Counted from the first letter of the stretch, positions 1 through 64,000 are shown. The stretch is DNA of 64,000 nt from Spirochaetota bacterium (GCA_040768125.1 JAXGNG010000002.1:359291-423290), one strand, 5' to 3'. Made by a program: numbers and translations. The notes: generated by a model from the sequence alone, not told the origin.

Positions 1-753
1 GCGTACCGCATCATACAGGAGGACATTTCCCTCGCACGCCGGATCCAGGAAAACCTCCTGGCGTACGCCCTCGATGGAGGTTCGCCCTTCACCATCGATA
101 TCCATTTCTACCCGATGAGCGAAGTGGGGGGGGATCTCTACGATATCGTTGAACTGAGGCCGGGGGTGCTTCGCGTTTTTCTCGCCGACGCGACCGGACA
201 CGGCATACAGGCGGCGCTCGTCACGATGCTCGTGAAGAGCGAATACGGGAAATTCAAATACGATGATGTCCCTCCCTCGGAGATCATGAAGGCCATCAAC
301 AACGAATTCATCGGGCGCTACACGAACCTTCCCGTACTCTATACCTGCATTATCGCGGATATCGACATTCACGCGGGCCGGGTCCTCTACGCCTCGGCGG
401 GACATCCCGATCAGTACGTGCTGCATGATGGCGACGTCAGCGTCCTCTCGCGGACCGGCAAGATTATCGGTTTCATCAGGGGCCTTGAATATAAACTCGG
501 CGAGGCGCCGTTCGGACCACGGGACAAGCTCATCCTTTTCTCAGACGGGATTTACGAAGAGTTTGACATGGATCTCAAGGAGTACGGCGAGAAAAGGCTT
601 TTTGACCTTGTGAGGCGTCATTCACGGGAGCCCGTCGCGTCGATCACGAGGAATATCCTGGACGATGTCCGATCCTTCACCGGGAAAGAGCGGATCAATA
701 CGAGTGACGATGTGACCGTCATAGGGGTTGAGGTCAAGGCTGATCGGCAATGA
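1..753 (+). CDS. PP2C/SpoIIE-family serine phosphatase (RsbU-like), C-terminal portion; 5' end lies outside the window
   Basis: Frame 1 is open from nt 1 (AYRIIQEDISLARRIQENLL...). PP2C motifs are present: GGDLYD, FLADATGHG, FSDGIYE, and a C-terminal [10 protein letters not shown]. Confidence 0.8.
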   Translation, partial: AYRIIQEDISLARRIQENLLAYALDGGSPFTIDIHFYPMSEVGGDLYDIVELRPGVLRVFLADATGHGIQAALVTMLVKSEYGKFKYDDVPPSEIMKAINNEFIGRYTNLPVLYTCIIADIDIHAGRVLYASAGHPDQYVLHDGDVSVLSRTGKIIGFIRGLEYKLGEAPFGPRDKLILFSDGIYEEFDMDLKEYGEKRLFDLVRRHSREPVASITRNILDDVRSFTGKERINTSDDVTVIGVEVKADRQ

Positions 754-1600
754 CGCGCCCGTCGCTGCCGGCGCCGCCCGGAAGCTTTCTCGCATCCCTG
801 ATGAGGATGTGGTTTTTCCCGAAGAGCCTGACCCTCCCGGGTGAAAGGGGGTTCGGCGGCGCGTTTTTGAATGGCCTCATGAGGGGGGAGATAAAATCGC
901 GGTCGGCGAAAATTCTCTTCCCGATACGGTTCGCGGCGTAATTCCTTTCGCCATTGTCCAGAAGGAGAATGAACCGGGGTGGGACCGGTTCTTCCAGCGA
1001 TCTCGCGAGAGGGTCGCGTATGCCCACGACCTCTGATTTGATCCTTACGCGAAGAATGTCCGGCTCTTCGACGCCCAGGAGGGCGAAGGGGGGGTGGGGA
1101 ATTATTTCGATGGACGTGAAGGGGGCGATAAACCATGACCTGTTCCGCTCGAAGGTTATCCATCGGTGTTTCCTCAGCGCGAGTTCCTCAGGGTGGTCCG
1201 CGATCCCTTCGACAACCGTTGGCGCGTCCCTGTGGTCGAGGGAGGGAAATTCCTCGAAGGACGCGTTGCGGGAATCCGATATTTTACCCAGGATCCGCTG
1301 TACAAGATTGAAATCGAGGCCCTCCCTGGTGTACTGCTTCCTGTAGGATTCAAGAAGCGCCCTGAGCCTGAGGAGGTCTTCGCCTCCCCCGACCGTGTTG
1401 AACGCCGAGTAAATGGAGCAGAGAATGTCCAGCTGGCCGATGATATCGTCGTAGAGCGGCTCGAATTCCGCGTACTTGTGTTCAAGGGCTGTCAGGGATT
1501 TTTCCACGGCACTCTGGATCCGCTCCATTTTCTGGAGATTGTAATTCCAGAGTTCGCGATAATCCTGGAATGAAGGGTCGTCGTTTGTTTCCTGTCCCAT
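734..1600 (-). CDS. hypothetical protein with no recognisable domain; start uncertain (ORF extends to 1726, internal ATGs at 1600 and 1528)
   Basis: Long ORF with protein-like composition, convergent with and overlapping the phosphatase by 20 nt. The 1600–1840 interval looks like a divergent promoter region (AT-richer, TTGACG). Confidence 0.4.
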
Positions 1601-1839
1601 GCCCGCCGTCCAACCGTGTGGATGAAGGTAATGTACGCTACTCCATCCGTTTCTGCCCGTCAATAATTTTTGTCCCCGGCGCCAAATTACTTGACGTGGA
1701 AACTTTTCGTTCAACAATTGCATCAAAAAACGGGATGGGTGGGGGATTCGTGCGTTTCGGCGGCGCTGTTCCCACCGCCTGGTGTGCGGGTATGACGATC
1801 CCGCATCGAATGGGCCCCGTGGTGATGCGAGGTGCTCCT

Positions 1840-2604
1840 ATGATCGGCAAGAAGATACGCCTGCAGAGAATAATCAACAGAAACACGGGGAGGATGATCA
1901 TCGTCCCGATGGACCACGGTGTCACGGTGGGTCCCATTCCCGGTCTCATCGACATGGCCGATACCGTCAACAAGATCGCGAACGGAGGGGCGAACGCCAT
2001 CGTGATGCACAAGGGGATCGTGGAAACGGGACATCGGTCCAGCGGGAAGGACATAGGGCTCATCGTCCATCTTTCCGCGAGCACCTCCCTGGCTCCCGAC
2101 TCCAACGCGAAAACCCTCGTGTGCAGCGTTGACGAGGCGGTACGCCTCGGCGCCGACGCGGTGTCGATTCATGTTAACATCGGCGCGAACACCGAGGCGG
2201 AGATGCTCGGCATCATGGGCTACATTTCAAGAAGCTGCAGGGACTGGGGGATGCCTCTTCTCGCCATGATGTACACCAGGGGAGCTAAGATAAAAAACGA
2301 ATACGATGTGGCCGTGGTGAAGCACGCCGCCCGCGTGGGGGCGGAGCTGGGCGCCGATATCGTAAAGGTCAATTACACGGGATCGCCCGAGTCGTTCGAC
2401 GAGGTGGTGAGGGGGTGCCCCGTGCCGGTCGTGATAGCCGGCGGTGAGAAGATGGAAAGCGATGAGGAGATACTTGAAATGGTGAGGGGATCGGTCGAGG
2501 CCGGAGGCGCCGGGGTATCGATCGGCCGAAACGTGTTCCAGCACCCGAGCCCGGAGATAATATTGAAAAAAATCGCGGAGATCGTGCACGGCGGCGGTAA
2601 ATGA
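1840..2604 (+). CDS. 2-amino-3,7-dideoxy-D-threo-hept-6-ulosonate synthase (AroA', DhnA-type class I aldolase)
   Basis: Matches the archaeal ADH synthase along its length: [63 protein letters not shown], and the Schiff-base region [11 protein letters not shown]. The ORF's N-terminal extension from 1570 is rejected as promoter sequence. Confidence 0.8.
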
Positions 2605-3602
2605 AGGAAGTCTGGCTCCACCTGCCATCATGGAACAAGGGCCTCGTTACGGAGGCCCTCGAATCCGGGGTAAACGCGATCGTGACGACGGCCGACCTCG
2701 TGGAGCGGATTCGCGAACTTGGAAGGATCATGGTGATCGCCCCGGACGGCGGCGACCGCAACATTCCCGGCGACGTGGAGATCGTTGTCATAAAGGATAA
2801 AAAAGACGAGGAGAGGGCCGCGGCCTCCCTGGCCTCTCGCGCGGTGATTGTTCGCACCACGGACTGGGACATCATACCGATCGAGAATCTGATACCCCGG
2901 GGGGGCGAGCGGCTCTATACCTTCGTGAGGCATCTGGATGACGCGAGGCTCGCCGCCGCGATAATGGAGAAGGGCGTTGCGGGTGTCGTTATTGAAACCG
3001 GGGACCCCGCCGAGATAGGACGCGTGGCGTCCTACATCCGTGAGATGGACAGCGAGGCATGCGAAATGGCATCGTTCACGATCACGGGGATCAGGGGCAT
3101 CGGCATCGGCGACCGCGTATGCGTGGACACCTGCGGGAACCTCGGGCCCGGGGAAGGACTCATGGTGGGCAACAGCAACCGGGGGATGTTCCTCGTTCAT
3201 GCCGAGAATATTGAAAACCCCTACGTCGCTCCCCGTCCCTTCCGCATAAACGCCGGGGCGGTGCATTCCTACGTGAGGGTGCCCGGCGGCAGGACGGTGT
3301 ACCTCGGCGAGCTTCGCACGGGCGATCCCGTCCTCATCGTGGACAAGGACGGTAAAACCTACACGTCCTACGTGGGTCGATCGAAAATCGAAAAAAGGCC
3401 CATGCTCGTCGTGTACGCCACGGACGGCCAGCACGAGTACTCCACTGTCCTCCAGAACGCGGAAACCATTCGTCTTACCTCGCCTGACGGAAAGGCCCTG
3501 AGCGTCGCATCGCTCAGGGAGGGGGATGTCGTGCTTGGGTGCAGTGAATCCGGCGGGCGTCATTTCGGCATGGCCGTCGAGGAGACGATTACCGAGCAAT
3601 AA
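2601..3602 (+). CDS. 3-dehydroquinate synthase II (AroB', archaeal-type)
   Basis: Conserved blocks [46 protein letters not shown] and [12 protein letters not shown] 4-nt ATGA overlap with the upstream aroA' suggests translational coupling. Confidence 0.85.
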
Positions 3603-3635
3603 CCAACCTGCCTCCGACTTGCCAACGGCATCCCT

Positions 3636-3663
3636 ATCCCTGAAAACGGGATCCCATTTTTTC
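3636..3663 (+). terminator. Rho-independent terminator candidate after aroB'
   Basis: ATCCC–TGAAAAC–GGGAT hairpin followed by CCCATTTTTTC. Confidence 0.5.
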
Positions 3664-3839
3664 TATGCATTCCAAAAAAAAGGATTGAACCGAGGGGGAA
3701 GTTTCATTCCTATGGAACGGAGTCCGATGCTGTGGACTCGTAGTGCCGCCCTGGGGTTTCGTAACGTGCGGGTCAAGATGGCAGAGCGGCGACCATGGCA
3801 CCACTTTGAAGGCTCACGGGTGTATGGGGCCTGTCTGCA

Positions 3840-3886
3840 AGCCAGCATCGTTTCCTTCAGGGGATAACGGGTGTTGGCTTTTTTGT
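3840..3886 (+). terminator. hairpin plus U-tract (terminator or attenuator) 48 nt upstream of the gltA start codon
   Basis: An 8-bp stem (AGCCAGCA / TGTTGGCT, one G·U pair) around a 24-nt loop, followed by TTTTTTGT. It ends a ~270-nt noncoding interval. Confidence 0.4.
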
Positions 3887-3933
3887 AATGATGGATGCGG
3901 CATCAACAGGTTAACCGCAGCCGCGCCCCGGGC

Positions 3934-5253
3934 ATGTCGACATTACAGGAAGGGGTCTTGCCGTTGAGCGACGCAGTACTGCATTATAACGGGACCGACT
4001 ATCCCCTCGGCATCGTTGAAGGGACGGAGGGGGAGAAGGCGATCGATATCCGCAATCTCCACAGGGATACCGGGCTCATAACCCTTGATACCGGTTATCA
4101 GAACACAGGATCCTGCCTCTCGGCCATCACCTACGTCGACGGGGAAAAGGGAGTGCTCCGCTACCGCGGAATTCCGATCCAGGTGCTGGCGGAGAAGGCT
4201 TCCTTCACCGAGACGGCCTTTCTGCTCATCCACGGCCACCTGCCGTCGGAGGAGGAGCAGAAGCTCTTTTCGCGGCGCCTCACCGAGAATTCCATGATCC
4301 ACGAGAAGATGCTCCGTTTTTTCGACGGTTTCCCCGTAACGGCGCATCCCATGGCCATGTTGAGCACCATGGTCAATGCGCTCTCGGTGTACTATCCACT
4401 GTTCTTCACGGACAAATTCGAGAGCGACACCTTTGAATTGATGGCGGTCCGGCTTATCTCGAAGATACGCACTATCGCCGCCTATTCATACAAGCATTCA
4501 ATCGGCGAGCCCTTTATCTATCCGAGGGACGATCTGCGTTATTGCGCGAATTTCCTTTACATGATGTTTCACAGCCCCGCGAAACCGTACGATGTCGACC
4601 CCTTCATCCACCAGCTGCTGAACATACTGCTCATTCTCCACGCCGATCACGAGCAGAACTGCAGCACCTCCACGGTGAGGCTCGTGGGAAGCAGCATGGC
4701 AAACCTCTATTCATCGATATGCGCCGGAATCTGCGCCCTCTGGGGCCCGCTCCATGGAGGCGCCAACCAGAGCGTGATCGAAATGCTCGAGAGCATCCAG
4801 AAGGAAGGTCTCACGGTGCGGCAGTGCATTGAAAAAGCGAAGAGCAGGGATTCCAACTTCAGGCTTTTCGGTTTCGGCCACCGCATTTACAAGAGTTACG
4901 ACCCCCGGGCGACATTGTTGAAGGAAAAATGCTGGGAGATGATAAGAATGTTCAACATTCACGAGCCCCTTATCGACATCGCCATGGAGCTGGAGCAGGC
5001 GGCCCTCCAGGACGACTACTTCATCGAGCGCCGTCTCTACCCGAATGTTGATTTCTACAGCGGGCTTCTCTACCGGATGATGGGCATCCCCACGGAAATG
5101 TTCACGGTGATGTTCGCCATCGGTCGGCTTCCCGGATGGATCGCCCAGTGGAAGGAGATGCATGACGATACGCCCCTTAAAATCGGACGACCCCGTCAGG
5201 TTTATATCGGAACGCATCTCGCTGATTACGTGCCGGTGGAGAAGCGGGGGTAG
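3934..5253 (+). CDS. gltA: citrate synthase (type II)
   Basis: Citrate synthase signature region GFGHRIYKSYDPRA, catalytic His context HGGANQ, and full-length similarity. The 3895 start is trimmed to MSTLQEG. Confidence 0.9.
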   Translation: MSTLQEGVLPLSDAVLHYNGTDYPLGIVEGTEGEKAIDIRNLHRDTGLITLDTGYQNTGSCLSAITYVDGEKGVLRYRGIPIQVLAEKASFTETAFLLIHGHLPSEEEQKLFSRRLTENSMIHEKMLRFFDGFPVTAHPMAMLSTMVNALSVYYPLFFTDKFESDTFELMAVRLISKIRTIAAYSYKHSIGEPFIYPRDDLRYCANFLYMMFHSPAKPYDVDPFIHQLLNILLILHADHEQNCSTSTVRLVGSSMANLYSSICAGICALWGPLHGGANQSVIEMLESIQKEGLTVRQCIEKAKSRDSNFRLFGFGHRIYKSYDPRATLLKEKCWEMIRMFNIHEPLIDIAMELEQAALQDDYFIERRLYPNVDFYSGLLYRMMGIPTEMFTVMFAIGRLPGWIAQWKEMHDDTPLKIGRPRQVYIGTHLADYVPVEKRG

Positions 5254-5417
5254 CGGTGCCGCCGAAGCGGCGCGGGGTCCCCGGCCGCGGCAAGCAGCGG
5301 ATACAGTGTCTGACCCGTGTGCCGATTTTTACAGCATGCGCGTGCATGCGTCATTGGACCGGCGCGGGGCGAGAGCATGATATACCAGATGAACACCAGT
5401 CGAAAAGGAGCCGATTG

Positions 5418-8400
5418 ATGTCCAAAAAAAAGATGACCAAATCCATGGACGGCAACATGGCAGCCGCCCATGTCGCCTATGCCTTTACCGAGGTCGCGAC
5501 GATTTACCCGATAACCCCCTCGTCGCCGATGCCGGAATACGTCGACGAATGGGCCGCCCATGGGCTGAAGAACATATTCGGCGAAAAGGTCAGGCTCGCG
5601 GAGATGCAGTCCGAAGCGGGGGCCGCGGCGTCGATGCACGGCGCGCTCCAGGCGGGGGCGCTGGCCACGACCTTCACGGCATCCCAGGGGCTCCTTCTCA
5701 TGATCCCCAACATGTATAAAATGTCGGGCGAGCTGCTTCCCGGCGTCATGCACGTGACCGCCCGGTCAATTTCCGCGCACGCCCTGTCGATTTTTGGTGA
5801 CCAGGCCGATATCTACGCCGTTCGCCAGACCGGTTTCGCCATCCTCGCCAGCGGTGGCGTCCAGGAGGTGATGGACCTCGGGAGCGTGGCGCACCTTGCC
5901 GCTATCAAATCGCGGGTTCCCTTCCTTCATTTTTTTGACGGTTTCAGGACCTCGCATGAAATCCAGAAAATCGAGGTGCTGGAGTATAAGGACCTGAAAA
6001 AGCTCGCGGATTGGACTTCGATCGAGGAGTTCAGGAAGCGAGCCCTGAACCCGATGGATCCCGTTACCAGGGGTACGGCGCAGAACCCCGATATCTATTT
6101 CCAGCTTCGGGAGGCGGCGAATCCCTATTACGAGGCGGTCCCGGACATCGTTGAAGGATACCTCAGGGACATGAGCGCGCTTACCGGAAGGGAATACCAT
6201 CCCTTCGTGTACTACGGCGCTCCCGACGCGGAGCATATCATCGTAGCCATGGGTTCGGTGACGGAAACCATACGTGAGACGATCGACCACATGATGGAGA
6301 AGGGAGACAAGGTGGGCCTCATGACCGTCCACCTCTACAGGCCCTTCTCGGCGAAGCATTTTTTCAAGATGCTTCCGAAGAGCGTCAGGCGCATCGCCGT
6401 CCTGGACCGGACCAAGGAGCCAGGGGCAACCGGCGAACCGCTCTACCTGGACGTGAGGGACATCTTCTACGGCCGCGAGAACATGCCCCTTATCGTGGGT
6501 GGGCGGTACGGTCTCAGTTCCAAGGACACAACCCCGGGCCAGATTATCGCGGTATTCGACAACTTGAGACAGCCGGAGCCGAAAAACGGTTTCACCATAG
6601 GCATCACGGATGACGTCACCTTTACGTCGCTTTCGGTGAAGGAAAACTTCAGCACCGCGCCGAAAGGCACCTTTGCCGCAAAGTTCTTCGGCATCGGTTC
6701 CGATGGAACCGTGGGGGCGAACAAGAATTCCCTGAAGATAATCGGCGACCACACCGACATGTACGCCCAGGCCTATTTCGCCTATGACGCCAAGAAGTCG
6801 GGAGGGGTCACGGTGTCGCACCTCCGCTTCGGCAAAAAGCCGATACGTTCGACTTACCTTGTTATCCGTCCCGATTTCGTGGCGTGCCATGTCCCCTCTT
6901 ACCTGGAGCAATATGACATGCTCAAAGGCCTTAAGAAGGGCGGGACATTTCTGCTGAACAGCATCTGGGACGCCGAGGAGACAAAGCGGCGACTCCCGGA
7001 CCATATCAAAAAGTACCTGGCCGAGAACGACATCAGTTTCTATATCATCAACGCAACGGAAATCGCCGAGGAGATAGGCCTGGGCACCCGAACCAACAGT
7101 ATCATGCAGGCGGCCTTTTTCAAGCTGGCGGACGTCATCCCCTACGATGAGGCCACGGGATACATGAAGGAAGCCGTGGACGCCACGTACGGGAAAAAGG
7201 GCGACGATATCATCAGGATGAATTACGCCGCGATCGAGAAGGGTGCCGAGGGCCTGGTCAGGGTCGAGGTCCCGGCGGAGTGGAAGGACATCGTGACGGA
7301 TGCCGACGCCGCGCGCGGCGAGGTCCCGGAATTCGTGCGCGAAATCGCGGACCCCATGAACCGCCTGGATGGAGACAGCCTTCCCGTGAGCGCATTTTCG
7401 GACATGCCCGACGGCACTTTCCCGCCCGGTACCACGGCCTACGAAAAGCGGGGTATCGCGGTCCATGTGCCGGAATGGCAGCCCGATGAATGCATCCAGT
7501 GCAACCAGTGCTCCTATGTCTGCCCCCACGCCGTTATCCGGCCCTTCCTCCTTGACGACGCCGAGGCGGCCGCAGTCCCGGAGGGGACCCGGCTTGTCGA
7601 CGCCAAGGGGAAGGGACTCGAGGGCTACAAGTTCAGGATACAGATAAGCCCCCTGGACTGCACCGGCTGCGGCAATTGCGAACAGACCTGTCCCGCGAAA
7701 CCGAAGGCCCTGATCATGAAAAATCTTGATGACCAGATGGCGGAAAGTGCCCGGTGGGCCCATTTCAGCCGCACTGTCACGTACAAGGACACCCTGGTAG
7801 CGAAAAGCACCGTGAAGGGGAGCCAGTTCGCCCGGCCCCTCTTCGAGTATTCAGGCGCCTGCGCCGGATGCGGGGAGACCCCCTACATCAAGCTCATCAC
7901 GCAGCTCTACGGTGACCGCATGATGATCGCAAACGCGACGGGATGTTCATCGATCTACGGCGGTTCCGCGCCAGGCACCCCGTACTGCGTCAATTCTGAA
8001 GGGCACGGTCCATCATGGGCGAGTTCCCTATTCGAGGACAGCGCCGAATACGGTTTCGGCATGAAGATTGGCGTCGAGCAGCTCAGGGACCGGGTCGAGG
8101 AATGCGCGCGGGAACTCATCAGGGGCGGCGCGTCCCCGGCCCTGAAAGAGGCGCTCAGCGAATGGATCGAAGGCCGGGACGACGCGGAGAAATCAAAAAA
8201 AGCTTCGACGAAACTCGTGCCTCTTCTTGAGTCGGAAAAAGACGATAACGCCCGTGAAATCCTCCGCCTGAGGGACTATCTCCCCAGGCGCTCGATCTGG
8301 ATTATCGGAGGTGACGGGTGGGCCTACGATATCGGCTACGGTGGCGTCGACCATGTAATTGCGTCGGGCGCCGATGTCAATCTCCTGGTCCTGGATACCG

Positions 8401-8945
8401 AGGTCTATTCGAACACCGGGGGACAGTCATCCAAGGCAACGCCCGTGGCCGCCGTCGCCAAGTTCGCCGCGGCGGGGAAAAGGATCAGGAAGAAGGACCT
8501 CGGCATGATGGCGATCACCTACGGGTATGTCTACGTGGCCCAGGTGGCCATGGGAGCCAGCCAGTCACAGTTCCTCAGGGTTGTCCAGGAGGCGGAGGCG
8601 TATCCAGGCCCCTCTCTCATCATCGCCTATTCGCCGTGCATCAACCATGGCCTCCGGGCCGGCATGGGCAAGAGCCAGCTTGAATCAAAGCTCGCGGTGG
8701 AATGCGGGTACTGGCACCTCTTCCGCTATAATCCCCTTCTCGAGAAAGAGGGGAAAAATCCATTCGTTCTTGACTCGAAGGAGCCTGACTGGAATAAATT
8801 CCGGGATTTCCTCATGGGGGAGGTGCGGTACACGTCCCTCAAGAAGGAATTCCCCGACGTTGCCGATGAGCTCTTCAAGGCCGCGGAGGAGAACGCCAGG
8901 TGGCGATATAATTCCTACCGAAGGCTCGCGAGCCTCGAATACTGA
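5418..8945 (+). CDS. por: pyruvate:ferredoxin (flavodoxin) oxidoreductase, single-polypeptide PFOR
   Basis: About 1175 aa. It has two ferredoxin CxxCxxCxxxCP motifs (CIQCNQCSYVCP, CTGCGNCEQTCP) and the TPP-binding GGDGWAYDIG block. An AAAGGAG ribosome-binding site precedes the ATG at 5418. Confidence 0.9.
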   Translation: MSKKKMTKSMDGNMAAAHVAYAFTEVATIYPITPSSPMPEYVDEWAAHGLKNIFGEKVRLAEMQSEAGAAASMHGALQAGALATTFTASQGLLLMIPNMYKMSGELLPGVMHVTARSISAHALSIFGDQADIYAVRQTGFAILASGGVQEVMDLGSVAHLAAIKSRVPFLHFFDGFRTSHEIQKIEVLEYKDLKKLADWTSIEEFRKRALNPMDPVTRGTAQNPDIYFQLREAANPYYEAVPDIVEGYLRDMSALTGREYHPFVYYGAPDAEHIIVAMGSVTETIRETIDHMMEKGDKVGLMTVHLYRPFSAKHFFKMLPKSVRRIAVLDRTKEPGATGEPLYLDVRDIFYGRENMPLIVGGRYGLSSKDTTPGQIIAVFDNLRQPEPKNGFTIGITDDVTFTSLSVKENFSTAPKGTFAAKFFGIGSDGTVGANKNSLKIIGDHTDMYAQAYFAYDAKKSGGVTVSHLRFGKKPIRSTYLVIRPDFVACHVPSYLEQYDMLKGLKKGGTFLLNSIWDAEETKRRLPDHIKKYLAENDISFYIINATEIAEEIGLGTRTNSIMQAAFFKLADVIPYDEATGYMKEAVDATYGKKGDDIIRMNYAAIEKGAEGLVRVEVPAEWKDIVTDADAARGEVPEFVREIADPMNRLDGDSLPVSAFSDMPDGTFPPGTTAYEKRGIAVHVPEWQPDECIQCNQCSYVCPHAVIRPFLLDDAEAAAVPEGTRLVDAKGKGLEGYKFRIQISPLDCTGCGNCEQTCPAKPKALIMKNLDDQMAESARWAHFSRTVTYKDTLVAKSTVKGSQFARPLFEYSGACAGCGETPYIKLITQLYGDRMMIANATGCSSIYGGSAPGTPYCVNSEGHGPSWASSLFEDSAEYGFGMKIGVEQLRDRVEECARELIRGGASPALKEALSEWIEGRDDAEKSKKASTKLVPLLESEKDDNAREILRLRDYLPRRSIWIIGGDGWAYDIGYGGVDHVIASGADVNLLVLDTEVYSNTGGQSSKATPVAAVAKFAAAGKRIRKKDLGMMAITYGYVYVAQVAMGASQSQFLRVVQEAEAYPGPSLIIAYSPCINHGLRAGMGKSQLESKLAVECGYWHLFRYNPLLEKEGKNPFVLDSKEPDWNKFRDFLMGEVRYTSLKKEFPDVADELFKAAEENARWRYNSYRRLASLEY

Positions 8946-8975
8946 CGCCGCAGCGGTGGCGGCCTCACGCGGGAG

Positions 8976-10091
8976 TTGAATGAGATGAAAGACACGGTGG
9001 TCTGGATAGATTTCGATACCATGGAGCGATTCATGACCGACGTGTTCATCGCGGCGGGCGTTCCCGTGGAAGACGCGAAAATATGCGCCGACGTGCTCAT
9101 CACTTCCGACAAGCGGGGGATCGATTCCCACGGGATCAACAGGCTGAAACCGATCTACATCGACCGGATCCGGGACGGGATCCTTTCGCCGGTCACGAAG
9201 ATCGATATCGTCAGGGAGGGACCCACCACGGCGGTTCTGGACGGCAATAACGGCATGGGTCACGTGATAGGGAAACGCGCCATGGCGATGGCCATTGACA
9301 AGGCGGACAAGTACGGCATGGGCATGGTGGCCGTGCGCAATTCATCCCACTACGGAATATGCGGGTACTACGCGATCATGGCAGCCGAAGCGGAGATGAT
9401 CGGCGTTACCGGGACCAACGCGCGTCCGAGCATCGCCCCGACCTTCGGCGTGGAGAACATGCTCGGCACCAACCCCCTTGTTTTCGGCATGCCCACGGAC
9501 GAGGGTTTCCCCTTCGTGATAGATTGCGCGACCTCGGTATCGCAGAGGGGCAAGATCGAGGTCTATGCCCGCGAAGGCAAGGCACTTCCGGCGGGATGGG
9601 TGGTCGACGAGCGCGGCGAATCGACGACGGATGCGGGCCTGGCCCTGGAAAAACTCATTGACGGTACCGCGGCCCTCGCCCCCCTGGGCGGCATTGGCGA
9701 GGAGGGGGGAGGGTACAAGGGATACGGCTACGCGACGGTGGTGGAGATATTGAGCGCGGCGCTCCAGGCGGGCAACTTCCTCAAAATGCTTTCGGGCTTC
9801 GAAAACGGGAAAAAAATCCCCTACCGGCTCGGCCATTTCTTCATGGCCATAAACATTTCCCATTTTATCGAGCCATCCGAATTTAAAAAAACGGCGGGAG
9901 ACATTCTCAGGGAGCTCAGGTCCTCGAAAAAAATGCCCGGTCGGGAGAGGATCTATACGGCGGGGGAGAAGGAATACCTCGCGTGGGTTGATCGAAAGGA
10001 GAGGGGTGTACCGGTCAACATGAGCCTCAGGAAGGATATCATCGCCCTTCAGGATGAGTTTAATCTGAAAGGGTACCCTTTCCCCTTTTAA
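8976..10091 (+). CDS. Ldh_2-family malate/L-lactate (or sulfolactate) dehydrogenase
   Basis: Ldh_2 motifs GIDSHGINRL, VAVRNSSHYG and GTNPLVFGMP; 31 nt downstream of PFOR on the same strand. Confidence 0.75.
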   Translation: MNEMKDTVVWIDFDTMERFMTDVFIAAGVPVEDAKICADVLITSDKRGIDSHGINRLKPIYIDRIRDGILSPVTKIDIVREGPTTAVLDGNNGMGHVIGKRAMAMAIDKADKYGMGMVAVRNSSHYGICGYYAIMAAEAEMIGVTGTNARPSIAPTFGVENMLGTNPLVFGMPTDEGFPFVIDCATSVSQRGKIEVYAREGKALPAGWVVDERGESTTDAGLALEKLIDGTAALAPLGGIGEEGGGYKGYGYATVVEILSAALQAGNFLKMLSGFENGKKIPYRLGHFFMAINISHFIEPSEFKKTAGDILRELRSSKKMPGRERIYTAGEKEYLAWVDRKERGVPVNMSLRKDIIALQDEFNLKGYPFPF

Positions 10092-10118
10092 CTGAACCGT
10101 GCCGAAGGCGTGAAGCAT

Positions 10119-10718
10119 TCATCGCGCCCATATAATCCTGTCGAAATTCTTTACGCCCTGTCCCTGGAGAAAATCCTTCCATTTGACACTAACCGCCGTG
10201 CCCGTGAAATCCGCGTCCCTGAAATGGGCGTGGTAAGGCGAAACGTCCATATCCCGTCTCGGTGTGCCCCGGGCCACCAGGCTTTCTTCGGCAGGGGACT
10301 GCACAAGCAGGGCGCCCCGCATATCCGCCCCGCTCAGGTTGGCGTGGTAAAAGTAGGCGTTTACCAGGTTGGTGTCCCGGAGGAATGCCCCCCGGGCGTC
10401 GACATGACGGCAGTTGGCGCCGCGCAGGTCCGAACCGGAAAGGTCGGTCCCGCTCAGATCCGCCCCAAGCAGGTCGGCGTTAACAAGGACCGAGTTCTTC
10501 ATCCTGGCGAAACTTAGATTCGTCCCCACGAGCCTCGCCCTGGTGAGATTGATTTCTTCAAGGTTAAGGTTATAGAGATCGAATCCCGAGAAGTCAAGGC
10601 CCGCGAGCTTCTTGCTCATCAGGTATTTTCTGAAGAGGCGGCCACGGCAATCCGTTGCGAAAAGCATCGAGAAAATGGCGATAATAATGACGCATCGCCG
10701 CCACCAGGTGTTTTTCAT
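10119..10718 (-). CDS. pentapeptide-repeat protein with an N-terminal hydrophobic/signal segment
   Basis: Tandem A(D/N)LxG pentapeptides (ADLSGTDLSGSDLRGAN, ANLSGADMRGA). Start placed at MKNTWWRRCVIIIAIF; the ORF's 5' extension into the IS is rejected. Confidence 0.65.
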   Translation of the reverse strand: MKNTWWRRCVIIIAIFSMLFATDCRGRLFRKYLMSKKLAGLDFSGFDLYNLNLEEINLTRARLVGTNLSFARMKNSVLVNADLLGADLSGTDLSGSDLRGANCRHVDARGAFLRDTNLVNAYFYHANLSGADMRGALLVQSPAEESLVARGTPRRDMDVSPYHAHFRDADFTGTAVSVKWKDFLQGQGVKNFDRIIWAR

Positions 10719-10872
10719 CCGGCATGCGTGACGACTATCTGCCATGAGGCGGCCCTCCTCCAGCGCGGGCCAGCGCTCCGAAGGTCGATGAGAGGCGGTG
10801 GCCCTTTGAGAAAAGATACGCCGCTGGATGCTGCCGTCAAGACATTTCACGGGCTTCCCTGGCGAAGGCCTC

Positions 10873-11971
10873 AATTCAAGGATGAAGTGCAACATTAGGA
10901 ATCAGTAATAATAGTAGTCTCATGGGGGCTCTTCCCATAGGATTGAGTTTGACAGAACATAATCCGAGGAGGAACCACCCATGAGACTGTATTCACACAT
11001 AACGAAAGACGAGCGCCATGTCATCCAAAAAATGCTCTATTCTAGCGTATCAAAGATTGAATTGAGCAAATATCTGGGACGCGATCGATCTACCATTTAT
11101 CGAGAGCATACACGAAACAGGACAAAAGGCTATCATTATCAAGATGCACATGAACGTTATTGCGCCCGAAGGTATAGGCGTCGGAGAAAGCTCGATAGCA
11201 ATGGTGTGTTACGGCTTCTTGTATGCTCTTTGCTTATGGAGAGAAATTCCCCTGAAGTCACATCATATTATTTGAGGAGCCAGTTTCCCGGAGATCCTGA
11301 GATGCATATATCAACTGAAGCCATCTATCAATGGGTGTATGCGCAGCATGGGGAGTACCACAATATGTTATTGCTTAATTATCTGTTCACAAAGAGGAAT
11401 AAACGTCAGAAACGGTCCCTGATATATCAAAAAAGAGAACTTATTGCTGGGAAACGGAACATTTGTGAACGTCCGATAGAGGCTGATGAAAAGACTGTCG
11501 CCGGCCATTTGGAGGGTGATCTCATTACCAGTGCAGGGAATGATGCATATTTACTTACCCTGGTTGACCGCAAACTGGCGCATATCTGGGGTGTTCCAGT
11601 CCATTCCAAGGATGCGGAAATCGTATCCCGAGCTGTCGTGGAGGCACTGAACGATTTACCTGCCGGATTCGTTAAAACAATTACATTCGATAATGGTAGT
11701 GAATTCAGCTTATTTCAGAATATCGAAAAAGCATTGGAATGCAAGGTCTTCTTTGCCGATCCATATTGTTCATGGCAACGTGGGTTAAATGAGCATATCA
11801 ATGGACGCATCCGCCAGTATATCCCTAAGAAAAAAAGTTTTGCCCACTTGACCGATGATGATTTTGAGGATATCCTCTGTGCAATAAATTCGAGGCCCCG
11901 AAAATCCCGTGGGTGGCGTACCCCGAGATCGCTGTTGAATGAACTGATTTGTTGCACTTGAATGTTGAATT
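10873..11971 (+). mobile_element. IS30-family insertion sequence (~1.1 kb)
   Basis: Imperfect terminal inverted repeats, AATTCAA-N5-AAGTGCAACA at 10873–10894 and the reverse complement at 11950–11971. Single IS30 transposase ORF. Local GC falls to ~40% against ~60% in the flanks. Confidence 0.7.
10981..11961 (+). CDS. IS30-family DDE transposase
   Basis: IS30 hallmarks: HLEGDLI, TFDNGSEF and ADPYCSWQRGLNEHINGRIRQYIPKK. Confidence 0.9.
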   Translation: MRLYSHITKDERHVIQKMLYSSVSKIELSKYLGRDRSTIYREHTRNRTKGYHYQDAHERYCARRYRRRRKLDSNGVLRLLVCSLLMERNSPEVTSYYLRSQFPGDPEMHISTEAIYQWVYAQHGEYHNMLLLNYLFTKRNKRQKRSLIYQKRELIAGKRNICERPIEADEKTVAGHLEGDLITSAGNDAYLLTLVDRKLAHIWGVPVHSKDAEIVSRAVVEALNDLPAGFVKTITFDNGSEFSLFQNIEKALECKVFFADPYCSWQRGLNEHINGRIRQYIPKKKSFAHLTDDDFEDILCAINSRPRKSRGWRTPRSLLNELICCT

Positions 11972-12059
11972 CAGGAGGGAGGCTCGACGACAGGGTATTA
12001 TTTCCTTGACTTTTTCGGTGAGCGGATACACCAGTTTCGTGAGACCAAGGAGGCCGGTT

Positions 12060-12317
12060 ATGGAAGAGATCAAAGTCGGTACCGTGGTAAAATTCTTCGC
12101 CAAGCCGGGTGTTGCGGCAATCGAGGTGGCTGACGGCGAAGTGAAGGTGGGCGACACCCTTCATTTCCGGGGGCACAGCACTGACTTCAACCAGGTCATC
12201 GAATCAATGCAGGTGGAGCACGCCCAGGTGGACACGGCCAGGAAGGGGGATTCTATAGGAATCAAGGTGGCCGATCGCGTGCGTGAGCATGATGAAGTCT
12301 ATCTCGTGAAGGGGTGA
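12060..12317 (+). CDS. small (85 aa) hypothetical protein, possibly an EF-Tu-domain-2-like beta-barrel
   Basis: AAGGAGG ribosome-binding site 7 nt upstream. The sequence GTVVKFFAKPGVAAIEVADGEVKVGDTLHF resembles translation-factor beta-barrel domains. Confidence 0.45.
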   Translation: MEEIKVGTVVKFFAKPGVAAIEVADGEVKVGDTLHFRGHSTDFNQVIESMQVEHAQVDTARKGDSIGIKVADRVREHDEVYLVKG

Positions 12318-12497
12318 CGGCCCCCGTTTGCCTTGATGTTCCCTCAATCAATGAGTCCGGCATTTACCGGACCAGGGGTGAATTTTGCCTTTTCATGGAA
12401 AAAATGGTTGTAACCTCTTTTGTCGGGGTGTACGATAGGAGTTTCCGGATTGGAGGAGGAACGCCGTCCGGACCACCATACATGGAGGAGGTTCGTC

Positions 12498-12701
12498 ATG
12501 AACAGCGTGTACAAGGTCATCGAGATAATCGGAACCAGCACGACATCGTGGGAAGACGCGGCGAAAAAAGCCATAGAGGCCGCGTCCAAGACCCTGAAGG
12601 AAATCCGGGTCGCCGAAGTCAAGGAATTGGACATCAACGTCGAGGAAGGCAAGATGATATTCCGCGTGAAGCTGAGGCTTTCCTTTAAATTCGTTGACTG
12701 A
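12498..12701 (+). CDS. dodecin-family flavin-binding protein (67 aa)
   Basis: YKVIEIIGTSTTSWEDAAKKAIEAASKTLKEIRVAEVKELDINVEEGKMIFRVKL fits the dodecin fold pattern. GGAGG ribosome-binding site. Confidence 0.7.
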   Translation: MNSVYKVIEIIGTSTTSWEDAAKKAIEAASKTLKEIRVAEVKELDINVEEGKMIFRVKLRLSFKFVD

Positions 12702-12812
12702 CGCCCCTCCGGGGGGCGGGTGAAATAACAGCGGCACCGGCGGTGCGCCGGTTATCGGACGCCGCCTCTCTCCATTCGGGCGTTCCGCGGCGGCAACAGG
12801 TACAAGAACGTA

Positions 12813-13979
12813 ATGGTAAAAACAGGCCTCGATCGCCTTCTTGATCGAAACGACATCATCCGGAACCGACGCATCGGCCTTATCGCCAACCATACATCGG
12901 TAAATGCCGATCTGCATTACGGGTGGGACCTCATTCGGGAGACGGGAGCGGACCTGCGGATCATTTTTTCGCCCGAGCACGGGCTCTTCGGCGTCGAGCA
13001 GGACCAGGAGCCGGTGTCGAAGGTGCCCTCTTTTCCGGATCGCGTGCAAAGCCTTTACGGGGATTCCTCCGCCACCCTCGCGCCCAGGGAGGAACACCTG
13101 GAGGGTCTTGACGCCGTATTGTTTGACATCCAGGACGTGGGGAGCCGGTATTACACCTACGTCAACACCATGGTTTTCTTCATGAAGGCCCTCGACGGGC
13201 GCGGCGTTGAGTTCATGGTCCTTGACCGGCCAAATCCCCTGGGAGGCCTGAGCGTCGAAGGTCCGGGGTTGAAGGATGGCTATGAATCATTCGTGGGGGT
13301 TCTACCGGTTCCCGTACGGCACGGCCTCACCGCGGGTGAGATCGCCCGGCTGGCCCTCTCGCACTTCGACCTCGATCTCGAGCTATCCGTCATCGAGATG
13401 GAGGGATGGGATCGCGGGATGTTCTTTGACGAAACGGGCCTCCCCTGGGTACCGCCGTCGCCGAACATGCCGTCTCTGGATACCGCCCTGGTGTATCCCG
13501 GGTCCTGCCTCTTCGAGGGAACGACCGTGTCCGAGGGGAGGGGCACCACCACGCCTTTTCAGGTGATCGGCGCTCCCGGCGTGGTGCCGCATGAACTCGC
13601 GGCAGAACTGGACGGGCTTCCCCTCCCCGGGGCCCGTTTCCGCCCCCTCTGGTACCGACCCACATTCAACAAGCATTGCGGGAAGACCCTCGGGGGTGTA
13701 TTCATACACGTAACGGACAGGCAACTCTTCAGGCCCTTCGCGACCGGGGTCGCCCTCGTGACGGTTCTGCGGAAGTTGTGCCCGGGTTTCGAGTTCACGC
13801 GCGGGGTATATGAATTCAATTCTGAGCATCCCGCCTTTGACCTTCTCGCGGGAAGCGCGTCCATAAGGGAGATGATCGAGGGGGGTGAGGCGCTCGACAC
13901 GATACTCGATTCCTGGGCCGAAGAGGAGCGCGATGCCCTGGAGGCAGTGAGGGAATATTATATTTACGGTGAATCGTGA
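12813..13979 (+). CDS. DUF1343-family protein (NamZ-like exo-beta-N-acetylmuramidase)
   Basis: N-terminal RIGLIANHTSVNADL and overall DUF1343-like organisation; 388 aa. Confidence 0.65.
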   Translation: MVKTGLDRLLDRNDIIRNRRIGLIANHTSVNADLHYGWDLIRETGADLRIIFSPEHGLFGVEQDQEPVSKVPSFPDRVQSLYGDSSATLAPREEHLEGLDAVLFDIQDVGSRYYTYVNTMVFFMKALDGRGVEFMVLDRPNPLGGLSVEGPGLKDGYESFVGVLPVPVRHGLTAGEIARLALSHFDLDLELSVIEMEGWDRGMFFDETGLPWVPPSPNMPSLDTALVYPGSCLFEGTTVSEGRGTTTPFQVIGAPGVVPHELAAELDGLPLPGARFRPLWYRPTFNKHCGKTLGGVFIHVTDRQLFRPFATGVALVTVLRKLCPGFEFTRGVYEFNSEHPAFDLLAGSASIREMIEGGEALDTILDSWAEEERDALEAVREYYIYGES

Positions 13980-15442
13980 TGCCTCTTGACCCGGCCCTCG
14001 TCGTCATCGCCGCATACCTTGTCGGGGTCAACCTGATCGGCCTCGCGTGCACGCGGGCATCAACCCTCAACGAGTATTTCCTCGGGGGCAGGAATCTTCC
14101 CTGGCCCGTGGCCTGTTTTTCAATCGTCGCCACCGAGACGAGCTCCCTCACCTTCATTTCCATCCCGGGTCTCGCGTATATATCGAACCTGGGCTTTCTC
14201 CAGGTTGCACTCGGCTACATCATTGGCAGGGTCCTTGTCGCGGCGATCCTCCTCCCGAGGTATTTTTCCGGAAACCTGGAAACCGCCTATGAATTCATCC
14301 AGAACCGTTTCGGGCTCCTCTCTCGGCGCGTGATCGCCGTGGTCTTCCACGTCACGCGTCTTCTCGCCGACGCCATACGGCTATTCGCAACGGCGATCCC
14401 GCTATCCCTCCTCCTGGGCTTCGAGGGTTACTGGCAGGCGATCGTAATCGTCGGACTCGCGACATTCCTTTACACACTTTACGGCGGGATGAGGTCAGTA
14501 GCGGTAGTGGATTCGATCCAGCTTGTTATATACCTCGTGAGCGCCGTGGCGGGAATCATGGTCATCGCCCACAGCATGGGGATCACGGCGGGTTCGCTGT
14601 TGAGCCGCATACCATCTTCGGGGATGGTCCTGTTTTCCACGGGAATCAAGGAGGGCTGGCGCGGCATATTCGGCTCTTACAACATCTTCTCAGGGCTGAT
14701 CGGAGGCGCGATGCTTTCCTTCGCCTCCCACGGCACGGATCACCTTATCGTCCAGAGGGCCCTCTCCTGCAAAGACCTTTCCTCCGCGCGGAAGGCTATG
14801 ATCGGGAGCGGTGTGCTGGTGTTTTTCCAGTTCGCGATATTCATGATCCTGGGGCTCTGCATCCATGTCCTTCTCAGGGGGCAAACCTTCGATCTCCCCG
14901 ATACCATCATGCCCTTTTTCATCATCAATCACGTTCCCGCGTTCTTCAGGGGGCTCATGCTCGCGGGGATATTCGCCGCGGCGATGTCGACGATAAGCTC
15001 GTCGATAAACTCGATCTCTTCCTCCACGGCGCTTGATATTCTCATGCTCTCGCGGAAGGATCTTCCTGAGAAGCGGAAGGTCCTCGTGTCGCGGCTCATT
15101 TCCCTTGCGTGGACCCTGGTGCTCATGGCCCTCGCCATGGCGATGCGTAACACGAAGAGTCCCCTCGTGGAGCTGGGGCTGAGCATCGCCTCGATAACCT
15201 ACGGCGGGATGCTCGGGATTTTCATCCAGGGCGCGCTTTTCCGGCGGTTCGGCGAAGGGGCGGCCCTTTCGGGAGTAGTCCTCAGCATCGCCCTCGTGCT
15301 CGCGATATCAATCGTGACCCCCCTGTTCTGGCCGTGGTACGTTCCGGTAGGATTCCTGATAGCCTTCGGAACCGGTTCGGCGGTCCAACTGGTTCTGGGA
15401 AGGAAGAAGGACGGCGTCAGTCCTGGCTTCGGTCCTCAATGA
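13976..15442 (+). CDS. sodium:solute symporter (SSS family) transporter
   Basis: Multi-TM protein with the SSS signature region VACFSIVATETSSLTFISIPGLAY. GTG/ATG start overlaps the upstream stop. Confidence 0.85.
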   Translation: MMPLDPALVVIAAYLVGVNLIGLACTRASTLNEYFLGGRNLPWPVACFSIVATETSSLTFISIPGLAYISNLGFLQVALGYIIGRVLVAAILLPRYFSGNLETAYEFIQNRFGLLSRRVIAVVFHVTRLLADAIRLFATAIPLSLLLGFEGYWQAIVIVGLATFLYTLYGGMRSVAVVDSIQLVIYLVSAVAGIMVIAHSMGITAGSLLSRIPSSGMVLFSTGIKEGWRGIFGSYNIFSGLIGGAMLSFASHGTDHLIVQRALSCKDLSSARKAMIGSGVLVFFQFAIFMILGLCIHVLLRGQTFDLPDTIMPFFIINHVPAFFRGLMLAGIFAAAMSTISSSINSISSSTALDILMLSRKDLPEKRKVLVSRLISLAWTLVLMALAMAMRNTKSPLVELGLSIASITYGGMLGIFIQGALFRRFGEGAALSGVVLSIALVLAISIVTPLFWPWYVPVGFLIAFGTGSAVQLVLGRKKDGVSPGFGPQ

Positions 15443-16370
15443 TCTTCAGGGAGGGATGGGTGATACACATGTCGTTTTCGTAACGCGTGTCGAATAGTAT
15501 CAATATTTCCGTGCGGACGTTTTTCTTGATGATGAAGTAATACTCGCCGGCCAGTTTCCTCACCAGGTCGATCCCCCTGCCTGTTTCGGATATCAACGAG
15601 GTGACGTCCTCGTCTTCGGTTGACGCGCGGTCAAGAAGCACGTTCTGTTCGATAACCTTGTTGATGCTTTCCAGGATAGTCATCTTGGAAAGCTTGCCAC
15701 GGTAGTCGTCTATGGCGATGCCGTAGCGGTCGTCGGAGCGGGCGAAAAAGAGGTCGACCCACTGGCCCTCGGCGAGTTCGACCGGGATCCTCCGCTGTTT
15801 CTGGTCGGTATGGCCGTGGGAGTGGTAGACCGCGTTTATGGCCATCTCGTTCAGGATAAGGCTCAGGGTGATACGGTTCCGGATGGGCATGCCCCAGGCG
15901 GTGATTTCATCGATGATCATGTCGATGGCCTTCTTTATCTGCCGCGACGCCGTAATCCTGATTTTTTTTATATCGACAAGGCCGGGGAGGTAGTTTTCAA
16001 GGCCGAAGATCCGGTCCCCGGTAATAAGCTTGTCAGCGAGATTGAGAAGCTCGTCTTTTTTAATGGGTTTGCAGAGGACGTTGCCGATGCCTTCACGGAA
16101 GATGGCGTCGAAAAAGTCGTCCATGTTCTTGTCCGTCGTCATGATCGTGGGGATGTAGGGGAAATGCCGCGAGATGTAGTTGTAGAGATCGAAGGCGTTG
16201 TCGCCCGGGAGCTCGACCTCGGAAACGACCAGATCGAAGTCGAGGGCGTTGAGCTTCGCGACGGCGTCATATGCGGACTCGCAGAGCTCGACGCGGTAGC
16301 CGCTTTCATTGAAAACCCTTGCGATGGATTCCCTGAAGTCCGAATAATCAACAACAAGCACGTTATGCAT
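15417..16370 (-). CDS. response-regulator receiver domain fused to an RsbW/SpoIIAB-like GHKL serine-kinase domain
   Basis: N-terminal REC (VLVVDYSDF...DFDLVVSEVELPG...CKPI). C-terminal GHKL N-box (ILNEMAINAVYHSH) and G-box (ETGRGIDLVRKLAGEYY). Confidence 0.7.
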   Translation of the reverse strand: MHNVLVVDYSDFRESIARVFNESGYRVELCESAYDAVAKLNALDFDLVVSEVELPGDNAFDLYNYISRHFPYIPTIMTTDKNMDDFFDAIFREGIGNVLCKPIKKDELLNLADKLITGDRIFGLENYLPGLVDIKKIRITASRQIKKAIDMIIDEITAWGMPIRNRITLSLILNEMAINAVYHSHGHTDQKQRRIPVELAEGQWVDLFFARSDDRYGIAIDDYRGKLSKMTILESINKVIEQNVLLDRASTEDEDVTSLISETGRGIDLVRKLAGEYYFIIKKNVRTEILILFDTRYENDMCITHPSLKIIEDRSQD

Positions 16371-16578
16371 GATCTGCTCCGGTGCGAGGCCCTGTTCCCA
16401 ATTGAGCCGCGATGAGTATCGGTAGTACTGGACGGCGGTTATGGCAAGAAAAAAATTGTCGTGAAAAAGGTCCCGGGATGTCGAAAAATGTATTGAAAAT
16501 TCATCCCTTTAGTGCATAGAGTGATCGATGGACCCAGGCCTCCCGCGCGGGGGGCTTCGAAGCCAACTGGAGGACATA

Positions 16579-17274
16579 ATGAAAAAAGCATATATCGCAG
16601 CGGCATGTCTCCTCATCGCCATGGGCGTTTCAACCGCCCAGGAGCCAGCCGGAAAAACAAAGGAGGCCTCCCTGACCTCGGAAAGCCTTGACCAGGAGGG
16701 CAAGAAGCTTGATGAGCAGATATTCGATCTCAACAAGAAGATCGGGGAGATCATCGGCAATTATGAGCTCCTGAAGGCGGAAGGAATACGATGGGTCCCC
16801 TACCAGATGACCTATATCATGGGGAGTAATTATATCGAAATGGAGAAGCACAGCTTCACCAAGGAGGGTGTTTTCGGAAGGGACATCACGGGCCTCCAGA
16901 GCAGAAAGATCAAGATATACACCGACGGCAAAACAGTCTCGAAGATCGAGTCGGAGATTTATGAGCGGGATTACTATGGCGGCACTTCCAACATCGTCCG
17001 GATCGTCGATCCCTCGCCCATGGCCCAGGGAACAGATAATGTGACCTTCACGAACATCATCAACGGAAAGACGTACCTTGAGAACAAGCGTCTTGGAGAG
17101 ATCAAGAATACCACGGCCTTCCCGATTCGCAATGACATAAAGAGGGAGTTTTTCATACCACATCTCGTTTATTTCCGGAGCTCTATTCTTTTTATCGCCG
17201 AATCCTACATGAAGGGCCAGAAGGACTCGGAACATGGCATGCAAGAATTTCTCAAAAAGGCTAAGCAATTTTAA
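16579..17274 (+). CDS. secreted hypothetical protein (signal peptide)
   Basis: Signal peptide MKKAYIAAACLLIAMGVSTAQE and a GGAGGA ribosome-binding site; no recognisable domain. Confidence 0.55.
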   Translation: MKKAYIAAACLLIAMGVSTAQEPAGKTKEASLTSESLDQEGKKLDEQIFDLNKKIGEIIGNYELLKAEGIRWVPYQMTYIMGSNYIEMEKHSFTKEGVFGRDITGLQSRKIKIYTDGKTVSKIESEIYERDYYGGTSNIVRIVDPSPMAQGTDNVTFTNIINGKTYLENKRLGEIKNTTAFPIRNDIKREFFIPHLVYFRSSILFIAESYMKGQKDSEHGMQEFLKKAKQF

Positions 17275-17296
17275 TTGATTCACACAAGGGTGCTGG

Positions 17297-17320
17297 GGGC
17301 CGCCTTCGGGCGGCCTTTTG
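17297..17320 (+). terminator. Rho-independent terminator
   Basis: GGCCGCC–TTCG–GGCGGCC hairpin followed by TTTTG. Confidence 0.6.
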
Positions 17321-17514
17321 CGTTTCGATGGAAATCAACGAAAGAAAAGAATTTATTCTCTCCCCGGCGCTCAGTTCACGAGTACCCCGCGCGCGATAAA
17401 AGTGTTGACATCAGGGACGGCTGATTACGATGCTTTAAAATGTGACGGCAATCAATCGCCGCGAATCCCTTCGCGGGGTCCCGTCGACGTTAAAAATCAT
17501 TCCTGGAGCATACG

Positions 17515-18837
17515 ATGAAACTTGCGGTTATTGGCACGGGGTATGTCGGTCTGGTGACCGGCGCCTGCTTCGCGGATATGGGCAACGACGTGTGGTGCAT
17601 AGATATCGACAGCAAGAAGATCGAGGGCCTCAAGAAGGGTGTTCTTCCTATCTATGAGCCGGGCCTCGAAGAGATAGTGAAGATGAATTATTCCGAGGGC
17701 CGTCTTCGGTTCACCACGGACCTTCGCGAGGGCATCAGGGACGTGACCTTCGCCTTCATCGCGGTCGGTACCCCCTCGGATGAAGACGGCTCGGCTGACC
17801 TCCAGCACGTCATTAACGTGGCCAGGGAAATCGGCAAGACCATGGAGGGGTACCTGGTCATCATAGACAAGTCCACCGTGCCCGTTGGTACGGCGGAAAA
17901 GGTGCGCCAGGCGGTACGTGAAGAGCTTGACCGGGGGGGGCGCGGCGAGATTGAATTCGACGTGGTTTCAAACCCGGAGTTTCTCAAGGAGGGGAGCGCC
18001 GTAGAGGACTTTATAAGGCCCGACCGGGTCATCATCGGCGCGGATAACGCCCGCGCCGCGGACCTCATGCGGGAACTGTACTCGACCTTCGTGCGCAAGG
18101 GTGACAGGGTCATGGTCATGGACATTCCCTCGGCGGAGCTCACGAAATACGCCGCCAACGCGATGCTTGCGACCCGCATCAGCTTCATGAACGAGCTATC
18201 GAGTCTCTGTGAATTGACCGGCGCGGACATCGAGAGCGTGCGGAAGGGAATCGGCTCGGACAGCAGGATCGGCAACGCCTTTCTCTACGCGGGGATCGGA
18301 TACGGCGGCTCATGCTTTCCCAAGGACGTCAAGGCGCTCATCCACACGCTGAAGGACCACGGCTTCGGCGCGGAGATACTATCATCCGTTGAGAAGGTAA
18401 ACCGTCAGCAACGGATAAGCTTCCTCGATAAGATCACGCGGCACATGGGAGAGGACCTGAAGGGGGTCACCTTCGCTGTATGGGGACTCGCGTTCAAGCC
18501 CCAGACCGATGATATGCGCGAAGCTCCCGCGATCGACATCATCAACGGCCTGCGGGAACGGGGCGCCTCGATCCGGGCCTATGACCCGATCGCCGCGGAT
18601 ACCGCCCGCGACATCCTGGGGGACGAGCGCATCGAGTACTTGAAGAACAATTACGACGTCTTGCAAGGGGTTGACGCGCTTCTTCTTCTCACCGAATGGC
18701 ACCATTTCCGAAAGCCGGATTTTCAAAAGATGAAGTCGATGATGAAGAAGCCCGTGATTTTTGATGGAAGGAACCAGTACGAACCCGAGAAAATGAAGGA
18801 ACTGGGATTCACTTATTTTTCCATCGGCAGGAATTGA
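17515..18837 (+). CDS. ugd: UDP-glucose 6-dehydrogenase
   Basis: MKLAVIGTGYVGLVTGACFADMG Rossmann N-terminus, catalytic GGSCFPKDV motif, 440 aa. Confidence 0.9.
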   Translation: MKLAVIGTGYVGLVTGACFADMGNDVWCIDIDSKKIEGLKKGVLPIYEPGLEEIVKMNYSEGRLRFTTDLREGIRDVTFAFIAVGTPSDEDGSADLQHVINVAREIGKTMEGYLVIIDKSTVPVGTAEKVRQAVREELDRGGRGEIEFDVVSNPEFLKEGSAVEDFIRPDRVIIGADNARAADLMRELYSTFVRKGDRVMVMDIPSAELTKYAANAMLATRISFMNELSSLCELTGADIESVRKGIGSDSRIGNAFLYAGIGYGGSCFPKDVKALIHTLKDHGFGAEILSSVEKVNRQQRISFLDKITRHMGEDLKGVTFAVWGLAFKPQTDDMREAPAIDIINGLRERGASIRAYDPIAADTARDILGDERIEYLKNNYDVLQGVDALLLLTEWHHFRKPDFQKMKSMMKKPVIFDGRNQYEPEKMKELGFTYFSIGRN

Positions 18838-18849
18838 ACATGGCGGGTT

Positions 18850-19629
18850 CTAGCTGATGCCGAGGCCGAACACGCGCGACGCGTTTGCCGTGGTGTGCGC
18901 GGCTATCGCTTCAACGTGTTCGCCCAGGATGTCCGCTGCTCCACGGAGGTTGTAGAGGATGTTGCGCGGGTAGTTCACCTCGCCCTTCTTTTCCACCGGG
19001 GGAATATCCGGGCTGTCTGTCTCGAGAAGAAAATTTCCCGGGTAGATTTTTTTCAGGACCGCCGCCCGTTTTTTGCTGTTGCGGTAGGTCAGCACCCCAC
19101 CCATCGAAAAACTCAACCCGAGGCGCAAAAGCGCATCCGCGATTTCCTCGCTCCCTGAGAAGGAATGCACGATCCCCCCGGCCGGCGGGAGGCCGACTCT
19201 TTTCAGCGAGACAATCAGCTCGTTGAAGGCCCCGCGGCAGTGCATGATCACCGGGAGACCGGTCTCCCTCGCAACGGCGAGCTGCGCCTCGAAGAAACGC
19301 ACCTGGAGGGCGAAGTCGCCGCCTTCAATTTTCCTGTCCAGGCCGATTTCACCTATCGCCACGGCGCCCAGGCGTTTCGCCGCGGCAAGGGAGGGGAGCG
19401 CCTCCATGAAGGATTCTTCAATATACCAGGGATGGATGCCAATGGCGAATTCAACGTCGGGATACCGCGCGGCGATTGACCGGGACGTCTCCCACTGGGC
19501 GGGAACAATGGAAGAGGTGATGAGCCTGACAATTCCGGCCTCGCGCGCGTCCGATATGACCCCGTCCAGCTTTCCCGAGAAGCGGTCGCTTTCAAGGTGA
19601 CAGTGGGCGTCAACGAGCTTCACGGTCAC
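18850..19629 (-). CDS. tatD: TatD-family metal-dependent hydrolase/DNase
   Basis: [20 protein letters not shown] and HCRGAF motifs. Confidence 0.85.
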
Positions 19630-20045
19630 TCCCCTATGATCTTCACCAGAACGCGTTTAGGGCGCCTGCCGTCGAACTCGGCGTAGTATATCTGTTCCCA
19701 TGGGCCGAAATCGAGCTTTCCGCCGGTTATCGCGGCAACGACTTCGCGGCCCATGATGGTACGCTTGATATGGGCGTCCCCGTTATCCTCACCGGTCCTG
19801 TTGTGGCGGTACCGGGACAGGGGCTCATGCGGGGCCAGGCCCTCCAGGAAGTCGTCGAAATCCTGAATCAGGCCGCTCTCGGCGTCGTTCACGTACACGG
19901 AAGCCGTGATGTGCATCGCGTTAATCAGGCAGAGGCCTTCCCGGACGCCGCTCTTCTGCACCAGCTGTTCCACCCTGTCGGTGATGTTAATATACTCCCT
20001 GCGGCTCTTCGTGTTGAAAGTGAGGTGTTCGGTAAGGGATTTCAT
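19626..20045 (-). CDS. yjbQ: YjbQ/UPF0047 family protein (secondary thiamine-phosphate synthase)
   Basis: 139 aa with [15 protein letters not shown]...HEP...HIKRTIMG, typical of YjbQ. 4-nt overlap with tatD. Confidence 0.8.
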
Positions 20046-20168
20046 TGTATCCTCCGGTACTGGTGTGTGGTGATACGATAAACCACGCCGTGTGACCTGT
20101 CAAAATAAATATCAGACGTCGTGGCGCGTGGAACGGGTCGTCAATCGGCGCGGAAACGCGGCAAAGGG

Positions 20169-21374
20169 TTATGCGCCGGAAATTGACTGGGCCAGGAGGT
20201 TGACCGGGTGGAGGACCTTGTATTCGGTGTGACGGGAAATCTGGAGATTGCATGTTTCGCAATCGGTGACCACAAATTCGGGATTGGCCTGTTCGATCAG
20301 CTGAACGAGCTGCGACGCGATGTCGGTGCTTATGGCGTGGTACTCTTTCTTGAATCCATAGGTTCCCGCGATGCCGCAGCATTCCGAATGAAGGATGACA
20401 AGATCGAGGCCCGGTATCCTCTTCAGCACATTGATGGTGTAGATCACGCCGCCCTGGCGCTCCAGGTGGCACGGCGAATGGTACGCCACGCGGAGAGGGA
20501 CGGGCTTCAGATCCGGAAGGTTGCCCGCCTCGAACTGGTCGAAGAGGAACTTGGTGATGTATTCAACGTCGTTGTAAATGGCGCCGTTGTCGAGATCGAG
20601 AAAGTGCGAGTACTCGTGCTTCAGGGCGTAGGAACAGCTCGATGATGTCGACACGATTTTTCCCCCCGTGGCGGCTTTACGTACGGAGAGGTTCTTAATG
20701 TTATGGAGGGCGTTTGCCTTCGCCTTTTCAATGTACCCGTTCGCGATGAGGGGAACGCCGCAGCATTTCTCCCTTGTGATCTCGACCCCGATGTTCATGG
20801 CGTTGAGAACCCTTACCAGGTCCATCCCGAGTTCGTGGTCGTTGTAGTTGACGAAGCATCCATGGAAATAGGTCACCCGTTTTTCATAGCGCGCCTGGTC
20901 GCCCCTGAGCCTTCTGAATTTTCTCGCGAAGGTCCCCGATGCATAGGACGGGAAGACGCTCTGTGAGGGGATTTTCATCACGAGGTCCATGAGGAGCTTG
21001 ACCGGTGGAAAACGCAGGAAAAAATTAACGATGGAGCTGAACCGCGTTGCGATGGAGCCCACGAGGTCGGTTCGGCTCATGAAGAAATCGCGGGGCCTGA
21101 AGAATCCGCGTTTTACGTAATTCCATTTTGCCATCTGGATGATGCTGGCGATCTGCACGCCCGAGGGGCAGACCGTCTCGCAGCGCTTGCAGTTCGAGCA
21201 GTATTTCAGCGACGCGTCGACCAGGAGCGGGTCCTTGATGCGCAGGCGCTCGGTGTCGGGACCCGATTGTTTCGGGCCGGGGAAGAGGTGGGTCACGCGC
21301 GCCACGGGGCAGTAGATGGTGCACACCGTGCATTTGATGCACTGGTCGAAGCTGATGTTCTCGAGTCGTATCAT
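20169..21374 (-). CDS. glpC: anaerobic glycerol-3-phosphate dehydrogenase subunit C
   Basis: Two Cys clusters (CIKCTVCTIYCP, CSNCKRCETVCP) plus CCG-type Cys-rich domains. Confidence 0.85.
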   Translation of the reverse strand: MIRLENISFDQCIKCTVCTIYCPVARVTHLFPGPKQSGPDTERLRIKDPLLVDASLKYCSNCKRCETVCPSGVQIASIIQMAKWNYVKRGFFRPRDFFMSRTDLVGSIATRFSSIVNFFLRFPPVKLLMDLVMKIPSQSVFPSYASGTFARKFRRLRGDQARYEKRVTYFHGCFVNYNDHELGMDLVRVLNAMNIGVEITREKCCGVPLIANGYIEKAKANALHNIKNLSVRKAATGGKIVSTSSSCSYALKHEYSHFLDLDNGAIYNDVEYITKFLFDQFEAGNLPDLKPVPLRVAYHSPCHLERQGGVIYTINVLKRIPGLDLVILHSECCGIAGTYGFKKEYHAISTDIASQLVQLIEQANPEFVVTDCETCNLQISRHTEYKVLHPVNLLAQSISGA

Positions 21375-22672
21375 TTTTGCCGCATCGCCCCTTTCCCGGT
21401 AATCATGAGGGCCGCGTGATATCCCGTGGCGATGGCGACCCCCCCGCCGGAGGCCTCCCTGATGGGGTTGTAGTCGCCGAGAATGGAACCCGCGCAGTAG
21501 AGATTGTTGACCATGTTCCCCTTCGCGTCGATGGCCTTCAGGTTGTCGTCGGTCTGGACGCCGTATTCGAGGAAGGGATGACTCGAAGGTTCAAAAAAAC
21601 GCGCGGCATACCAGTCATTCCTCTTCTGAGGGGCGTTGACGGACAGATTCAGTACCGGTTCCTCGATCCTGTTGAATTCGCTCCTCAGGCCGCTGCTGAA
21701 GAAGCTCCCCGTGGCAAGCACAAAGGAGGACGAATGGTGGCGCGTGGTGCCGTAACTTTTGGTGTGAACATGATCAACCGAGCCGTTCACGATCTCGCCG
21801 CCCGTTACCGTGTCTCCGATGGAGAATTCACCCCCAAGGGCCGCGAATCGTCTTTTCAGTGCGTCATCGATCCTCATCCCCATGATCGACGGGGGCAGAG
21901 AGGGGACCTCGTAGATGATGCGTCCCGTCAACTCCTCGAGTCGTGCGTGGATTGCCCCGAAGTTGCGTATGCCGAGAAAAGAGGGGAGACAGACGATACC
22001 GGCCTTCCCCGCTACGGCGTTGATTTCGCCGGCGATGCGTGGAAGATATTTTTCCGTCTCGAAGATGCGCGCAAGGTCAATGGACCTGAATTCGTGGGGA
22101 TTTCTTTCGGGCCGGGCCAGGCGGGGTATCCTTATGCGCCCCGTGATGATTTCGGTGTCGGCGAAAAGGGGCTGGCGCTTGAGCTGCTCCACCGCGATTT
22201 CCGCGTAGTAGTCGCGGTATCCCTCGAAGTTGAGTATCGCGATCGGGATTTTGTTCTCCCACGCGGAGCGGATGCGCTCGTTGAACACGCTCGCCTGGGA
22301 GAGGTACGTGGGCTTCAGGGTGCCGATTCCGGTAACGTGAAAGTGGTTTTCGCGGCCGTTGCGGTGAAGGGCGATATCGCCCACGGCGGCCTCGGAGATG
22401 AAGAACTCGATTGCCTCGGCAACGACGGCGGTCCCTATTTTTGCGTAGGGGTGATGGTGATTGACCGCAGCGATCCCCTCGATGTATTCCAGGGGGGTCG
22501 CGACCGGGTTCTTTTCCGGGGTGTACCCGTAGAGGTCTATCGACCCCGATGAGAAATGAAGGGAATTGGCCCCTGAAGAAATGATGGCCGTGCGAAGGCC
22601 CTCGCGCCTGCATTTGATGCCGCAGGTGAGGCCCGCAAGGCCGCCGCCGATGATTAGACAGTCGTACGCCAT
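21371..22672 (-). CDS. glpB: anaerobic glycerol-3-phosphate dehydrogenase subunit B
   Basis: MAYDCLIIGGGLAGL FAD-binding N-terminus; sits between glpA and glpC. The ORF's upstream extension to 22798 is rejected. Confidence 0.8.
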   Translation of the reverse strand: MAYDCLIIGGGLAGLTCGIKCRREGLRTAIISSGANSLHFSSGSIDLYGYTPEKNPVATPLEYIEGIAAVNHHHPYAKIGTAVVAEAIEFFISEAAVGDIALHRNGRENHFHVTGIGTLKPTYLSQASVFNERIRSAWENKIPIAILNFEGYRDYYAEIAVEQLKRQPLFADTEIITGRIRIPRLARPERNPHEFRSIDLARIFETEKYLPRIAGEINAVAGKAGIVCLPSFLGIRNFGAIHARLEELTGRIIYEVPSLPPSIMGMRIDDALKRRFAALGGEFSIGDTVTGGEIVNGSVDHVHTKSYGTTRHHSSSFVLATGSFFSSGLRSEFNRIEEPVLNLSVNAPQKRNDWYAARFFEPSSHPFLEYGVQTDDNLKAIDAKGNMVNNLYCAGSILGDYNPIREASGGGVAIATGYHAALMITGKGAMRQK

Positions 22673-22692
22673 GATTGAGTTCGTTACTCTCC

Positions 22693-24306
22693 CTAATCTT
22701 TCAGGTTGCCGAGCCCGAAAAGTCCCTCGTATATCCAGTAGGTGAATTCCGACTCCCTGAGCGAATCGCCCCAGAGGACCGGTTTCACGCCCTTCCACCT
22801 TTCTTCGAGGAAGTCCCTGAGCAGCTTCGCGGATTCAACCGGTGTCGCGGATCCGTACTCCTGGAACAGGCCTGCGGAACGGTAGGCGCAGAGTTCTCCC
22901 TGGCATGGTCCCATGCCGATCCGCGTTCTCCGTCGAAGGTCAACCAGGTCCCTGACGTTGAGTTTTCTCAGGGCGTACTCCACCTCGCCTTCGGTGACCA
23001 TCTCGCATTCGCATATCAGGCGGTAATTTTTCCGGTCCCTTTTCAGGAACCCGTGAACGCGGTGCCCGTGTCGGTAGAGCGTGGAACCCACGACGGAGTT
23101 GGGGATGCCCGTGAAGGCCCTGACGGTTTTACCGCGTGACAGCTTTCGTTCGGAACCGGGCAGTGGAGTGCGATGGGTGGCGCAGCCCTTTTTCACGCCG
23201 AGCTTTTTCACCGCCATGTCGACGGTCATTTCCGCCATGAGGCGGTAGGTCATGAGCTTGCCGCCGGCTATGGTGATGAAGCCGTCAAGCACGTCGCGTT
23301 CCGCGTGGTCGATAAGGACGATGCCACGGCTGATGTCCCGTCCGCTGGTTTCGCCCGATACCGCGACCAGCGGACGGACACCGGCGTAGGCCCTGAGCGC
23401 CCTTGCCCGGGAAACGTTCGGGATCAGTTTCTCGCCGTCGCCAAGAAGCACATCGATCTCGTCGTCGTCCACGGTAAGATACTCGATGCAGTTGTAATCT
23501 ATCTGCCTCGACGTGGTGCCGATGATCGAAACCGTATCCCCCGGGACAATGATATCGCCGTCCGCGGGAGGCCGGCAACGGTTGATGACGATGTTGTTGA
23601 CGCGGTAGTCGATGATAAGCATGGATCCCTTCGAGGGAAACATTTTCAGCTCGATGCCCGCGGTTTCGCAAATGTGCTGCCCCCATACCCCCGAAGCGTT
23701 GATGACGATTGAACCATGGATTTCGAAGATATCGCCCCCGGCGGTCTGGCAACGGACGCCCAGGGCGCGTCCTCCCCCGGTCAGCACCTCGGTTACCTTT
23801 GTATGGTTGAAGACCCTGCCGCCGCGTTCCTCGGCGTCGAGAATATTCGACGACGTCAGTCGAAACGGGTCGACGATGCCGTCCGGTACATATATCGCGG
23901 ACAGTATTTTCTCGTTGAGATTGGGTTCGAGGCGAAGGGCCTCGTTGATGCTGACGTCCTCGGTTTTAATGCCAGCGATCCTGCATCCCGCGATGAGGTC
24001 GTGGTGGTACATCGGGTCGTCGTCGGGGAGGGTGACGAATAGCCCCCCCGTGTCCTCAATGCAGTGCCGGGCGATGTGTTTCAGTATCCTGTTCTCGGAG
24101 ATGCATTCCCTTGCGGATTCAAGGTCTTTCACGGCATAGCGCGCTCCGGAATGGAGGAGGCCGTGATTCCGCCCCGTGGCGCCATAGGCGATATCGTCCT
24201 TTTCGACGAGCGTGGCAGCTATGCCCCTCAGGGAGAGATCGCGTATAATGCCGGCTCCCGTAATACCCCCGCCGACAACGATGACTTCTGTCTCGATATT
24301 TTTCAT
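22693..24306 (-). CDS. glpA: anaerobic glycerol-3-phosphate dehydrogenase subunit A
   Basis: VIVVGGGITGAGIIRD...ATGRNHGLLHSGARYAV matches the GlpA FAD-binding region; C-terminal BFD-like Cys motif. Confidence 0.85.
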   Translation of the reverse strand: MKNIETEVIVVGGGITGAGIIRDLSLRGIAATLVEKDDIAYGATGRNHGLLHSGARYAVKDLESARECISENRILKHIARHCIEDTGGLFVTLPDDDPMYHHDLIAGCRIAGIKTEDVSINEALRLEPNLNEKILSAIYVPDGIVDPFRLTSSNILDAEERGGRVFNHTKVTEVLTGGGRALGVRCQTAGGDIFEIHGSIVINASGVWGQHICETAGIELKMFPSKGSMLIIDYRVNNIVINRCRPPADGDIIVPGDTVSIIGTTSRQIDYNCIEYLTVDDDEIDVLLGDGEKLIPNVSRARALRAYAGVRPLVAVSGETSGRDISRGIVLIDHAERDVLDGFITIAGGKLMTYRLMAEMTVDMAVKKLGVKKGCATHRTPLPGSERKLSRGKTVRAFTGIPNSVVGSTLYRHGHRVHGFLKRDRKNYRLICECEMVTEGEVEYALRKLNVRDLVDLRRRTRIGMGPCQGELCAYRSAGLFQEYGSATPVESAKLLRDFLEERWKGVKPVLWGDSLRESEFTYWIYEGLFGLGNLKD

Positions 24307-24466
24307 TGATGTGATTTCACCGGCGGCCGAAGTTCTTCAGCGAGGCCTCCGGCGTGACGGAAAAGTGCGGTGCATCGCCGCGGTGGACAATGATGCCTCC
24401 GCGAAGGACCTGTCGAAAGATACCATGACAGCAAATGCCGGAATGCGTCAAGGAAAAATGGAAGGA

Positions 24467-25453
24467 TTAATGGATTTCCGGTCCGTCGGCGTTTCCCCTG
24501 TCGCTTCCCGTTACTTTTCTGTTGTCAATCAACACTTCGAGCTCTTTGCCGCTGAACCGGTACCGCTGCGCGCAAAAGGCGCAGGTGACCTCCGCCCCGT
24601 TGTCGCGTTCCCGCATCTCTTTCAGTTCGTCCATGCTGACGTGGGCCAGGATGTCGAGTATCAGCCTCCTGCTGCAGCGGCATGCGGACTTCAGGGGTTG
24701 GGACCCAAGGATGGTCAGGGGTTCGCCGCCGAAAAGGGCCGCGAGGAACGCTTCCATGGGTTCGCCGTCTTTCAGTTTTTCGCCAAGGGAACGTTCCATC
24801 GTGGTGATGGCATTCTCCACCCGTGCCACCGACGTTTCAGGCGTATCCGGGAGGGTCTGGATGAGGACGCCCCCGGAGGAAGTGATGCCGCCGTCGTTCC
24901 CCAGGGTGAGGCCGATGATGAGGGCCGAGGGGACCTGCTCGGATATCGTCAGGTACCGTGCGACATCCGCGGCAACGTCGCCCGCCTCGAGGTGGATGAC
25001 GCCGGAGTAGGGCTCTCCATGGCCTGTTTCCCTTCGTACCGTAAGGAGGCCAGCGCCGATGCTTTTAGAAAAGCTGATGGTGTCCAGTTCACCGGTTTCA
25101 TCGGGACGGGGATTTCCGGCATAGGCCCGGATGTTCCCTCGGGCATCGGCCTGGGCATGCAGCTCCCTGATGGGACCGCTTCCCTCTATCCGGAGGACCA
25201 GGCTCTGGTCCGAAAGAGGTTTCAGGGTGGCGCTCAGAAGGGCCGTAGCGGTGATCGTCCTTCCCATCGCGACCGTTGCGTTTGGCGTGGTGCCGTGAAG
25301 GGAGGTGATTATCCGCACGGTTTCGAGCGTGGTGGCGGTGTAGGCCCTCAGGCCCAGGCCCTCGCAGAGGTAGCGCGTCAGGGTGTCGGTCCCTCTCAGG
25401 TCGTTACCCGGGGCAGAAGTCGCGGCATGGGAATGGCCGGTTGACATGGTCAT
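24467..25453 (-). CDS. hslO: redox-regulated chaperone Hsp33
   Basis: C-terminal zinc centre C-x-C ... C-x-x-C (CRCSRR...CAFCAQRY) and an Hsp33 N-domain. The start overlaps the upstream gene's stop by 4 nt. Confidence 0.85.
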   Translation of the reverse strand: MTMSTGHSHAATSAPGNDLRGTDTLTRYLCEGLGLRAYTATTLETVRIITSLHGTTPNATVAMGRTITATALLSATLKPLSDQSLVLRIEGSGPIRELHAQADARGNIRAYAGNPRPDETGELDTISFSKSIGAGLLTVRRETGHGEPYSGVIHLEAGDVAADVARYLTISEQVPSALIIGLTLGNDGGITSSGGVLIQTLPDTPETSVARVENAITTMERSLGEKLKDGEPMEAFLAALFGGEPLTILGSQPLKSACRCSRRLILDILAHVSMDELKEMRERDNGAEVTCAFCAQRYRFSGKELEVLIDNRKVTGSDRGNADGPEIH

Positions 25454-26613
25454 TTTTCACCGATCCTGATACAACCCTTGCCAGGCTGGGAGCAGGAGTA
25501 TCCGCAATTGATATTTTCATCGGAGCAGCAAGAATCGAGGAAGATATCCCATCGTGCGCGCTCCCTTGAATACAAGAGAAAGGCCCGGACAACGCATTCA
25601 TAGACGACACGACGTGTCACGAGCCCGGGTTTTCCATCCTTAACGGATTCCCCGGGTTCATCTATTGAGAAAAGGACCCGCCCCGTCAGGGGTATCTTCG
25701 TGCGGTATGCCTCTGGCTCTCCCCTGGAGATGATCTCCAGCTTCTCGATGTCGACGTTCCCCTTCTTGAGTCCGTATTCCTCCGCCAGGGATTTCTTCAG
25801 CAGTTGAAGGGCTTCCTCGTCATTGACTTCCGGCAAGGAGCCGTCGGTTGAGAGGTTCCTGCACATCGTCGGGATAAAGCACTCAACCCGGTCCTTTCCC
25901 CTGAAGACGCAGGCATCGCCCGCGTAGCGCCATTCCCCGCCCGAATTCTCAAGGGTAGAGCGCATGAGGCATTCATAGGTGGAAAGGGTATTGGTGAGAT
26001 CGTCATTACGGGAAATGACGGCCCGCGAGGTCACCAGGGTGCGGGCCGTACATCGTTCCCTGGACGCTGTTTTTTTCAACACCACGACCTCCTTCACTAC
26101 CCACCCTGGGCGGCGTTCAACGAGGCCCTGGCGGACCAGGGAGAGAGCCGTTTTGTCGTCAAGGGCGGGTAGTTTCTTTTTCGGCGCCCCGACTTCCTTC
26201 GATACCGTTTTTTCAATGCGATCGAAGATCCATTCTGTTTCAAGGCGGTAATAATGGGCATCCCATATGTCACGAAGGGGAAGACCGCATTCGTTGATGA
26301 TGATATCGACCGTTACGCGATGGACCTGCGAGGGGACCGCTATTCCGCCCTTCATTACGCTGCCGTTGCGCACACCACCGGCGTACGTGACTCTGCGTTC
26401 CGTCGTCCCATCGGGCTGTTGATAGACTGTGCGGAAATCGGCGAGAACCCGCTTTCCGGTCACGGCGCCAATCTTGCCGGGAGGGGGCGAGGGCCCGACA
26501 CCAGCGGCGGGCGGCGCGGCGGTGATCATGCCTCCGCCGGTGATGAAAGCGGAGAGGAGGACGGTAATCCAGATGAGGGCTCGTGACGTGTGATGTCCCA
26601 TTGCTTTCTCCAT
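25450..26613 (-). CDS. hypothetical membrane-anchored or secreted protein with a Cys-rich C-terminal tail
   Basis: N-terminal hydrophobic segment ALIWITVLLSAFITGGG and 13+ Cys, including the C-terminal SCCSDENINCGYSCSQPGKGC. No known domain recognised. Confidence 0.5.
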   Translation of the reverse strand: MEKAMGHHTSRALIWITVLLSAFITGGGMITAAPPAAGVGPSPPPGKIGAVTGKRVLADFRTVYQQPDGTTERRVTYAGGVRNGSVMKGGIAVPSQVHRVTVDIIINECGLPLRDIWDAHYYRLETEWIFDRIEKTVSKEVGAPKKKLPALDDKTALSLVRQGLVERRPGWVVKEVVVLKKTASRERCTARTLVTSRAVISRNDDLTNTLSTYECLMRSTLENSGGEWRYAGDACVFRGKDRVECFIPTMCRNLSTDGSLPEVNDEEALQLLKKSLAEEYGLKKGNVDIEKLEIISRGEPEAYRTKIPLTGRVLFSIDEPGESVKDGKPGLVTRRVVYECVVRAFLLYSRERARWDIFLDSCCSDENINCGYSCSQPGKGCIRIGEK

Positions 26614-26634
26614 GGCGAACAGGTCGCCGATAAT

Positions 26635-27657
26635 TCAGGCATCCCGGGCGATGAGTACGCCGGATGCCTCGACCACCGTGAAACGTATCCCGCTGAGATT
26701 AAAAAAACGTTGTATGTGACGTAGATTTTCACTGCGGTAGCCGATATATTCCCCGGTGTTGCGGGAGGGTATGAGAAACCTGATCGTGCGCACATTGTCA
26801 TTGCAAGACAGGTGCTCACGGGCCAGTACCATCATCTCGTCCCTCCGGAAGCGCGACTTGACGAGGTGTCCGAAAGAGGGGTGGTAGGGGCCGGCGATTA
26901 CCGCGTGCGCCCTTTCCGGCGTGAAGGGGTGTATGCCCATCCTGATGACCGGTATGCGGCGGAGAACGAAGATGCCGTAAATATCCCTGCAGAGCTCTAT
27001 CGCTTCCTCCAGATCGAGGGGAAAGTATTCCCCCTTTCTGTACCTCTCTTCGAGGACGGTGCCGCGGATAACGACAGTGGGATATATCCGGACAGCGGCG
27101 GGGACAAGGCCGGCCGCTATGCGCGCCGAACGAAGGGCTGAAGGCCTGGTTTCCCCAGGGAGTCCCGGCATCAGCTGTATCACGAGGTCGATGCCATGCC
27201 GCTGGATGGCCTCAACGGCAGCGTAGGTAGTCCCGGTGTCATGGCCGCGTCCCGAGGACTCGAGGACAGCGTCGTCGAAGCTCTGGACTCCCAGCTCGAT
27301 CGTCGATACACCCCGGTCCCGGAGAAAACGGAGGATTTCATCGGTGATACAATCCGGGCGCGTTGAGAGGCGGATGCCCTGGATGACGTTGGCTTCGAGG
27401 TGTCTCCGGGCCCTCGCGAGATAGGCTTCCTGGATGCGGCGATCCATGGCGGTGAAACTGCCGCCGAAAAATGCTAGTTCAACACGGTCCACGGAGGACC
27501 CGATATGCGCAGAGTACTCCGACACCAGGGCGTCGACATGGTCGGGAGAGGGTGGGGCCGCCTGTCCCGTGGCGGCCCACTGGTTGCAGAAAACGCAACG
27601 ATGCGGGCACCCGGAATGAGGGATGAAGACGGGAATAGTGATGCGCTTTTTAGCCAT
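26635..27657 (-). CDS. radical SAM protein (CxxxCxxC = CPHRCVFC)
   Basis: FIPHSGCPHRCVFCNQ cluster motif, ELAFFGGSFTA, TIM-barrel-like radical-SAM core. The ORF's N-terminal extension to 27798 is rejected. Confidence 0.75.
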   Translation of the reverse strand: MAKKRITIPVFIPHSGCPHRCVFCNQWAATGQAAPPSPDHVDALVSEYSAHIGSSVDRVELAFFGGSFTAMDRRIQEAYLARARRHLEANVIQGIRLSTRPDCITDEILRFLRDRGVSTIELGVQSFDDAVLESSGRGHDTGTTYAAVEAIQRHGIDLVIQLMPGLPGETRPSALRSARIAAGLVPAAVRIYPTVVIRGTVLEERYRKGEYFPLDLEEAIELCRDIYGIFVLRRIPVIRMGIHPFTPERAHAVIAGPYHPSFGHLVKSRFRRDEMMVLAREHLSCNDNVRTIRFLIPSRNTGEYIGYRSENLRHIQRFFNLSGIRFTVVEASGVLIARDA

Positions 27658-27775
27658 GATACAAAACCGGCACTGAGTGGCGACTGACGGCAATCGGCCG
27701 TCGGTATCGAGCCTAGATGGTGGTTTCGAATATTCAAGGATTTTTTCAAAAAGATTGGCCACATTATAAAAAATA

Positions 27776-27804
27776 TTGACATTGCGGCGCCATTTCAATT
27801 AATG
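27776..27804 (+). promoter_or_regulatory. sigma70-like promoter candidate (TTGACA-N17-TTAATG) for the fmdB-like gene
   Basis: Consensus -35 with a plausible -10 about 50 nt upstream of the ATG at 27856. Part of the 18-nt motif shared with 63468–63487. Confidence 0.3.
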
Positions 27805-27855
27805 CCACGCAAGGGCTCTTGCCCGTAATCGCATCAGGGAAAGGGAGTATAGGGT

Positions 27856-28134
27856 ATGCCCACATATGAATACGAATGCCTTGAGTGCAAAGACAGGTTC
27901 GAGCTTTTCCAGTCGATGAACGACGAGCCGGTTCGCACGTGCGCGAAGTGCAACGGCAGGGTACGGAAGCTCTTCAGCTCAGCCGGGATCATATTCAAGG
28001 GATCCGGATTTTACGTGAATGATTACAAGAACCCAGGGAAAAAAGAAGGTGCGGGTTCCTCGTCGGAAGGCGCGTTGTGTCCTGCCGCCGGGAACTGTTC
28101 GGCAACCTGCCCCGCCGGGGCTTCGTCGGAGTGA
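27856..28134 (+). CDS. FmdB-family zinc-ribbon protein
   Basis: MPTYEYECLECKDRFELFQSMNDEPVRTCAKCNGRVRKLFSSAGIIFKGSGFY is the canonical FmdB CxxC...CxxC N-terminus. Confidence 0.75.
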   Translation: MPTYEYECLECKDRFELFQSMNDEPVRTCAKCNGRVRKLFSSAGIIFKGSGFYVNDYKNPGKKEGAGSSSEGALCPAAGNCSATCPAGASSE

Positions 28135-28212
28135 GTGCCGGCCAATAAAGCCCATGTCCATGCTGTTGCTGCAAGAGCGCTCCGCGAGGGGCGCTCTTTT
28201 TTGTATAGGCAC

Positions 28213-30078
28213 TTACTTTCTCGATTTAACTTTTTTCATCATCTGGGATTTTTTCTGGGTATACAGGGACATCAGGTATTTTTCAATGTTGAGCAGCGCC
28301 TGCGGGGTCATTTTTTCATCCTTTATCTTTTCACCCGCAAGGGAATCGATGAATTCGCGGATGAGCTCCGGGGACTGGACCAGATCAGTATCGACCATAA
28401 GGTATTCGATGTCCGGGATCAGGTAAAGCTGGCTCCGGTTTGGGTAGAGCACTTTCCGCGCATTGTAAATCGGGATCACGATTTTCAGGTTGAGCTTCCT
28501 GACATCCTGGATTATCGTTTCTATCCGGTCCTCGTTGGCGGGAAGGAGGTCAATGTGGTTCGAAAGGGGGATTATTTTCTGGCCGCTGTTTCTGATTTTA
28601 TTGAGTATGTTTTTTGCCTCTCCGGTCGCCATGGGACGATAGGCCTCATGGTCATGGCCCTGCTGCCGGGTGGTTCCCGCGTGTGAATCTTCCTTCCTCG
28701 ACGAGAAAATAGACCTGAAGAAATCGGTAATCGATTCAAATATCGATTTGTTTTTTTTCACCTCGCGCTCATCGCGCTCCACCGCCGCCCCGAGGGCAAG
28801 GCTGTTCTGGTAATTGTCGTACTCATCGATCATGCGTCGCATTCGGTTGATCGACTCAACGTTGCCGATGAAGGCCTTCGCCCGCTCCTCGGAGCCCATG
28901 AGATTCCTTCCCGCGTTGAAGAGTATGCCGGTCTCGTCCAGGATCCTTTCCTTTTCCGTTTGGGTCGCGCCGGCGAGGGCGTCCGGACCCGAAACGACAA
29001 GGGCGTGGAGTTCCTCCATGCGCGAAAGAAGCCGGTCGCCGTCGATGAGGTAATGCACCCCGTCTTCATCCCTGAAGAGGGCGATCCTGTGCTGGGGTCC
29101 CTGCGCGCCGGCCCATTCGATGACGGACTGCTCGGTGAGCCCGTTGAAAAGCGATGTGATCGCCGAGACGGAACAGAACCGGCTTTCCCTCACGTGCGCG
29201 GCGATATCGGCGCCTGCGGTGACGATTGGATCGATCAGGGTTTCCACCTTGAGAAGGCAGGAGCGCAGGGAGTTGAAATTCTTGACCTCGGTCTGCTCCG
29301 CGTTGGAAAGAGAGGGGAATATATCCTGCAGAAGAACACTCAGTATGTAGTCCAGTTTCGTATCGCGGTAGTCGCTGAATTCGGCATTGAGAATCCCGAA
29401 ATTTTTCAGGCGCCGGAGGACGGGGGCGGTGTGGTGCGCGATCACCTTGTTGAGGCGCTCCATGGTGAGGGCGTCCTTGACCGACTCGTAGTTGTCCCTG
29501 TGGAAGCAGAAATCCTCGGCAGTTTCAACGCCCTGACGGTCGATTGAATAATGCTTGTAGGTGAACACTCCGGTATTGAGCTCGCCCTTGATGGCCTGCG
29601 TGAGGAGGGCGCGTTCACCGGTTTTTCTCAAAAGCTTGGTGAGATTGAAAAGCCTGAACTGGGATATGAGCTCGAGAAAATTACGGGCCGATACGCGGTT
29701 GCGCTCGTTCTGTATCCGGTTGAATTCATCGTGGCTAAGCAGTATCGAGAATTCCCTGTTTTCCGCTATCGAAAGCTTTTTGGATTCCGGTTCGACGGCA
29801 AACGAGAACGAGACAATGCTTTTAACCTCGCCGGGATAGGTTTTCGTGAGAATTGTCATGTGATTGACGATCATCTTGTTGCGGGCGATGGTGAAGGGAA
29901 TCTTTATGTTTCGCGACGTCTTCAGATCCTCCATCGTCGCGAGGCGTCCCAGACCCGTTGTGAGATAATTGGTCTGGAATGCCATGATCTCGTTGAGGAC
30001 CTCAAAGATATGCGGCTCGCGCGCGATGTGCGAGTGAAGGAAGGGGAATCTTTTGTCCTGTACGTTTTCTTTCGGCAT
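28213..30078 (-). CDS. large (621 aa) hypothetical cytoplasmic protein with no recognisable domain
   Basis: Long ORF with coding-like composition but visibly lower GC than its neighbours. Start set at MPKENVQ (30078). Confidence 0.55.
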   Translation of the reverse strand: MPKENVQDKRFPFLHSHIAREPHIFEVLNEIMAFQTNYLTTGLGRLATMEDLKTSRNIKIPFTIARNKMIVNHMTILTKTYPGEVKSIVSFSFAVEPESKKLSIAENREFSILLSHDEFNRIQNERNRVSARNFLELISQFRLFNLTKLLRKTGERALLTQAIKGELNTGVFTYKHYSIDRQGVETAEDFCFHRDNYESVKDALTMERLNKVIAHHTAPVLRRLKNFGILNAEFSDYRDTKLDYILSVLLQDIFPSLSNAEQTEVKNFNSLRSCLLKVETLIDPIVTAGADIAAHVRESRFCSVSAITSLFNGLTEQSVIEWAGAQGPQHRIALFRDEDGVHYLIDGDRLLSRMEELHALVVSGPDALAGATQTEKERILDETGILFNAGRNLMGSEERAKAFIGNVESINRMRRMIDEYDNYQNSLALGAAVERDEREVKKNKSIFESITDFFRSIFSSRKEDSHAGTTRQQGHDHEAYRPMATGEAKNILNKIRNSGQKIIPLSNHIDLLPANEDRIETIIQDVRKLNLKIVIPIYNARKVLYPNRSQLYLIPDIEYLMVDTDLVQSPELIREFIDSLAGEKIKDEKMTPQALLNIEKYLMSLYTQKKSQMMKKVKSRK

Positions 30079-30230
30079 GATCGTTTGACATGAAAGAGGC
30101 CGTTTCACGGCCATTTTTTCGGCGCGCGACGACGCGGTGCCGATTCGCCCACAAGGATGAAATCCCCGCAGGGAGCCCTTGTCGCGACGGTATCAATGAT
30201 TGGAAATCAAAGGGGCTTTTGTCAATACTT

Positions 30231-31013
30231 TTAACGCTCCCCCGGACCGTGGATCATCGGAACAAAACGGACGTAGGTGACGGTTTTCCTCGTCACATTG
30301 CCGTTTCGTTTTGTGAGGGTCACCAGTTCCTGGGCGTAATCCCCCACGGGAGCGACCAGTATGCCTCCCCCTGCGAGCTGGTCGATGAGACTCTGGGGGA
30401 TCGAAGGCGGCGCGGCGGTGAGAATTATCACGTCGAAGGGCGCCTCATCGGGCCAGCCCCCGTATCCATCGCCGATGCGCACCTGGACGTTGTCATAGCC
30501 AAGTTCTTTCAGCTTCAACCGCGCGCTTTTACCCAGGGGCTCGACGATCTCTATGCTGAATACCGATTTCGCGAGAAGGGAAAGGATAGCGGCCTGGTAA
30601 CCGGAGCCCGTGCCGATTTCGAGGATTTTCTCGTCCCCCTGGAGATCACAGAGCTCGGTCATGAGGGCCACGATATAGGGCTGGGAAATGGTCTGCCCGT
30701 GGCCTATGGGCAGGGGGTGATCCTCGTAGGCGCTTGCGTGATGGTGACCCGGCACGAATTTATGGCGTTCTACCTCCCGCATGGCCCTGAGCACGCCCTC
30801 GTCCCTGACGCCGCGGTCTTCTATCTGGGTTTTCACCATGCGCTCGCGAAGCTGTTCCATCGATGTCTCTCCTCCGCCGCGACCGCATGACGGCACGGTT
30901 GCGGCAATGATGCAGTAAAGCAATGGGGCGAGGACGCCCTGAAGCGCATGCCCGCGCCGGGCCGATAGTCCGCGGTTCCCGATGATGTGTATCTGATTGG
31001 TTATAGTCGTCAT
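30231..31013 (-). CDS. pcm: protein-L-isoaspartate O-methyltransferase, possibly with an N-terminal signal or lipoprotein leader
   Basis: PIMT motifs LEIGTGSGYQAAILS, TISQPYIVALM and DVIILTAAPP. Confidence 0.8.
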   Translation of the reverse strand: MTTITNQIHIIGNRGLSARRGHALQGVLAPLLYCIIAATVPSCGRGGGETSMEQLRERMVKTQIEDRGVRDEGVLRAMREVERHKFVPGHHHASAYEDHPLPIGHGQTISQPYIVALMTELCDLQGDEKILEIGTGSGYQAAILSLLAKSVFSIEIVEPLGKSARLKLKELGYDNVQVRIGDGYGGWPDEAPFDVIILTAAPPSIPQSLIDQLAGGGILVAPVGDYAQELVTLTKRNGNVTRKTVTYVRFVPMIHGPGER

Positions 31014-31124
31014 GGCGCCGGTCCCGCCTGGAATCCTTCCCATGGTCACGCCATACGCGCGGGAAAAATTATCTTGAAATAATCCGCCTTTCCTGCATGT
31101 CATGGTAGCGTGCGTGGAGAGCAC

Positions 31125-31220
31125 AATGAACGGGAAATGCTACCGTCTCCCATCGATAAAGTGGCACCGATGAAAGGTTGCATGACCGGGATAGTAGGAA
31201 ATGTATCGAATGAACGGGAA
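31125..31220. repeat. direct repeat AATGAACGGGAA (12/12) at 31125–31136 and 31209–31220
   Basis: Exact 12-mer repeated 84 bp apart in the pcm/GerMN divergent intergenic region. Confidence 0.4.
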
Positions 31221-31331
31221 TATTTCAAGAAATTATTTTTCAGGATTACTCGTCCCTGAGCCCGGTTCCATTGCAGCGACGGCGAGTTTCAGGGCCGTGT
31301 CCTCACGATTCAGCGAGATGGCCGGACCTGC

Positions 31332-32138
31332 ATGGTCCAACGCGCCATGGGGAGCATGGTGATGGCCACGAAGAAGACGGCATCGGCGAAAAAAACAACG
31401 ACCAAGAAAAAAACCGCGTCGAAGGGTCCCGCGCGATCCCGCGCTGCCGCCAGGCCTGCCGCGCCCGCCGCCGCGCCTGCCGGGCGCAGCGGCGTTCCCC
31501 TTGCGGTCCTGGCGATCATGGCGCTGCTGGCCGTCATCGCCCTTATGATCAATAACCTTTATCTCGGAAAAGGCGGGGACCCCGGTGCGGCTTCCGGGGG
31601 AAAAGAGACACGCGTCGTCGCCCCGCGGGCCGATGAACCGGATGAGAAGGAGTCACCGAAAAGGGAAGCGCCTGAATCGAAACAGGTTTCCCGTGAATCG
31701 GGCGGCCCATCGCCCGCCACCGTTTTCGAGGCGGCGAAAATCTATTTCGTGCGTCATGACGAGCGTGACGACGGCCTGCGACTGGTGCCCGTAACGAGAA
31801 AGGTGGCCCGGGAAAAACGTCTGGACCAGGCCCTGCGTGAATTGGTCAGGGGCCCCACGGCGGCTGAAAAGAAGCGGGGCCTCCTTACGGCGGTCCCTCC
31901 CGATCTACGGGTGAGGAGCGTGAAGGTAAGCAATCGCGTCGCCGAGGTCGACTTTAACGGCGTCATCGAGGAGGGCGCAGCCGGCAGCATCCTTATCAAC
32001 AGGGTGGACCAGATCATCTATACCCTTACCGAGTTCCCCGATGTTGACGCCGTTCTCATAAAGGTCAACGGAAGTCGGAGGAATACCCTCGGGGCGGACG
32101 GCCTTTCCATCGGGGCGCCCCGCACGCGGAGCAGGTGA
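31332..32138 (+). CDS. GerMN-domain protein with a basic low-complexity N-terminus and a TM segment
   Basis: GerM-like blocks IYFVRHDERDDGLRLVPVTRKV, LRELVRGPTAAEKKRGLLTAVP, AEVDFNG and YTLTEFPDVDAVLIKVNG. Start uncertain (several ATGs). Confidence 0.65.
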   Translation: MVQRAMGSMVMATKKTASAKKTTTKKKTASKGPARSRAAARPAAPAAAPAGRSGVPLAVLAIMALLAVIALMINNLYLGKGGDPGAASGGKETRVVAPRADEPDEKESPKREAPESKQVSRESGGPSPATVFEAAKIYFVRHDERDDGLRLVPVTRKVAREKRLDQALRELVRGPTAAEKKRGLLTAVPPDLRVRSVKVSNRVAEVDFNGVIEEGAAGSILINRVDQIIYTLTEFPDVDAVLIKVNGSRRNTLGADGLSIGAPRTRSR

Positions 32139-32680
32139 TGGCGCCCCTGGAGATCGAGGTAAAGGCCTATTGCGATGATCTCCCGGCCGTGGCGGAGAGG
32201 CTCGCAGGGCTGGGGGCCCGTTCCCTCGGATCGATACGCGAGCGTGACCTCTATCTCAATCATCCCTCCAGGGACTTCGGGGCCACCGATGAGGCCCTGC
32301 GCCTTCGCCGAGCGGGGGATTCAATCATCATGACCTACAAGGGCCCGAAAATGGGGCTGGCCGCGAAGACCAGGCGCGAGATCGAGGTCTCCGTCGGTGA
32401 TTTTGAGGCGGTGCTTCTCATGCTGGAGACACTCGGGTTTTCGAGGGTCGGGACGGTGGTCAAGGATCGTGATCGGTTCCTTCTCGAGGGAATCGAGATA
32501 AGCCTTGACCGGGTTGAGGACCTGGGGGACTTCGTGGAGCTTGAAAAAAAGGGAGCGAACCGTCAGTCCGCCGAGGATGAGCTTTTCCGCATGGCTGAAC
32601 GGCTCGGTCTTGAATCCTTCGAGAGACGATCGTATCTCGAGCTGATACTGCGGGGGGGAGACGGCGGCGTCGGGGCGTGA
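32135..32680 (+). CDS. CYTH-domain protein (class IV adenylate cyclase / triphosphatase-like)
   Basis: N-terminal EIEVKA motif and CYTH-like size (181 aa); ATGA overlap with the upstream gene. Confidence 0.65.
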   Translation: MMAPLEIEVKAYCDDLPAVAERLAGLGARSLGSIRERDLYLNHPSRDFGATDEALRLRRAGDSIIMTYKGPKMGLAAKTRREIEVSVGDFEAVLLMLETLGFSRVGTVVKDRDRFLLEGIEISLDRVEDLGDFVELEKKGANRQSAEDELFRMAERLGLESFERRSYLELILRGGDGGVGA

Positions 32681-32711
32681 CCGGTTCCGGTGCGGCGATG
32701 GAAGCAGAACG

Positions 32712-33806
32712 ATGGCAGGATTCTGGAAAGGAAAACGACGGCGCGAGGAGACCCTGAGGTTCTCCGCGCTCGAGGAACGGAACCGGAAGCTTCGCACGCT
32801 GATCGAAATCAACACCTACATCGCCAATTCCCTTGAAAAAGAGGAGGTGCTGAAGCGGATACTTAACCGCACGAAGGCCCTTCTCGTGTGCGAGTCGAGC
32901 AGCATCCTCCTGGTCGACCGGGAATTGCGGCGCCTCAGCTTCGCGGTCCTGAGCGAGGACAAGGAGGGTGAAGTGCTCAAGGACACGAGCCTCAGGATGG
33001 GGGAGGGGATAGCCGGGACGGTCTGGCAGAGCGGGATCCCGATCATCATCAACGACGCCCAGGGCGATCCCCGGTTCTCGAACCGTGCGGACATCATGGC
33101 GCGCACCGTCACCCGCACCATCATCGCCGTCCCCCTGACGGTGAACGGCGAGATCATCGGCGTCATCGAGGGAATCAACAAGATCGAAGGCGTCTTCGAT
33201 GACTTTGATCTCGAGATACTCCAGTTCGTTTCAACGCAGTCCGCCATCGCGATCAATAACGCCGACCTGTACAATTCGGCGATTCGCGATGGCATGACGG
33301 GACTCTACATCGCAAAGTATTTCAGGGAGCGATTCATCGAGGAATGGAACCGGTCGATACGCAACGGACACGATCTCTCCCTCGTTATGTTCGACATCGA
33401 CCATTTCAAGGTCATCAACGACACCTACGGACATCAGGCAGGGGACTGGGTCATAAAGGAGGTCGCGAGGGTCCTTATCGACGGATGCCGCTCCATCGAC
33501 ATCGCCGGGAGATTCGGCGGTGAGGAATTCGCGGTGTTTCTCCCCGAGACGAGGGCCGGCGCGGCGGTGGCCTTTGCAGAAAGAATTCGCTCAACCATTG
33601 AAGGGATGAGGATAGAATGCCAGGAGGGCACCATCCGGGTGAGCGTGTCGTGCGGGGTCGCCTCCCTGAGGGAAAGCCGTGCGGGAAATTCCGCCGATCT
33701 CATCGACGGCGCGGACTCGGCGCTCTACGCGTCGAAGGAGAAGGGCAGGAACAGGGTTTCCCTCCACAGCGGTCGGGATAAAGCGGGCCGGAAGGGGGCT
33801 ACCTGA
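32712..33806 (+). CDS. GAF-domain diguanylate cyclase (GGDEF)
   Basis: GAF region (ESSSILLVD...GIAGTV) and a GGDEF domain with an intact RFGGEEF active site. Confidence 0.85.
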   Translation: MAGFWKGKRRREETLRFSALEERNRKLRTLIEINTYIANSLEKEEVLKRILNRTKALLVCESSSILLVDRELRRLSFAVLSEDKEGEVLKDTSLRMGEGIAGTVWQSGIPIIINDAQGDPRFSNRADIMARTVTRTIIAVPLTVNGEIIGVIEGINKIEGVFDDFDLEILQFVSTQSAIAINNADLYNSAIRDGMTGLYIAKYFRERFIEEWNRSIRNGHDLSLVMFDIDHFKVINDTYGHQAGDWVIKEVARVLIDGCRSIDIAGRFGGEEFAVFLPETRAGAAVAFAERIRSTIEGMRIECQEGTIRVSVSCGVASLRESRAGNSADLIDGADSALYASKEKGRNRVSLHSGRDKAGRKGAT

Positions 33807-36195
33807 GCTGGAAGCCCCGGCCGGCGAGGGCCTCCACCGTGCGTTTCTGAAGCGATCCGATCTCTTCCGGCGAGAGGGTCTTCTCCCTGGACGCGAAGAT
33901 GGCGCGAAGTGAAACGGATTTTTTTCCTTCCGGTATGGGGGCCCCGTCGTACACCGACACCACATCGACGCGTCTTACCAGGGAGGGGTCCACCCCCTCG
34001 ACGATGGCGCATATGTCGCGGCCGTGGGCGTCCCGATGGGCAAGCACGCTCACTTCGAAAGGGACTTCCGGGTATTTCTGGATTTCGATGAAGGCGGCGT
34101 CCCGGGTCCCGGCGGCGCGTATAAGGTCAAGGTCGATATCGAAGAGCGCCGCGGCTCCGATGATATCGAATGCTTCCAGGGTATCCGGATGAAGCTCGAA
34201 GATTTCACCCGCCTTCTCTGTTCCCACCATGAGGGCGATTGACCGTCCCGGATGGGCGTAGGGGGGGAGGCTTTCCGGAGAGGGCCTGAAGGCCCAGCCG
34301 GGAACCCTCAATCGTTCCATGAGGGCCGACACGATCGACCTGGCATCGTAGAAAAGGGGGTATTCAGGTTTTTTTCCGAAGAAGGCTCCCGTCACCATCG
34401 TGCGTTCCCGCGCGAGGTCAGGCGAAGTCCTCTTGTCTTTAAGGTAGACGCGTCCCAGCTCGTAAATGCGGAACTCCTCGTGGAACCGCACGTTATGCTC
34501 TATGTTTTGAACGATATTCGGCACCAGGCTCCGGCGAAGGCGGTCCTGCTCCCGTGAGAGGGGATTGCTCAGGCGGAGTTCCGCGTCATTGTTGATTTTC
34601 AGCCTGTCCAGGACCGTCTCGCCGGTAAACGAGTATCCGCTGACCTCTATCATGCCGCCGTGCCCCGACAGGGTCTCCTTTACCTTTCGCTCGAACAGCC
34701 GGGGGTAGTTTTTCGCCGGGGCTGCGCAGGGGACCATGGGGGGTGATGACGCGATGTTGTCGTACCCGTAGATCCTTCCCACCTCCTCGACGATATCTTC
34801 GGCAATCGATACGTCTCTCGTCGCGCGGTACTGCGGAACCGTGATCGAGAGGGATTTCCCTCTGGTCGAAACGGAGAAATCGAGCGATTCCAGAATCGAA
34901 AGAATGCGTTCGTCGTCGATCGCATCACCCAGGCGACGCCGGATAAAGTCCGTGTCGGTTTTGATAACGATGGGTTCCGCGGGACGGGGATATGCGTCGA
35001 TGATGCCTGAACGGGCCGCGGCGCCGGGTATGATGCGGCATATGAGATCGTAACAGCGGAGAAGGGCGGGGATCGTCAGGCCCGGCGAAAGGGATTTCTC
35101 GAACCGTATGGCCGCCTCGGTGCGGTGGCTGTAGCGCGCCGCGGTTTTTCGGATGTTGACGGGGTTAAAATTCGCCGCCTCGAGGACGATGTCCGTGGTG
35201 GTGTCGTCGATCTCGCTGTTTCCGCCTCCCATGACGCCCGCCAGGGCGATGGGGCCTCCGGAGTCGGCGATGACGATGTCCTCCGGGTTGAGCTCGAAGG
35301 ACGAGCCGTCAAGGGTCGTCAAAGGCTCTCCCCGCTGCGCCATCCTGACGATGATTTCATCGCCTCTCAGTTTTTTCCTGTCAAAGGCGTGCATCGGCTC
35401 GCCCAGTTCCGCCATCACGTAGTTCGTGATGTCGACGATGTTGTTGATCGGCCTCATGCCGATCGATTCCACCATCGCCTTGAGCCAGTCGGGTGATTCC
35501 GCGATCTCGATACCCGACATCTCAAGGGCGCTGTAGCGGGGCGCCGCCTCGGGAGAGAGGATGCGAACCTTCAGGCCCGTGGAGGATTTCACGTTATCAA
35601 GAATTCCGGGGTCGACGACGCTTCGGAAGGGCCTTCCGTAGAGAGCGCCGATTTCGCGGGCGAATCCCTCGTGACTCCAGAGATCGGGACGATGCGTGAT
35701 CGACTTGTTGTCGATCTCGAAGCGCACATCGGCCCGGTGGGGATACATGCGGGCCAGGGAAGTGCCCGGAGCGGTGTCTCCGGGAAGGATCATGATGCCG
35801 GAATGGTCGTCGGAAAGGCCCAGTTCCCGTTCCGAGCAGAGCATTCCCTCGGACCGCTCGCCGCGGATCTTTGTTTTCTGAATCACCATGTCCTCGCCGA
35901 AGCGGGTACCGGGGAGCGCCAGGGGAACGATGTCGCCCTCGGCTATGTTCGTCGCGCCGCAGACCACGCGGTGCTTCCGGTCACCGGAATCGAGGTCCAC
36001 GAGGGTCAGTTTGTCCGCACCCGGGTGCGGCACGACGGAGAGAATCCGCGCGGCGATGATTGATTCAAAGTGCGCGTTGATGCGTTCAATCGAATCGATT
36101 TCAGCCGTGGCCATGGTGAGCCGAAGGGCAAGATCCTCGGGGTCAATGCCGGCGGTGTCCACCATCTGCGAAAGTATGTTCAGGGAAAGCCACAT
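33799..36195 (-). CDS. pheT: phenylalanine--tRNA ligase beta subunit
   Basis: 798 aa; tRNA-binding, B3/B4, B5 and FDX-ACB domain order; immediately downstream of pheS. Confidence 0.9.
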   Translation of the reverse strand: MWLSLNILSQMVDTAGIDPEDLALRLTMATAEIDSIERINAHFESIIAARILSVVPHPGADKLTLVDLDSGDRKHRVVCGATNIAEGDIVPLALPGTRFGEDMVIQKTKIRGERSEGMLCSERELGLSDDHSGIMILPGDTAPGTSLARMYPHRADVRFEIDNKSITHRPDLWSHEGFAREIGALYGRPFRSVVDPGILDNVKSSTGLKVRILSPEAAPRYSALEMSGIEIAESPDWLKAMVESIGMRPINNIVDITNYVMAELGEPMHAFDRKKLRGDEIIVRMAQRGEPLTTLDGSSFELNPEDIVIADSGGPIALAGVMGGGNSEIDDTTTDIVLEAANFNPVNIRKTAARYSHRTEAAIRFEKSLSPGLTIPALLRCYDLICRIIPGAAARSGIIDAYPRPAEPIVIKTDTDFIRRRLGDAIDDERILSILESLDFSVSTRGKSLSITVPQYRATRDVSIAEDIVEEVGRIYGYDNIASSPPMVPCAAPAKNYPRLFERKVKETLSGHGGMIEVSGYSFTGETVLDRLKINNDAELRLSNPLSREQDRLRRSLVPNIVQNIEHNVRFHEEFRIYELGRVYLKDKRTSPDLARERTMVTGAFFGKKPEYPLFYDARSIVSALMERLRVPGWAFRPSPESLPPYAHPGRSIALMVGTEKAGEIFELHPDTLEAFDIIGAAALFDIDLDLIRAAGTRDAAFIEIQKYPEVPFEVSVLAHRDAHGRDICAIVEGVDPSLVRRVDVVSVYDGAPIPEGKKSVSLRAIFASREKTLSPEEIGSLQKRTVEALAGRGFQLR

Positions 36196-36210
36196 TGAGG
36201 AACTCCATGG

Positions 36211-37269
36211 TCAGAATTGCGTCAGGAAGCGTATGTCGCCGCTTAAAAAATGGCGGATATCGTTGATGCCGTACTTCATCATTACAAGGCGGTTCAGGCC
36301 GAGACCGAAGGCGAAGCCGGACCATTCGGCGGGGTCTACGCCGCCCATGCGGAGGACGTTCGGATGGACGAGGCCGCAGGGGAGAAGCTCCACCCATCCC
36401 GACTGCTTGCAGACGCTGCACCCCGTGCCGTTGCATATGAGGCAATTGATGTCCAGCTCGAAACCGGGCTCGACGAAGGGAAAGTATCCGGGCCTGAGAC
36501 GCACCGTTACCTCGCGATGGAATATCTCCCTGAGGAGCTGTTTCATGACGAATATAAGGTTGGCCACGGTAATGGTCCGGTCGACCATCATACCCTCCAC
36601 CTGGTAGAAGGTGTTTTCGTGGGATGCGTCGGTGCTCTCGTAGCGGAACACCCTACCGGGACCGACGATCCTGAAGGGAGGTGTTACCCTTTCCATGGCG
36701 CGGACCTGGATCGCGGAAGTATGGGTCCGTAAAAGGTTTCCGTCCTCGGTCCAGAAGGTGTCCTGCATGTCACGGGCGGGATGGTGCGGGGGAATGTTGA
36801 GCGCCTCGAAGTTGTAGTGGTCCGTCTCGACCTCGGGGCCGTCATGGATTTCGAATCCCATGGAGGTGAGGATGTCCTCGATTTCATACTGGATCTGTGA
36901 GATGGGATGGAGCCTTCCGTAGATCGGGGGGCGGGTTTCCCCCGGCAGGTCAAGGGTCACGTCTATGCGTTCGCGCCGAATCATCTCGTCGGAAAACGAC
37001 TCGGTGATGGCGCGGGTGCGTGCGACGATCGCCTGTTCGATTTCATCCCGGTACTCGTTTGAGAGCTTGCCGATGAGGGCCCTGCGGGAGGGATCAAGCT
37101 CACCGAGGGAGCGGAGGATCCGGGTGAGTTCGCCCTTCCTTCCCAGGAATCGTATCCGGACCTCTTCGAGGTCGGACGCCCGGGCGGCGTCCCTGATCGC
37201 CGCGAGGGCGTCACCGCGTATGGTGGCGAGTTGGTTTTCCATGTCGTAGCCGGAATCCTGTTTGTTCAC
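36211..37269 (-). CDS. pheS: phenylalanine--tRNA ligase alpha subunit
   Basis: Class II aaRS motifs (FRYESTDASHENTFYQVEGM, GFAFGLGLNRLVM). Confidence 0.9.
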   Translation of the reverse strand: MNKQDSGYDMENQLATIRGDALAAIRDAARASDLEEVRIRFLGRKGELTRILRSLGELDPSRRALIGKLSNEYRDEIEQAIVARTRAITESFSDEMIRRERIDVTLDLPGETRPPIYGRLHPISQIQYEIEDILTSMGFEIHDGPEVETDHYNFEALNIPPHHPARDMQDTFWTEDGNLLRTHTSAIQVRAMERVTPPFRIVGPGRVFRYESTDASHENTFYQVEGMMVDRTITVANLIFVMKQLLREIFHREVTVRLRPGYFPFVEPGFELDINCLICNGTGCSVCKQSGWVELLPCGLVHPNVLRMGGVDPAEWSGFAFGLGLNRLVMMKYGINDIRHFLSGDIRFLTQF

Positions 37270-37311
37270 GACCAGTACGGCGCCGGAGTGGTAAATGTCA
37301 AGGAAAATGTG

Positions 37312-38259
37312 TCATCGGTTCATGGAATCTATGGCGATTTTCACCGCGCCGAATGAAGGGAGCTTGCCCGGATCCTGCACGGGTATGAGCTGGTACCTGT
37401 CCTTGAATCCCTTGAGCACGCGGTCATTCACGGTCTGTCGTATCACGGGGAAGATCAGCTTGTGGGCGTGTGATACCCCTCCGCCGATGAGGATCGCTTC
37501 GGGGTTGAAGATCGAGACGAGGTTAGCGATGCCGATGCCGACGTATTTCGCGTACTCATCGAGGATGGCAAGGGCCGCCTCGTCGCGGTTCAGCGCCTCT
37601 TCGTGCACAAGCGCCGCCGTGAGTTCTTCATGCTTCGCCCGTTTCGCGAGGGAAGAGCTCCTGTGCTTTTTCAGGTGCTGCCTGGCGAGCTCGACCAGGG
37701 CGGTTGCCGAGGCATAGCGCTCCCAGCAGCCGCGGTTCCCGCAGGGACATTCCCTTCCCTCATGTTCGATGGTCATGTGGCCGACCTCCATCGCGTTGCC
37801 CGCCTGTCCGGCATAGACCTTGCCGTCCACGATGAGGCCCCCGCCGACCCCCGTTCCCAGGGTAATCATGATCCAGTTCCTGTACTTGCCGACGTTCTCC
37901 TTCCACCACGCGCCGATAAGCGCGACGGTGGCGTCGTTCTCAAGAAAAACCTTCGCGCCGGTCAGTGACTCGATGTTTTTAACGATGGGGTGGTTTCGGA
38001 ACGAGGGAATGTTCGGCGCGCTCAGTATGAGTCCCCGCTCCCTGTCTATCGGCCCGGGGCATCCGATGCCGATCGCCTTAATGTCGATTTTGGATACCGA
38101 TGCCGATGTGGCGAGGTTCTCGATAAGGGTGGCGATGCTGGTGTCGATTGTTTCAGCTGATTTCGCCGTATCGATCCTCCGGAAGCTGAGCTCTTTCCCT
38201 GAAGGATCGGTAAGGATTCCCTTTATGGTGGTGCCCCCGATATCAATGCCCGCAAACAT
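37312..38259 (-). CDS. ROK-family glucokinase
   Basis: MFAGIDIGGTTIKG N-terminus and ROK zinc motif CPCGNRGCWE. Confidence 0.8.
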   Translation of the reverse strand: MFAGIDIGGTTIKGILTDPSGKELSFRRIDTAKSAETIDTSIATLIENLATSASVSKIDIKAIGIGCPGPIDRERGLILSAPNIPSFRNHPIVKNIESLTGAKVFLENDATVALIGAWWKENVGKYRNWIMITLGTGVGGGLIVDGKVYAGQAGNAMEVGHMTIEHEGRECPCGNRGCWERYASATALVELARQHLKKHRSSSLAKRAKHEELTAALVHEEALNRDEAALAILDEYAKYVGIGIANLVSIFNPEAILIGGGVSHAHKLIFPVIRQTVNDRVLKGFKDRYQLIPVQDPGKLPSFGAVKIAIDSMNR

Positions 38260-38432
38260 GTTGCATTCTCCAGATTCGTAATGCCGTTCCGGCTCAGGTG
38301 GATGCCGCCGGGAAGGTTATTGTATCAATTCCAAAAATTAGACGCTGTTTAGTAAAGTATTTTTTTCCAATAGCAGAATGAGGCACTGAAAAAGGTACCC
38401 GGTTCGATTCACCCCGGCACTAGAGCTCAAAG

Positions 38433-39926
38433 TCATTCGCCGTATTTATCCTTCAGGTACTCGAGGTAGGGCGGGACACGCAGCCGGGTGCCGGTGATCG
38501 CGTGTACCAGCTCGTGGAAGGTGTAGCGCGCGCCATGGACGTGTACCTGTTCCCTGAGCCATTCAAGGAGCGATGAGAACCGCCCCCCGCGGATTTCATC
38601 CGGTATCGAGGGCCGGTCCTCGACGGCCCTGCGGTACAGCTGCACGGCAAGGATATTCCCGATGGTGTAGGTCGGGAAATAGCCTATGGCGCCGTGGGCC
38701 CAGTGGATGTCCTGGAGGCAGCCCCGGGCGTCGTCGGGAGGCGTCAGGCCCAGGTACTCCCGGTACTTTTCGTTCCAGACCGACGGGATGTCTTTCGCCG
38801 CAAGGTTCCCCGTGACAAGATCCTTCTCAATTTCAAACCTGATAAAAATATGAAGATTATAGGTGAGCTCATCGGACTCGACCCTGATGAGACCGGGTGT
38901 CACCGCGGTGACCGCGCGGTAGAATCGCTCGGTGTCCACGCCGTCAAGCTGGCCCGGGAAATACCGCTTCAGAATCGGCAGGTAGTGCTCCCAGAATCCC
39001 CTGCTTCTTCCCACGATGTTCTCCCAGAGGCGCGATTGGGACTCGTGCACGCCCAGGGATACGGGCTGGCAGAGGGGGGTGTCGATGGCGTCGAGGGGAA
39101 GGCCCTGGTCATAGAGGGCGTGTCCCGCCTCGTGGATGGTGCTGAAAAGGGCGGAGAGGAGGTCCTTCTCGAAGAAGCGCGTGGTGATCCTGACGTCGTA
39201 GGGCGTGAAGGATGTCGTGAACGGGTGGGCCGAACGGTCCTGGCGTCCCCTCCTGAAATCGAAGCCCAGATCGCGGAGCACTTCGAGTCCGAAGGCCTCC
39301 TGGCGGTCCACTGAAAAATTTTGTTTGAGAAAATCCAAATCTTCATCCCGTCTCCGGGAGACGACATCGCGCACCAGGGGGACCTGCACCTCTTTCAGTT
39401 CGTCAAAAATGCGCTCCGTCTCGGCTGTGGTGAGATCGGGTTCGTATAGATCCAGGAGCGCGTCGTAACGGTTCCCTCCGTGGCCGAGGGCATCGGCCTG
39501 TTCCCGGTTGAGCTCCACGATTTCGCCGAGAATCGGCGCGAAGGATGGAAAGTCGGATTCAGCGCGTGCCCTGATCCAGACGCTGTTGGCCCGTGCGACG
39601 GTCCGTGCCATCCTTGACACCAGGTCCGAGGGGATCCGCGCTTTCCGGTCGTAAAGCCTCCTGGCCGCGCGCACCAGGGCGGCCTCCCGTGAATCGTGTC
39701 CGGCCCCCGCGACCTCCTTTTCGGCCTCTTCGATGAGACGGGCGGTGCTGTCGGAGGTGAGCCATTCGTGACCAACCTCCGCGAGGAGGGCGAGCTGTTC
39801 GGATCGGGGTCCCGAACCGTCCTCGGGCATGCAGGTTTCCATGTCCCAGTGGAGGATCGCGATGGCCTGCTCGATCCTGCTGATTCGCGCCCAGGCCCTG
39901 TTTAATTCGTTGACTTTGGTTCCCAT
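38433..39926 (-). CDS. M32-family metallocarboxypeptidase (Taq-like)
   Basis: HEAGHALYDQG (HExxH) and the M32 HESQS motif (GVHESQSRLWEN). Start trimmed to MGTKVNEL. Confidence 0.8.
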   Translation of the reverse strand: MGTKVNELNRAWARISRIEQAIAILHWDMETCMPEDGSGPRSEQLALLAEVGHEWLTSDSTARLIEEAEKEVAGAGHDSREAALVRAARRLYDRKARIPSDLVSRMARTVARANSVWIRARAESDFPSFAPILGEIVELNREQADALGHGGNRYDALLDLYEPDLTTAETERIFDELKEVQVPLVRDVVSRRRDEDLDFLKQNFSVDRQEAFGLEVLRDLGFDFRRGRQDRSAHPFTTSFTPYDVRITTRFFEKDLLSALFSTIHEAGHALYDQGLPLDAIDTPLCQPVSLGVHESQSRLWENIVGRSRGFWEHYLPILKRYFPGQLDGVDTERFYRAVTAVTPGLIRVESDELTYNLHIFIRFEIEKDLVTGNLAAKDIPSVWNEKYREYLGLTPPDDARGCLQDIHWAHGAIGYFPTYTIGNILAVQLYRRAVEDRPSIPDEIRGGRFSSLLEWLREQVHVHGARYTFHELVHAITGTRLRVPPYLEYLKDKYGE

Positions 39927-40148
39927 CAGGAGGCTTCTCCACGCGTGGTGCCGTGTCCGGAAGAAACGGCTTACGGACATGTTTTTCCTGCCAGAAAAAA
40001 AATCAATGATAAAAGTGTCCATGCGTGCGGCCCCGTCAACCGCTCTGCGTCCTTGCGGACCAGCGTTATTGCCGCGCCATAGTGAGAATCATTCACGGCA
40101 TGAAAAACTGGTTGCGCCGGAGGCGCCGGCTCTGTAGGCTTCCCCATT

Positions 40149-41015
40149 ATGAAAAAAATCGATCTTCACACCCATACCACGGCCTCGGACGGCATATACT
40201 CCCCCCGGGCGCTGATCGACCTCGCAAGGAGCAACGGCCTTGTCGCCATGGCCATAACCGACCATGATACGGTTGACGGCCTCGGCGAGGCCATGGAATA
40301 CGCAGCTTCGGTGGGGTTCAGGCTGTACCCGGGGATCGAGTTCAGCATAGATTACGATGAAGGATCGTTCCATCTCCTCGGCCTCAATCTTGACCATGGC
40401 GACGCCGCCCTGAGAAGCAAACTCCGCTTTCTTACGGGGGAGCGGGAGAAGCGGGCGTATCGCATAATCGATGACCTGCAGCGCCACGGAATCGAGATCC
40501 CGATCGAAGAGGTGCTCGCCGAGTCAGGCGGCGGCTCGATCGGACGTCCTCATGTGGCACGTGTCATGGTGAACAGGGGATACGCCGCGACGATAAAGGA
40601 TCTTTTCCGGGGCTACCTTGTAAAGGGGAAGCCCGGATTCGTTAAAAAGACGCGCATCGCCTTCAAAGATGCGGTTGACCTCATCCATGCCTGCGGGGGG
40701 ATTCCGGTTGTCGCGCACCCGGTATCACTGGAATGCCGCGACATGGACCATTTCGAGACGCTTCTCAGGGGGTTCGTCAATGTGGGAGTTGAAGGTATCG
40801 AGGCCTACGCGGCGATGCACACGCCGGACATGGCTGAAGCCTACCGCGCCCTGGGGGAGCGGTACGGACTCCTGATTACCGGCGGAAGCGATTTCCATGG
40901 AGATAAGGACGAGGTCATCGGGTATTACCGAAAGGGCGAACTGATACCACCGGGCATTCTCGAACGTCTCGAGGAGCGTATCACGGCGGGGCCCGGAAAT
41001 CGACGACGGGACTAG
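40149..41015 (+). CDS. PHP-domain phosphoesterase
   Basis: MKKIDLHTHTTASDG...AITDHDTVDG PHP histidine motifs. Confidence 0.8.
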   Translation: MKKIDLHTHTTASDGIYSPRALIDLARSNGLVAMAITDHDTVDGLGEAMEYAASVGFRLYPGIEFSIDYDEGSFHLLGLNLDHGDAALRSKLRFLTGEREKRAYRIIDDLQRHGIEIPIEEVLAESGGGSIGRPHVARVMVNRGYAATIKDLFRGYLVKGKPGFVKKTRIAFKDAVDLIHACGGIPVVAHPVSLECRDMDHFETLLRGFVNVGVEGIEAYAAMHTPDMAEAYRALGERYGLLITGGSDFHGDKDEVIGYYRKGELIPPGILERLEERITAGPGNRRRD

Positions 41016-41830
41016 AGGACGATCAGGAACCTGCCACAGTGGGTGCAGAGTGATATTCCCTCCCGGTTTTTCGTCTGTTCGACGTAAAACGGGGGAATCT
41101 CCATGTGGCATCCGGAACAGCTGTTTTTCTCGACGATGGAGAAGGGGTTCTCCTTTTTTTTTCTCATGCGCTCGTAGTAGGTGAGGGAACGGTTGTCTAT
41201 CAGCTTTTTCAGGGTGTCGATTTTCTTCTGGAGCGCGGGGTTTCGGTCCCCCTCGTCGTAGAGTTTGTAGAGGCTGTCAAGCCGGATCAACAGGTCCAGG
41301 TCGGAGGAGGGGACACCTGAAAGGTTCTCCGGGGTGCCGGCCTTCGGGGAGACCTTCTCGGACAGGGAATCAAAATACGCCTTTGACTCTTTTTTTAACA
41401 GCGCGTATATCTTTGAAGGGGCGGTTTCGCTCTCGATTGCTTTTCTTTTCGATTTGTTCGAGAAGATCCTGGCCATCATCCCGATAAGATACAGGTACCT
41501 GGTGCTCAGCTCAGTGGGGAAGATGCTGAGAAGCACGTACTTGACGGGCCTGTCATCAATGGACTGGTAATCGATCGGGCTTTCAAGGATGCCGAAGATG
41601 GCGATGAGATCGGATACCGATTCTGTGCGGGCGTGGGGTATTGCGAGGCCGCCCCCTATACCGGTGTTTTCAAGGGATTCGCGGTGGATAATCTGGGCGT
41701 AGTAGCGTTCCTTGTTGTTTATGTAACCCAGTTCCTGGAGTTTGTCGACGAGTTCCTTTATTACCAGCTGTTTTTCCGTGGATTTTATCTTGATAACCTG
41801 TTTGCGGTCGAAAAATCCTTCAAGATCCAT
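41012..41830 (-). CDS. PTS EIIA(Ntr)-like domain fused to a coiled-coil / C4 zinc-ribbon C-terminus
   Basis: EIIA type-2 His region NTGIGGGLAIPHART, then a coiled-coil-like segment and CSGCHMEIPP...CTHCGRF. The start is set downstream of tRNA-Pro; the ORF's 5' extension overlaps the tRNA and is rejected. Confidence 0.6.
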   Translation of the reverse strand: MDLEGFFDRKQVIKIKSTEKQLVIKELVDKLQELGYINNKERYYAQIIHRESLENTGIGGGLAIPHARTESVSDLIAIFGILESPIDYQSIDDRPVKYVLLSIFPTELSTRYLYLIGMMARIFSNKSKRKAIESETAPSKIYALLKKESKAYFDSLSEKVSPKAGTPENLSGVPSSDLDLLIRLDSLYKLYDEGDRNPALQKKIDTLKKLIDNRSLTYYERMRKKKENPFSIVEKNSCSGCHMEIPPFYVEQTKNREGISLCTHCGRFLIVL

Positions 41831-41871
41831 AGATGCCCGCCGGTAAAAATGGAATAGAAAAAAGCAGCTAT

Positions 41872-41945
41872 TCGGGGCGAGAGGATTTGAACCTCCGACC
41901 CCTTGACCCCCAGTCAAGTGCGCTAACCGGACTGCGCCACGCCCC
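41872..41945 (-). tRNA. tRNA-Pro (anticodon GGG)
   Basis: Cloverleaf read by eye: 7-bp acceptor stem GGGGCGT/CGCCCCG, anticodon stem CTTGA/TCAAG with loop CTGGGGG (U33, GGG at 34–36, G37), T-arm GGAGG-TTCAAAT-CCTCT, discriminator A. Confidence 0.85.
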
Positions 41946-42125
41946 GAATCTGATGTCGCCGGAATCGCATCCAACCCGATGATCAACCCGCGAGAGGACG
42001 ATGGATTGTGGGCCGGAGATGAGCCGTGACAACGACGGTGGCCATAATCAGTCATAACCCCCTGCCCGTCAAGCTTTATTGTGACACCCGCGGCGAATGT
42101 CGCGGAAGATCGGGTGACGGGAGTA

Positions 42126-43940
42126 TCAGTCGGGCGCCATTTCCTTGAGGGCCTCGGCTATCCTGCGTGCCGTTTTTTTCCCTATCCCCGGTACGCTCTG
42201 CAACTCCTCGACGGTCGCGTTTCTGACGGCCCGGATCGACCGAAAGTGGCCGAGAAGAGCGGCCTTTGCCGCGGCGCCGACGGGAAGGCCGTCAAGGAGG
42301 GATTTCCTGCTTCTCGCGCTCCTCAGCGTTCGGTGATAGGCCAGGGCAAAGCGGTGGGCCTCGTCTCTCAGGGCCGTCAGGATCGTCCGTCCGGGAGATG
42401 AAGCAAGGAGCCTTATCGGGGGACTCCCGGGTTCGGTGTAGATATCTTCGAATCGTTTCGCAAGGGAGACGACACGGACGGTCTTACTGAAGTTGCGTAT
42501 TCCTTCCATGGCCCTGGAAAGCTGCGTCTTCCCTCCGTCCACTACGATGAGATCCGGAAGTTCAAGGTTTTCGTTCACAAGGTGCTGCATGCGGCGCGAT
42601 ACCACCTCGTGGATCATGGCGGGGTCATTGGGCGCGCCGTAACCGCGAATCTTATAGCGTCGGTATCCAGACGGATCGGGACGACCGTCGCGGAATACCA
42701 CCATCGATGCCACGGCGTCGGACCCGCCCAGGTTGGATATGTCGAAACACTCGATGACACGGGGAATCTCATCGAGAGACAGGACGCCGCGGAGCTCTTC
42801 GAGTCCCTCGCGCGTGTCCGCCCGGGCGCGGGCGGCATACCGCTCCGCGGCGATGACGTCGATATTTTTCTGAATGAGGTTGATGATGCCCCGATCATCC
42901 CCGGTCCGTGGCCGCGTAATCCTGACCTTTTGATTCGATTTGCCTGAAAGGAACGTTTCGAGAAGTTGCCGGTCCGGGACGTCGTGGGCCGTGATGATGC
43001 GGTGGGGCACGTCGGCGCGGTCATAGTGGTCCCGAAGGAATCCGCCGATGATCTCGCCGGGCGCCGCGTATTCCACGTTTTCGCAGATCCCGATTTTTCT
43101 GCCGAGGAGGACGCCGCCGCGGAATTCGAAAAGCACCAGGACCGCCTCGGTGTCGAAGACCGAGACTCCGATTGAGTCCTGGTCGGTTGCGGCGGGAACG
43201 TGCACCTTCTGCGATTCCGAAATCGCCTGGATATCATACAGCATGTCCCTCAGTTCAGCCGCACGTTCATAGTCGCGGCGGTTGGAATGCTCTTTGATCA
43301 ATTCACGAAGATTCGACACCACGGGCGCGATCTTCCCTTCGAGAAAGGAGATCGCGTTGTCCACGATGGCCCGGTATTCCTCTTTTGAGAGCACTCCCTG
43401 GCATACCCCGGCGCACCGGTTGATCTGCCGGTTCAGACAGGGCCTCTCATGCGGGGCCAGGGGGAGGTTCCTCCTGCAGGTCTTCAGCTTGAAGATGGAA
43501 TTAATAAGGTCCACGGTGTTCTTTGCGGCCCTGGCGTCGGTGTATGGACCGAAATACCTCGTTCCGTCCTTCCTGATCGTCCTGGTATAGGTGACCCTCG
43601 GGTAGTCCTCGCCGAGCGTCACCGCGATATAGGGATAGCGCTTGTCGTCCTTGAGACGGACGTTGAATCTGGGGCGGTGCTTCTTGATGAGAGAGCTTTC
43701 AAGTATGAGCGCCTCGATCTCGGAATCGGTAAGTATCCATTCGATATCACGGATGTTCTTTACGAGGATTTTCGTTTTCGGATCGATGACGTTCTCACGG
43801 AAATACGAGGCGACCCTTTTTTTTATGGACGACGCCTTGCCTATGTAGATAATCGACCCGGAGCCGTCCTTCATCAGGTAGACGCCGGGACCCGAGGGGA
43901 AGGTCTTCAGTCGTGCATGGACCGGATTGACTTCAGGCAT
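42126..43940 (-). CDS. uvrC: excinuclease ABC subunit C
   Basis: N-terminal GIY-YIG (PGVYLM...IYIGKA), UvrBC-interaction region, RNase H-like domain and C-terminal HhH (GIGKKTARRI). Confidence 0.9.
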   Translation of the reverse strand: MPEVNPVHARLKTFPSGPGVYLMKDGSGSIIYIGKASSIKKRVASYFRENVIDPKTKILVKNIRDIEWILTDSEIEALILESSLIKKHRPRFNVRLKDDKRYPYIAVTLGEDYPRVTYTRTIRKDGTRYFGPYTDARAAKNTVDLINSIFKLKTCRRNLPLAPHERPCLNRQINRCAGVCQGVLSKEEYRAIVDNAISFLEGKIAPVVSNLRELIKEHSNRRDYERAAELRDMLYDIQAISESQKVHVPAATDQDSIGVSVFDTEAVLVLFEFRGGVLLGRKIGICENVEYAAPGEIIGGFLRDHYDRADVPHRIITAHDVPDRQLLETFLSGKSNQKVRITRPRTGDDRGIINLIQKNIDVIAAERYAARARADTREGLEELRGVLSLDEIPRVIECFDISNLGGSDAVASMVVFRDGRPDPSGYRRYKIRGYGAPNDPAMIHEVVSRRMQHLVNENLELPDLIVVDGGKTQLSRAMEGIRNFSKTVRVVSLAKRFEDIYTEPGSPPIRLLASSPGRTILTALRDEAHRFALAYHRTLRSARSRKSLLDGLPVGAAAKAALLGHFRSIRAVRNATVEELQSVPGIGKKTARRIAEALKEMAPD

Positions 43941-45066
43941 CTCTCTCCCTGAGCCTTTGTATCTTTTCAATGTATTCCGCGCTGAGGCGGAATGATGGAT
44001 TTATCGCGAGGGCCTTGCCGAACATTCTCTCGGCGCCGTCGTAGTCCCCCTTTTTGGCGTGGGCGACGCCGAGATTGAAATAGCTCCCGAACCCCGCCGG
44101 CTTGATCGCGACTATCGCGTTGAACACCGCGATGGCATCGTCAAGGCGGCCGTCCTTTAACAGGGACACACCCGTGGAGAACAGGGGAGCGGTGTCCGCC
44201 GCGGGGGGGGCCGTTTTCGACGGCCTCTCCTTCATCTCCTCGACCAGGGCGTTGAAGGACAGCGCAAGGCGGCTGAGCTCGGTGTCTGCGGTTTCCCTGA
44301 GGGCCACGCCGAGATCGCCGCCCGCCGCTTTTTCCATGGTGTCCGACAGGTTGCGTATGAGGAGCGAGTAATTGTGCGCCAGAATGATGGAAAGCGCGAT
44401 GGCGCCCAGTACCGTGATCAGTGTCACCAGTGCCATGGAGATCCGTATCATCCTGGTTTCACGGACATAGGTGCGTATGGCGTGCCAGGAGTCGGCCACG
44501 CTCATCCGGCACTGTGCTACCGCCTTCCTTCCGCCGATCCCGAGGGGGATATACACGTTCTGCCAGGCACGGCCGTCCTGGTAGTAGATGTCGGGGTCCA
44601 CGACGGGGTCGAGAAGACCCCGCTTGAGATAGTTCATCTCCTTTTCTTCCTTTACCGTGTCCGATTTCTCGATTTCAGGCCGAAGGCCATCGAGAAAGGA
44701 TATCGTCTCCGCCACGCGGAAGAAATTCTCATCTTCGGTCTTTCTGAATACGTTCACCATGAAAAGATCTTCGATGGCGGCTCCGCGTTCCCTTATTCGA
44801 AGGGACGCCCCCTCGATGGAGCCACGCTCCGTTTGTTCCGACAGGGGGAGCGTGGCGCGTAAAAGCGAGTCGGCATTCTGCGACGCAATAGCCTTGCGCA
44901 GGATCATGGCGCTTCTTTTCATGGCGATATGGAACGAAACGGAGAGAGTGAGTATGAACAGAGACAGGAGCAAGGCGACAATGACAATATAGCGCCTCGT
45001 GAGGCTTGATTCGCCTTTCACTTTGAAGATACCTGGTAGTGATCGAAATGTGGCACGCATTGGCAT
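43933..45066 (-). CDS. membrane protein with a HAMP-like linker and C-terminal TPR repeats
   Basis: Two TM segments, a HAMP-like stretch after the second TM, and a TPR-like C-terminus (FNLGVAHAKKGDYDGAERMFGKALAINP). Confidence 0.55.
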   Translation of the reverse strand: MPMRATFRSLPGIFKVKGESSLTRRYIVIVALLLSLFILTLSVSFHIAMKRSAMILRKAIASQNADSLLRATLPLSEQTERGSIEGASLRIRERGAAIEDLFMVNVFRKTEDENFFRVAETISFLDGLRPEIEKSDTVKEEKEMNYLKRGLLDPVVDPDIYYQDGRAWQNVYIPLGIGGRKAVAQCRMSVADSWHAIRTYVRETRMIRISMALVTLITVLGAIALSIILAHNYSLLIRNLSDTMEKAAGGDLGVALRETADTELSRLALSFNALVEEMKERPSKTAPPAADTAPLFSTGVSLLKDGRLDDAIAVFNAIVAIKPAGFGSYFNLGVAHAKKGDYDGAERMFGKALAINPSFRLSAEYIEKIQRLRERDA

Positions 45067-45253
45067 GGAGTCCTCTCATCTGGTGTATCGGAGACCCATG
45101 ATTGCCGGTATCACCGTTTACGTGGTATCACGGAGATGTCCGGGATCTCTCTTCGCATAGTTGGTAATGCCATGGGTTTTGTAAAGGATTCTTTTCAGGG
45201 CCTTCCCATCAGGGTGTGCCTGGGCCGTTTTTCCCGGCGTTGAAAAAAATAGT

Positions 45254-45286
45254 TGCAAAATGCATATAATATCATATAATGTCTCC
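45254..45286 (+). promoter_or_regulatory. MarR-gene promoter/operator: TTGCAA plus the direct repeat GCATATAAT-A-TCATATAAT, ending 6 nt before the ATG (possible leaderless mRNA)
   Basis: Two TATAAT hexamers inside an 8-bp direct repeat; no Shine-Dalgarno sequence before the ATG at 45287. Confidence 0.4.
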
Positions 45287-45769
45287 ATGGTTGAGCCGCT
45301 TATCAAGAGTCTGCCCGGAGATCTTCTTGAAGAGATCCTTTTCCACGCCCTTCGCACGATCTACCTGTTCGAGCGGTCTGAGGTCGACACCTTTGGCCTC
45401 GATTACCAGCAGATGTACCTCCTGAAAATCCTGAAGAGGAGGTCTCCCCTGAGGGTCAGCGAGATATCCCAGGAACTCCGGATTCCTCCCTTTGCCGGGA
45501 CGCGCCTGGTGCGCCAGCTTGAGTCAGATGGTCTCGTGGAAAAGAAACGGGACTCCAGGGACCGCAGAAATATTTTCGTCGGGATTACCGCGTCGGGATT
45601 TGATACGGTCGGACGCATTGAATCGCATATCAGGGGACTACTCATCGAGCGGCTTTCGCGCTACCCCGAGGAACAGCTGAGGGTGATGATAAACGTGATA
45701 CGGGACCTCGATATGATTCTCGGCGTATCAGATGAGGCCGGAGATGGTGTAACCGGGGAGCTTGCATAG
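45287..45769 (+). CDS. MarR-family transcriptional regulator
   Basis: Winged-helix region LRVSEISQELRIPPFAGTRLVRQLESDGLVEKKRDSRDRRNIFVGIT. Confidence 0.8.
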   Translation: MVEPLIKSLPGDLLEEILFHALRTIYLFERSEVDTFGLDYQQMYLLKILKRRSPLRVSEISQELRIPPFAGTRLVRQLESDGLVEKKRDSRDRRNIFVGITASGFDTVGRIESHIRGLLIERLSRYPEEQLRVMINVIRDLDMILGVSDEAGDGVTGELA

Positions 45770-45803
45770 GGAGTATGCAGAATTATCACACAAGGAGCAT
45801 GTC

Positions 45804-47741
45804 ATGGCGACTTCGTACAAAGGATACATGGGCAGGATGCTGGACATTGATCTCACCACCGGAAAGGTGGGTGAGTACCCGTTAAGCGACCGGGACAGGG
45901 AACTCTTTCTGGGGGGGCGGTACCTCAGCACGAAGATACTCTGGGACGAGCTGAAGCCCGGGATCGATCCGCTCTCCGAAGATAATATACTAGTGGTGAT
46001 GACCTCGCCGCTCACGGGAACCGGAGCGCCCAGCACGAGCAGGTACGATATCTCGGCGAAGAGCCCATTGACCGGAGCGATCGGACATTCAAACAGCGGC
46101 GGCAACTTCGGGATGAACCTGAAACGAGCGGGATGGGACGGGATGCTGGTCCGGGGGAAGGCGAAGAAGCCGGTGTATATCGAGATCAATGACGATACGG
46201 TATCCATTCAAAGCGCCGCGAAGATATGGGGCCTCGATACCCAGGAATCACAGAAGGCTCTTCTCGGGCCCGGGGGCAAGGGGGGGACCATGGCGATCGG
46301 TCCGGCCGGGGAGCACCTTGTAAAATACGCCGCGGTCATTTCGCAGGAGCGCTGTCACGGGAGGACCGGCATGGGGGCCGTGATGGGATCCAAAAACCTG
46401 AAAGGGATGGTGGCCCGCGGCACGAAAAGCGTACAGGTCCATGATCAGAAGAAGTTCAAGGAGACGATCAAAAAGTGGATCAAGCTTCTCCAGGGGCATC
46501 CCGCCACGGGCGAGATCGCTCCGCGCCTTGGCACTGCGTTTTCACTCATCCCCCTCTCGTTACGGAACACCCTGCCGACGAAGAATTTCTCGAAGGGAAG
46601 CTTCGAAAACGCCTACAGCATCAGCGGCGAGCGGCTTGCCGACGAGTTTCTCGTAAAAACCTACGGGTGCATTTCCTGCCCCATTCGCTGCGGACGCGTG
46701 GTCAACATCAAGGGGCATGAAGTCAAGGGCCCCGAGTATGAGATACTCTGCCTGATGGGATCCAACCTCATGATCGATGACATGGAGGCCATCATCAACT
46801 GGAACTACGAGATGGATCTTTACGGCATGGACACCATAAGCACGGGCACGGTCCTCGGCTTCGCTGCGGAGCTCAACGAGAAGGGGCTGTGGAAAAACGG
46901 CATCAAATTTGGCGATAAGAAGTCCATCGGAAAGACGATCAAGGATATCGCCTACCGACGGGGCATCGGCAACGACCTCGCCGAGGGGGTAAGGGCCCTT
47001 TCGAAGAAATACGGGGGTGAGGACTTCGCCCCCCATTCCAAGGGACTCGAAATCGCGGCCTACGAGCCGCGGGGGACCACTGCCCAGGCCCTGGGGTACG
47101 CCACGGCCACCAGGGGGGCCTGTCACCTTGACGCGGGTTACGAGGTCTACATGGAGGTCACGGGGCCGATCACCATGAAGCAGCACCAGTACCGGGGGAA
47201 GCCCCCATGGACCGTCCTCACGCAGAACCTGATGGCCGTGATAAGCGCCGGGGGAAACTGCCTCTTTACCGGGTGGACCTTCGTGCCGAAGCCGGCCTAC
47301 AAGGTCCCCGGGAGCCTTCTGCTCTCGAAACTATTCACCGCCATCATGAGCAACATCGGGTGGCTGATCACCGCCACGATCAAGACCCCGCCCTGGCTCC
47401 TGCGACTTCACCTCCCCTTTCTGCTGCCGCACTCAAAGGCCCTCTCTGAGGCGACGGGTATGAAGATATATTTTGGCGACTGGACGAGGATCGGGGACAG
47501 GGGCTACAATCTTGAAAAGCTTTTCAACCTGAGGGAAGGGATCAGGAAGGACAAGGACACCCTGGCGCGGCGGTTCACCCACGAGCCACTCATAGAGGGA
47601 AGGCCAGAAACGGTCGTGCGCCTTGACAAGATGCTGCCGAAATACTACAGGATCCGGGGATGGGACGCAGACGGGATACCCAAAAAGAAAACATTGAAAA
47701 AATTGAAGCTTGATTTCGTGGACGTTTCACAGCTTCGATAA
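45804..47741 (+). CDS. aldehyde:ferredoxin oxidoreductase (tungsten-containing AOR family)
   Basis: AOR N-terminal domain (MGRMLDIDLTTGKV...LGGR) and C-terminal pterin/FeS-binding Cys motifs; AAGGAG ribosome-binding site. Confidence 0.85.
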   Translation: MATSYKGYMGRMLDIDLTTGKVGEYPLSDRDRELFLGGRYLSTKILWDELKPGIDPLSEDNILVVMTSPLTGTGAPSTSRYDISAKSPLTGAIGHSNSGGNFGMNLKRAGWDGMLVRGKAKKPVYIEINDDTVSIQSAAKIWGLDTQESQKALLGPGGKGGTMAIGPAGEHLVKYAAVISQERCHGRTGMGAVMGSKNLKGMVARGTKSVQVHDQKKFKETIKKWIKLLQGHPATGEIAPRLGTAFSLIPLSLRNTLPTKNFSKGSFENAYSISGERLADEFLVKTYGCISCPIRCGRVVNIKGHEVKGPEYEILCLMGSNLMIDDMEAIINWNYEMDLYGMDTISTGTVLGFAAELNEKGLWKNGIKFGDKKSIGKTIKDIAYRRGIGNDLAEGVRALSKKYGGEDFAPHSKGLEIAAYEPRGTTAQALGYATATRGACHLDAGYEVYMEVTGPITMKQHQYRGKPPWTVLTQNLMAVISAGGNCLFTGWTFVPKPAYKVPGSLLLSKLFTAIMSNIGWLITATIKTPPWLLRLHLPFLLPHSKALSEATGMKIYFGDWTRIGDRGYNLEKLFNLREGIRKDKDTLARRFTHEPLIEGRPETVVRLDKMLPKYYRIRGWDADGIPKKKTLKKLKLDFVDVSQLR

Positions 47742-47753
47742 CGACGCGCGCAC

Positions 47754-47776
47754 GGCCGGGGAAGTCCCCGGCCGCG
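47754..47776. terminator. GC-rich hairpin between the convergent AOR gene and the small ORF (possible bidirectional terminator, no clear U-tract)
   Basis: GGCCGGGG–AAGT–CCCCGGCC perfect 8-bp stem. Confidence 0.35.
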
Positions 47777-47792
47777 TGACGCGCCGGAATCC

Positions 47793-48017
47793 TCAGGCCG
47801 CGTACATGTCGACGTGTTTTATGCCCTTGAGGGGTATCTTTCTTTCCCCGCAATTAATGTCAAAGGTGACGATCATGTCCCCGATGATTGACCTGTTTTT
47901 ATAGAGCTCGATCTCCCTGCCGTCGTCGAGGACAATGACGATATCGAGTCCCTTGATATCAAGATATTTTGACAGCAGCTGTTTGAAGCTCTTCTTCTTC
48001 GTTTTTTTCTGTGCCAT
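47793..48017 (-). CDS. small (74 aa) hypothetical protein
   Basis: Basic N-terminus MAQKKTKKK then DIVIVLDDGREIELYKNRSIIGDMIVTFDI, preceded by an AT-rich promoter-like region. Coding status uncertain. Confidence 0.35.
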   Translation of the reverse strand: MAQKKTKKKSFKQLLSKYLDIKGLDIVIVLDDGREIELYKNRSIIGDMIVTFDINCGERKIPLKGIKHVDMYAA

Positions 48018-48157
48018 GTCGGTTCCTCGATATTCAATAATGGTTTCTGTCAGGACAGCCGGGCTGATTGTTATGTCCCATGTTGAATATCGGTTTATCA
48101 ATTAATATCTTGATTAATTTTTATATATATTGATAGAAAATTGTTAGTACAAATTAA

Positions 48158-49117
48158 TTAATCATCGAAGCCGATTCTCCAGAGGGCCGTGCCCCTGAGG
48201 CGATACCGCCGCGCCAGGTCAGTCAGGAGGGACCGGGTTGTGGCGTCTGAAATATAGAGACGGCAGGTGCTTCCTCCACGGTTGAAATGGGCGAAAAGTG
48301 TTCCCGAAGGATCACGCGTGGCTCCCCGGGCCCTGGCGAGCGGTGCCCCCCGTTTCGCGGATATCGCCTCGGGCTTTCCTCCGCACCAGAGGTATCCGTA
48401 GGCGGGGATCCCGAGCCAGACCTGCTCAGGCTTCATGAACTTCAGGCAATGGCGGATGTTGTCCTCTGCCCAGGCAAGGTCGGTGACCGGGCCGGCTTCG
48501 CTATGGGGCCCATGGTAGTCATAGCACATAATGACCGCCTCGTCGATAAGGTGGCCGATTTTCCTCAAATCGTGAAACCTGCTCCATTTTTCAGGGAAAT
48601 CAACCTGGGGGAAGATGGCCATGGTGATCCTGCCCTTGTAACGCATTCTTATCCGGGTTAAAAGAAGGGCCAGCCTGTCCGCGTCTTCAGGGGGGAGGTA
48701 CTCGAAGTCGAGATGCACCCCCGGGAAGCCCTCGGCATGCGCGAGGTTGGAAATCGTCCTGGCGGCCAGTTCACGCGATTCCTCCGATGCGAGTATGCCG
48801 CGACCCCGGGCGGTCGAGGAAAAGGAAATCAGGGGATAGATGGCGAAACCGTGGCGTTTTGACAGGAAGGTGAGGCGCCTGAGAATATCCCTCCTCACGG
48901 GCGTTATCGTTCCAGGAGATTCGAGCCTGAATCCAGTCAGCGAGACCACGGTATAGCCGGGGAGCGCCTTTTCAAGATAGCCCCCACCGGCGGCTGAGGA
49001 GTGAACCAGGTATCCCCACCGGCAAGGCTCCTCCCCATCGGCGGGCGAGGGACCGCAGCGAAGGAGAAATAAAACCGTCATGGCCGCGATAAATGGTTGC
49101 CTCATGCCATGCATCAT
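48158..49117 (-). CDS. secreted glycoside-hydrolase-family-18-like protein
   Basis: Signal peptide, then a GH18-like catalytic region (GVHLDFEY D-x-E motif) and aromatic-rich barrel segments. Confidence 0.55.
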   Translation of the reverse strand: MMHGMRQPFIAAMTVLFLLRCGPSPADGEEPCRWGYLVHSSAAGGGYLEKALPGYTVVSLTGFRLESPGTITPVRRDILRRLTFLSKRHGFAIYPLISFSSTARGRGILASEESRELAARTISNLAHAEGFPGVHLDFEYLPPEDADRLALLLTRIRMRYKGRITMAIFPQVDFPEKWSRFHDLRKIGHLIDEAVIMCYDYHGPHSEAGPVTDLAWAEDNIRHCLKFMKPEQVWLGIPAYGYLWCGGKPEAISAKRGAPLARARGATRDPSGTLFAHFNRGGSTCRLYISDATTRSLLTDLARRYRLRGTALWRIGFDD

Positions 49118-49304
49118 GGTAGAATAATCCGGTCAGAGCAAGAATAAAACCGGAAAAAGCCTCCGGAGTCGAGGAATCCGGTTGCCACGGAAGGCGGGTT
49201 TTTATTGACAGTGCGGAATTTCCTGGATAATTTTATCAAGGAAGATGTCGGTTTATAAGATAATAATCATAGGGGGAACCACGTCACGTGAGGAACGAAC
49301 AACA

Positions 49305-49748
49305 ATGAAAAGAATATTCCGACATTTTTCAGTTTTCGCCGCTGCACTTATCGTGTCGGCCAACGTCACGTGCGCCAAGTTTGACGATCTTGACGATCAG
49401 AACCCGGTCTTGATCGTTAATATTGAAGTGACCGATCCCGTGGCCATCCCTATCAGCGCGACCCAGAAAGTGCATCTCATCTATTATGTAAACAAGAACT
49501 GGACCAATCCATGGCTTCAGCAGAGTTCAAGCACTTCCACGATCATAAATCCCGTGGTCCTGTCGAAGACACTGTATATCGCCGCATTCTGGGATGCCAA
49601 TTCAAATGGAGTGGTGGATGCGGGGGAACCCTGCACGGGATGGAAAAATGCGGATCACGCAGCGGCGGACGAGCTGGATATGCTCACACTTTTGCCCCTC
49701 GAATGGCGGGAGGTCACCATTACCCTTGATCCAGCGATAGTGTATTGA
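49305..49748 (+). CDS. secreted protein, paralog A of a tandem pair (147 aa)
   Basis: Signal peptide MKRIFRHFSVFAAALIVSANVTC; shared core NKNWTNPW...SSSTS...DANSNGVVDAGEPCTGW with paralog B. Confidence 0.55.
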   Translation: MKRIFRHFSVFAAALIVSANVTCAKFDDLDDQNPVLIVNIEVTDPVAIPISATQKVHLIYYVNKNWTNPWLQQSSSTSTIINPVVLSKTLYIAAFWDANSNGVVDAGEPCTGWKNADHAAADELDMLTLLPLEWREVTITLDPAIVY

Positions 49749-49789
49749 CAGAGGTCCGGTTATAATACCGTTTTCCGTGAGAGGACTAT

Positions 49790-50233
49790 ATGAAAAATAA
49801 TTTCAAACGAGCGGCATTGGCCATGGTGCTTTTCTTTCTTTTCGCCATCGTCAGCGCCTGCGACACGGCCGAGGATAAGAGTCCCTATCTCATCATCAAC
49901 GTCAATCTTGACGATATGGCACATCCGGTGAGCGCGGCGAACAAGCTTTTCCTGGTGTTCTATCTTCATAATAACTGGACGGGTAAATGGCTATCCATGT
50001 CATCTTCGACGCGTATGTTCGTGACGCCACGTCTTACCATCGGGAGCTTTCCGTTTTACTTCGAGGTGATCTACGATGACAACGGCGACGGGGAGCCCTC
50101 GACCGGCGATCTCTACCAGGGGTGGAACGGAGCAATCGACCGGACGTCCGATACGCTTACCACCGTACTTCTTCCCAAGACCGACTTGATGATACTGAAC
50201 ATTGATCTTGACAACAATGGCGTAATGCCTTAA
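49790..50233 (+). CDS. lipoprotein, paralog B of the tandem pair (147 aa)
   Basis: Lipobox-like AIVSAC; core HNNWTGKW...SSSTR...DDNGDGEPSTGDLYQGW aligns with paralog A. Strong TATAAT at ~49763. Confidence 0.6.
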   Translation: MKNNFKRAALAMVLFFLFAIVSACDTAEDKSPYLIINVNLDDMAHPVSAANKLFLVFYLHNNWTGKWLSMSSSTRMFVTPRLTIGSFPFYFEVIYDDNGDGEPSTGDLYQGWNGAIDRTSDTLTTVLLPKTDLMILNIDLDNNGVMP

Positions 50234-50316
50234 TCAACACCGCCTCACATGGTGCGCCGGCGGGGCCCCGCCCACGCCGTCAGCCCTGGGAATAAGCGAT
50301 GCCGGAGGGGAGGGCA

Positions 50317-50631
50317 ATGACGGGACTTTCCGCCGATGAGAAGCGACGCCTCAAGACAAGGGCCCACCATCTCAGGCCGGTGGTGTATATCGGCCGTGGC
50401 GGCATGAGCGGCGCCGTGATAGAGGCGACCGACAGGGCCCTGGGTGACCACGGACTTATCAAGGTGAAATTCATAGACTGCAAGGATGAGAAGAAAGATC
50501 TCGCCGAAGAGCTTGCAGGGTCGACGGGAAGCTTTCTGGTTACGATCATCGGAAATATCGCCATTCTCTTCCGGCCTGATGATGTTACACCCGCCGCAGG
50601 AAATACCGGCCGCATCCCGCATTCTTCTTGA
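50317..50631 (+). CDS. yhbY: YhbY/CRS1-type CRM-domain RNA-binding protein
   Basis: LSADEKRRLKTRAHHLRPVVYIGRGGMSGAVIEATDRALGDHGLIKVKF matches YhbY. Confidence 0.75.
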   Translation: MTGLSADEKRRLKTRAHHLRPVVYIGRGGMSGAVIEATDRALGDHGLIKVKFIDCKDEKKDLAEELAGSTGSFLVTIIGNIAILFRPDDVTPAAGNTGRIPHSS

Positions 50632-50722
50632 CAATAGCCGCGACCCTCTTCAAGTTGCCGCAATGGAGCGGCGCCCATGCCGCTGCGAAAGGGACACGGG
50701 GCGCGCGCCGGGGAGGTAGATC

Positions 50723-51736
50723 ATGAAAAAGTACAACGTCGTCATCATGGGCGCAACGGGAGCGGTGGGTATTGAATTCAGGAAAATCCTGCTTGAGCGC
50801 AACTTCCCCGTGGGATCGATGAAATTCCTCGGATTGACCACCGTGGGAAGGGAGTACGATTTCGGGGGACGTACGGTGCGTTCCGAAGCCGTCGTTGACG
50901 GCTGCTTCAGGGGGTCGGAAATCGCGCTCTTTTCAGCCGGCGGCGATATAAGCAGGAAGGTTGCCCGGCGGGCAGTGGAGGAGGGGTGCGTCGTTATCGA
51001 CAACAGCTCGGCGTGGCGGATGGATCCCGATGTGCCCCTCGTGGTTCCAGAGGTCAACCCTGACGATGTGGACCGTCATGCGGGGATCATCGCGAATCCC
51101 AACTGTTCCACGATACAGATGGTGGTCGCCCTCAAGCCGATCCACGACGCCGCGCGCATCAGGAGGGTCGTCGTCAGCACCTACCAGGCGGTATCGGGCA
51201 CGGGCCTGAAGGCGATTGAAGAATGCATGGACCAGACCGGCGACATCGTCGCCGGGAGGAACGTCCCGGCTCCCAAGGTGTATCCTCACCGGATAGCCTT
51301 CAACGTCCTCCCCCAGATCGATGTCTTCCTTGAAAACGGTTATACCAAGGAAGAGATGAAAATGGTGAACGAAACCAGGAAGATCATGGGTGATGATTCC
51401 ATAGGGGTGACCGCCACCACGGTCAGGGTCCCTGTGCTTTACGGCCATTCAGAATCGGTGAACGTGGAAACGGAGAAAAAGCTTTCAGCGGGCGAGGCAA
51501 GAGAACTGCTCGCGGGAGCCCCGGGCGTGACGGTGATCGATGACCCGGGGTCAAAGGAGTATCCCATGCCTATCCACGCGGCCGGGAAGGACGATGTATT
51601 TGTGGGCCGTATAAGAGAGGATGATTCCATACCCAACGGGATCAACCTCTGGATCGTATCCGATAACATCAGGAAAGGAGCGGCGCTCAACGCGATCCAG
51701 ATCGCCGAACTCCTGATCAAAAAAGGGAAAATCTAA
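50723..51736 (+). CDS. asd: aspartate-semialdehyde dehydrogenase
   Basis: MGATGAVG N-terminus, active-site IANPNCSTI, and the YQAVSGTG block. Confidence 0.9.
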   Translation: MKKYNVVIMGATGAVGIEFRKILLERNFPVGSMKFLGLTTVGREYDFGGRTVRSEAVVDGCFRGSEIALFSAGGDISRKVARRAVEEGCVVIDNSSAWRMDPDVPLVVPEVNPDDVDRHAGIIANPNCSTIQMVVALKPIHDAARIRRVVVSTYQAVSGTGLKAIEECMDQTGDIVAGRNVPAPKVYPHRIAFNVLPQIDVFLENGYTKEEMKMVNETRKIMGDDSIGVTATTVRVPVLYGHSESVNVETEKKLSAGEARELLAGAPGVTVIDDPGSKEYPMPIHAAGKDDVFVGRIREDDSIPNGINLWIVSDNIRKGAALNAIQIAELLIKKGKI

Positions 51737-51764
51737 ACCATCGAGCTTGTTTTTGAATAACAAA

Positions 51765-51797
51765 AGCCCCGGAGCGCCATCTCCGGGGCTTTTGTTA
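51765..51797 (+). terminator. Rho-independent terminator after asd
   Basis: AGCCCCGGAG–CGCCAT–CTCCGGGGCT hairpin followed by TTTGTT. Confidence 0.6.
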
Positions 51798-52087
51798 TTC
51801 AGGACAATCCCCGCGGACAGAGCGGATGGGAGGGACGCGGCCGCTTGTTCAATGAACCGGGAGCCGACATGACGAATAGCATCGCGATATTGATTGATGA
51901 TCCATAATTATTGCTGAATTTATGTACAATTGCTTAATATTTATAGTAATTATTACGAAAATTATTATAGCAATAATTATCAGATTATGATATCATATAC
52001 TTCACATTGTCTAGCTCATTGAGAAATGGATTCACGGGAGACGGGTGTGGGATACTATTCCCTGATAAAGAGTAGCAGACGGACACT

Positions 52088-53812
52088 ATGAAAAAAATTC
52101 TTTGCTATTTCGATCCTACTGTGAAAAGGATCCTGGTTGAAAAAGTAACGGAAAGCGGAGAGAAAAAGATCGTCCTCTCGTCGCCCCACAATTTCGTGTA
52201 TACATCTGAGATCGTAGCCAGGGTGATCAATATCGACGACGAAGAGCAGATCCCCACCAGGCTTGATCCAGGGTACAGCTACTATCGCGTCCTGGATTTC
52301 CAGACGATCAAGGCGGATACCGGAATATACTACGATGAGTCGGCAAACGCCTACAAGGCAGCGGAATACGGTTTCGTGGTTCTTGATAACCAGAAGCTGC
52401 GGTGGATATCGCCCCTCTCGGTGAGCAGGGACAAGCTGAAGGCCTACTATTCCATCTACCCCACCAAAACGGGAAGGATCCCCGCCTATGCGGACATCGA
52501 GGAGGCCCTGCACCGTTACAAGATACTGTCACGCGTGGAGAAGCGTCAGGTCGAGGAACAGCTCCAGTCGATCAATCCCGACCAGCCGAGATTCACCAGG
52601 ATACTCGTTGCCCAGGGGAAGGAGCCGGTAAACGGGCACGATGAATACTTTCTTCCGCTCCTCAATTTCCAGAAGAAGGCCGGAGAAATCAAGGAGGACG
52701 GGAGCATTGATTTCAAGGAGGTCGGCTCAATAGTCGAGGTCAAGAAGGGCCAGGATATACTGAAGAGGGTACCGGGCGTCAAGGCCGTTGACGGGTATGA
52801 TATATACGGGGATAAATCCATCGCCAAGTTCGAGCGGGTCGAGGGATATGCGAAAGGAGAAAACATAGAGCAGGGCCCCTCTGATGAAAATATCTTCGTC
52901 GCCTCGATCGATGGATGCCTCGACGTGGACGGAAGGAGGGTCTCGGTTCTTCCCATCGCGTTTATACACGGCGACGTGAATTACGAAACGGGCAACATCG
53001 ATTTTGACGGATCGGTCCACATAATGGGGTCGGTGCTTCCAGGTTTCAGCGTGAAGGCGAAGGGCGACGTTATCGTTGAAAAAAACGTCGACGACTCTCA
53101 TATTGAGGCGCAGGGCGACATCACGGTGAAGATGGGAGTCGTGGGCAAGGAAAACGCGGTGCTCGTCGCCGGGGGAAAAGTTGTGGCCAAGTACCTCCTG
53201 AACGCCAGGGTGGAGGCGGCCGGCGAAATCATCGTGGATGATTCGATAATAAATTCTAACGTCTTTTCCAACTTTCGGGTAAGCGTTGTGGCCCGGCAGG
53301 GAAAGATAATCGGGGGGAAGACCACGGCCCTCTACGAGATAGTGATCAACGTGTCAGGGTCGCCAAACGAAACCGAGACCCAGCTTTCCGTGGGAAGGAA
53401 CCTTTTCATCGAGAAGGAGCTGGAGGAAGTCCAGAAGGAGATCATCACGTGGAGAAAGGCGGTTGATGAATCGATGCGCCAGCTCAAGGTGAGTTTCGGC
53501 GAAGCGGTCTTCGAAAATCCCAAGGAATACATCTCGAAGCTTCCCGGCATGAAAAAAAAGAACTGTCTTCTCATGCTCAAGGATTTGAGCGACAAGAACA
53601 GCGAACTCAAGAAACACCTTGAGGTGAGCAGGGAGATCCAGGAGCGGCTGAAGCTGGAACGTGAACCGTGCATAATCATTAAAAACAAGGCCTATCCCGG
53701 CACCATCGTCAGCATAAAGAAGAGCATCAAACGCGTTGAAAGCATCATCGACAACGTGAAATACTACGAGGACACGGAAGCGAAGATCATTCGATTCAGT
53801 CCCGCAGTATGA
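52088..53812 (+). CDS. DUF342 (FapA-like) family protein
   Basis: 574 aa with the DUF342 beta-helix-like repeats (GDVNYETGNIDFDGSVHIMGSV..., GDVIVEKNVDDSHIEAQGDITV..., GKVVAKYLLNARVEAAGEIIV) and a C-terminal coiled coil. Confidence 0.7.
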   Translation: MKKILCYFDPTVKRILVEKVTESGEKKIVLSSPHNFVYTSEIVARVINIDDEEQIPTRLDPGYSYYRVLDFQTIKADTGIYYDESANAYKAAEYGFVVLDNQKLRWISPLSVSRDKLKAYYSIYPTKTGRIPAYADIEEALHRYKILSRVEKRQVEEQLQSINPDQPRFTRILVAQGKEPVNGHDEYFLPLLNFQKKAGEIKEDGSIDFKEVGSIVEVKKGQDILKRVPGVKAVDGYDIYGDKSIAKFERVEGYAKGENIEQGPSDENIFVASIDGCLDVDGRRVSVLPIAFIHGDVNYETGNIDFDGSVHIMGSVLPGFSVKAKGDVIVEKNVDDSHIEAQGDITVKMGVVGKENAVLVAGGKVVAKYLLNARVEAAGEIIVDDSIINSNVFSNFRVSVVARQGKIIGGKTTALYEIVINVSGSPNETETQLSVGRNLFIEKELEEVQKEIITWRKAVDESMRQLKVSFGEAVFENPKEYISKLPGMKKKNCLLMLKDLSDKNSELKKHLEVSREIQERLKLEREPCIIIKNKAYPGTIVSIKKSIKRVESIIDNVKYYEDTEAKIIRFSPAV

Positions 53813-53971
53813 TTTCCCCGGGCCGCATATTCTCCGCAGATCGCCGGAATTTATTTGACAAACTTTTACCGTGTACCTTAATGTCCCTACCGGACCATGG
53901 CATGTTATGCAGGGACCGGATTCGGTGGTCGATAATTTCGGCCGCATCGAGTATTTAATTGGAGGTTGCAC

Positions 53972-54181
53972 ATGCTTACCGATTTCGGAACCGTCAATCT
54001 TGCCCTGATCGGAAACCTCGGTCCGTGGGAGCTGGCACTGATTTTCCTTATCGTGCTTGTGGTGTTTGGCGCTAACAAGCTCCCGAAGATTGCCAAGGAC
54101 CTCGGCAGCGGGATCCGGGAATTCAAAAAATCGATTTCCGGTGAAAGCGATGAAAAAAAAGAAGAATCAAAAAAGGAGTGA
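53972..54181 (+). CDS. tatA: twin-arginine translocase subunit TatA/E
   Basis: N-terminal TM GPWELALIFLIVLVVFGANKLP then amphipathic KIAKDLGSGIREFKK. An alternative start lies at 53966. Confidence 0.75.
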   Translation: MLTDFGTVNLALIGNLGPWELALIFLIVLVVFGANKLPKIAKDLGSGIREFKKSISGESDEKKEESKKE

Positions 54182-54263
54182 AAGGCTGCGACGTGTCCCG
54201 CCCTTCGAACAGACGTCGGCGTTTCGCGGAAGGTAGGAAAAATCTTTTTCAGGAGCGCTGTGC

Positions 54264-54770
54264 ATGAGGCCCTACAAGGTAGATGATGCGGGAGAGCAAA
54301 TTCTCGACATCCTCCACAGGAACGCGAAATTGGATGCCGAGGATATCGCCCGCCAGGTGGATCTTCCCGTGGCGGAAGTGAATAAACGGATCCAGAAATT
54401 CGAAAAGGACAACATCATTCTCGGGTATCATGCCGGCATCAACTGGCAGAGAATTCGCCTCAACGAAGTAAAGGCGCTTATCGAGGTAAAGGTAAAACCG
54501 GAACGCAAGGTGGGCTTTGACTCCGTGGCGGAATCGATCTACCGGTTTCCAGAGGTCTGTTCGGTCTACCTGATGTCGGGGGGATATGATCTTCTCGTGC
54601 AGGTGGTCGGCGAGAACCTCCGCGAAGTGGCGCAATTTGTTTCCGAAAAGCTCGCCACGCTGAACGGCGTGCAATCGACGGTATCGCATTTTCTGCTGAA
54701 AAAATACAAGGAAGACGGCATCATCCTGGTGGACCAGCATGAATCCAAGCGCCTGCCGGTGACCCTGTAG
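54264..54770 (+). CDS. Lrp/AsnC-family transcriptional regulator
   Basis: N-terminal HTH (ILDILHRNAKLDAEDIARQVDLPVAEVNKRIQKF) and C-terminal RAM domain. Confidence 0.85.
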   Translation: MRPYKVDDAGEQILDILHRNAKLDAEDIARQVDLPVAEVNKRIQKFEKDNIILGYHAGINWQRIRLNEVKALIEVKVKPERKVGFDSVAESIYRFPEVCSVYLMSGGYDLLVQVVGENLREVAQFVSEKLATLNGVQSTVSHFLLKKYKEDGIILVDQHESKRLPVTL

Positions 54771-54828
54771 GCATTCACCTCCCGGACCGGGGCCCGGGGG
54801 CGCGCGTCCGCGCCCCTTTCAACGTACC

Positions 54829-55563
54829 ATGCAGAAGATCAGACACGTCTATCGGAGGCTTCTCCGTTTCCATGGGCCGCAGGGATGGTGGCCCATCCTC
54901 GATCCGGAACGTGGATCAGGCACCTATCATCTGAACGCCCCGCGGAACGGATCTGAGGTGTTCGAGATATGCGCCGGGGCCATTCTTACCCAGAATGTAG
55001 CGTGGAAAAACGCCGAGAAGGCCCTGTGCAATCTCAAGCGGGCGGGAATGCTCGGTCCGGAAGAGATTGAAGGTGCGAAGCTTCAGGACCTTGGCGCGAT
55101 GATCCGCTCAGCAGGATATTACAATCAGAAAGCGAAAAAGCTGAAGCACTTCACCGCCTGGTACCGGCGCTTCGGCTATAACGCATCGGCCCTTGCCGCC
55201 CTGAACCGGGACCTCCTCAGGAGCGAACTGCTCGCCGTATCGGGCATCGGCCCTGAGACCGCGGATTCGATTCTCCTCTACGCCCTCGGCATGACAACAT
55301 TCGTTGTAGACGCATACACGAAGAGGATATTCACCCGCATCGGAATGGTTCGCCGGGGTGAGGGCTACGAGGGGATCCGCACCATGGTGCATCGCCTCTT
55401 CCCGTCCCCGGCGTCAGTATATAACGAATTTCACGCCCTCATCGTCGCCCACGGGAAGGATTACTGCACCAAACGTCCCTCCTGCGCCGACTGCTGCCTC
55501 GAGCCGCTCTGTGCGAAAATCCTTGACGATGCCGCGCCCGCGGGTATACTGCCTCAATCCTGA
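54829..55563 (+). CDS. HhH-GPD base-excision glycosylase (endonuclease III-like, with Fe-S Cys loop)
   Basis: HhH-GPD region [35 protein letters not shown] and C-terminal Cys cluster [16 protein letters not shown]. Confidence 0.75.
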
Positions 55564-55585
55564 ACCATCAGCGGAGTTACCGGGC

Positions 55586-57211
55586 ATGACAACACGCGAC
55601 TCTACCGCCACGAAGGAATGGCAGGCCCTCCGGGTCCACCATGACGAGGTGAAGGGAATGACCCTGGGCGAGCTCTTTGCATCAGATCCCGCCAGGGCGG
55701 GGGCCTTTACGGTCAGTGAGTGCGGCCTTCTGATGGACTATTCAAAAAACCGGGTCACCGCCAGGACAATGGCGCTCCTGAACGATCTTGCCATGTCGCG
55801 CGGCCTTGAAAAGGAAATCGCCCGGATGTTCGGCGGCGAAAAGATAAACGCCACCGAGGGGAGGGCGGTCCTCCATGTCGCCCTGAGGAACCTCGGCGGG
55901 GACCCGATTATCCTTGACGGAATTGACGTGATGCCCGGTGTGCGCGCCGTCCTGGAGAGGATGAGGGAATTCTCCGACGAAATCCGGGACGGGAACTGGA
56001 AGGGTCATACGGGCCGTCCCGTGAGGAATATCGTTAATATCGGCATCGGGGGCTCGGACCTGGGGCCTTCGATGGCAACGGAGGCCCTGGCCTTCTATTC
56101 GCGGCGGGAGCTGCGCTCCTTTTTCGTCTCGAACGTCGACGGAAGCCATATCATGGAGACCCTGCGGGGACTCGATCCCGAGGAGACGCTCTTTATCGTC
56201 GCATCGAAGACCTTCACCACCCAGGAAACCATGGCCAATGCCGCCACGGCGCGGCGATGGGTAGTCGATTCCCTCGGAAGCGATGCCGCCGTCCGCCGGC
56301 ATTTCGTTGCCGTGTCCACCAATTCTTCGGCGGTGGCCGCCTTCGGAATAGACCGCGAGCGAATGTTCGAGTTCTGGGACTGGGTGGGGGGGAGGTACTC
56401 CCTCGCTTCGGCAATAGGCCTTTCGCTGATGATCTCGATAGGTCCGGAGCGTTTCTTCGAAATGCTCGAGGGCATGCATGAGATGGACATGCATTTTCTC
56501 CGGACGCCCTTCACGCGCAACATGCCGGTCATACTCGCCCTTATCGGGATATGGCACGTGAACTTTTTCGGAGCGGAATCCTGCGCGGTACTTCCCTACG
56601 ACCAGTACCTTCGGCGATTCCCCGCCTACCTGCAGCAGGCGGACATGGAATCGAACGGCAAGGGCACCGATCGAGACGGGAACAGGGTCAACTACGCGAC
56701 GGGGCCCGTTGTCTGGGGCGAGCCCGGTACCAACGGGCAACACGCGTTTTACCAGCTCCTTCACCAGGGAACAAGGCTGGTCCCGGTTGATTTCATCGGC
56801 TTCGCGAGCCCCCTCTGGGAGGCGGGGAACCACCACCGGCTTCTTGTGGCGCATATGATCGCCCAGGCCGAGGCACTTGCCTTCGGAAAAAGCGCCGATC
56901 AGCTTCGCGCGGAACACATACCCGAAAGGCTGATCCCCTTCAGGACATTCGAGGGGAACAGGCCCTCCACGGTCATCCTCGCCGATCGACTCGACCCGCG
57001 TACCCTGGGCAAGCTCATCGCGCTTTACGAGCACAAGATATTCGTCCAGGGGATCATCTGGAACATATATTCATTCGACCAGTGGGGAGTGGAACTGGGC
57101 AAGGCCCTGGCGAACAGGATAATTGGTGAATTCGAGCAGGGGCGCTGGCATGACGGGGGCCACGATTCCTCCACGAGCGCCCTGATGCGTTACTGCCTGG
57201 AACGCGGGTAA
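55586..57211 (+). CDS. pgi: glucose-6-phosphate isomerase
   Basis: 541 aa with PGI signature regions ([23 protein letters not shown], catalytic Glu/His/Lys context). The ORF's 5' extension from 55358 is rejected. Confidence 0.9.
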
Positions 57212-57217
57212 ACGGCG

Positions 57218-58141
57218 ATGTCCGCGCGCATGGGTGGTTCAGGCGGCGCAGGGTCGCGCGACGAGTCGAAGCTGCGGCAGTATGACATGCTCATCGCCGA
57301 GGCGAACACCATACGGGAGAAGGACAAGGTCCTCGTCCGGGGGCTCCTGCAGAGCTTTTACGGAAAGAAGCTCAACGTCGGGATCGGCTTCGAGCGCTCG
57401 GCCGGTTCGATTCTTTCCGGAGATTATTTCGACCTCATCAAGCTCCCCGACGGAAACTACCTCTTTATTTTCGCCGACATCAGCGGACACGGTCTTCCCG
57501 CCTATACCACGCTGGTGCGGCTCAGGTCCGCCGTAACCATTTGCGTGGGAGAGACCAGGCGGATCTACGAGCAGGCGGAAACGGTGGACACCGATTTTCT
57601 CGTGCGGGACATCAGCGCGAAGTTCACGGATATAATGGAGGGGGCCAATTCCCAGGATTTCGCCTCCGTGCTCTTCACCTTCATTTACAACGAGGGAGAC
57701 AAGTACCATCTGAGGTTCTATAACCGGAGCATGCTGTTTCCCGTTATTATCCGAAAATTCGAAAGGCGGATCATGGGCGTCTATGATCTCAACAACCATG
57801 AAAAAGGGTGGATCCCGAGAAAGGGGTATCTCCTGAGCGTCGATGTAAAAACCCTCACGGGAGCGGGATACATGGTCACCCCGCCCTGCGAGTTCACTCT
57901 TTATGAGGGCGATTCGATCCTCTATTTCAGCGACGGGATTGTGGAGGCCTGCGATAGGGACCGCAACGGTGATGATTTTGGAATACACCGGATCACGAGG
58001 GTGCTTACTGAATACAATAACCTCATGCCCCAGGTGATCGTGCAGGAACTCTTCACTTCCGTGTACGACCACATCGGTGGCCAGGAGAACCAGAAAGACG
58101 ACATGACGGCAGTCCTCATCGATTTCCCGCACATACGATAG
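57218..58141 (+). CDS. PP2C/SpoIIE-family serine phosphatase
   Basis: Motifs SGDYFD, FADISGHG, FSDGIVEA and DDMTAVLIDF. Starts 6 nt after the pgi stop. Confidence 0.75.
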   Translation: MSARMGGSGGAGSRDESKLRQYDMLIAEANTIREKDKVLVRGLLQSFYGKKLNVGIGFERSAGSILSGDYFDLIKLPDGNYLFIFADISGHGLPAYTTLVRLRSAVTICVGETRRIYEQAETVDTDFLVRDISAKFTDIMEGANSQDFASVLFTFIYNEGDKYHLRFYNRSMLFPVIIRKFERRIMGVYDLNNHEKGWIPRKGYLLSVDVKTLTGAGYMVTPPCEFTLYEGDSILYFSDGIVEACDRDRNGDDFGIHRITRVLTEYNNLMPQVIVQELFTSVYDHIGGQENQKDDMTAVLIDFPHIR

Positions 58142-58225
58142 CCAGGCCCGGAAGAGGGCGCGGCGCCCCGGATGAGATCCGCCACGGCGGGCGCTTCAGG
58201 CCGGTCGATCCGGGCCATAACCGCG

Positions 58226-60250
58226 TCACTTCCGTATACGGCGGAAATACTCCTTCATGTGCTCCCTCGCGTTCAAAACGATATCGCGGTAACGTGCGGT
58301 GATTTCAGGCCGCGCGTGGGCGATGTTGCGCGTTTCCTGGGGGTCGTTTTCAAGGTCATAGAGCTCTTCGAGCATGTCCTTCATCCGGCAGATGTACTTC
58401 CATCGTCCGTCGGCGATCCCGAGAAAGTCATCCTTCCACGAGGTGTGAAGGAGGGCCATCTGGTCCTTTCTGGCGGCGAATATCGGAATGCCCTCCTGCC
58501 TGGGGTCCCGGGGGATTCCGAGGATATCGAGGACCGTGGGGAGGATGTCAATATGCCTCGTGATGCCCCTGTAGGCAACGTGTTTCGGGAACAGCTTCCT
58601 GTTGTAAATGAGGAAGGGGACGTGAACGTTTTCATCGTAGAGAAAGAGGGGATGATTATAGTTCATCCTGTGCTGGTAAAACGCCTCGCCATGGTCGGCG
58701 AAAAGGAAGAGAAGGGTGTTCTCCATGAGGCCCCTTGATTCCAGTTCGTCAATGAGCATGCCGAGGGAGTGGTCGGCGTAGTGGAGGGAGTTGAGATAAT
58801 TGTACCAGTTCCGTTTCTTATAGTCAATTCCATCCGGGATTTCTCCGGTGATCCGGAACGAGGTGTCCGGAATTGCGTAGGGATGGTGGGGATTGACCGG
58901 CATCAGGACCAGGAAATAGGGCTCGTTCCTGTTTTCCTCGATGAATTCGATCGATGGCCTGATCATGGCGCGCTCGTCGACTCCCCATCCGACCTGCCGG
59001 TTGTAGGGCGGGATTCGTATGAGCTGGTTGTAATCGATGATCCGGTCGAACTTCCTGTTCCGGAGAAACCGGTTCTGCCCGGCGTATCCCAGGCCACCCG
59101 TATGGATCAGGCAGGTCCGGTATCCGTGATCGTGCAGAATCTCGGGCATGGTGGGCAGTTCCAGGTCGGGGTGTTTCTGGATCGCCATGTCCTTGGAATA
59201 GAGGCCGTACGCCGAGGTGAAGACCGAGAGGAGCGCGTTTGCCGAGAGGGGATAGTTGCAGTAATGTTTCTTGAAAAAGACGCTGGTCCTTTCAAGCCGG
59301 TGCCACGAGGGGACCACGGGCCTTCCATTGATTTCCATGTCGTAGTACTTCGCGGGCATGGATTCGAAGAAGTAGAGGATGATATTGTAGCGGTCGTTCC
59401 GGGGGATCGCCCCGAGGCGCGGGTTCATCCGGGGTGATTCTATCGAATCCGTGGCGAATCTCCACGTGAATGGCGCGTCAACATCGCTCGATGATGCGGA
59501 GGGGGATTTTTTTTCTTCGCCCGCGAAGAGATTGGCCAGGGGGTGCATTGAAAATTCTCGGAGCATTGAAATCACCGCGGGTGCTTTTACGGCGCCGTGG
59601 CGCGAAGCAATGCGTACGGGAGCCGATGAATCCGTGGCCAGAGACAGCAAGCACAGGATGGATATCGCGGCGGGAGGAAGAAGCCTCAGGACCTGTACCG
59701 TCCTGGTTATGCCGTCCGCACGTCCCGCGTCTCGGGCAAAGCGGGATTCACGCATGATGAGGGCGATATTCAATCCGGTGCCGAGGGCGGCGAGGAGGAA
59801 GAATACAATATAAAAGTCAAGGGTGAATTCCGAGCGCGCTGATTCGACAATGTTGCCCAGGGAGGTGAAATGCTCTCTCCCCGCGTATGACGTCTGGAAT
59901 GTCGTCTCGTAAACCCTGAAAAAATGCAGCGAGAAGAGCATGAAAAAGGAATAGATCGTCTGGATGATGGCCAGGATGCCGCATGAAATCCAACCGGGTT
60001 TTCCCGTGACCATCGCGAGGATGAGAAGGAAAAGAAGCGTTCCGAGCAAGGTAAGGCTGTCAGTGCCGAGCGTGAGGGCAAGGTATTCCGGCAGGCCTGC
60101 CAGTATTCCCGGGTAGATCGATTCGATCTGCCTGTAGACGCTGATTCGGTACAGTCCGTGGACCAGCAGGACGAAGGCTCCGTTCGCGAGAAAGAGGACC
60201 AGGATCGAATCGTAGCGCGTGACCAGCTTTTGCAGGGATTTCCACGTCAT
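58226..60250 (-). CDS. LTA-synthase / phosphoglycerol-transferase-like sulfatase-family membrane protein
   Basis: N-terminal polytopic TM domain followed by an alkaline-phosphatase-superfamily domain (FLFADHGEAF; metal-ligand His/Asp pattern). Confidence 0.75.
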   Translation of the reverse strand: MTWKSLQKLVTRYDSILVLFLANGAFVLLVHGLYRISVYRQIESIYPGILAGLPEYLALTLGTDSLTLLGTLLFLLILAMVTGKPGWISCGILAIIQTIYSFFMLFSLHFFRVYETTFQTSYAGREHFTSLGNIVESARSEFTLDFYIVFFLLAALGTGLNIALIMRESRFARDAGRADGITRTVQVLRLLPPAAISILCLLSLATDSSAPVRIASRHGAVKAPAVISMLREFSMHPLANLFAGEEKKSPSASSSDVDAPFTWRFATDSIESPRMNPRLGAIPRNDRYNIILYFFESMPAKYYDMEINGRPVVPSWHRLERTSVFFKKHYCNYPLSANALLSVFTSAYGLYSKDMAIQKHPDLELPTMPEILHDHGYRTCLIHTGGLGYAGQNRFLRNRKFDRIIDYNQLIRIPPYNRQVGWGVDERAMIRPSIEFIEENRNEPYFLVLMPVNPHHPYAIPDTSFRITGEIPDGIDYKKRNWYNYLNSLHYADHSLGMLIDELESRGLMENTLLFLFADHGEAFYQHRMNYNHPLFLYDENVHVPFLIYNRKLFPKHVAYRGITRHIDILPTVLDILGIPRDPRQEGIPIFAARKDQMALLHTSWKDDFLGIADGRWKYICRMKDMLEELYDLENDPQETRNIAHARPEITARYRDIVLNAREHMKEYFRRIRK

Positions 60251-60361
60251 TTGATGACCTGCCGTTTTTCAATGCCGTGCATGCCGGCGGGATTGCAGGT
60301 TACAAAGAGCCGGGCCCCGCCTTCAGGTCAAGCATTTTGCGCGGGGTTCACGACAGTCGTT

Positions 60362-61273
60362 TCATGCTTTAAAGGCGTAAAGAACCATCGAACTGGTCAT
60401 AGCGAAGTCACCCATGTGGATTTTACCGAGCCAGTGATAGGCCGCGATGCGGGCCCAGGAGCGGTAATCCAGGAGTGAACGGAAATTTCCCCGGGATTTC
60501 TTCAGTTTCGGAATAAGGCCGAATTCAACGGGATGAAAGCTTCGTACCCTGGCGAATCCGCAGCGGAAGAGGGCTTCTGTGAGGTTGCGCCTGGAAAAAT
60601 AGGAGAGGTGACCGGGCATGAAATAGGCGTAGCGATCCCTCAGGAGCCTTGCCTGTAATCCCGCCATGTTCGCGGTCTGTATAACCAGTATTCCGCCGCT
60701 GACCAGAAGGTCGTGGCATTCAACGAGTGCGGAAACGGGGTCCGGGATGTGTTCAAGAAGCTCGATCATTGTGATGGCGGAAAAGAAATTCTTCGGGAAG
60801 GGATGGTCTTCCAGCGTGCCGATATGCATGGCGTCGCCGAATTCACTCCGGGCGAATTTTCCGGAGTATGAGGACAGCTCGATGCCATGGGGGACGAAGT
60901 AGGGTCGCGCCGTCCTGAGAAGTCCGCCGAAGGAAGCCCCCACGTCGAGGATGCTCCCCGGAGGCGCGAAACGCCTCAGGATGGAGATCCTTTTTTCCCA
61001 CACGTGACGCGCGAATTTTTCCGAGACCCTTTCATCGAGGTATGAATAATCAGATTCGCCGGTGTAATAACCCTCCCGGTAGAGCTCCATGATTTCATCG
61101 GAGGACGGGCGGGGATTCCTGAAAAGGAAACCGCAGTCGGCGCAGCAGTCAATCATAAAGGGAGGTTCGTAGCGGGTGATTCGGTACCGGGTCCCGATTT
61201 CGGACCCGCCGCAGAGGGGGCACCTTGCCAGCGTGATTCCTGCACTATTTTCTCTCGCGTTCGTATCGGGCAT
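60362..61273 (-). CDS. class I SAM-dependent methyltransferase with an N-terminal zinc ribbon
   Basis: CPLCGG...CCADCGF zinc ribbon, then methyltransferase motif I ILDVGASFGGL and downstream post-I/II motifs. Confidence 0.7.
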   Translation of the reverse strand: MPDTNARENSAGITLARCPLCGGSEIGTRYRITRYEPPFMIDCCADCGFLFRNPRPSSDEIMELYREGYYTGESDYSYLDERVSEKFARHVWEKRISILRRFAPPGSILDVGASFGGLLRTARPYFVPHGIELSSYSGKFARSEFGDAMHIGTLEDHPFPKNFFSAITMIELLEHIPDPVSALVECHDLLVSGGILVIQTANMAGLQARLLRDRYAYFMPGHLSYFSRRNLTEALFRCGFARVRSFHPVEFGLIPKLKKSRGNFRSLLDYRSWARIAAYHWLGKIHMGDFAMTSSMVLYAFKA

Positions 61274-61287
61274 AGGGACCCCGTGTG

Positions 61288-61932
61288 TCAGGCCCGGGCG
61301 CGGATGACCCAGTGAGAGATGACGGTGCCGGTATCGCCGACAAGGGTCCTTTCCATGAGCCCGTACCTGAATTCCGCGAAAACCGAGAACGCGGATGCCA
61401 TTTCTTCTTCGGTATAAAAGGAAGCGATCGCTCCACTGATGTCATCGACCCCCGTGCGCCAGGTGTCACCGCCCAGGTGGGTGCCCTTTTTCATGTGGGT
61501 ATCTCGCGAGGAGCGCAGCGTCGCGAAGAGATGCCCGCCCCGTGAGAGTATTCTCGATATTTCTGAAAGCATGACGGGGAGATCGTCTTTGCCGGAGTAG
61601 TGCAGGGAACCCCAGGCGATGACGATGTCGGCGCTCTCATCATTGAAGGGAAGACGCGTTATCTCCCCGCACACGAGGTTCGCCCGCGTGTGATTACGCG
61701 CGAGCGCCAGGGCGTTGAAACTCGCGTCGAGGCCGGTGATCCGGGAAATCCCGATGTCATCAAGAAGCCGGAGGTGACGCCCCCCCCCGCAGCCGAGATC
61801 GAAAGCCCATAACCTCTCCGCGGTCTCCGGAGACGGGACGTGTTTCTTAAGAAGGCGCACCAGGTTTTCGTCGGGATATGACAGGTCCGAGCGTTCCCTT
61901 CGATAGTGTTCGTCCCACTCGCGAGTATCCAA
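61288..61932 (-). CDS. class I SAM-dependent methyltransferase
   Basis: Motif I AFDLGCGGGRHL and a Type-11-like core; 214 aa. Confidence 0.7.
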   Translation of the reverse strand: MDTREWDEHYRRERSDLSYPDENLVRLLKKHVPSPETAERLWAFDLGCGGGRHLRLLDDIGISRITGLDASFNALALARNHTRANLVCGEITRLPFNDESADIVIAWGSLHYSGKDDLPVMLSEISRILSRGGHLFATLRSSRDTHMKKGTHLGGDTWRTGVDDISGAIASFYTEEEMASAFSVFAEFRYGLMERTLVGDTGTVISHWVIRARA

Positions 61933-61935
61933 CGT

Positions 61936-63165
61936 TCACTTGATCCTGATATTGTAGCTTTCCGCGGCGATTCCCGCACGTTCGACGGCCTCGTCGAGGG
62001 TGCGTCCCGTTACCGCGACGACACCGATCCGGTCATGATTGGTGGTGGGCTCACTGATGGGTGAACCGATTTCCTTGAATATCCTCGAAAAGAGAATTCC
62101 CCTGACCTTGCGGGGCCCTTCGGGATTGAATGAGGCAAGGACCCCGGGCGTCCCGGTGATATATTTCACCACGACCGGCTTCTGGCGCGCGGAACCGGGG
62201 GGTGCGAATCCGCGGCCCGACATGGATTGTATCGATTCACGAATGATATGGTACCCGTTATGGGCCGGGATAAGCACATCAGGGATGAATTCGCCCCCGA
62301 ACTCGGGGACGGCCTCGATGATGCAGGGGCCCGTTTCGGAGATGACGCATTCCATGATGAGGGGCGATGAGACGATCCCGAAGGCATCCGCGATTTTCTG
62401 GCCCATTCCCGATATCGACTCAGCCAGGGCGCTGTGACGCGACGGCGCCGCGTGCATGGTGTCGACGAAATAGGGCGGGGGCGACGTTATCTTGTCAGTC
62501 ATGGCCGCGAGGTGATAGGTGCCTTCATGGATAACCCCCGCCGCGATTATTTCATCACCGGGGATGAAGCGCTCAAGGATGATGTCCGAATCCCCCGCCA
62601 TGAGGGGAACGACGTGACGCCTGAACTCGGGGAGACTCTCGATGAGGCGGACATTCATCTTGGCGTGGCCGATAGCGGGTTTCATGACGATCGGGAAGGC
62701 CTGTTCGGGGATCGTGAGATTCCCGTCGCGGGATGAAACCGGAACCGCCGGTGGAGTCGGCAGTGAATGTTTGCGCAGGATAGACTTCATCTTTCGCTTG
62801 TTAAGGAAAATACCCGCCGAAGAAAAGGGGAGGAAGGGTAGCCTGAACTTTTCGGCGAGGTACGCCGTGGTCTGCATGGCGGGTCCGTAAGACTTGGTCA
62901 TTATCCCGAGGATCTCGCCGTCCACGAGGAGTTCCAGGAGCTTTTTATGAATGGCCGCGTGGTTGCTGATGGATTCCTGGATTTTAAGGTCGCAGTGGCA
63001 GAAGCCGGGAGCCGAGGCGTTTGTATCTACCCCGATCACCTGGAATCCCAGTTTTTTGGCTTCCCTGATGAGCGGTAACTGGTTCAGGCCGGCGCCAATT
63101 GAAACGAACAACTGGATTGGCTGATGTGTGCGCATGCGCGAGAACATGGCGTATACTCCGACCAT
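61936..63165 (-). CDS. ATP-grasp domain protein
   Basis: Rossmann-like N-domain (LFVSIGAGLNQLPLIREAKKLGFQVIGVD) then ATP-grasp core (FPIVMKP...ERFIPGDEI). Lies 3 nt upstream of the next methyltransferase. Confidence 0.65.
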   Translation of the reverse strand: MVGVYAMFSRMRTHQPIQLFVSIGAGLNQLPLIREAKKLGFQVIGVDTNASAPGFCHCDLKIQESISNHAAIHKKLLELLVDGEILGIMTKSYGPAMQTTAYLAEKFRLPFLPFSSAGIFLNKRKMKSILRKHSLPTPPAVPVSSRDGNLTIPEQAFPIVMKPAIGHAKMNVRLIESLPEFRRHVVPLMAGDSDIILERFIPGDEIIAAGVIHEGTYHLAAMTDKITSPPPYFVDTMHAAPSRHSALAESISGMGQKIADAFGIVSSPLIMECVISETGPCIIEAVPEFGGEFIPDVLIPAHNGYHIIRESIQSMSGRGFAPPGSARQKPVVVKYITGTPGVLASFNPEGPRKVRGILFSRIFKEIGSPISEPTTNHDRIGVVAVTGRTLDEAVERAGIAAESYNIRIK

Positions 63166-63471
63166 TGATGGGCAACGTCAACCAGAATACGGGCCATGAT
63201 ACGCAAAGTCAATATCTATTACGGGACAAGACGGGTGGCGGTGAGTAAAGTGATCTTCCGGCACCGTTAGTCACGGAAGTGTGTCCGGGGGCAGAGCGGG
63301 ACGGGGTAAATATATAATATGCAAATTAAAATAAAGCGCCCGTCTCACGCCGTGTCAGGTCATGGTCCGGGTTAACGATCGGGGTTTATGATTGAGAGGT
63401 CCGTAAATATTTTACATGCTGTGATGAAAAAATCGTTTCAAATTATCCACGTCGTGCGATAATAATGTATA

Positions 63472-63508
63472 TTGACATTGACGGCGCATCAGGATGCCGT
63501 CAAAATGG
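63472..63508 (+). promoter_or_regulatory. promoter-like TTGACA/TTGACG -35 overlapping an inverted repeat TTGACGGCGCATC|AGGATGCCGTCAA (candidate operator), upstream of the mcsA-like gene
   Basis: Near-perfect palindrome TTGACGGC..GCCGTCAA; the first 18 nt are shared with 27772–27790. Confidence 0.4.
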
Positions 63509-63578
63509 CATGGACGGCCTGCAAAGGCTCTGTGCGCTCAACGCGAAAAACGGAAAGGAAGGTTGCAGCGAAAGGACC

Positions 63579-64000
63579 ATGTATTGCGAACGATGCAGAG
63601 AAAGCGAGGCGACCATTCACCTCACGGAAATCATTAAGGATGTGAAATCCGAACTGCATCTCTGTGAGAAGTGCGCCCGCGATATAGGGCTTAATGCGAA
63701 ACTCTCGAACTTTTCCCTTTCGATCCCGGAGATGCTTTCGTTCCTTGACGTGAACGAGATCGAGGGGTGCCCTGAGGGGAGCGCCTGCGCAACCTGCGGG
63801 GTAACATTCCTGGACTACAGCCGGGAGGGCAGGCTCGGATGCCCTGATTGCTACGAGTACCTCGGCGCGTCCCTTCACTCCGTTATCGCGGGATACCACG
63901 GAGCTACGCGACATGCGGGCAAGCATCCCCTTGCCGCTGATGATTCCGGCGCCTGTGTCCGTCCATCCGGGGATGGCATGCGGCCCGCGAGGATGAAGGC
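63579..64000 (+). CDS. McsA-like UvrB/UvrC-motif zinc-finger protein (3' end outside the window)
   Basis: MYCERCRESEATIHLTEIIKDVKSELHLCEKCAR and a second CxxC pair (CATCG...CPDCY), as in McsA/YacH-type proteins. The frame is open to the window end. A GGAAAGGA ribosome-binding site precedes it. The antisense ORF 63489..63926 is rejected. Confidence 0.6.
   Translation, partial: MYCERCRESEATIHLTEIIKDVKSELHLCEKCARDIGLNAKLSNFSLSIPEMLSFLDVNEIEGCPEGSACATCGVTFLDYSREGRLGCPDCYEYLGASLHSVIAGYHGATRHAGKHPLAADDSGACVRPSGDGMRPARMK

Follow-up and report, generated by a model that had tools for sequence, protein, structure and literature searches.

Some ATP-grasp enzymes add side-chain amino acids to peptidoglycan precursors, and in mycosporine-like amino acid clusters an O-methyltransferase is found together with the ATP-grasp enzyme MysC, acting on a small molecule. 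Zinc ribbons are common in nucleic-acid-binding methyltransferases, and phospholipids serve as donors for known relatives of LtaS-type enzymes. L-amino-acid ligases (LALs) make dipeptides out of free L-amino acids in an ATP-dependent reaction. In LALs, a catalytic Arg (R328 of BacD, R305 of LdmS) binds the carboxylate substrate, and the activity of the LdmS R305A mutant is not measurable (PMC9486568). The active-site residues of LtaS have been listed, and Ser can act as a nucleophile in its superfamily (PMC7576196). GacH, an LtaS-type relative, is reported to decorate a glycan (10.1101/337519).

Here, we describe a four-gene cluster in a stretch of 64,000 nucleotides from a Spirochaetota bacterium (the window). 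The cluster is a real operon, and its host is an uncultured spirochaete of the Leptospirales type. Four minus-strand ORFs occupy 58226-63165 in the same direction, 3, 14, and 111 nt apart, bearing out the tight packing given in the preliminary description. By ORF and Pfam analysis, they encode an ATP-grasp enzyme (AG; 61936-63165 as listed ORF, 409 aa), a methyltransferase (MT1; 61288-61932, 214 aa, with a TTG start 3 nt past the AG stop), a zinc-ribbon methyltransferase (ZnMT; 60362-61273, 303 aa), and an LtaS/OpgB-like membrane enzyme (58226-60250, 674 aa). Pfam and topology agree with the earlier domain calls of an ATP-grasp, two class I methyltransferases, one of them with a C4 zinc ribbon, and a polytopic LTA-synthase-like protein. 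AG probably starts at the ATG at 63147 rather than at 63165, because its homologues have 403-405 aa, which gives a likely extent of 61936-63147. All four genes are complete in the window, since they are bounded upstream by a divergent mcsA-like gene (63579-64000, plus strand, recognized by translation and cut by the window end) and downstream by a convergent gene for a SpoIIE-type phosphatase (57218-58141, plus strand). In relatives, the mcsA-like gene is followed by mcsB and clpC (domains UVR, then ATP-gua_Ptrans/McsB_C, then Clp AAA), and the divergent mcsA-AG arrangement is present at 44/81 genome loci. A minus-strand ORF at 63489-63926 is a shadow of the plus-strand mcsA-like gene.

A sequence scan of the intergenic gaps of the four-gene run gave neither promoter-like nor terminator-like sites. 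The lack of a terminator-like site and the short gaps of 3 and 14 nt fit co-translation and co-transcription of AG, MT1, and ZnMT. The intergenic region upstream of AG, which had been proposed to hold the promoter and to span 63166-63470, does contain a candidate but extends to 63578. A consensus scan placed TTGACT-17 nt-TATTCT at 63212-63184 with 9/12 consensus matches, and this candidate is overlapped by a conserved block, TATTCTGGTTGACG, at 63189-63176. The block, (A)TAATCTTGTTGACG, is placed 30-45 nt before the AG start, and its core, CTTGTTGAC, is exact in 18/57 related loci and present as close variants in others. The segment 63176-63212 (minus strand) is therefore predicted as the probable promoter region of the operon.

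AG carries the Pfam domains ATP-grasp_4 (1.2e-9) and LAL_C2 (4.8e-8). Its AlphaFold model (pLDDT 91.9) has the L-amino-acid-ligase fold: the top PDB matches in Foldseek were the LALs 3vot, 4wd3, and 3vmm (TM about 0.7-0.8), and 3vot was also the best sequence match. A comparison with Ddl or RimK had been suggested; AG is neither, but has an LAL fold without the LAL catalytic Arg. Both the ATP-grasp fold and the LAL C-terminal domain are present, whereas the Arg that stands four residues after the Mg2+-binding acid in LALs is absent from the alignments of all 224 family members. AG reads E-A-V-P-E-F-G-G-E (E284-A-V-P-E288), and the position aligned to E288 is Arg in 3vot, 4dim, 4wd3, and BacD. 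Glu occupies it in 120/120 database homologues and in 104/104 ORFs from the loci, as well as in 81 of the best 150 cluster representatives, and this form marks a large, unnamed and uncharacterised clade. With Glu in place of Arg, AG may not even act as a carboxylate-amine ligase.

MT1 is a small class I SAM-dependent methyltransferase and the obligate partner of AG. It matches Methyltransf_11 (6.6e-21), its model (pLDDT 89.2) retrieved only generic small-molecule methyltransferases in the fold search, and none of its 248 homologues (194-226 aa) is fused to another domain. ZnMT matches Methyltransf_23 (7.5e-17) and likewise belongs to the class I SAM-dependent methyltransferases. At its N-terminus it has a C4 zinc ribbon, whose cysteines C18, C21, C44, and C47 do not vary among 27 orthologues. 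It has a conserved C-terminal extension and is the most conserved of the four proteins (64% mean column identity). Both enzymes have a Rossmann-type SAM-binding core (Pfam Methyltransf_11, 23, and 25) with a conserved glycine-rich motif I (DLGCGGGRH and LDVGASFGG), and both match only generic class I models. The ZnMT profile weakly matched the phospholipid or phospho-base N-methyltransferases 8ys9 (4.9e-7) and PMT-2 (1.6e-7), the methyltransferase matches spanning the SAM-binding core only. All NCBIfam scores were far below the curated cut-offs for UbiE/UbiG, BioC, PmtA/PMT, and GSMT/SDMT (BioC, 39.5 vs 184.95; UbiG, 30.2 vs 102.95; UbiE, 30.1 vs 216; SDMT, 17.9 vs 550). No transmembrane-looking hydrophobic segments were seen in AG, MT1, or ZnMT.

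The LtaS-like protein matches Sulfatase PF00884 (2.9e-46; residues 289-579) and SGSH_C, and has five hydrophobic segments (residues 15-33, 65-83, 88-106, 148-166, and 187-205). It is accordingly predicted to have five transmembrane segments followed by an extracytoplasmic domain of the alkaline-phosphatase superfamily with a sulfatase-type C-terminal subdomain. Among solved structures, the Listeria LTA primase LtaP (4uop, 5e-21) is the closest relative, and residues 288-581 align with it. Across 30 homologues, E296, S336, H455/H456, and D519/H520 do not vary, and E296, D519/H520, and H455/H456 align with the LtaP positions for the metal ligands and the phosphate-binding His. The protein retains the metal ligands of the LtaS/EptA group together with a candidate nucleophile. 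Around the nucleophile site the sequence is HYCNYPLSANALLSVFT, the site reading NYPLSANALLS; S336 (P-L-S-A-N) lies at the nucleophile site, the LtaP Thr falling in a 2-residue alignment gap, and Ser336 is thus a nucleophile candidate. A formylglycine-dependent sulfatase is ruled against by the missing Cys/Ser-x-Pro-x-Arg motif at this site. The NCBIfam cut-offs were not reached for LtaS (70.7 vs 970), OpgB (29.7 vs 572), or EptA (18.8 vs 561). Indeed, no protein of the four reached any curated NCBIfam cut-off, and a literature search found no description of this gene set, so the earlier view that it belongs to no described pathway stands.

We examined gene neighbourhoods across 80 species-level Spirochaetota genomes as well as metagenome contigs, and found that conservation differs greatly along the operon. 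AG and MT1 are adjacent at 76/77 informative genome loci, whose flanking genes vary widely, and also in distant relatives (loci L168, L170, and L171). ZnMT directly follows MT1 at 30/70 genome loci and at 22/43 two-sided metagenome loci, and the three genes stay together with different genes on both sides. At the distant locus L170 (35, 36, and 41% identity for AG, MT1, and ZnMT) the triad genes overlap, and at L171 (30/37/42%) they are separated by gaps of 3 and 7 nt; the flanks of both are unrelated, and no LtaS-like gene lies downstream of either triad, which points to a cytoplasmic AG-MT1-ZnMT as the ancient unit. The full four-gene order, co-directional and tightly packed, occurs in about 20 of the 80 genomes and in 10 metagenome contigs, only in the window's own clade. 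Since the flanking housekeeping genes are conserved there too, this order is not independent evidence. In many lineages the run stops at ZnMT with convergent genes next, and at about 30 genome loci no LtaS-like gene is found within 10 kb. The LtaS-like gene is thus a clade-specific fourth gene, added to the triad in some Spirochaetota lineages only, and of the single dedicated four-gene pathway proposed earlier it is the three-gene part that is deeply conserved.

The transferase may nevertheless not be fully independent of the triad, because ZnMT and the LtaS-like gene also pair apart from AG-MT1 in several contexts that differ in the genes on either side (e.g., L085, L112/L113, and L160). At L085 their gap is 33 nt, and some 200 kb separate the pair from the AG-MT1 of that genome; at L087, an LtaS-like orthologue has no methyltransferase neighbour. 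The pairs keep a link between triad and transferase plausible, but it is set against the many lineages with a triad and no LtaS-like gene. ZnMT is solitary at 18/43 two-sided metagenome loci. In the ZnMT tree these loci fall together on one branch, as if a lineage had split the triad, although whole-genome co-occurrence was checked in one genome only (L054/L085).

We tentatively favour, at nearly even chances, a conserved functional core consisting of the cytoplasmic triad AG, MT1, and ZnMT, which the LtaS-like transferase joins in some lineages only. The chemistry, the product, and any coupling of triad and transferase we infer as follows. AG would activate two small polar substrates with ATP and couple them by an amide or ester bond, perhaps recognizing them in a non-canonical way, and MT1 and ZnMT would then methylate the substrate or the product, giving a small, multiply methylated polar compound. 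The periplasm-facing LtaS-like enzyme would most likely take a phospho-alcohol head group off a membrane lipid and transfer it to an acceptor in the envelope.

It is possible, though on balance doubtful, that all four proteins form one four-step pathway, along the lines of the earlier proposal. The triad would assemble a polar substituent on the head group of a membrane lipid and methylate it, and the LtaS-like enzyme would pass this phospho-head group on to a lipid or glycan of the periplasm or outer membrane. The compact four-gene runs, the position of ZnMT as a shared neighbour (of AG-MT1 in some lineages; in others, of the LtaS-like gene, which it immediately precedes), the phospholipid donors of LtaS-type relatives, the glycan decoration by GacH, and the weak ZnMT matches to 8ys9 and PMT-2 are consistent with it. 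The distant triads and the runs that end at ZnMT argue against it, however, the four-gene order could be inherited synteny, and nothing in AG, MT1, or ZnMT indicates lipid binding, the methyltransferase matches being confined to the SAM-binding core. Conversely, AG and MT1 could be the sole functional pair, with ZnMT (e.g., an RNA or lipid housekeeping methyltransferase) and the LtaS-like enzyme acting independently and their adjacency left over from an ancestral order. The MT1-ZnMT junction is no commoner than the presumably non-operonic mcsA-AG junction, and ZnMT is strongly conserved, often solitary, and equipped with a zinc ribbon as in many nucleic-acid-binding methyltransferases. We consider this unlikely, as the triad survives with overlaps or 3-7 nt spacing at 30-35% AG identity, for which neutral synteny would hardly last long enough, and persists where both flanks have changed.

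The divergent mcsA-mcsB-clpC genes, found upstream of AG with several downstream contexts, and the existence of ATP-grasp enzymes that modify peptidoglycan precursors suggest another role for AG, namely modification of a macromolecule (e.g., addition of an amino acid to a peptidoglycan precursor or protein) co-regulated with McsA-McsB-ClpC quality control. This seems improbable: AG-MT1 occurs without mcsA at about 37 loci and, at L168, L171, and L172, beside a gene for a flagellar rod protein, a search for a CIRCE or CtsR-type operator found none, and the nearest AG folds are small-molecule ligases. The closeness of the AG fold to BacD, RizA, and BL00235 would also fit a secondary-metabolite cluster that makes a methylated dipeptide antibiotic, comparable with the LAL-based pathways for bacilysin or rhizocticin. 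We give this very little credence, because the unit is kept across a whole spirochaete lineage amid housekeeping genes, the loci inspected have no precursor-synthesis, export, or immunity genes nearby, and AG lacks the LAL catalytic Arg.

Returning to the triad as the core, a more specific and rather unlikely proposal is that the Glu-variant AG and the two methyltransferases make a new methylated polar head group or metabolite, which the LtaS-like enzyme installs on an envelope lipid or glycan in Leptospirales-type spirochaetes. If true, a diderm phylum would have a new type of envelope decoration, arising from a new catalytic variant of the LAL fold.

Compared with known systems, AG shares with the LALs BacD/YwfE, RizA, BL00235, and LdmS the fold, the two Pfam domains, and the acidic residues for ATP/Mg2+, but its identity to them is only 14-21%, an invariant Glu replaces the carboxylate-binding Arg, and its gene has a housekeeping setting and an obligate methyltransferase partner. 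The pairs GSMT/SDMT, PmtA/phosphoethanolamine N-methyltransferases, and UbiG/UbiE likewise comprise two different class I methyltransferases, here encoded in one operon; the profile matches to UbiG, PMT, and PmtA structures are weak and cover the SAM-binding core, and none of these pathways has an ATP-grasp enzyme. Mycosporine-like amino acid clusters share the pairing of a methyltransferase with an ATP-grasp enzyme, whereas AG belongs to a different ATP-grasp subfamily, and no DDGS/EEVS (dehydroquinate-synthase-like) gene is near in the window and about 170 related loci. The LtaS-like protein has the same plan as LtaS/LtaP, OpgB, and GacH, with five N-terminal transmembrane segments and then an extracytoplasmic PF00884 domain, and its Glu, Asp-His, and His residues line up with the active site of LtaS. 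It differs in its nucleophile candidate, Ser336 in place of Thr (T300 of LtaS), in the extra sulfatase-type C-terminal subdomain (SGSH_C, motif LYDLENDPQE), and in its host, a diderm spirochaete that is not known to produce lipoteichoic acid. With S1 sulfatases, many of which align with its C-terminal half, it shares PF00884, but it is anchored in the membrane by five transmembrane segments.

The four genes lie on the minus strand of the window in the order AG (ATP-grasp; 61936–63165 as the listed ORF), MT1 (a small methyltransferase; 61288–61932), ZnMT (a Zn-ribbon methyltransferase; 60362–61273), and the LtaS-like gene (a membrane transferase; 58226–60250), and the ORF list bears out the preliminary description of a co-directional run with gaps of 3, 14, and 111 nt. 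The true start of AG is predicted to be the ATG at 63147, because its homologues are 403–405 aa long. A sequence scan of the gaps between the four genes found no promoter-like or terminator-like site. Pfam assigned ATP-grasp_4 and LAL_C2 to AG, Methyltransf_11 to MT1, Methyltransf_23 to ZnMT, and Sulfatase (PF00884) with SGSH_C to the LtaS-like protein, in agreement with the earlier calls of an ATP-grasp enzyme, two methyltransferases, and an LtaS-family protein. All four proteins belong to well-known superfamilies; their NCBIfam matches were all far under the curated cut-offs, and none of them has a place in a characterised family. Literature searches found nothing on the gene unit, which appears undescribed, just as the first reading of the sequence had recognised no known pathway in it.

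The ORF list puts a convergent SpoIIE-type gene at the downstream end of the run; the upstream boundary is a divergent, plus-strand mcsA-like gene, which begins at 63579, runs past the window end, and in relatives (L001, L003, and others) is followed by mcsB, of the protein arginine kinase type, and then clpC. A 145-aa minus-strand ORF at 63489–63926 overlaps the mcsA-like gene and is in all likelihood its shadow rather than a real gene. The long upstream intergenic region proposed as the site of a promoter does exist and holds a promoter-like TTGACT-17-TATTCT at 63212–63184 by sequence scan; its bounds are corrected from 63166–63470 to 63148–63578 (431 nt). Across the four-gene clade, a conserved block, (A)TAATCTTGTTGACG, precedes the AG start codon by 30–45 nt; it reads TATTCTGGTTGACG in the window (63176–63189, minus strand) and has the same position in L003, L007–L015, L080, L082, L088–L093, and L103. 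This block may be a −10 element plus operator or, alternatively, the −35 element of a promoter yielding a nearly leaderless mRNA. An Rfam scan of 57000–64000 (E ≤ 1) detected no known riboswitch or leader, the sole match being a chance-level snoRNA, and the AG leader matched no family; a search of the mcsA–AG intergenic region for the stress operators CIRCE and CtsR box gave nothing relevant.

The AlphaFold model of AG is confident (pLDDT 91.9), and its best Foldseek matches in the PDB are the L-amino-acid ligases (LALs) BL00235, RizA, and BacD, together with an unassigned “GAR synthetase” (4dim); sequence profiles agree, so that the suggested check of ATP-grasp kinship places the LALs nearest. 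After the Mg2+-binding Glu, BL00235, RizA, BacD, and 4dim carry E-x-x-x-R, while the AG family carries E-A-V-P-E-F-G-G-E, which puts Glu (E288, at about 62302–62304, minus strand) in the position of the LAL catalytic Arg. This Glu is kept in 120 of 120 database homologues and in all 104 locus ORFs, the most divergent included. In the LAL LdmS, the equivalent Arg holds the carboxylate substrate in position and stabilises both the acyl-phosphate and the tetrahedral intermediate, and the R305A variant has no measurable activity (PMC9486568). AG is therefore LAL-like in fold but lacks a defining LAL feature, which points to a different mode of substrate recognition or a different reaction.

An exhaustive HMMER search returned 5947 AG relatives at E ≤ 1e-3, of which 109 reach E ≤ 1e-30. 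Of the top 150 cluster representatives (P0361–P0510), 81 have Glu at the E288 position, 47 Arg, 11 Gln, and 5 Asp, with Arg found only among the weaker scores; the Glu-for-Arg change thus extends beyond the spirochaete AG family. Ten Glu-, Gln-, or Asp-variant relatives compared with NCBIfam gave no family above cut-off, and all are unnamed. AG accordingly belongs to a large clade that is still uncharacterised and may have a chemistry other than that of LALs. A link of ATP-grasp enzymes to DMSP synthesis through DsyGD was dropped, since the DsyGD paper never mentions ATP-grasp.

The MT1 family is compact (about 214 aa) and rich in invariant polar and aromatic residues. Its model and Foldseek matches gave no substrate clue beyond generic, mostly uncharacterised small-molecule methyltransferases, and no gene fusion (“Rosetta stone”) was found among the listed homologues, all of them single-domain proteins of 194–226 aa. 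Of the four proteins, ZnMT shows the strongest conservation, and the Cys residues of its predicted N-terminal C4 zinc ribbon (C18, C21, C44, and C47) are invariant in 27 orthologues. Matches of both methyltransferase profiles to PDB sequences are confined to the SAM-binding core, where the ZnMT profile reaches UbiG and the phosphoethanolamine and phosphatidylethanolamine N-methyltransferases at E values of 1e-7 to 1e-10; this likeness is a lead, not evidence.

No transmembrane-like segment was detected in the AG, MT1, and ZnMT sequences. The LtaS-like protein is polytopic, as first described, with five hydrophobic segments within its first 205 residues. Among solved structures, the Listeria LTA primase is its closest relative (5e-21, over residues 288–581), and its C-terminal third aligns with S1 sulfatases. 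E296, S336 (in P-L-S-A-N), H455/H456, and D519/H520 are invariant in 30 homologues; E296, H455/H456, and D519/H520 correspond to metal and phosphate-binding positions listed for LtaS (PMC7576196), while S336 is a candidate for the nucleophile, the Thr of the primase falling in a 2-residue gap of the alignment. Its sequence lacks the Cys/Ser-x-Pro-x-Arg motif, which rules out a formylglycine sulfatase.

We compared the four window proteins with 80 species-level genome loci by tblastn, clustered the ORFs, and read 20-kb loci; all 80 loci found with the AG profile belong to Spirochaetota or Leptospirales MAGs. The nearest public locus, from an uncultured Leptospirales MAG (L005), has 91–97% protein identity to the window; its AG match at 3924–5239 is split and the best segment covers no more than 293 residues, pointing to a frameshift or to an error of assembly in the record. 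MT1 directly follows AG in 76 of 77 informative loci, with widely varying flanks. Of 70 loci, 30 have ZnMT directly after MT1, 10 have it at another place within 10 kb, and the remaining 30 have none within that distance. The LtaS-like gene comes next after ZnMT in about 20 of the 80 loci; the four genes do occur together in related genomes, with this full order confined to the branch closest to the window (AG identity of 50% or more). There the run also sits between two conserved groups of genes: mcsA-mcsB-clpC with aconitase, and citrate synthase with SpoIIE and PGI. Since these housekeeping flanks are conserved too, the four-gene order in this branch is not independent evidence of shared function.

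Of 81 genome loci, 44 retain the divergent mcsA–AG pairing even though their downstream contexts are of several kinds; inherited synteny or shared regulation could account for it. Neighbours in other lineages, identified by eye from representative sequences, gave no functional clue and look like unrelated housekeeping genes: ArgC, PtsI, EF-P, Xaa-Pro aminopeptidase, an NAD(P)HX repair enzyme, an outer-membrane barrel, a HAD phosphatase, and a DUF785/transglutaminase/RimK-like trio. In six loci of one lineage (L030, L038, L066, L078, L083, and L084), a co-directional run about 3–7 kb downstream of AG-MT1, beyond a convergent citrate synthase gene, ends with ZnMT; its other members include, by eye, a DUF785-like putative protease, a transglutaminase-like 7-TM protein, and a RimK-like ATP-grasp ligase. 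In five others (L125, L134, L135, L136, and L148), the AG-MT1-ZnMT triad is followed, four genes further downstream, by a second ZnMT paralogue, and the genes between or after resemble, again by eye, an outer-membrane barrel, an FAD-linked oxidase similar to alkyl-DHAP synthase, and two small polytopic membrane proteins.

Distant relatives, where contexts were readable, extend the pattern. In L170 (AG 35% identical; GC 60%), overlapping genes encode AG and orthologues of MT1 (36%) and ZnMT (41%) between TetR-type genes, with no LtaS-like gene. In L171 (30%; GC 46%), AG, MT1, and ZnMT are separated by 3 and 7 nt, between a divergent flagellar rod gene and a convergent gene. In L168 (33%), AG is followed at the contig end by the start of an MT1 orthologue with the family hallmark motifs, and L172, the sole Gln-variant context read, has no methyltransferase partner. 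On three separate contigs (L168, L171, and L172), the divergent gene upstream of AG encodes a flagellar basal-body rod protein (Flg_bb_rod) and occupies the place held by mcsA in the spirochaete family. Because the triads of L170 and L171 lack the LtaS-like gene, the ancient, selected unit is the cytoplasmic triad, and the LtaS-like gene became associated with it later, in some lineages only.

The best-supported reading, which we hold tentatively at somewhat under an even chance, is that the triad would act as an autonomous cytoplasmic unit making a small, multiply methylated polar compound, amide- or ester-linked, and that the LtaS-like enzyme, a putative envelope phosphotransferase with an unproven coupling to the triad, was added to the operon in some lineages of spirochaetes. 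A single four-step pathway that builds, methylates, and installs a polar substituent on the envelope, as first proposed, is a credible though less likely rival: the LtaS-like gene is absent from distant triads, and in its favour ZnMT adjoins either partner in several independent contexts. Among 43 metagenome loci found with the ZnMT profile and informative on both sides, ZnMT has MT1 upstream and the LtaS-like gene downstream in 10, MT1 only in 12, the LtaS-like gene only in 3, and neither in 18, the stand-alone copies falling mostly in one branch of the ZnMT tree. One complete chromosome holds all four genes in split form: AG-MT1 lies at about 1.94 Mb (L054), and at about 1.74 Mb (L085) a ZnMT orthologue (54% identity) precedes an LtaS-like orthologue (43%) by 33 nt. 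L112/L113 and L160 likewise contain ZnMT–LtaS-like pairs, flanked by unrelated genes, and L087 has an LtaS-like orthologue without a methyltransferase neighbour.

That only AG and MT1, the strictest pair, are functionally linked, with ZnMT an incidental neighbour even in the distant triads, is improbable. It is more improbable still that AG acts on a macromolecule under joint regulation with McsAB-ClpC, whose genes adjoin it in part of the loci and give way to other neighbours in the others. Least probable by far is a dipeptide-antibiotic cluster: the LAL fold of AG speaks for it, the Glu at the catalytic position against it. The strict AG-MT1 pairing and frequent ZnMT pairing offer a compact, testable three-gene set for finding the product. 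If the LtaS-like enzyme uses that product, environmental spirochaetes would have a so far undescribed modification of the envelope; if it does not, the locus would be an ordinary uncharacterised small-molecule module beside an unrelated membrane enzyme.

As its parts come from known superfamilies, the gene set is not categorically new; the novelty is the Glu-for-Arg ATP-grasp clade with obligate methyltransferase partners. Compared with LALs, AG shares the fold and LAL_C2 but has Glu instead of the catalytic Arg. Compared with LtaS, the LtaS-like protein has Ser rather than Thr as its candidate nucleophile, carries an extra sulfatase-type C-terminal subdomain, and belongs to a diderm host.
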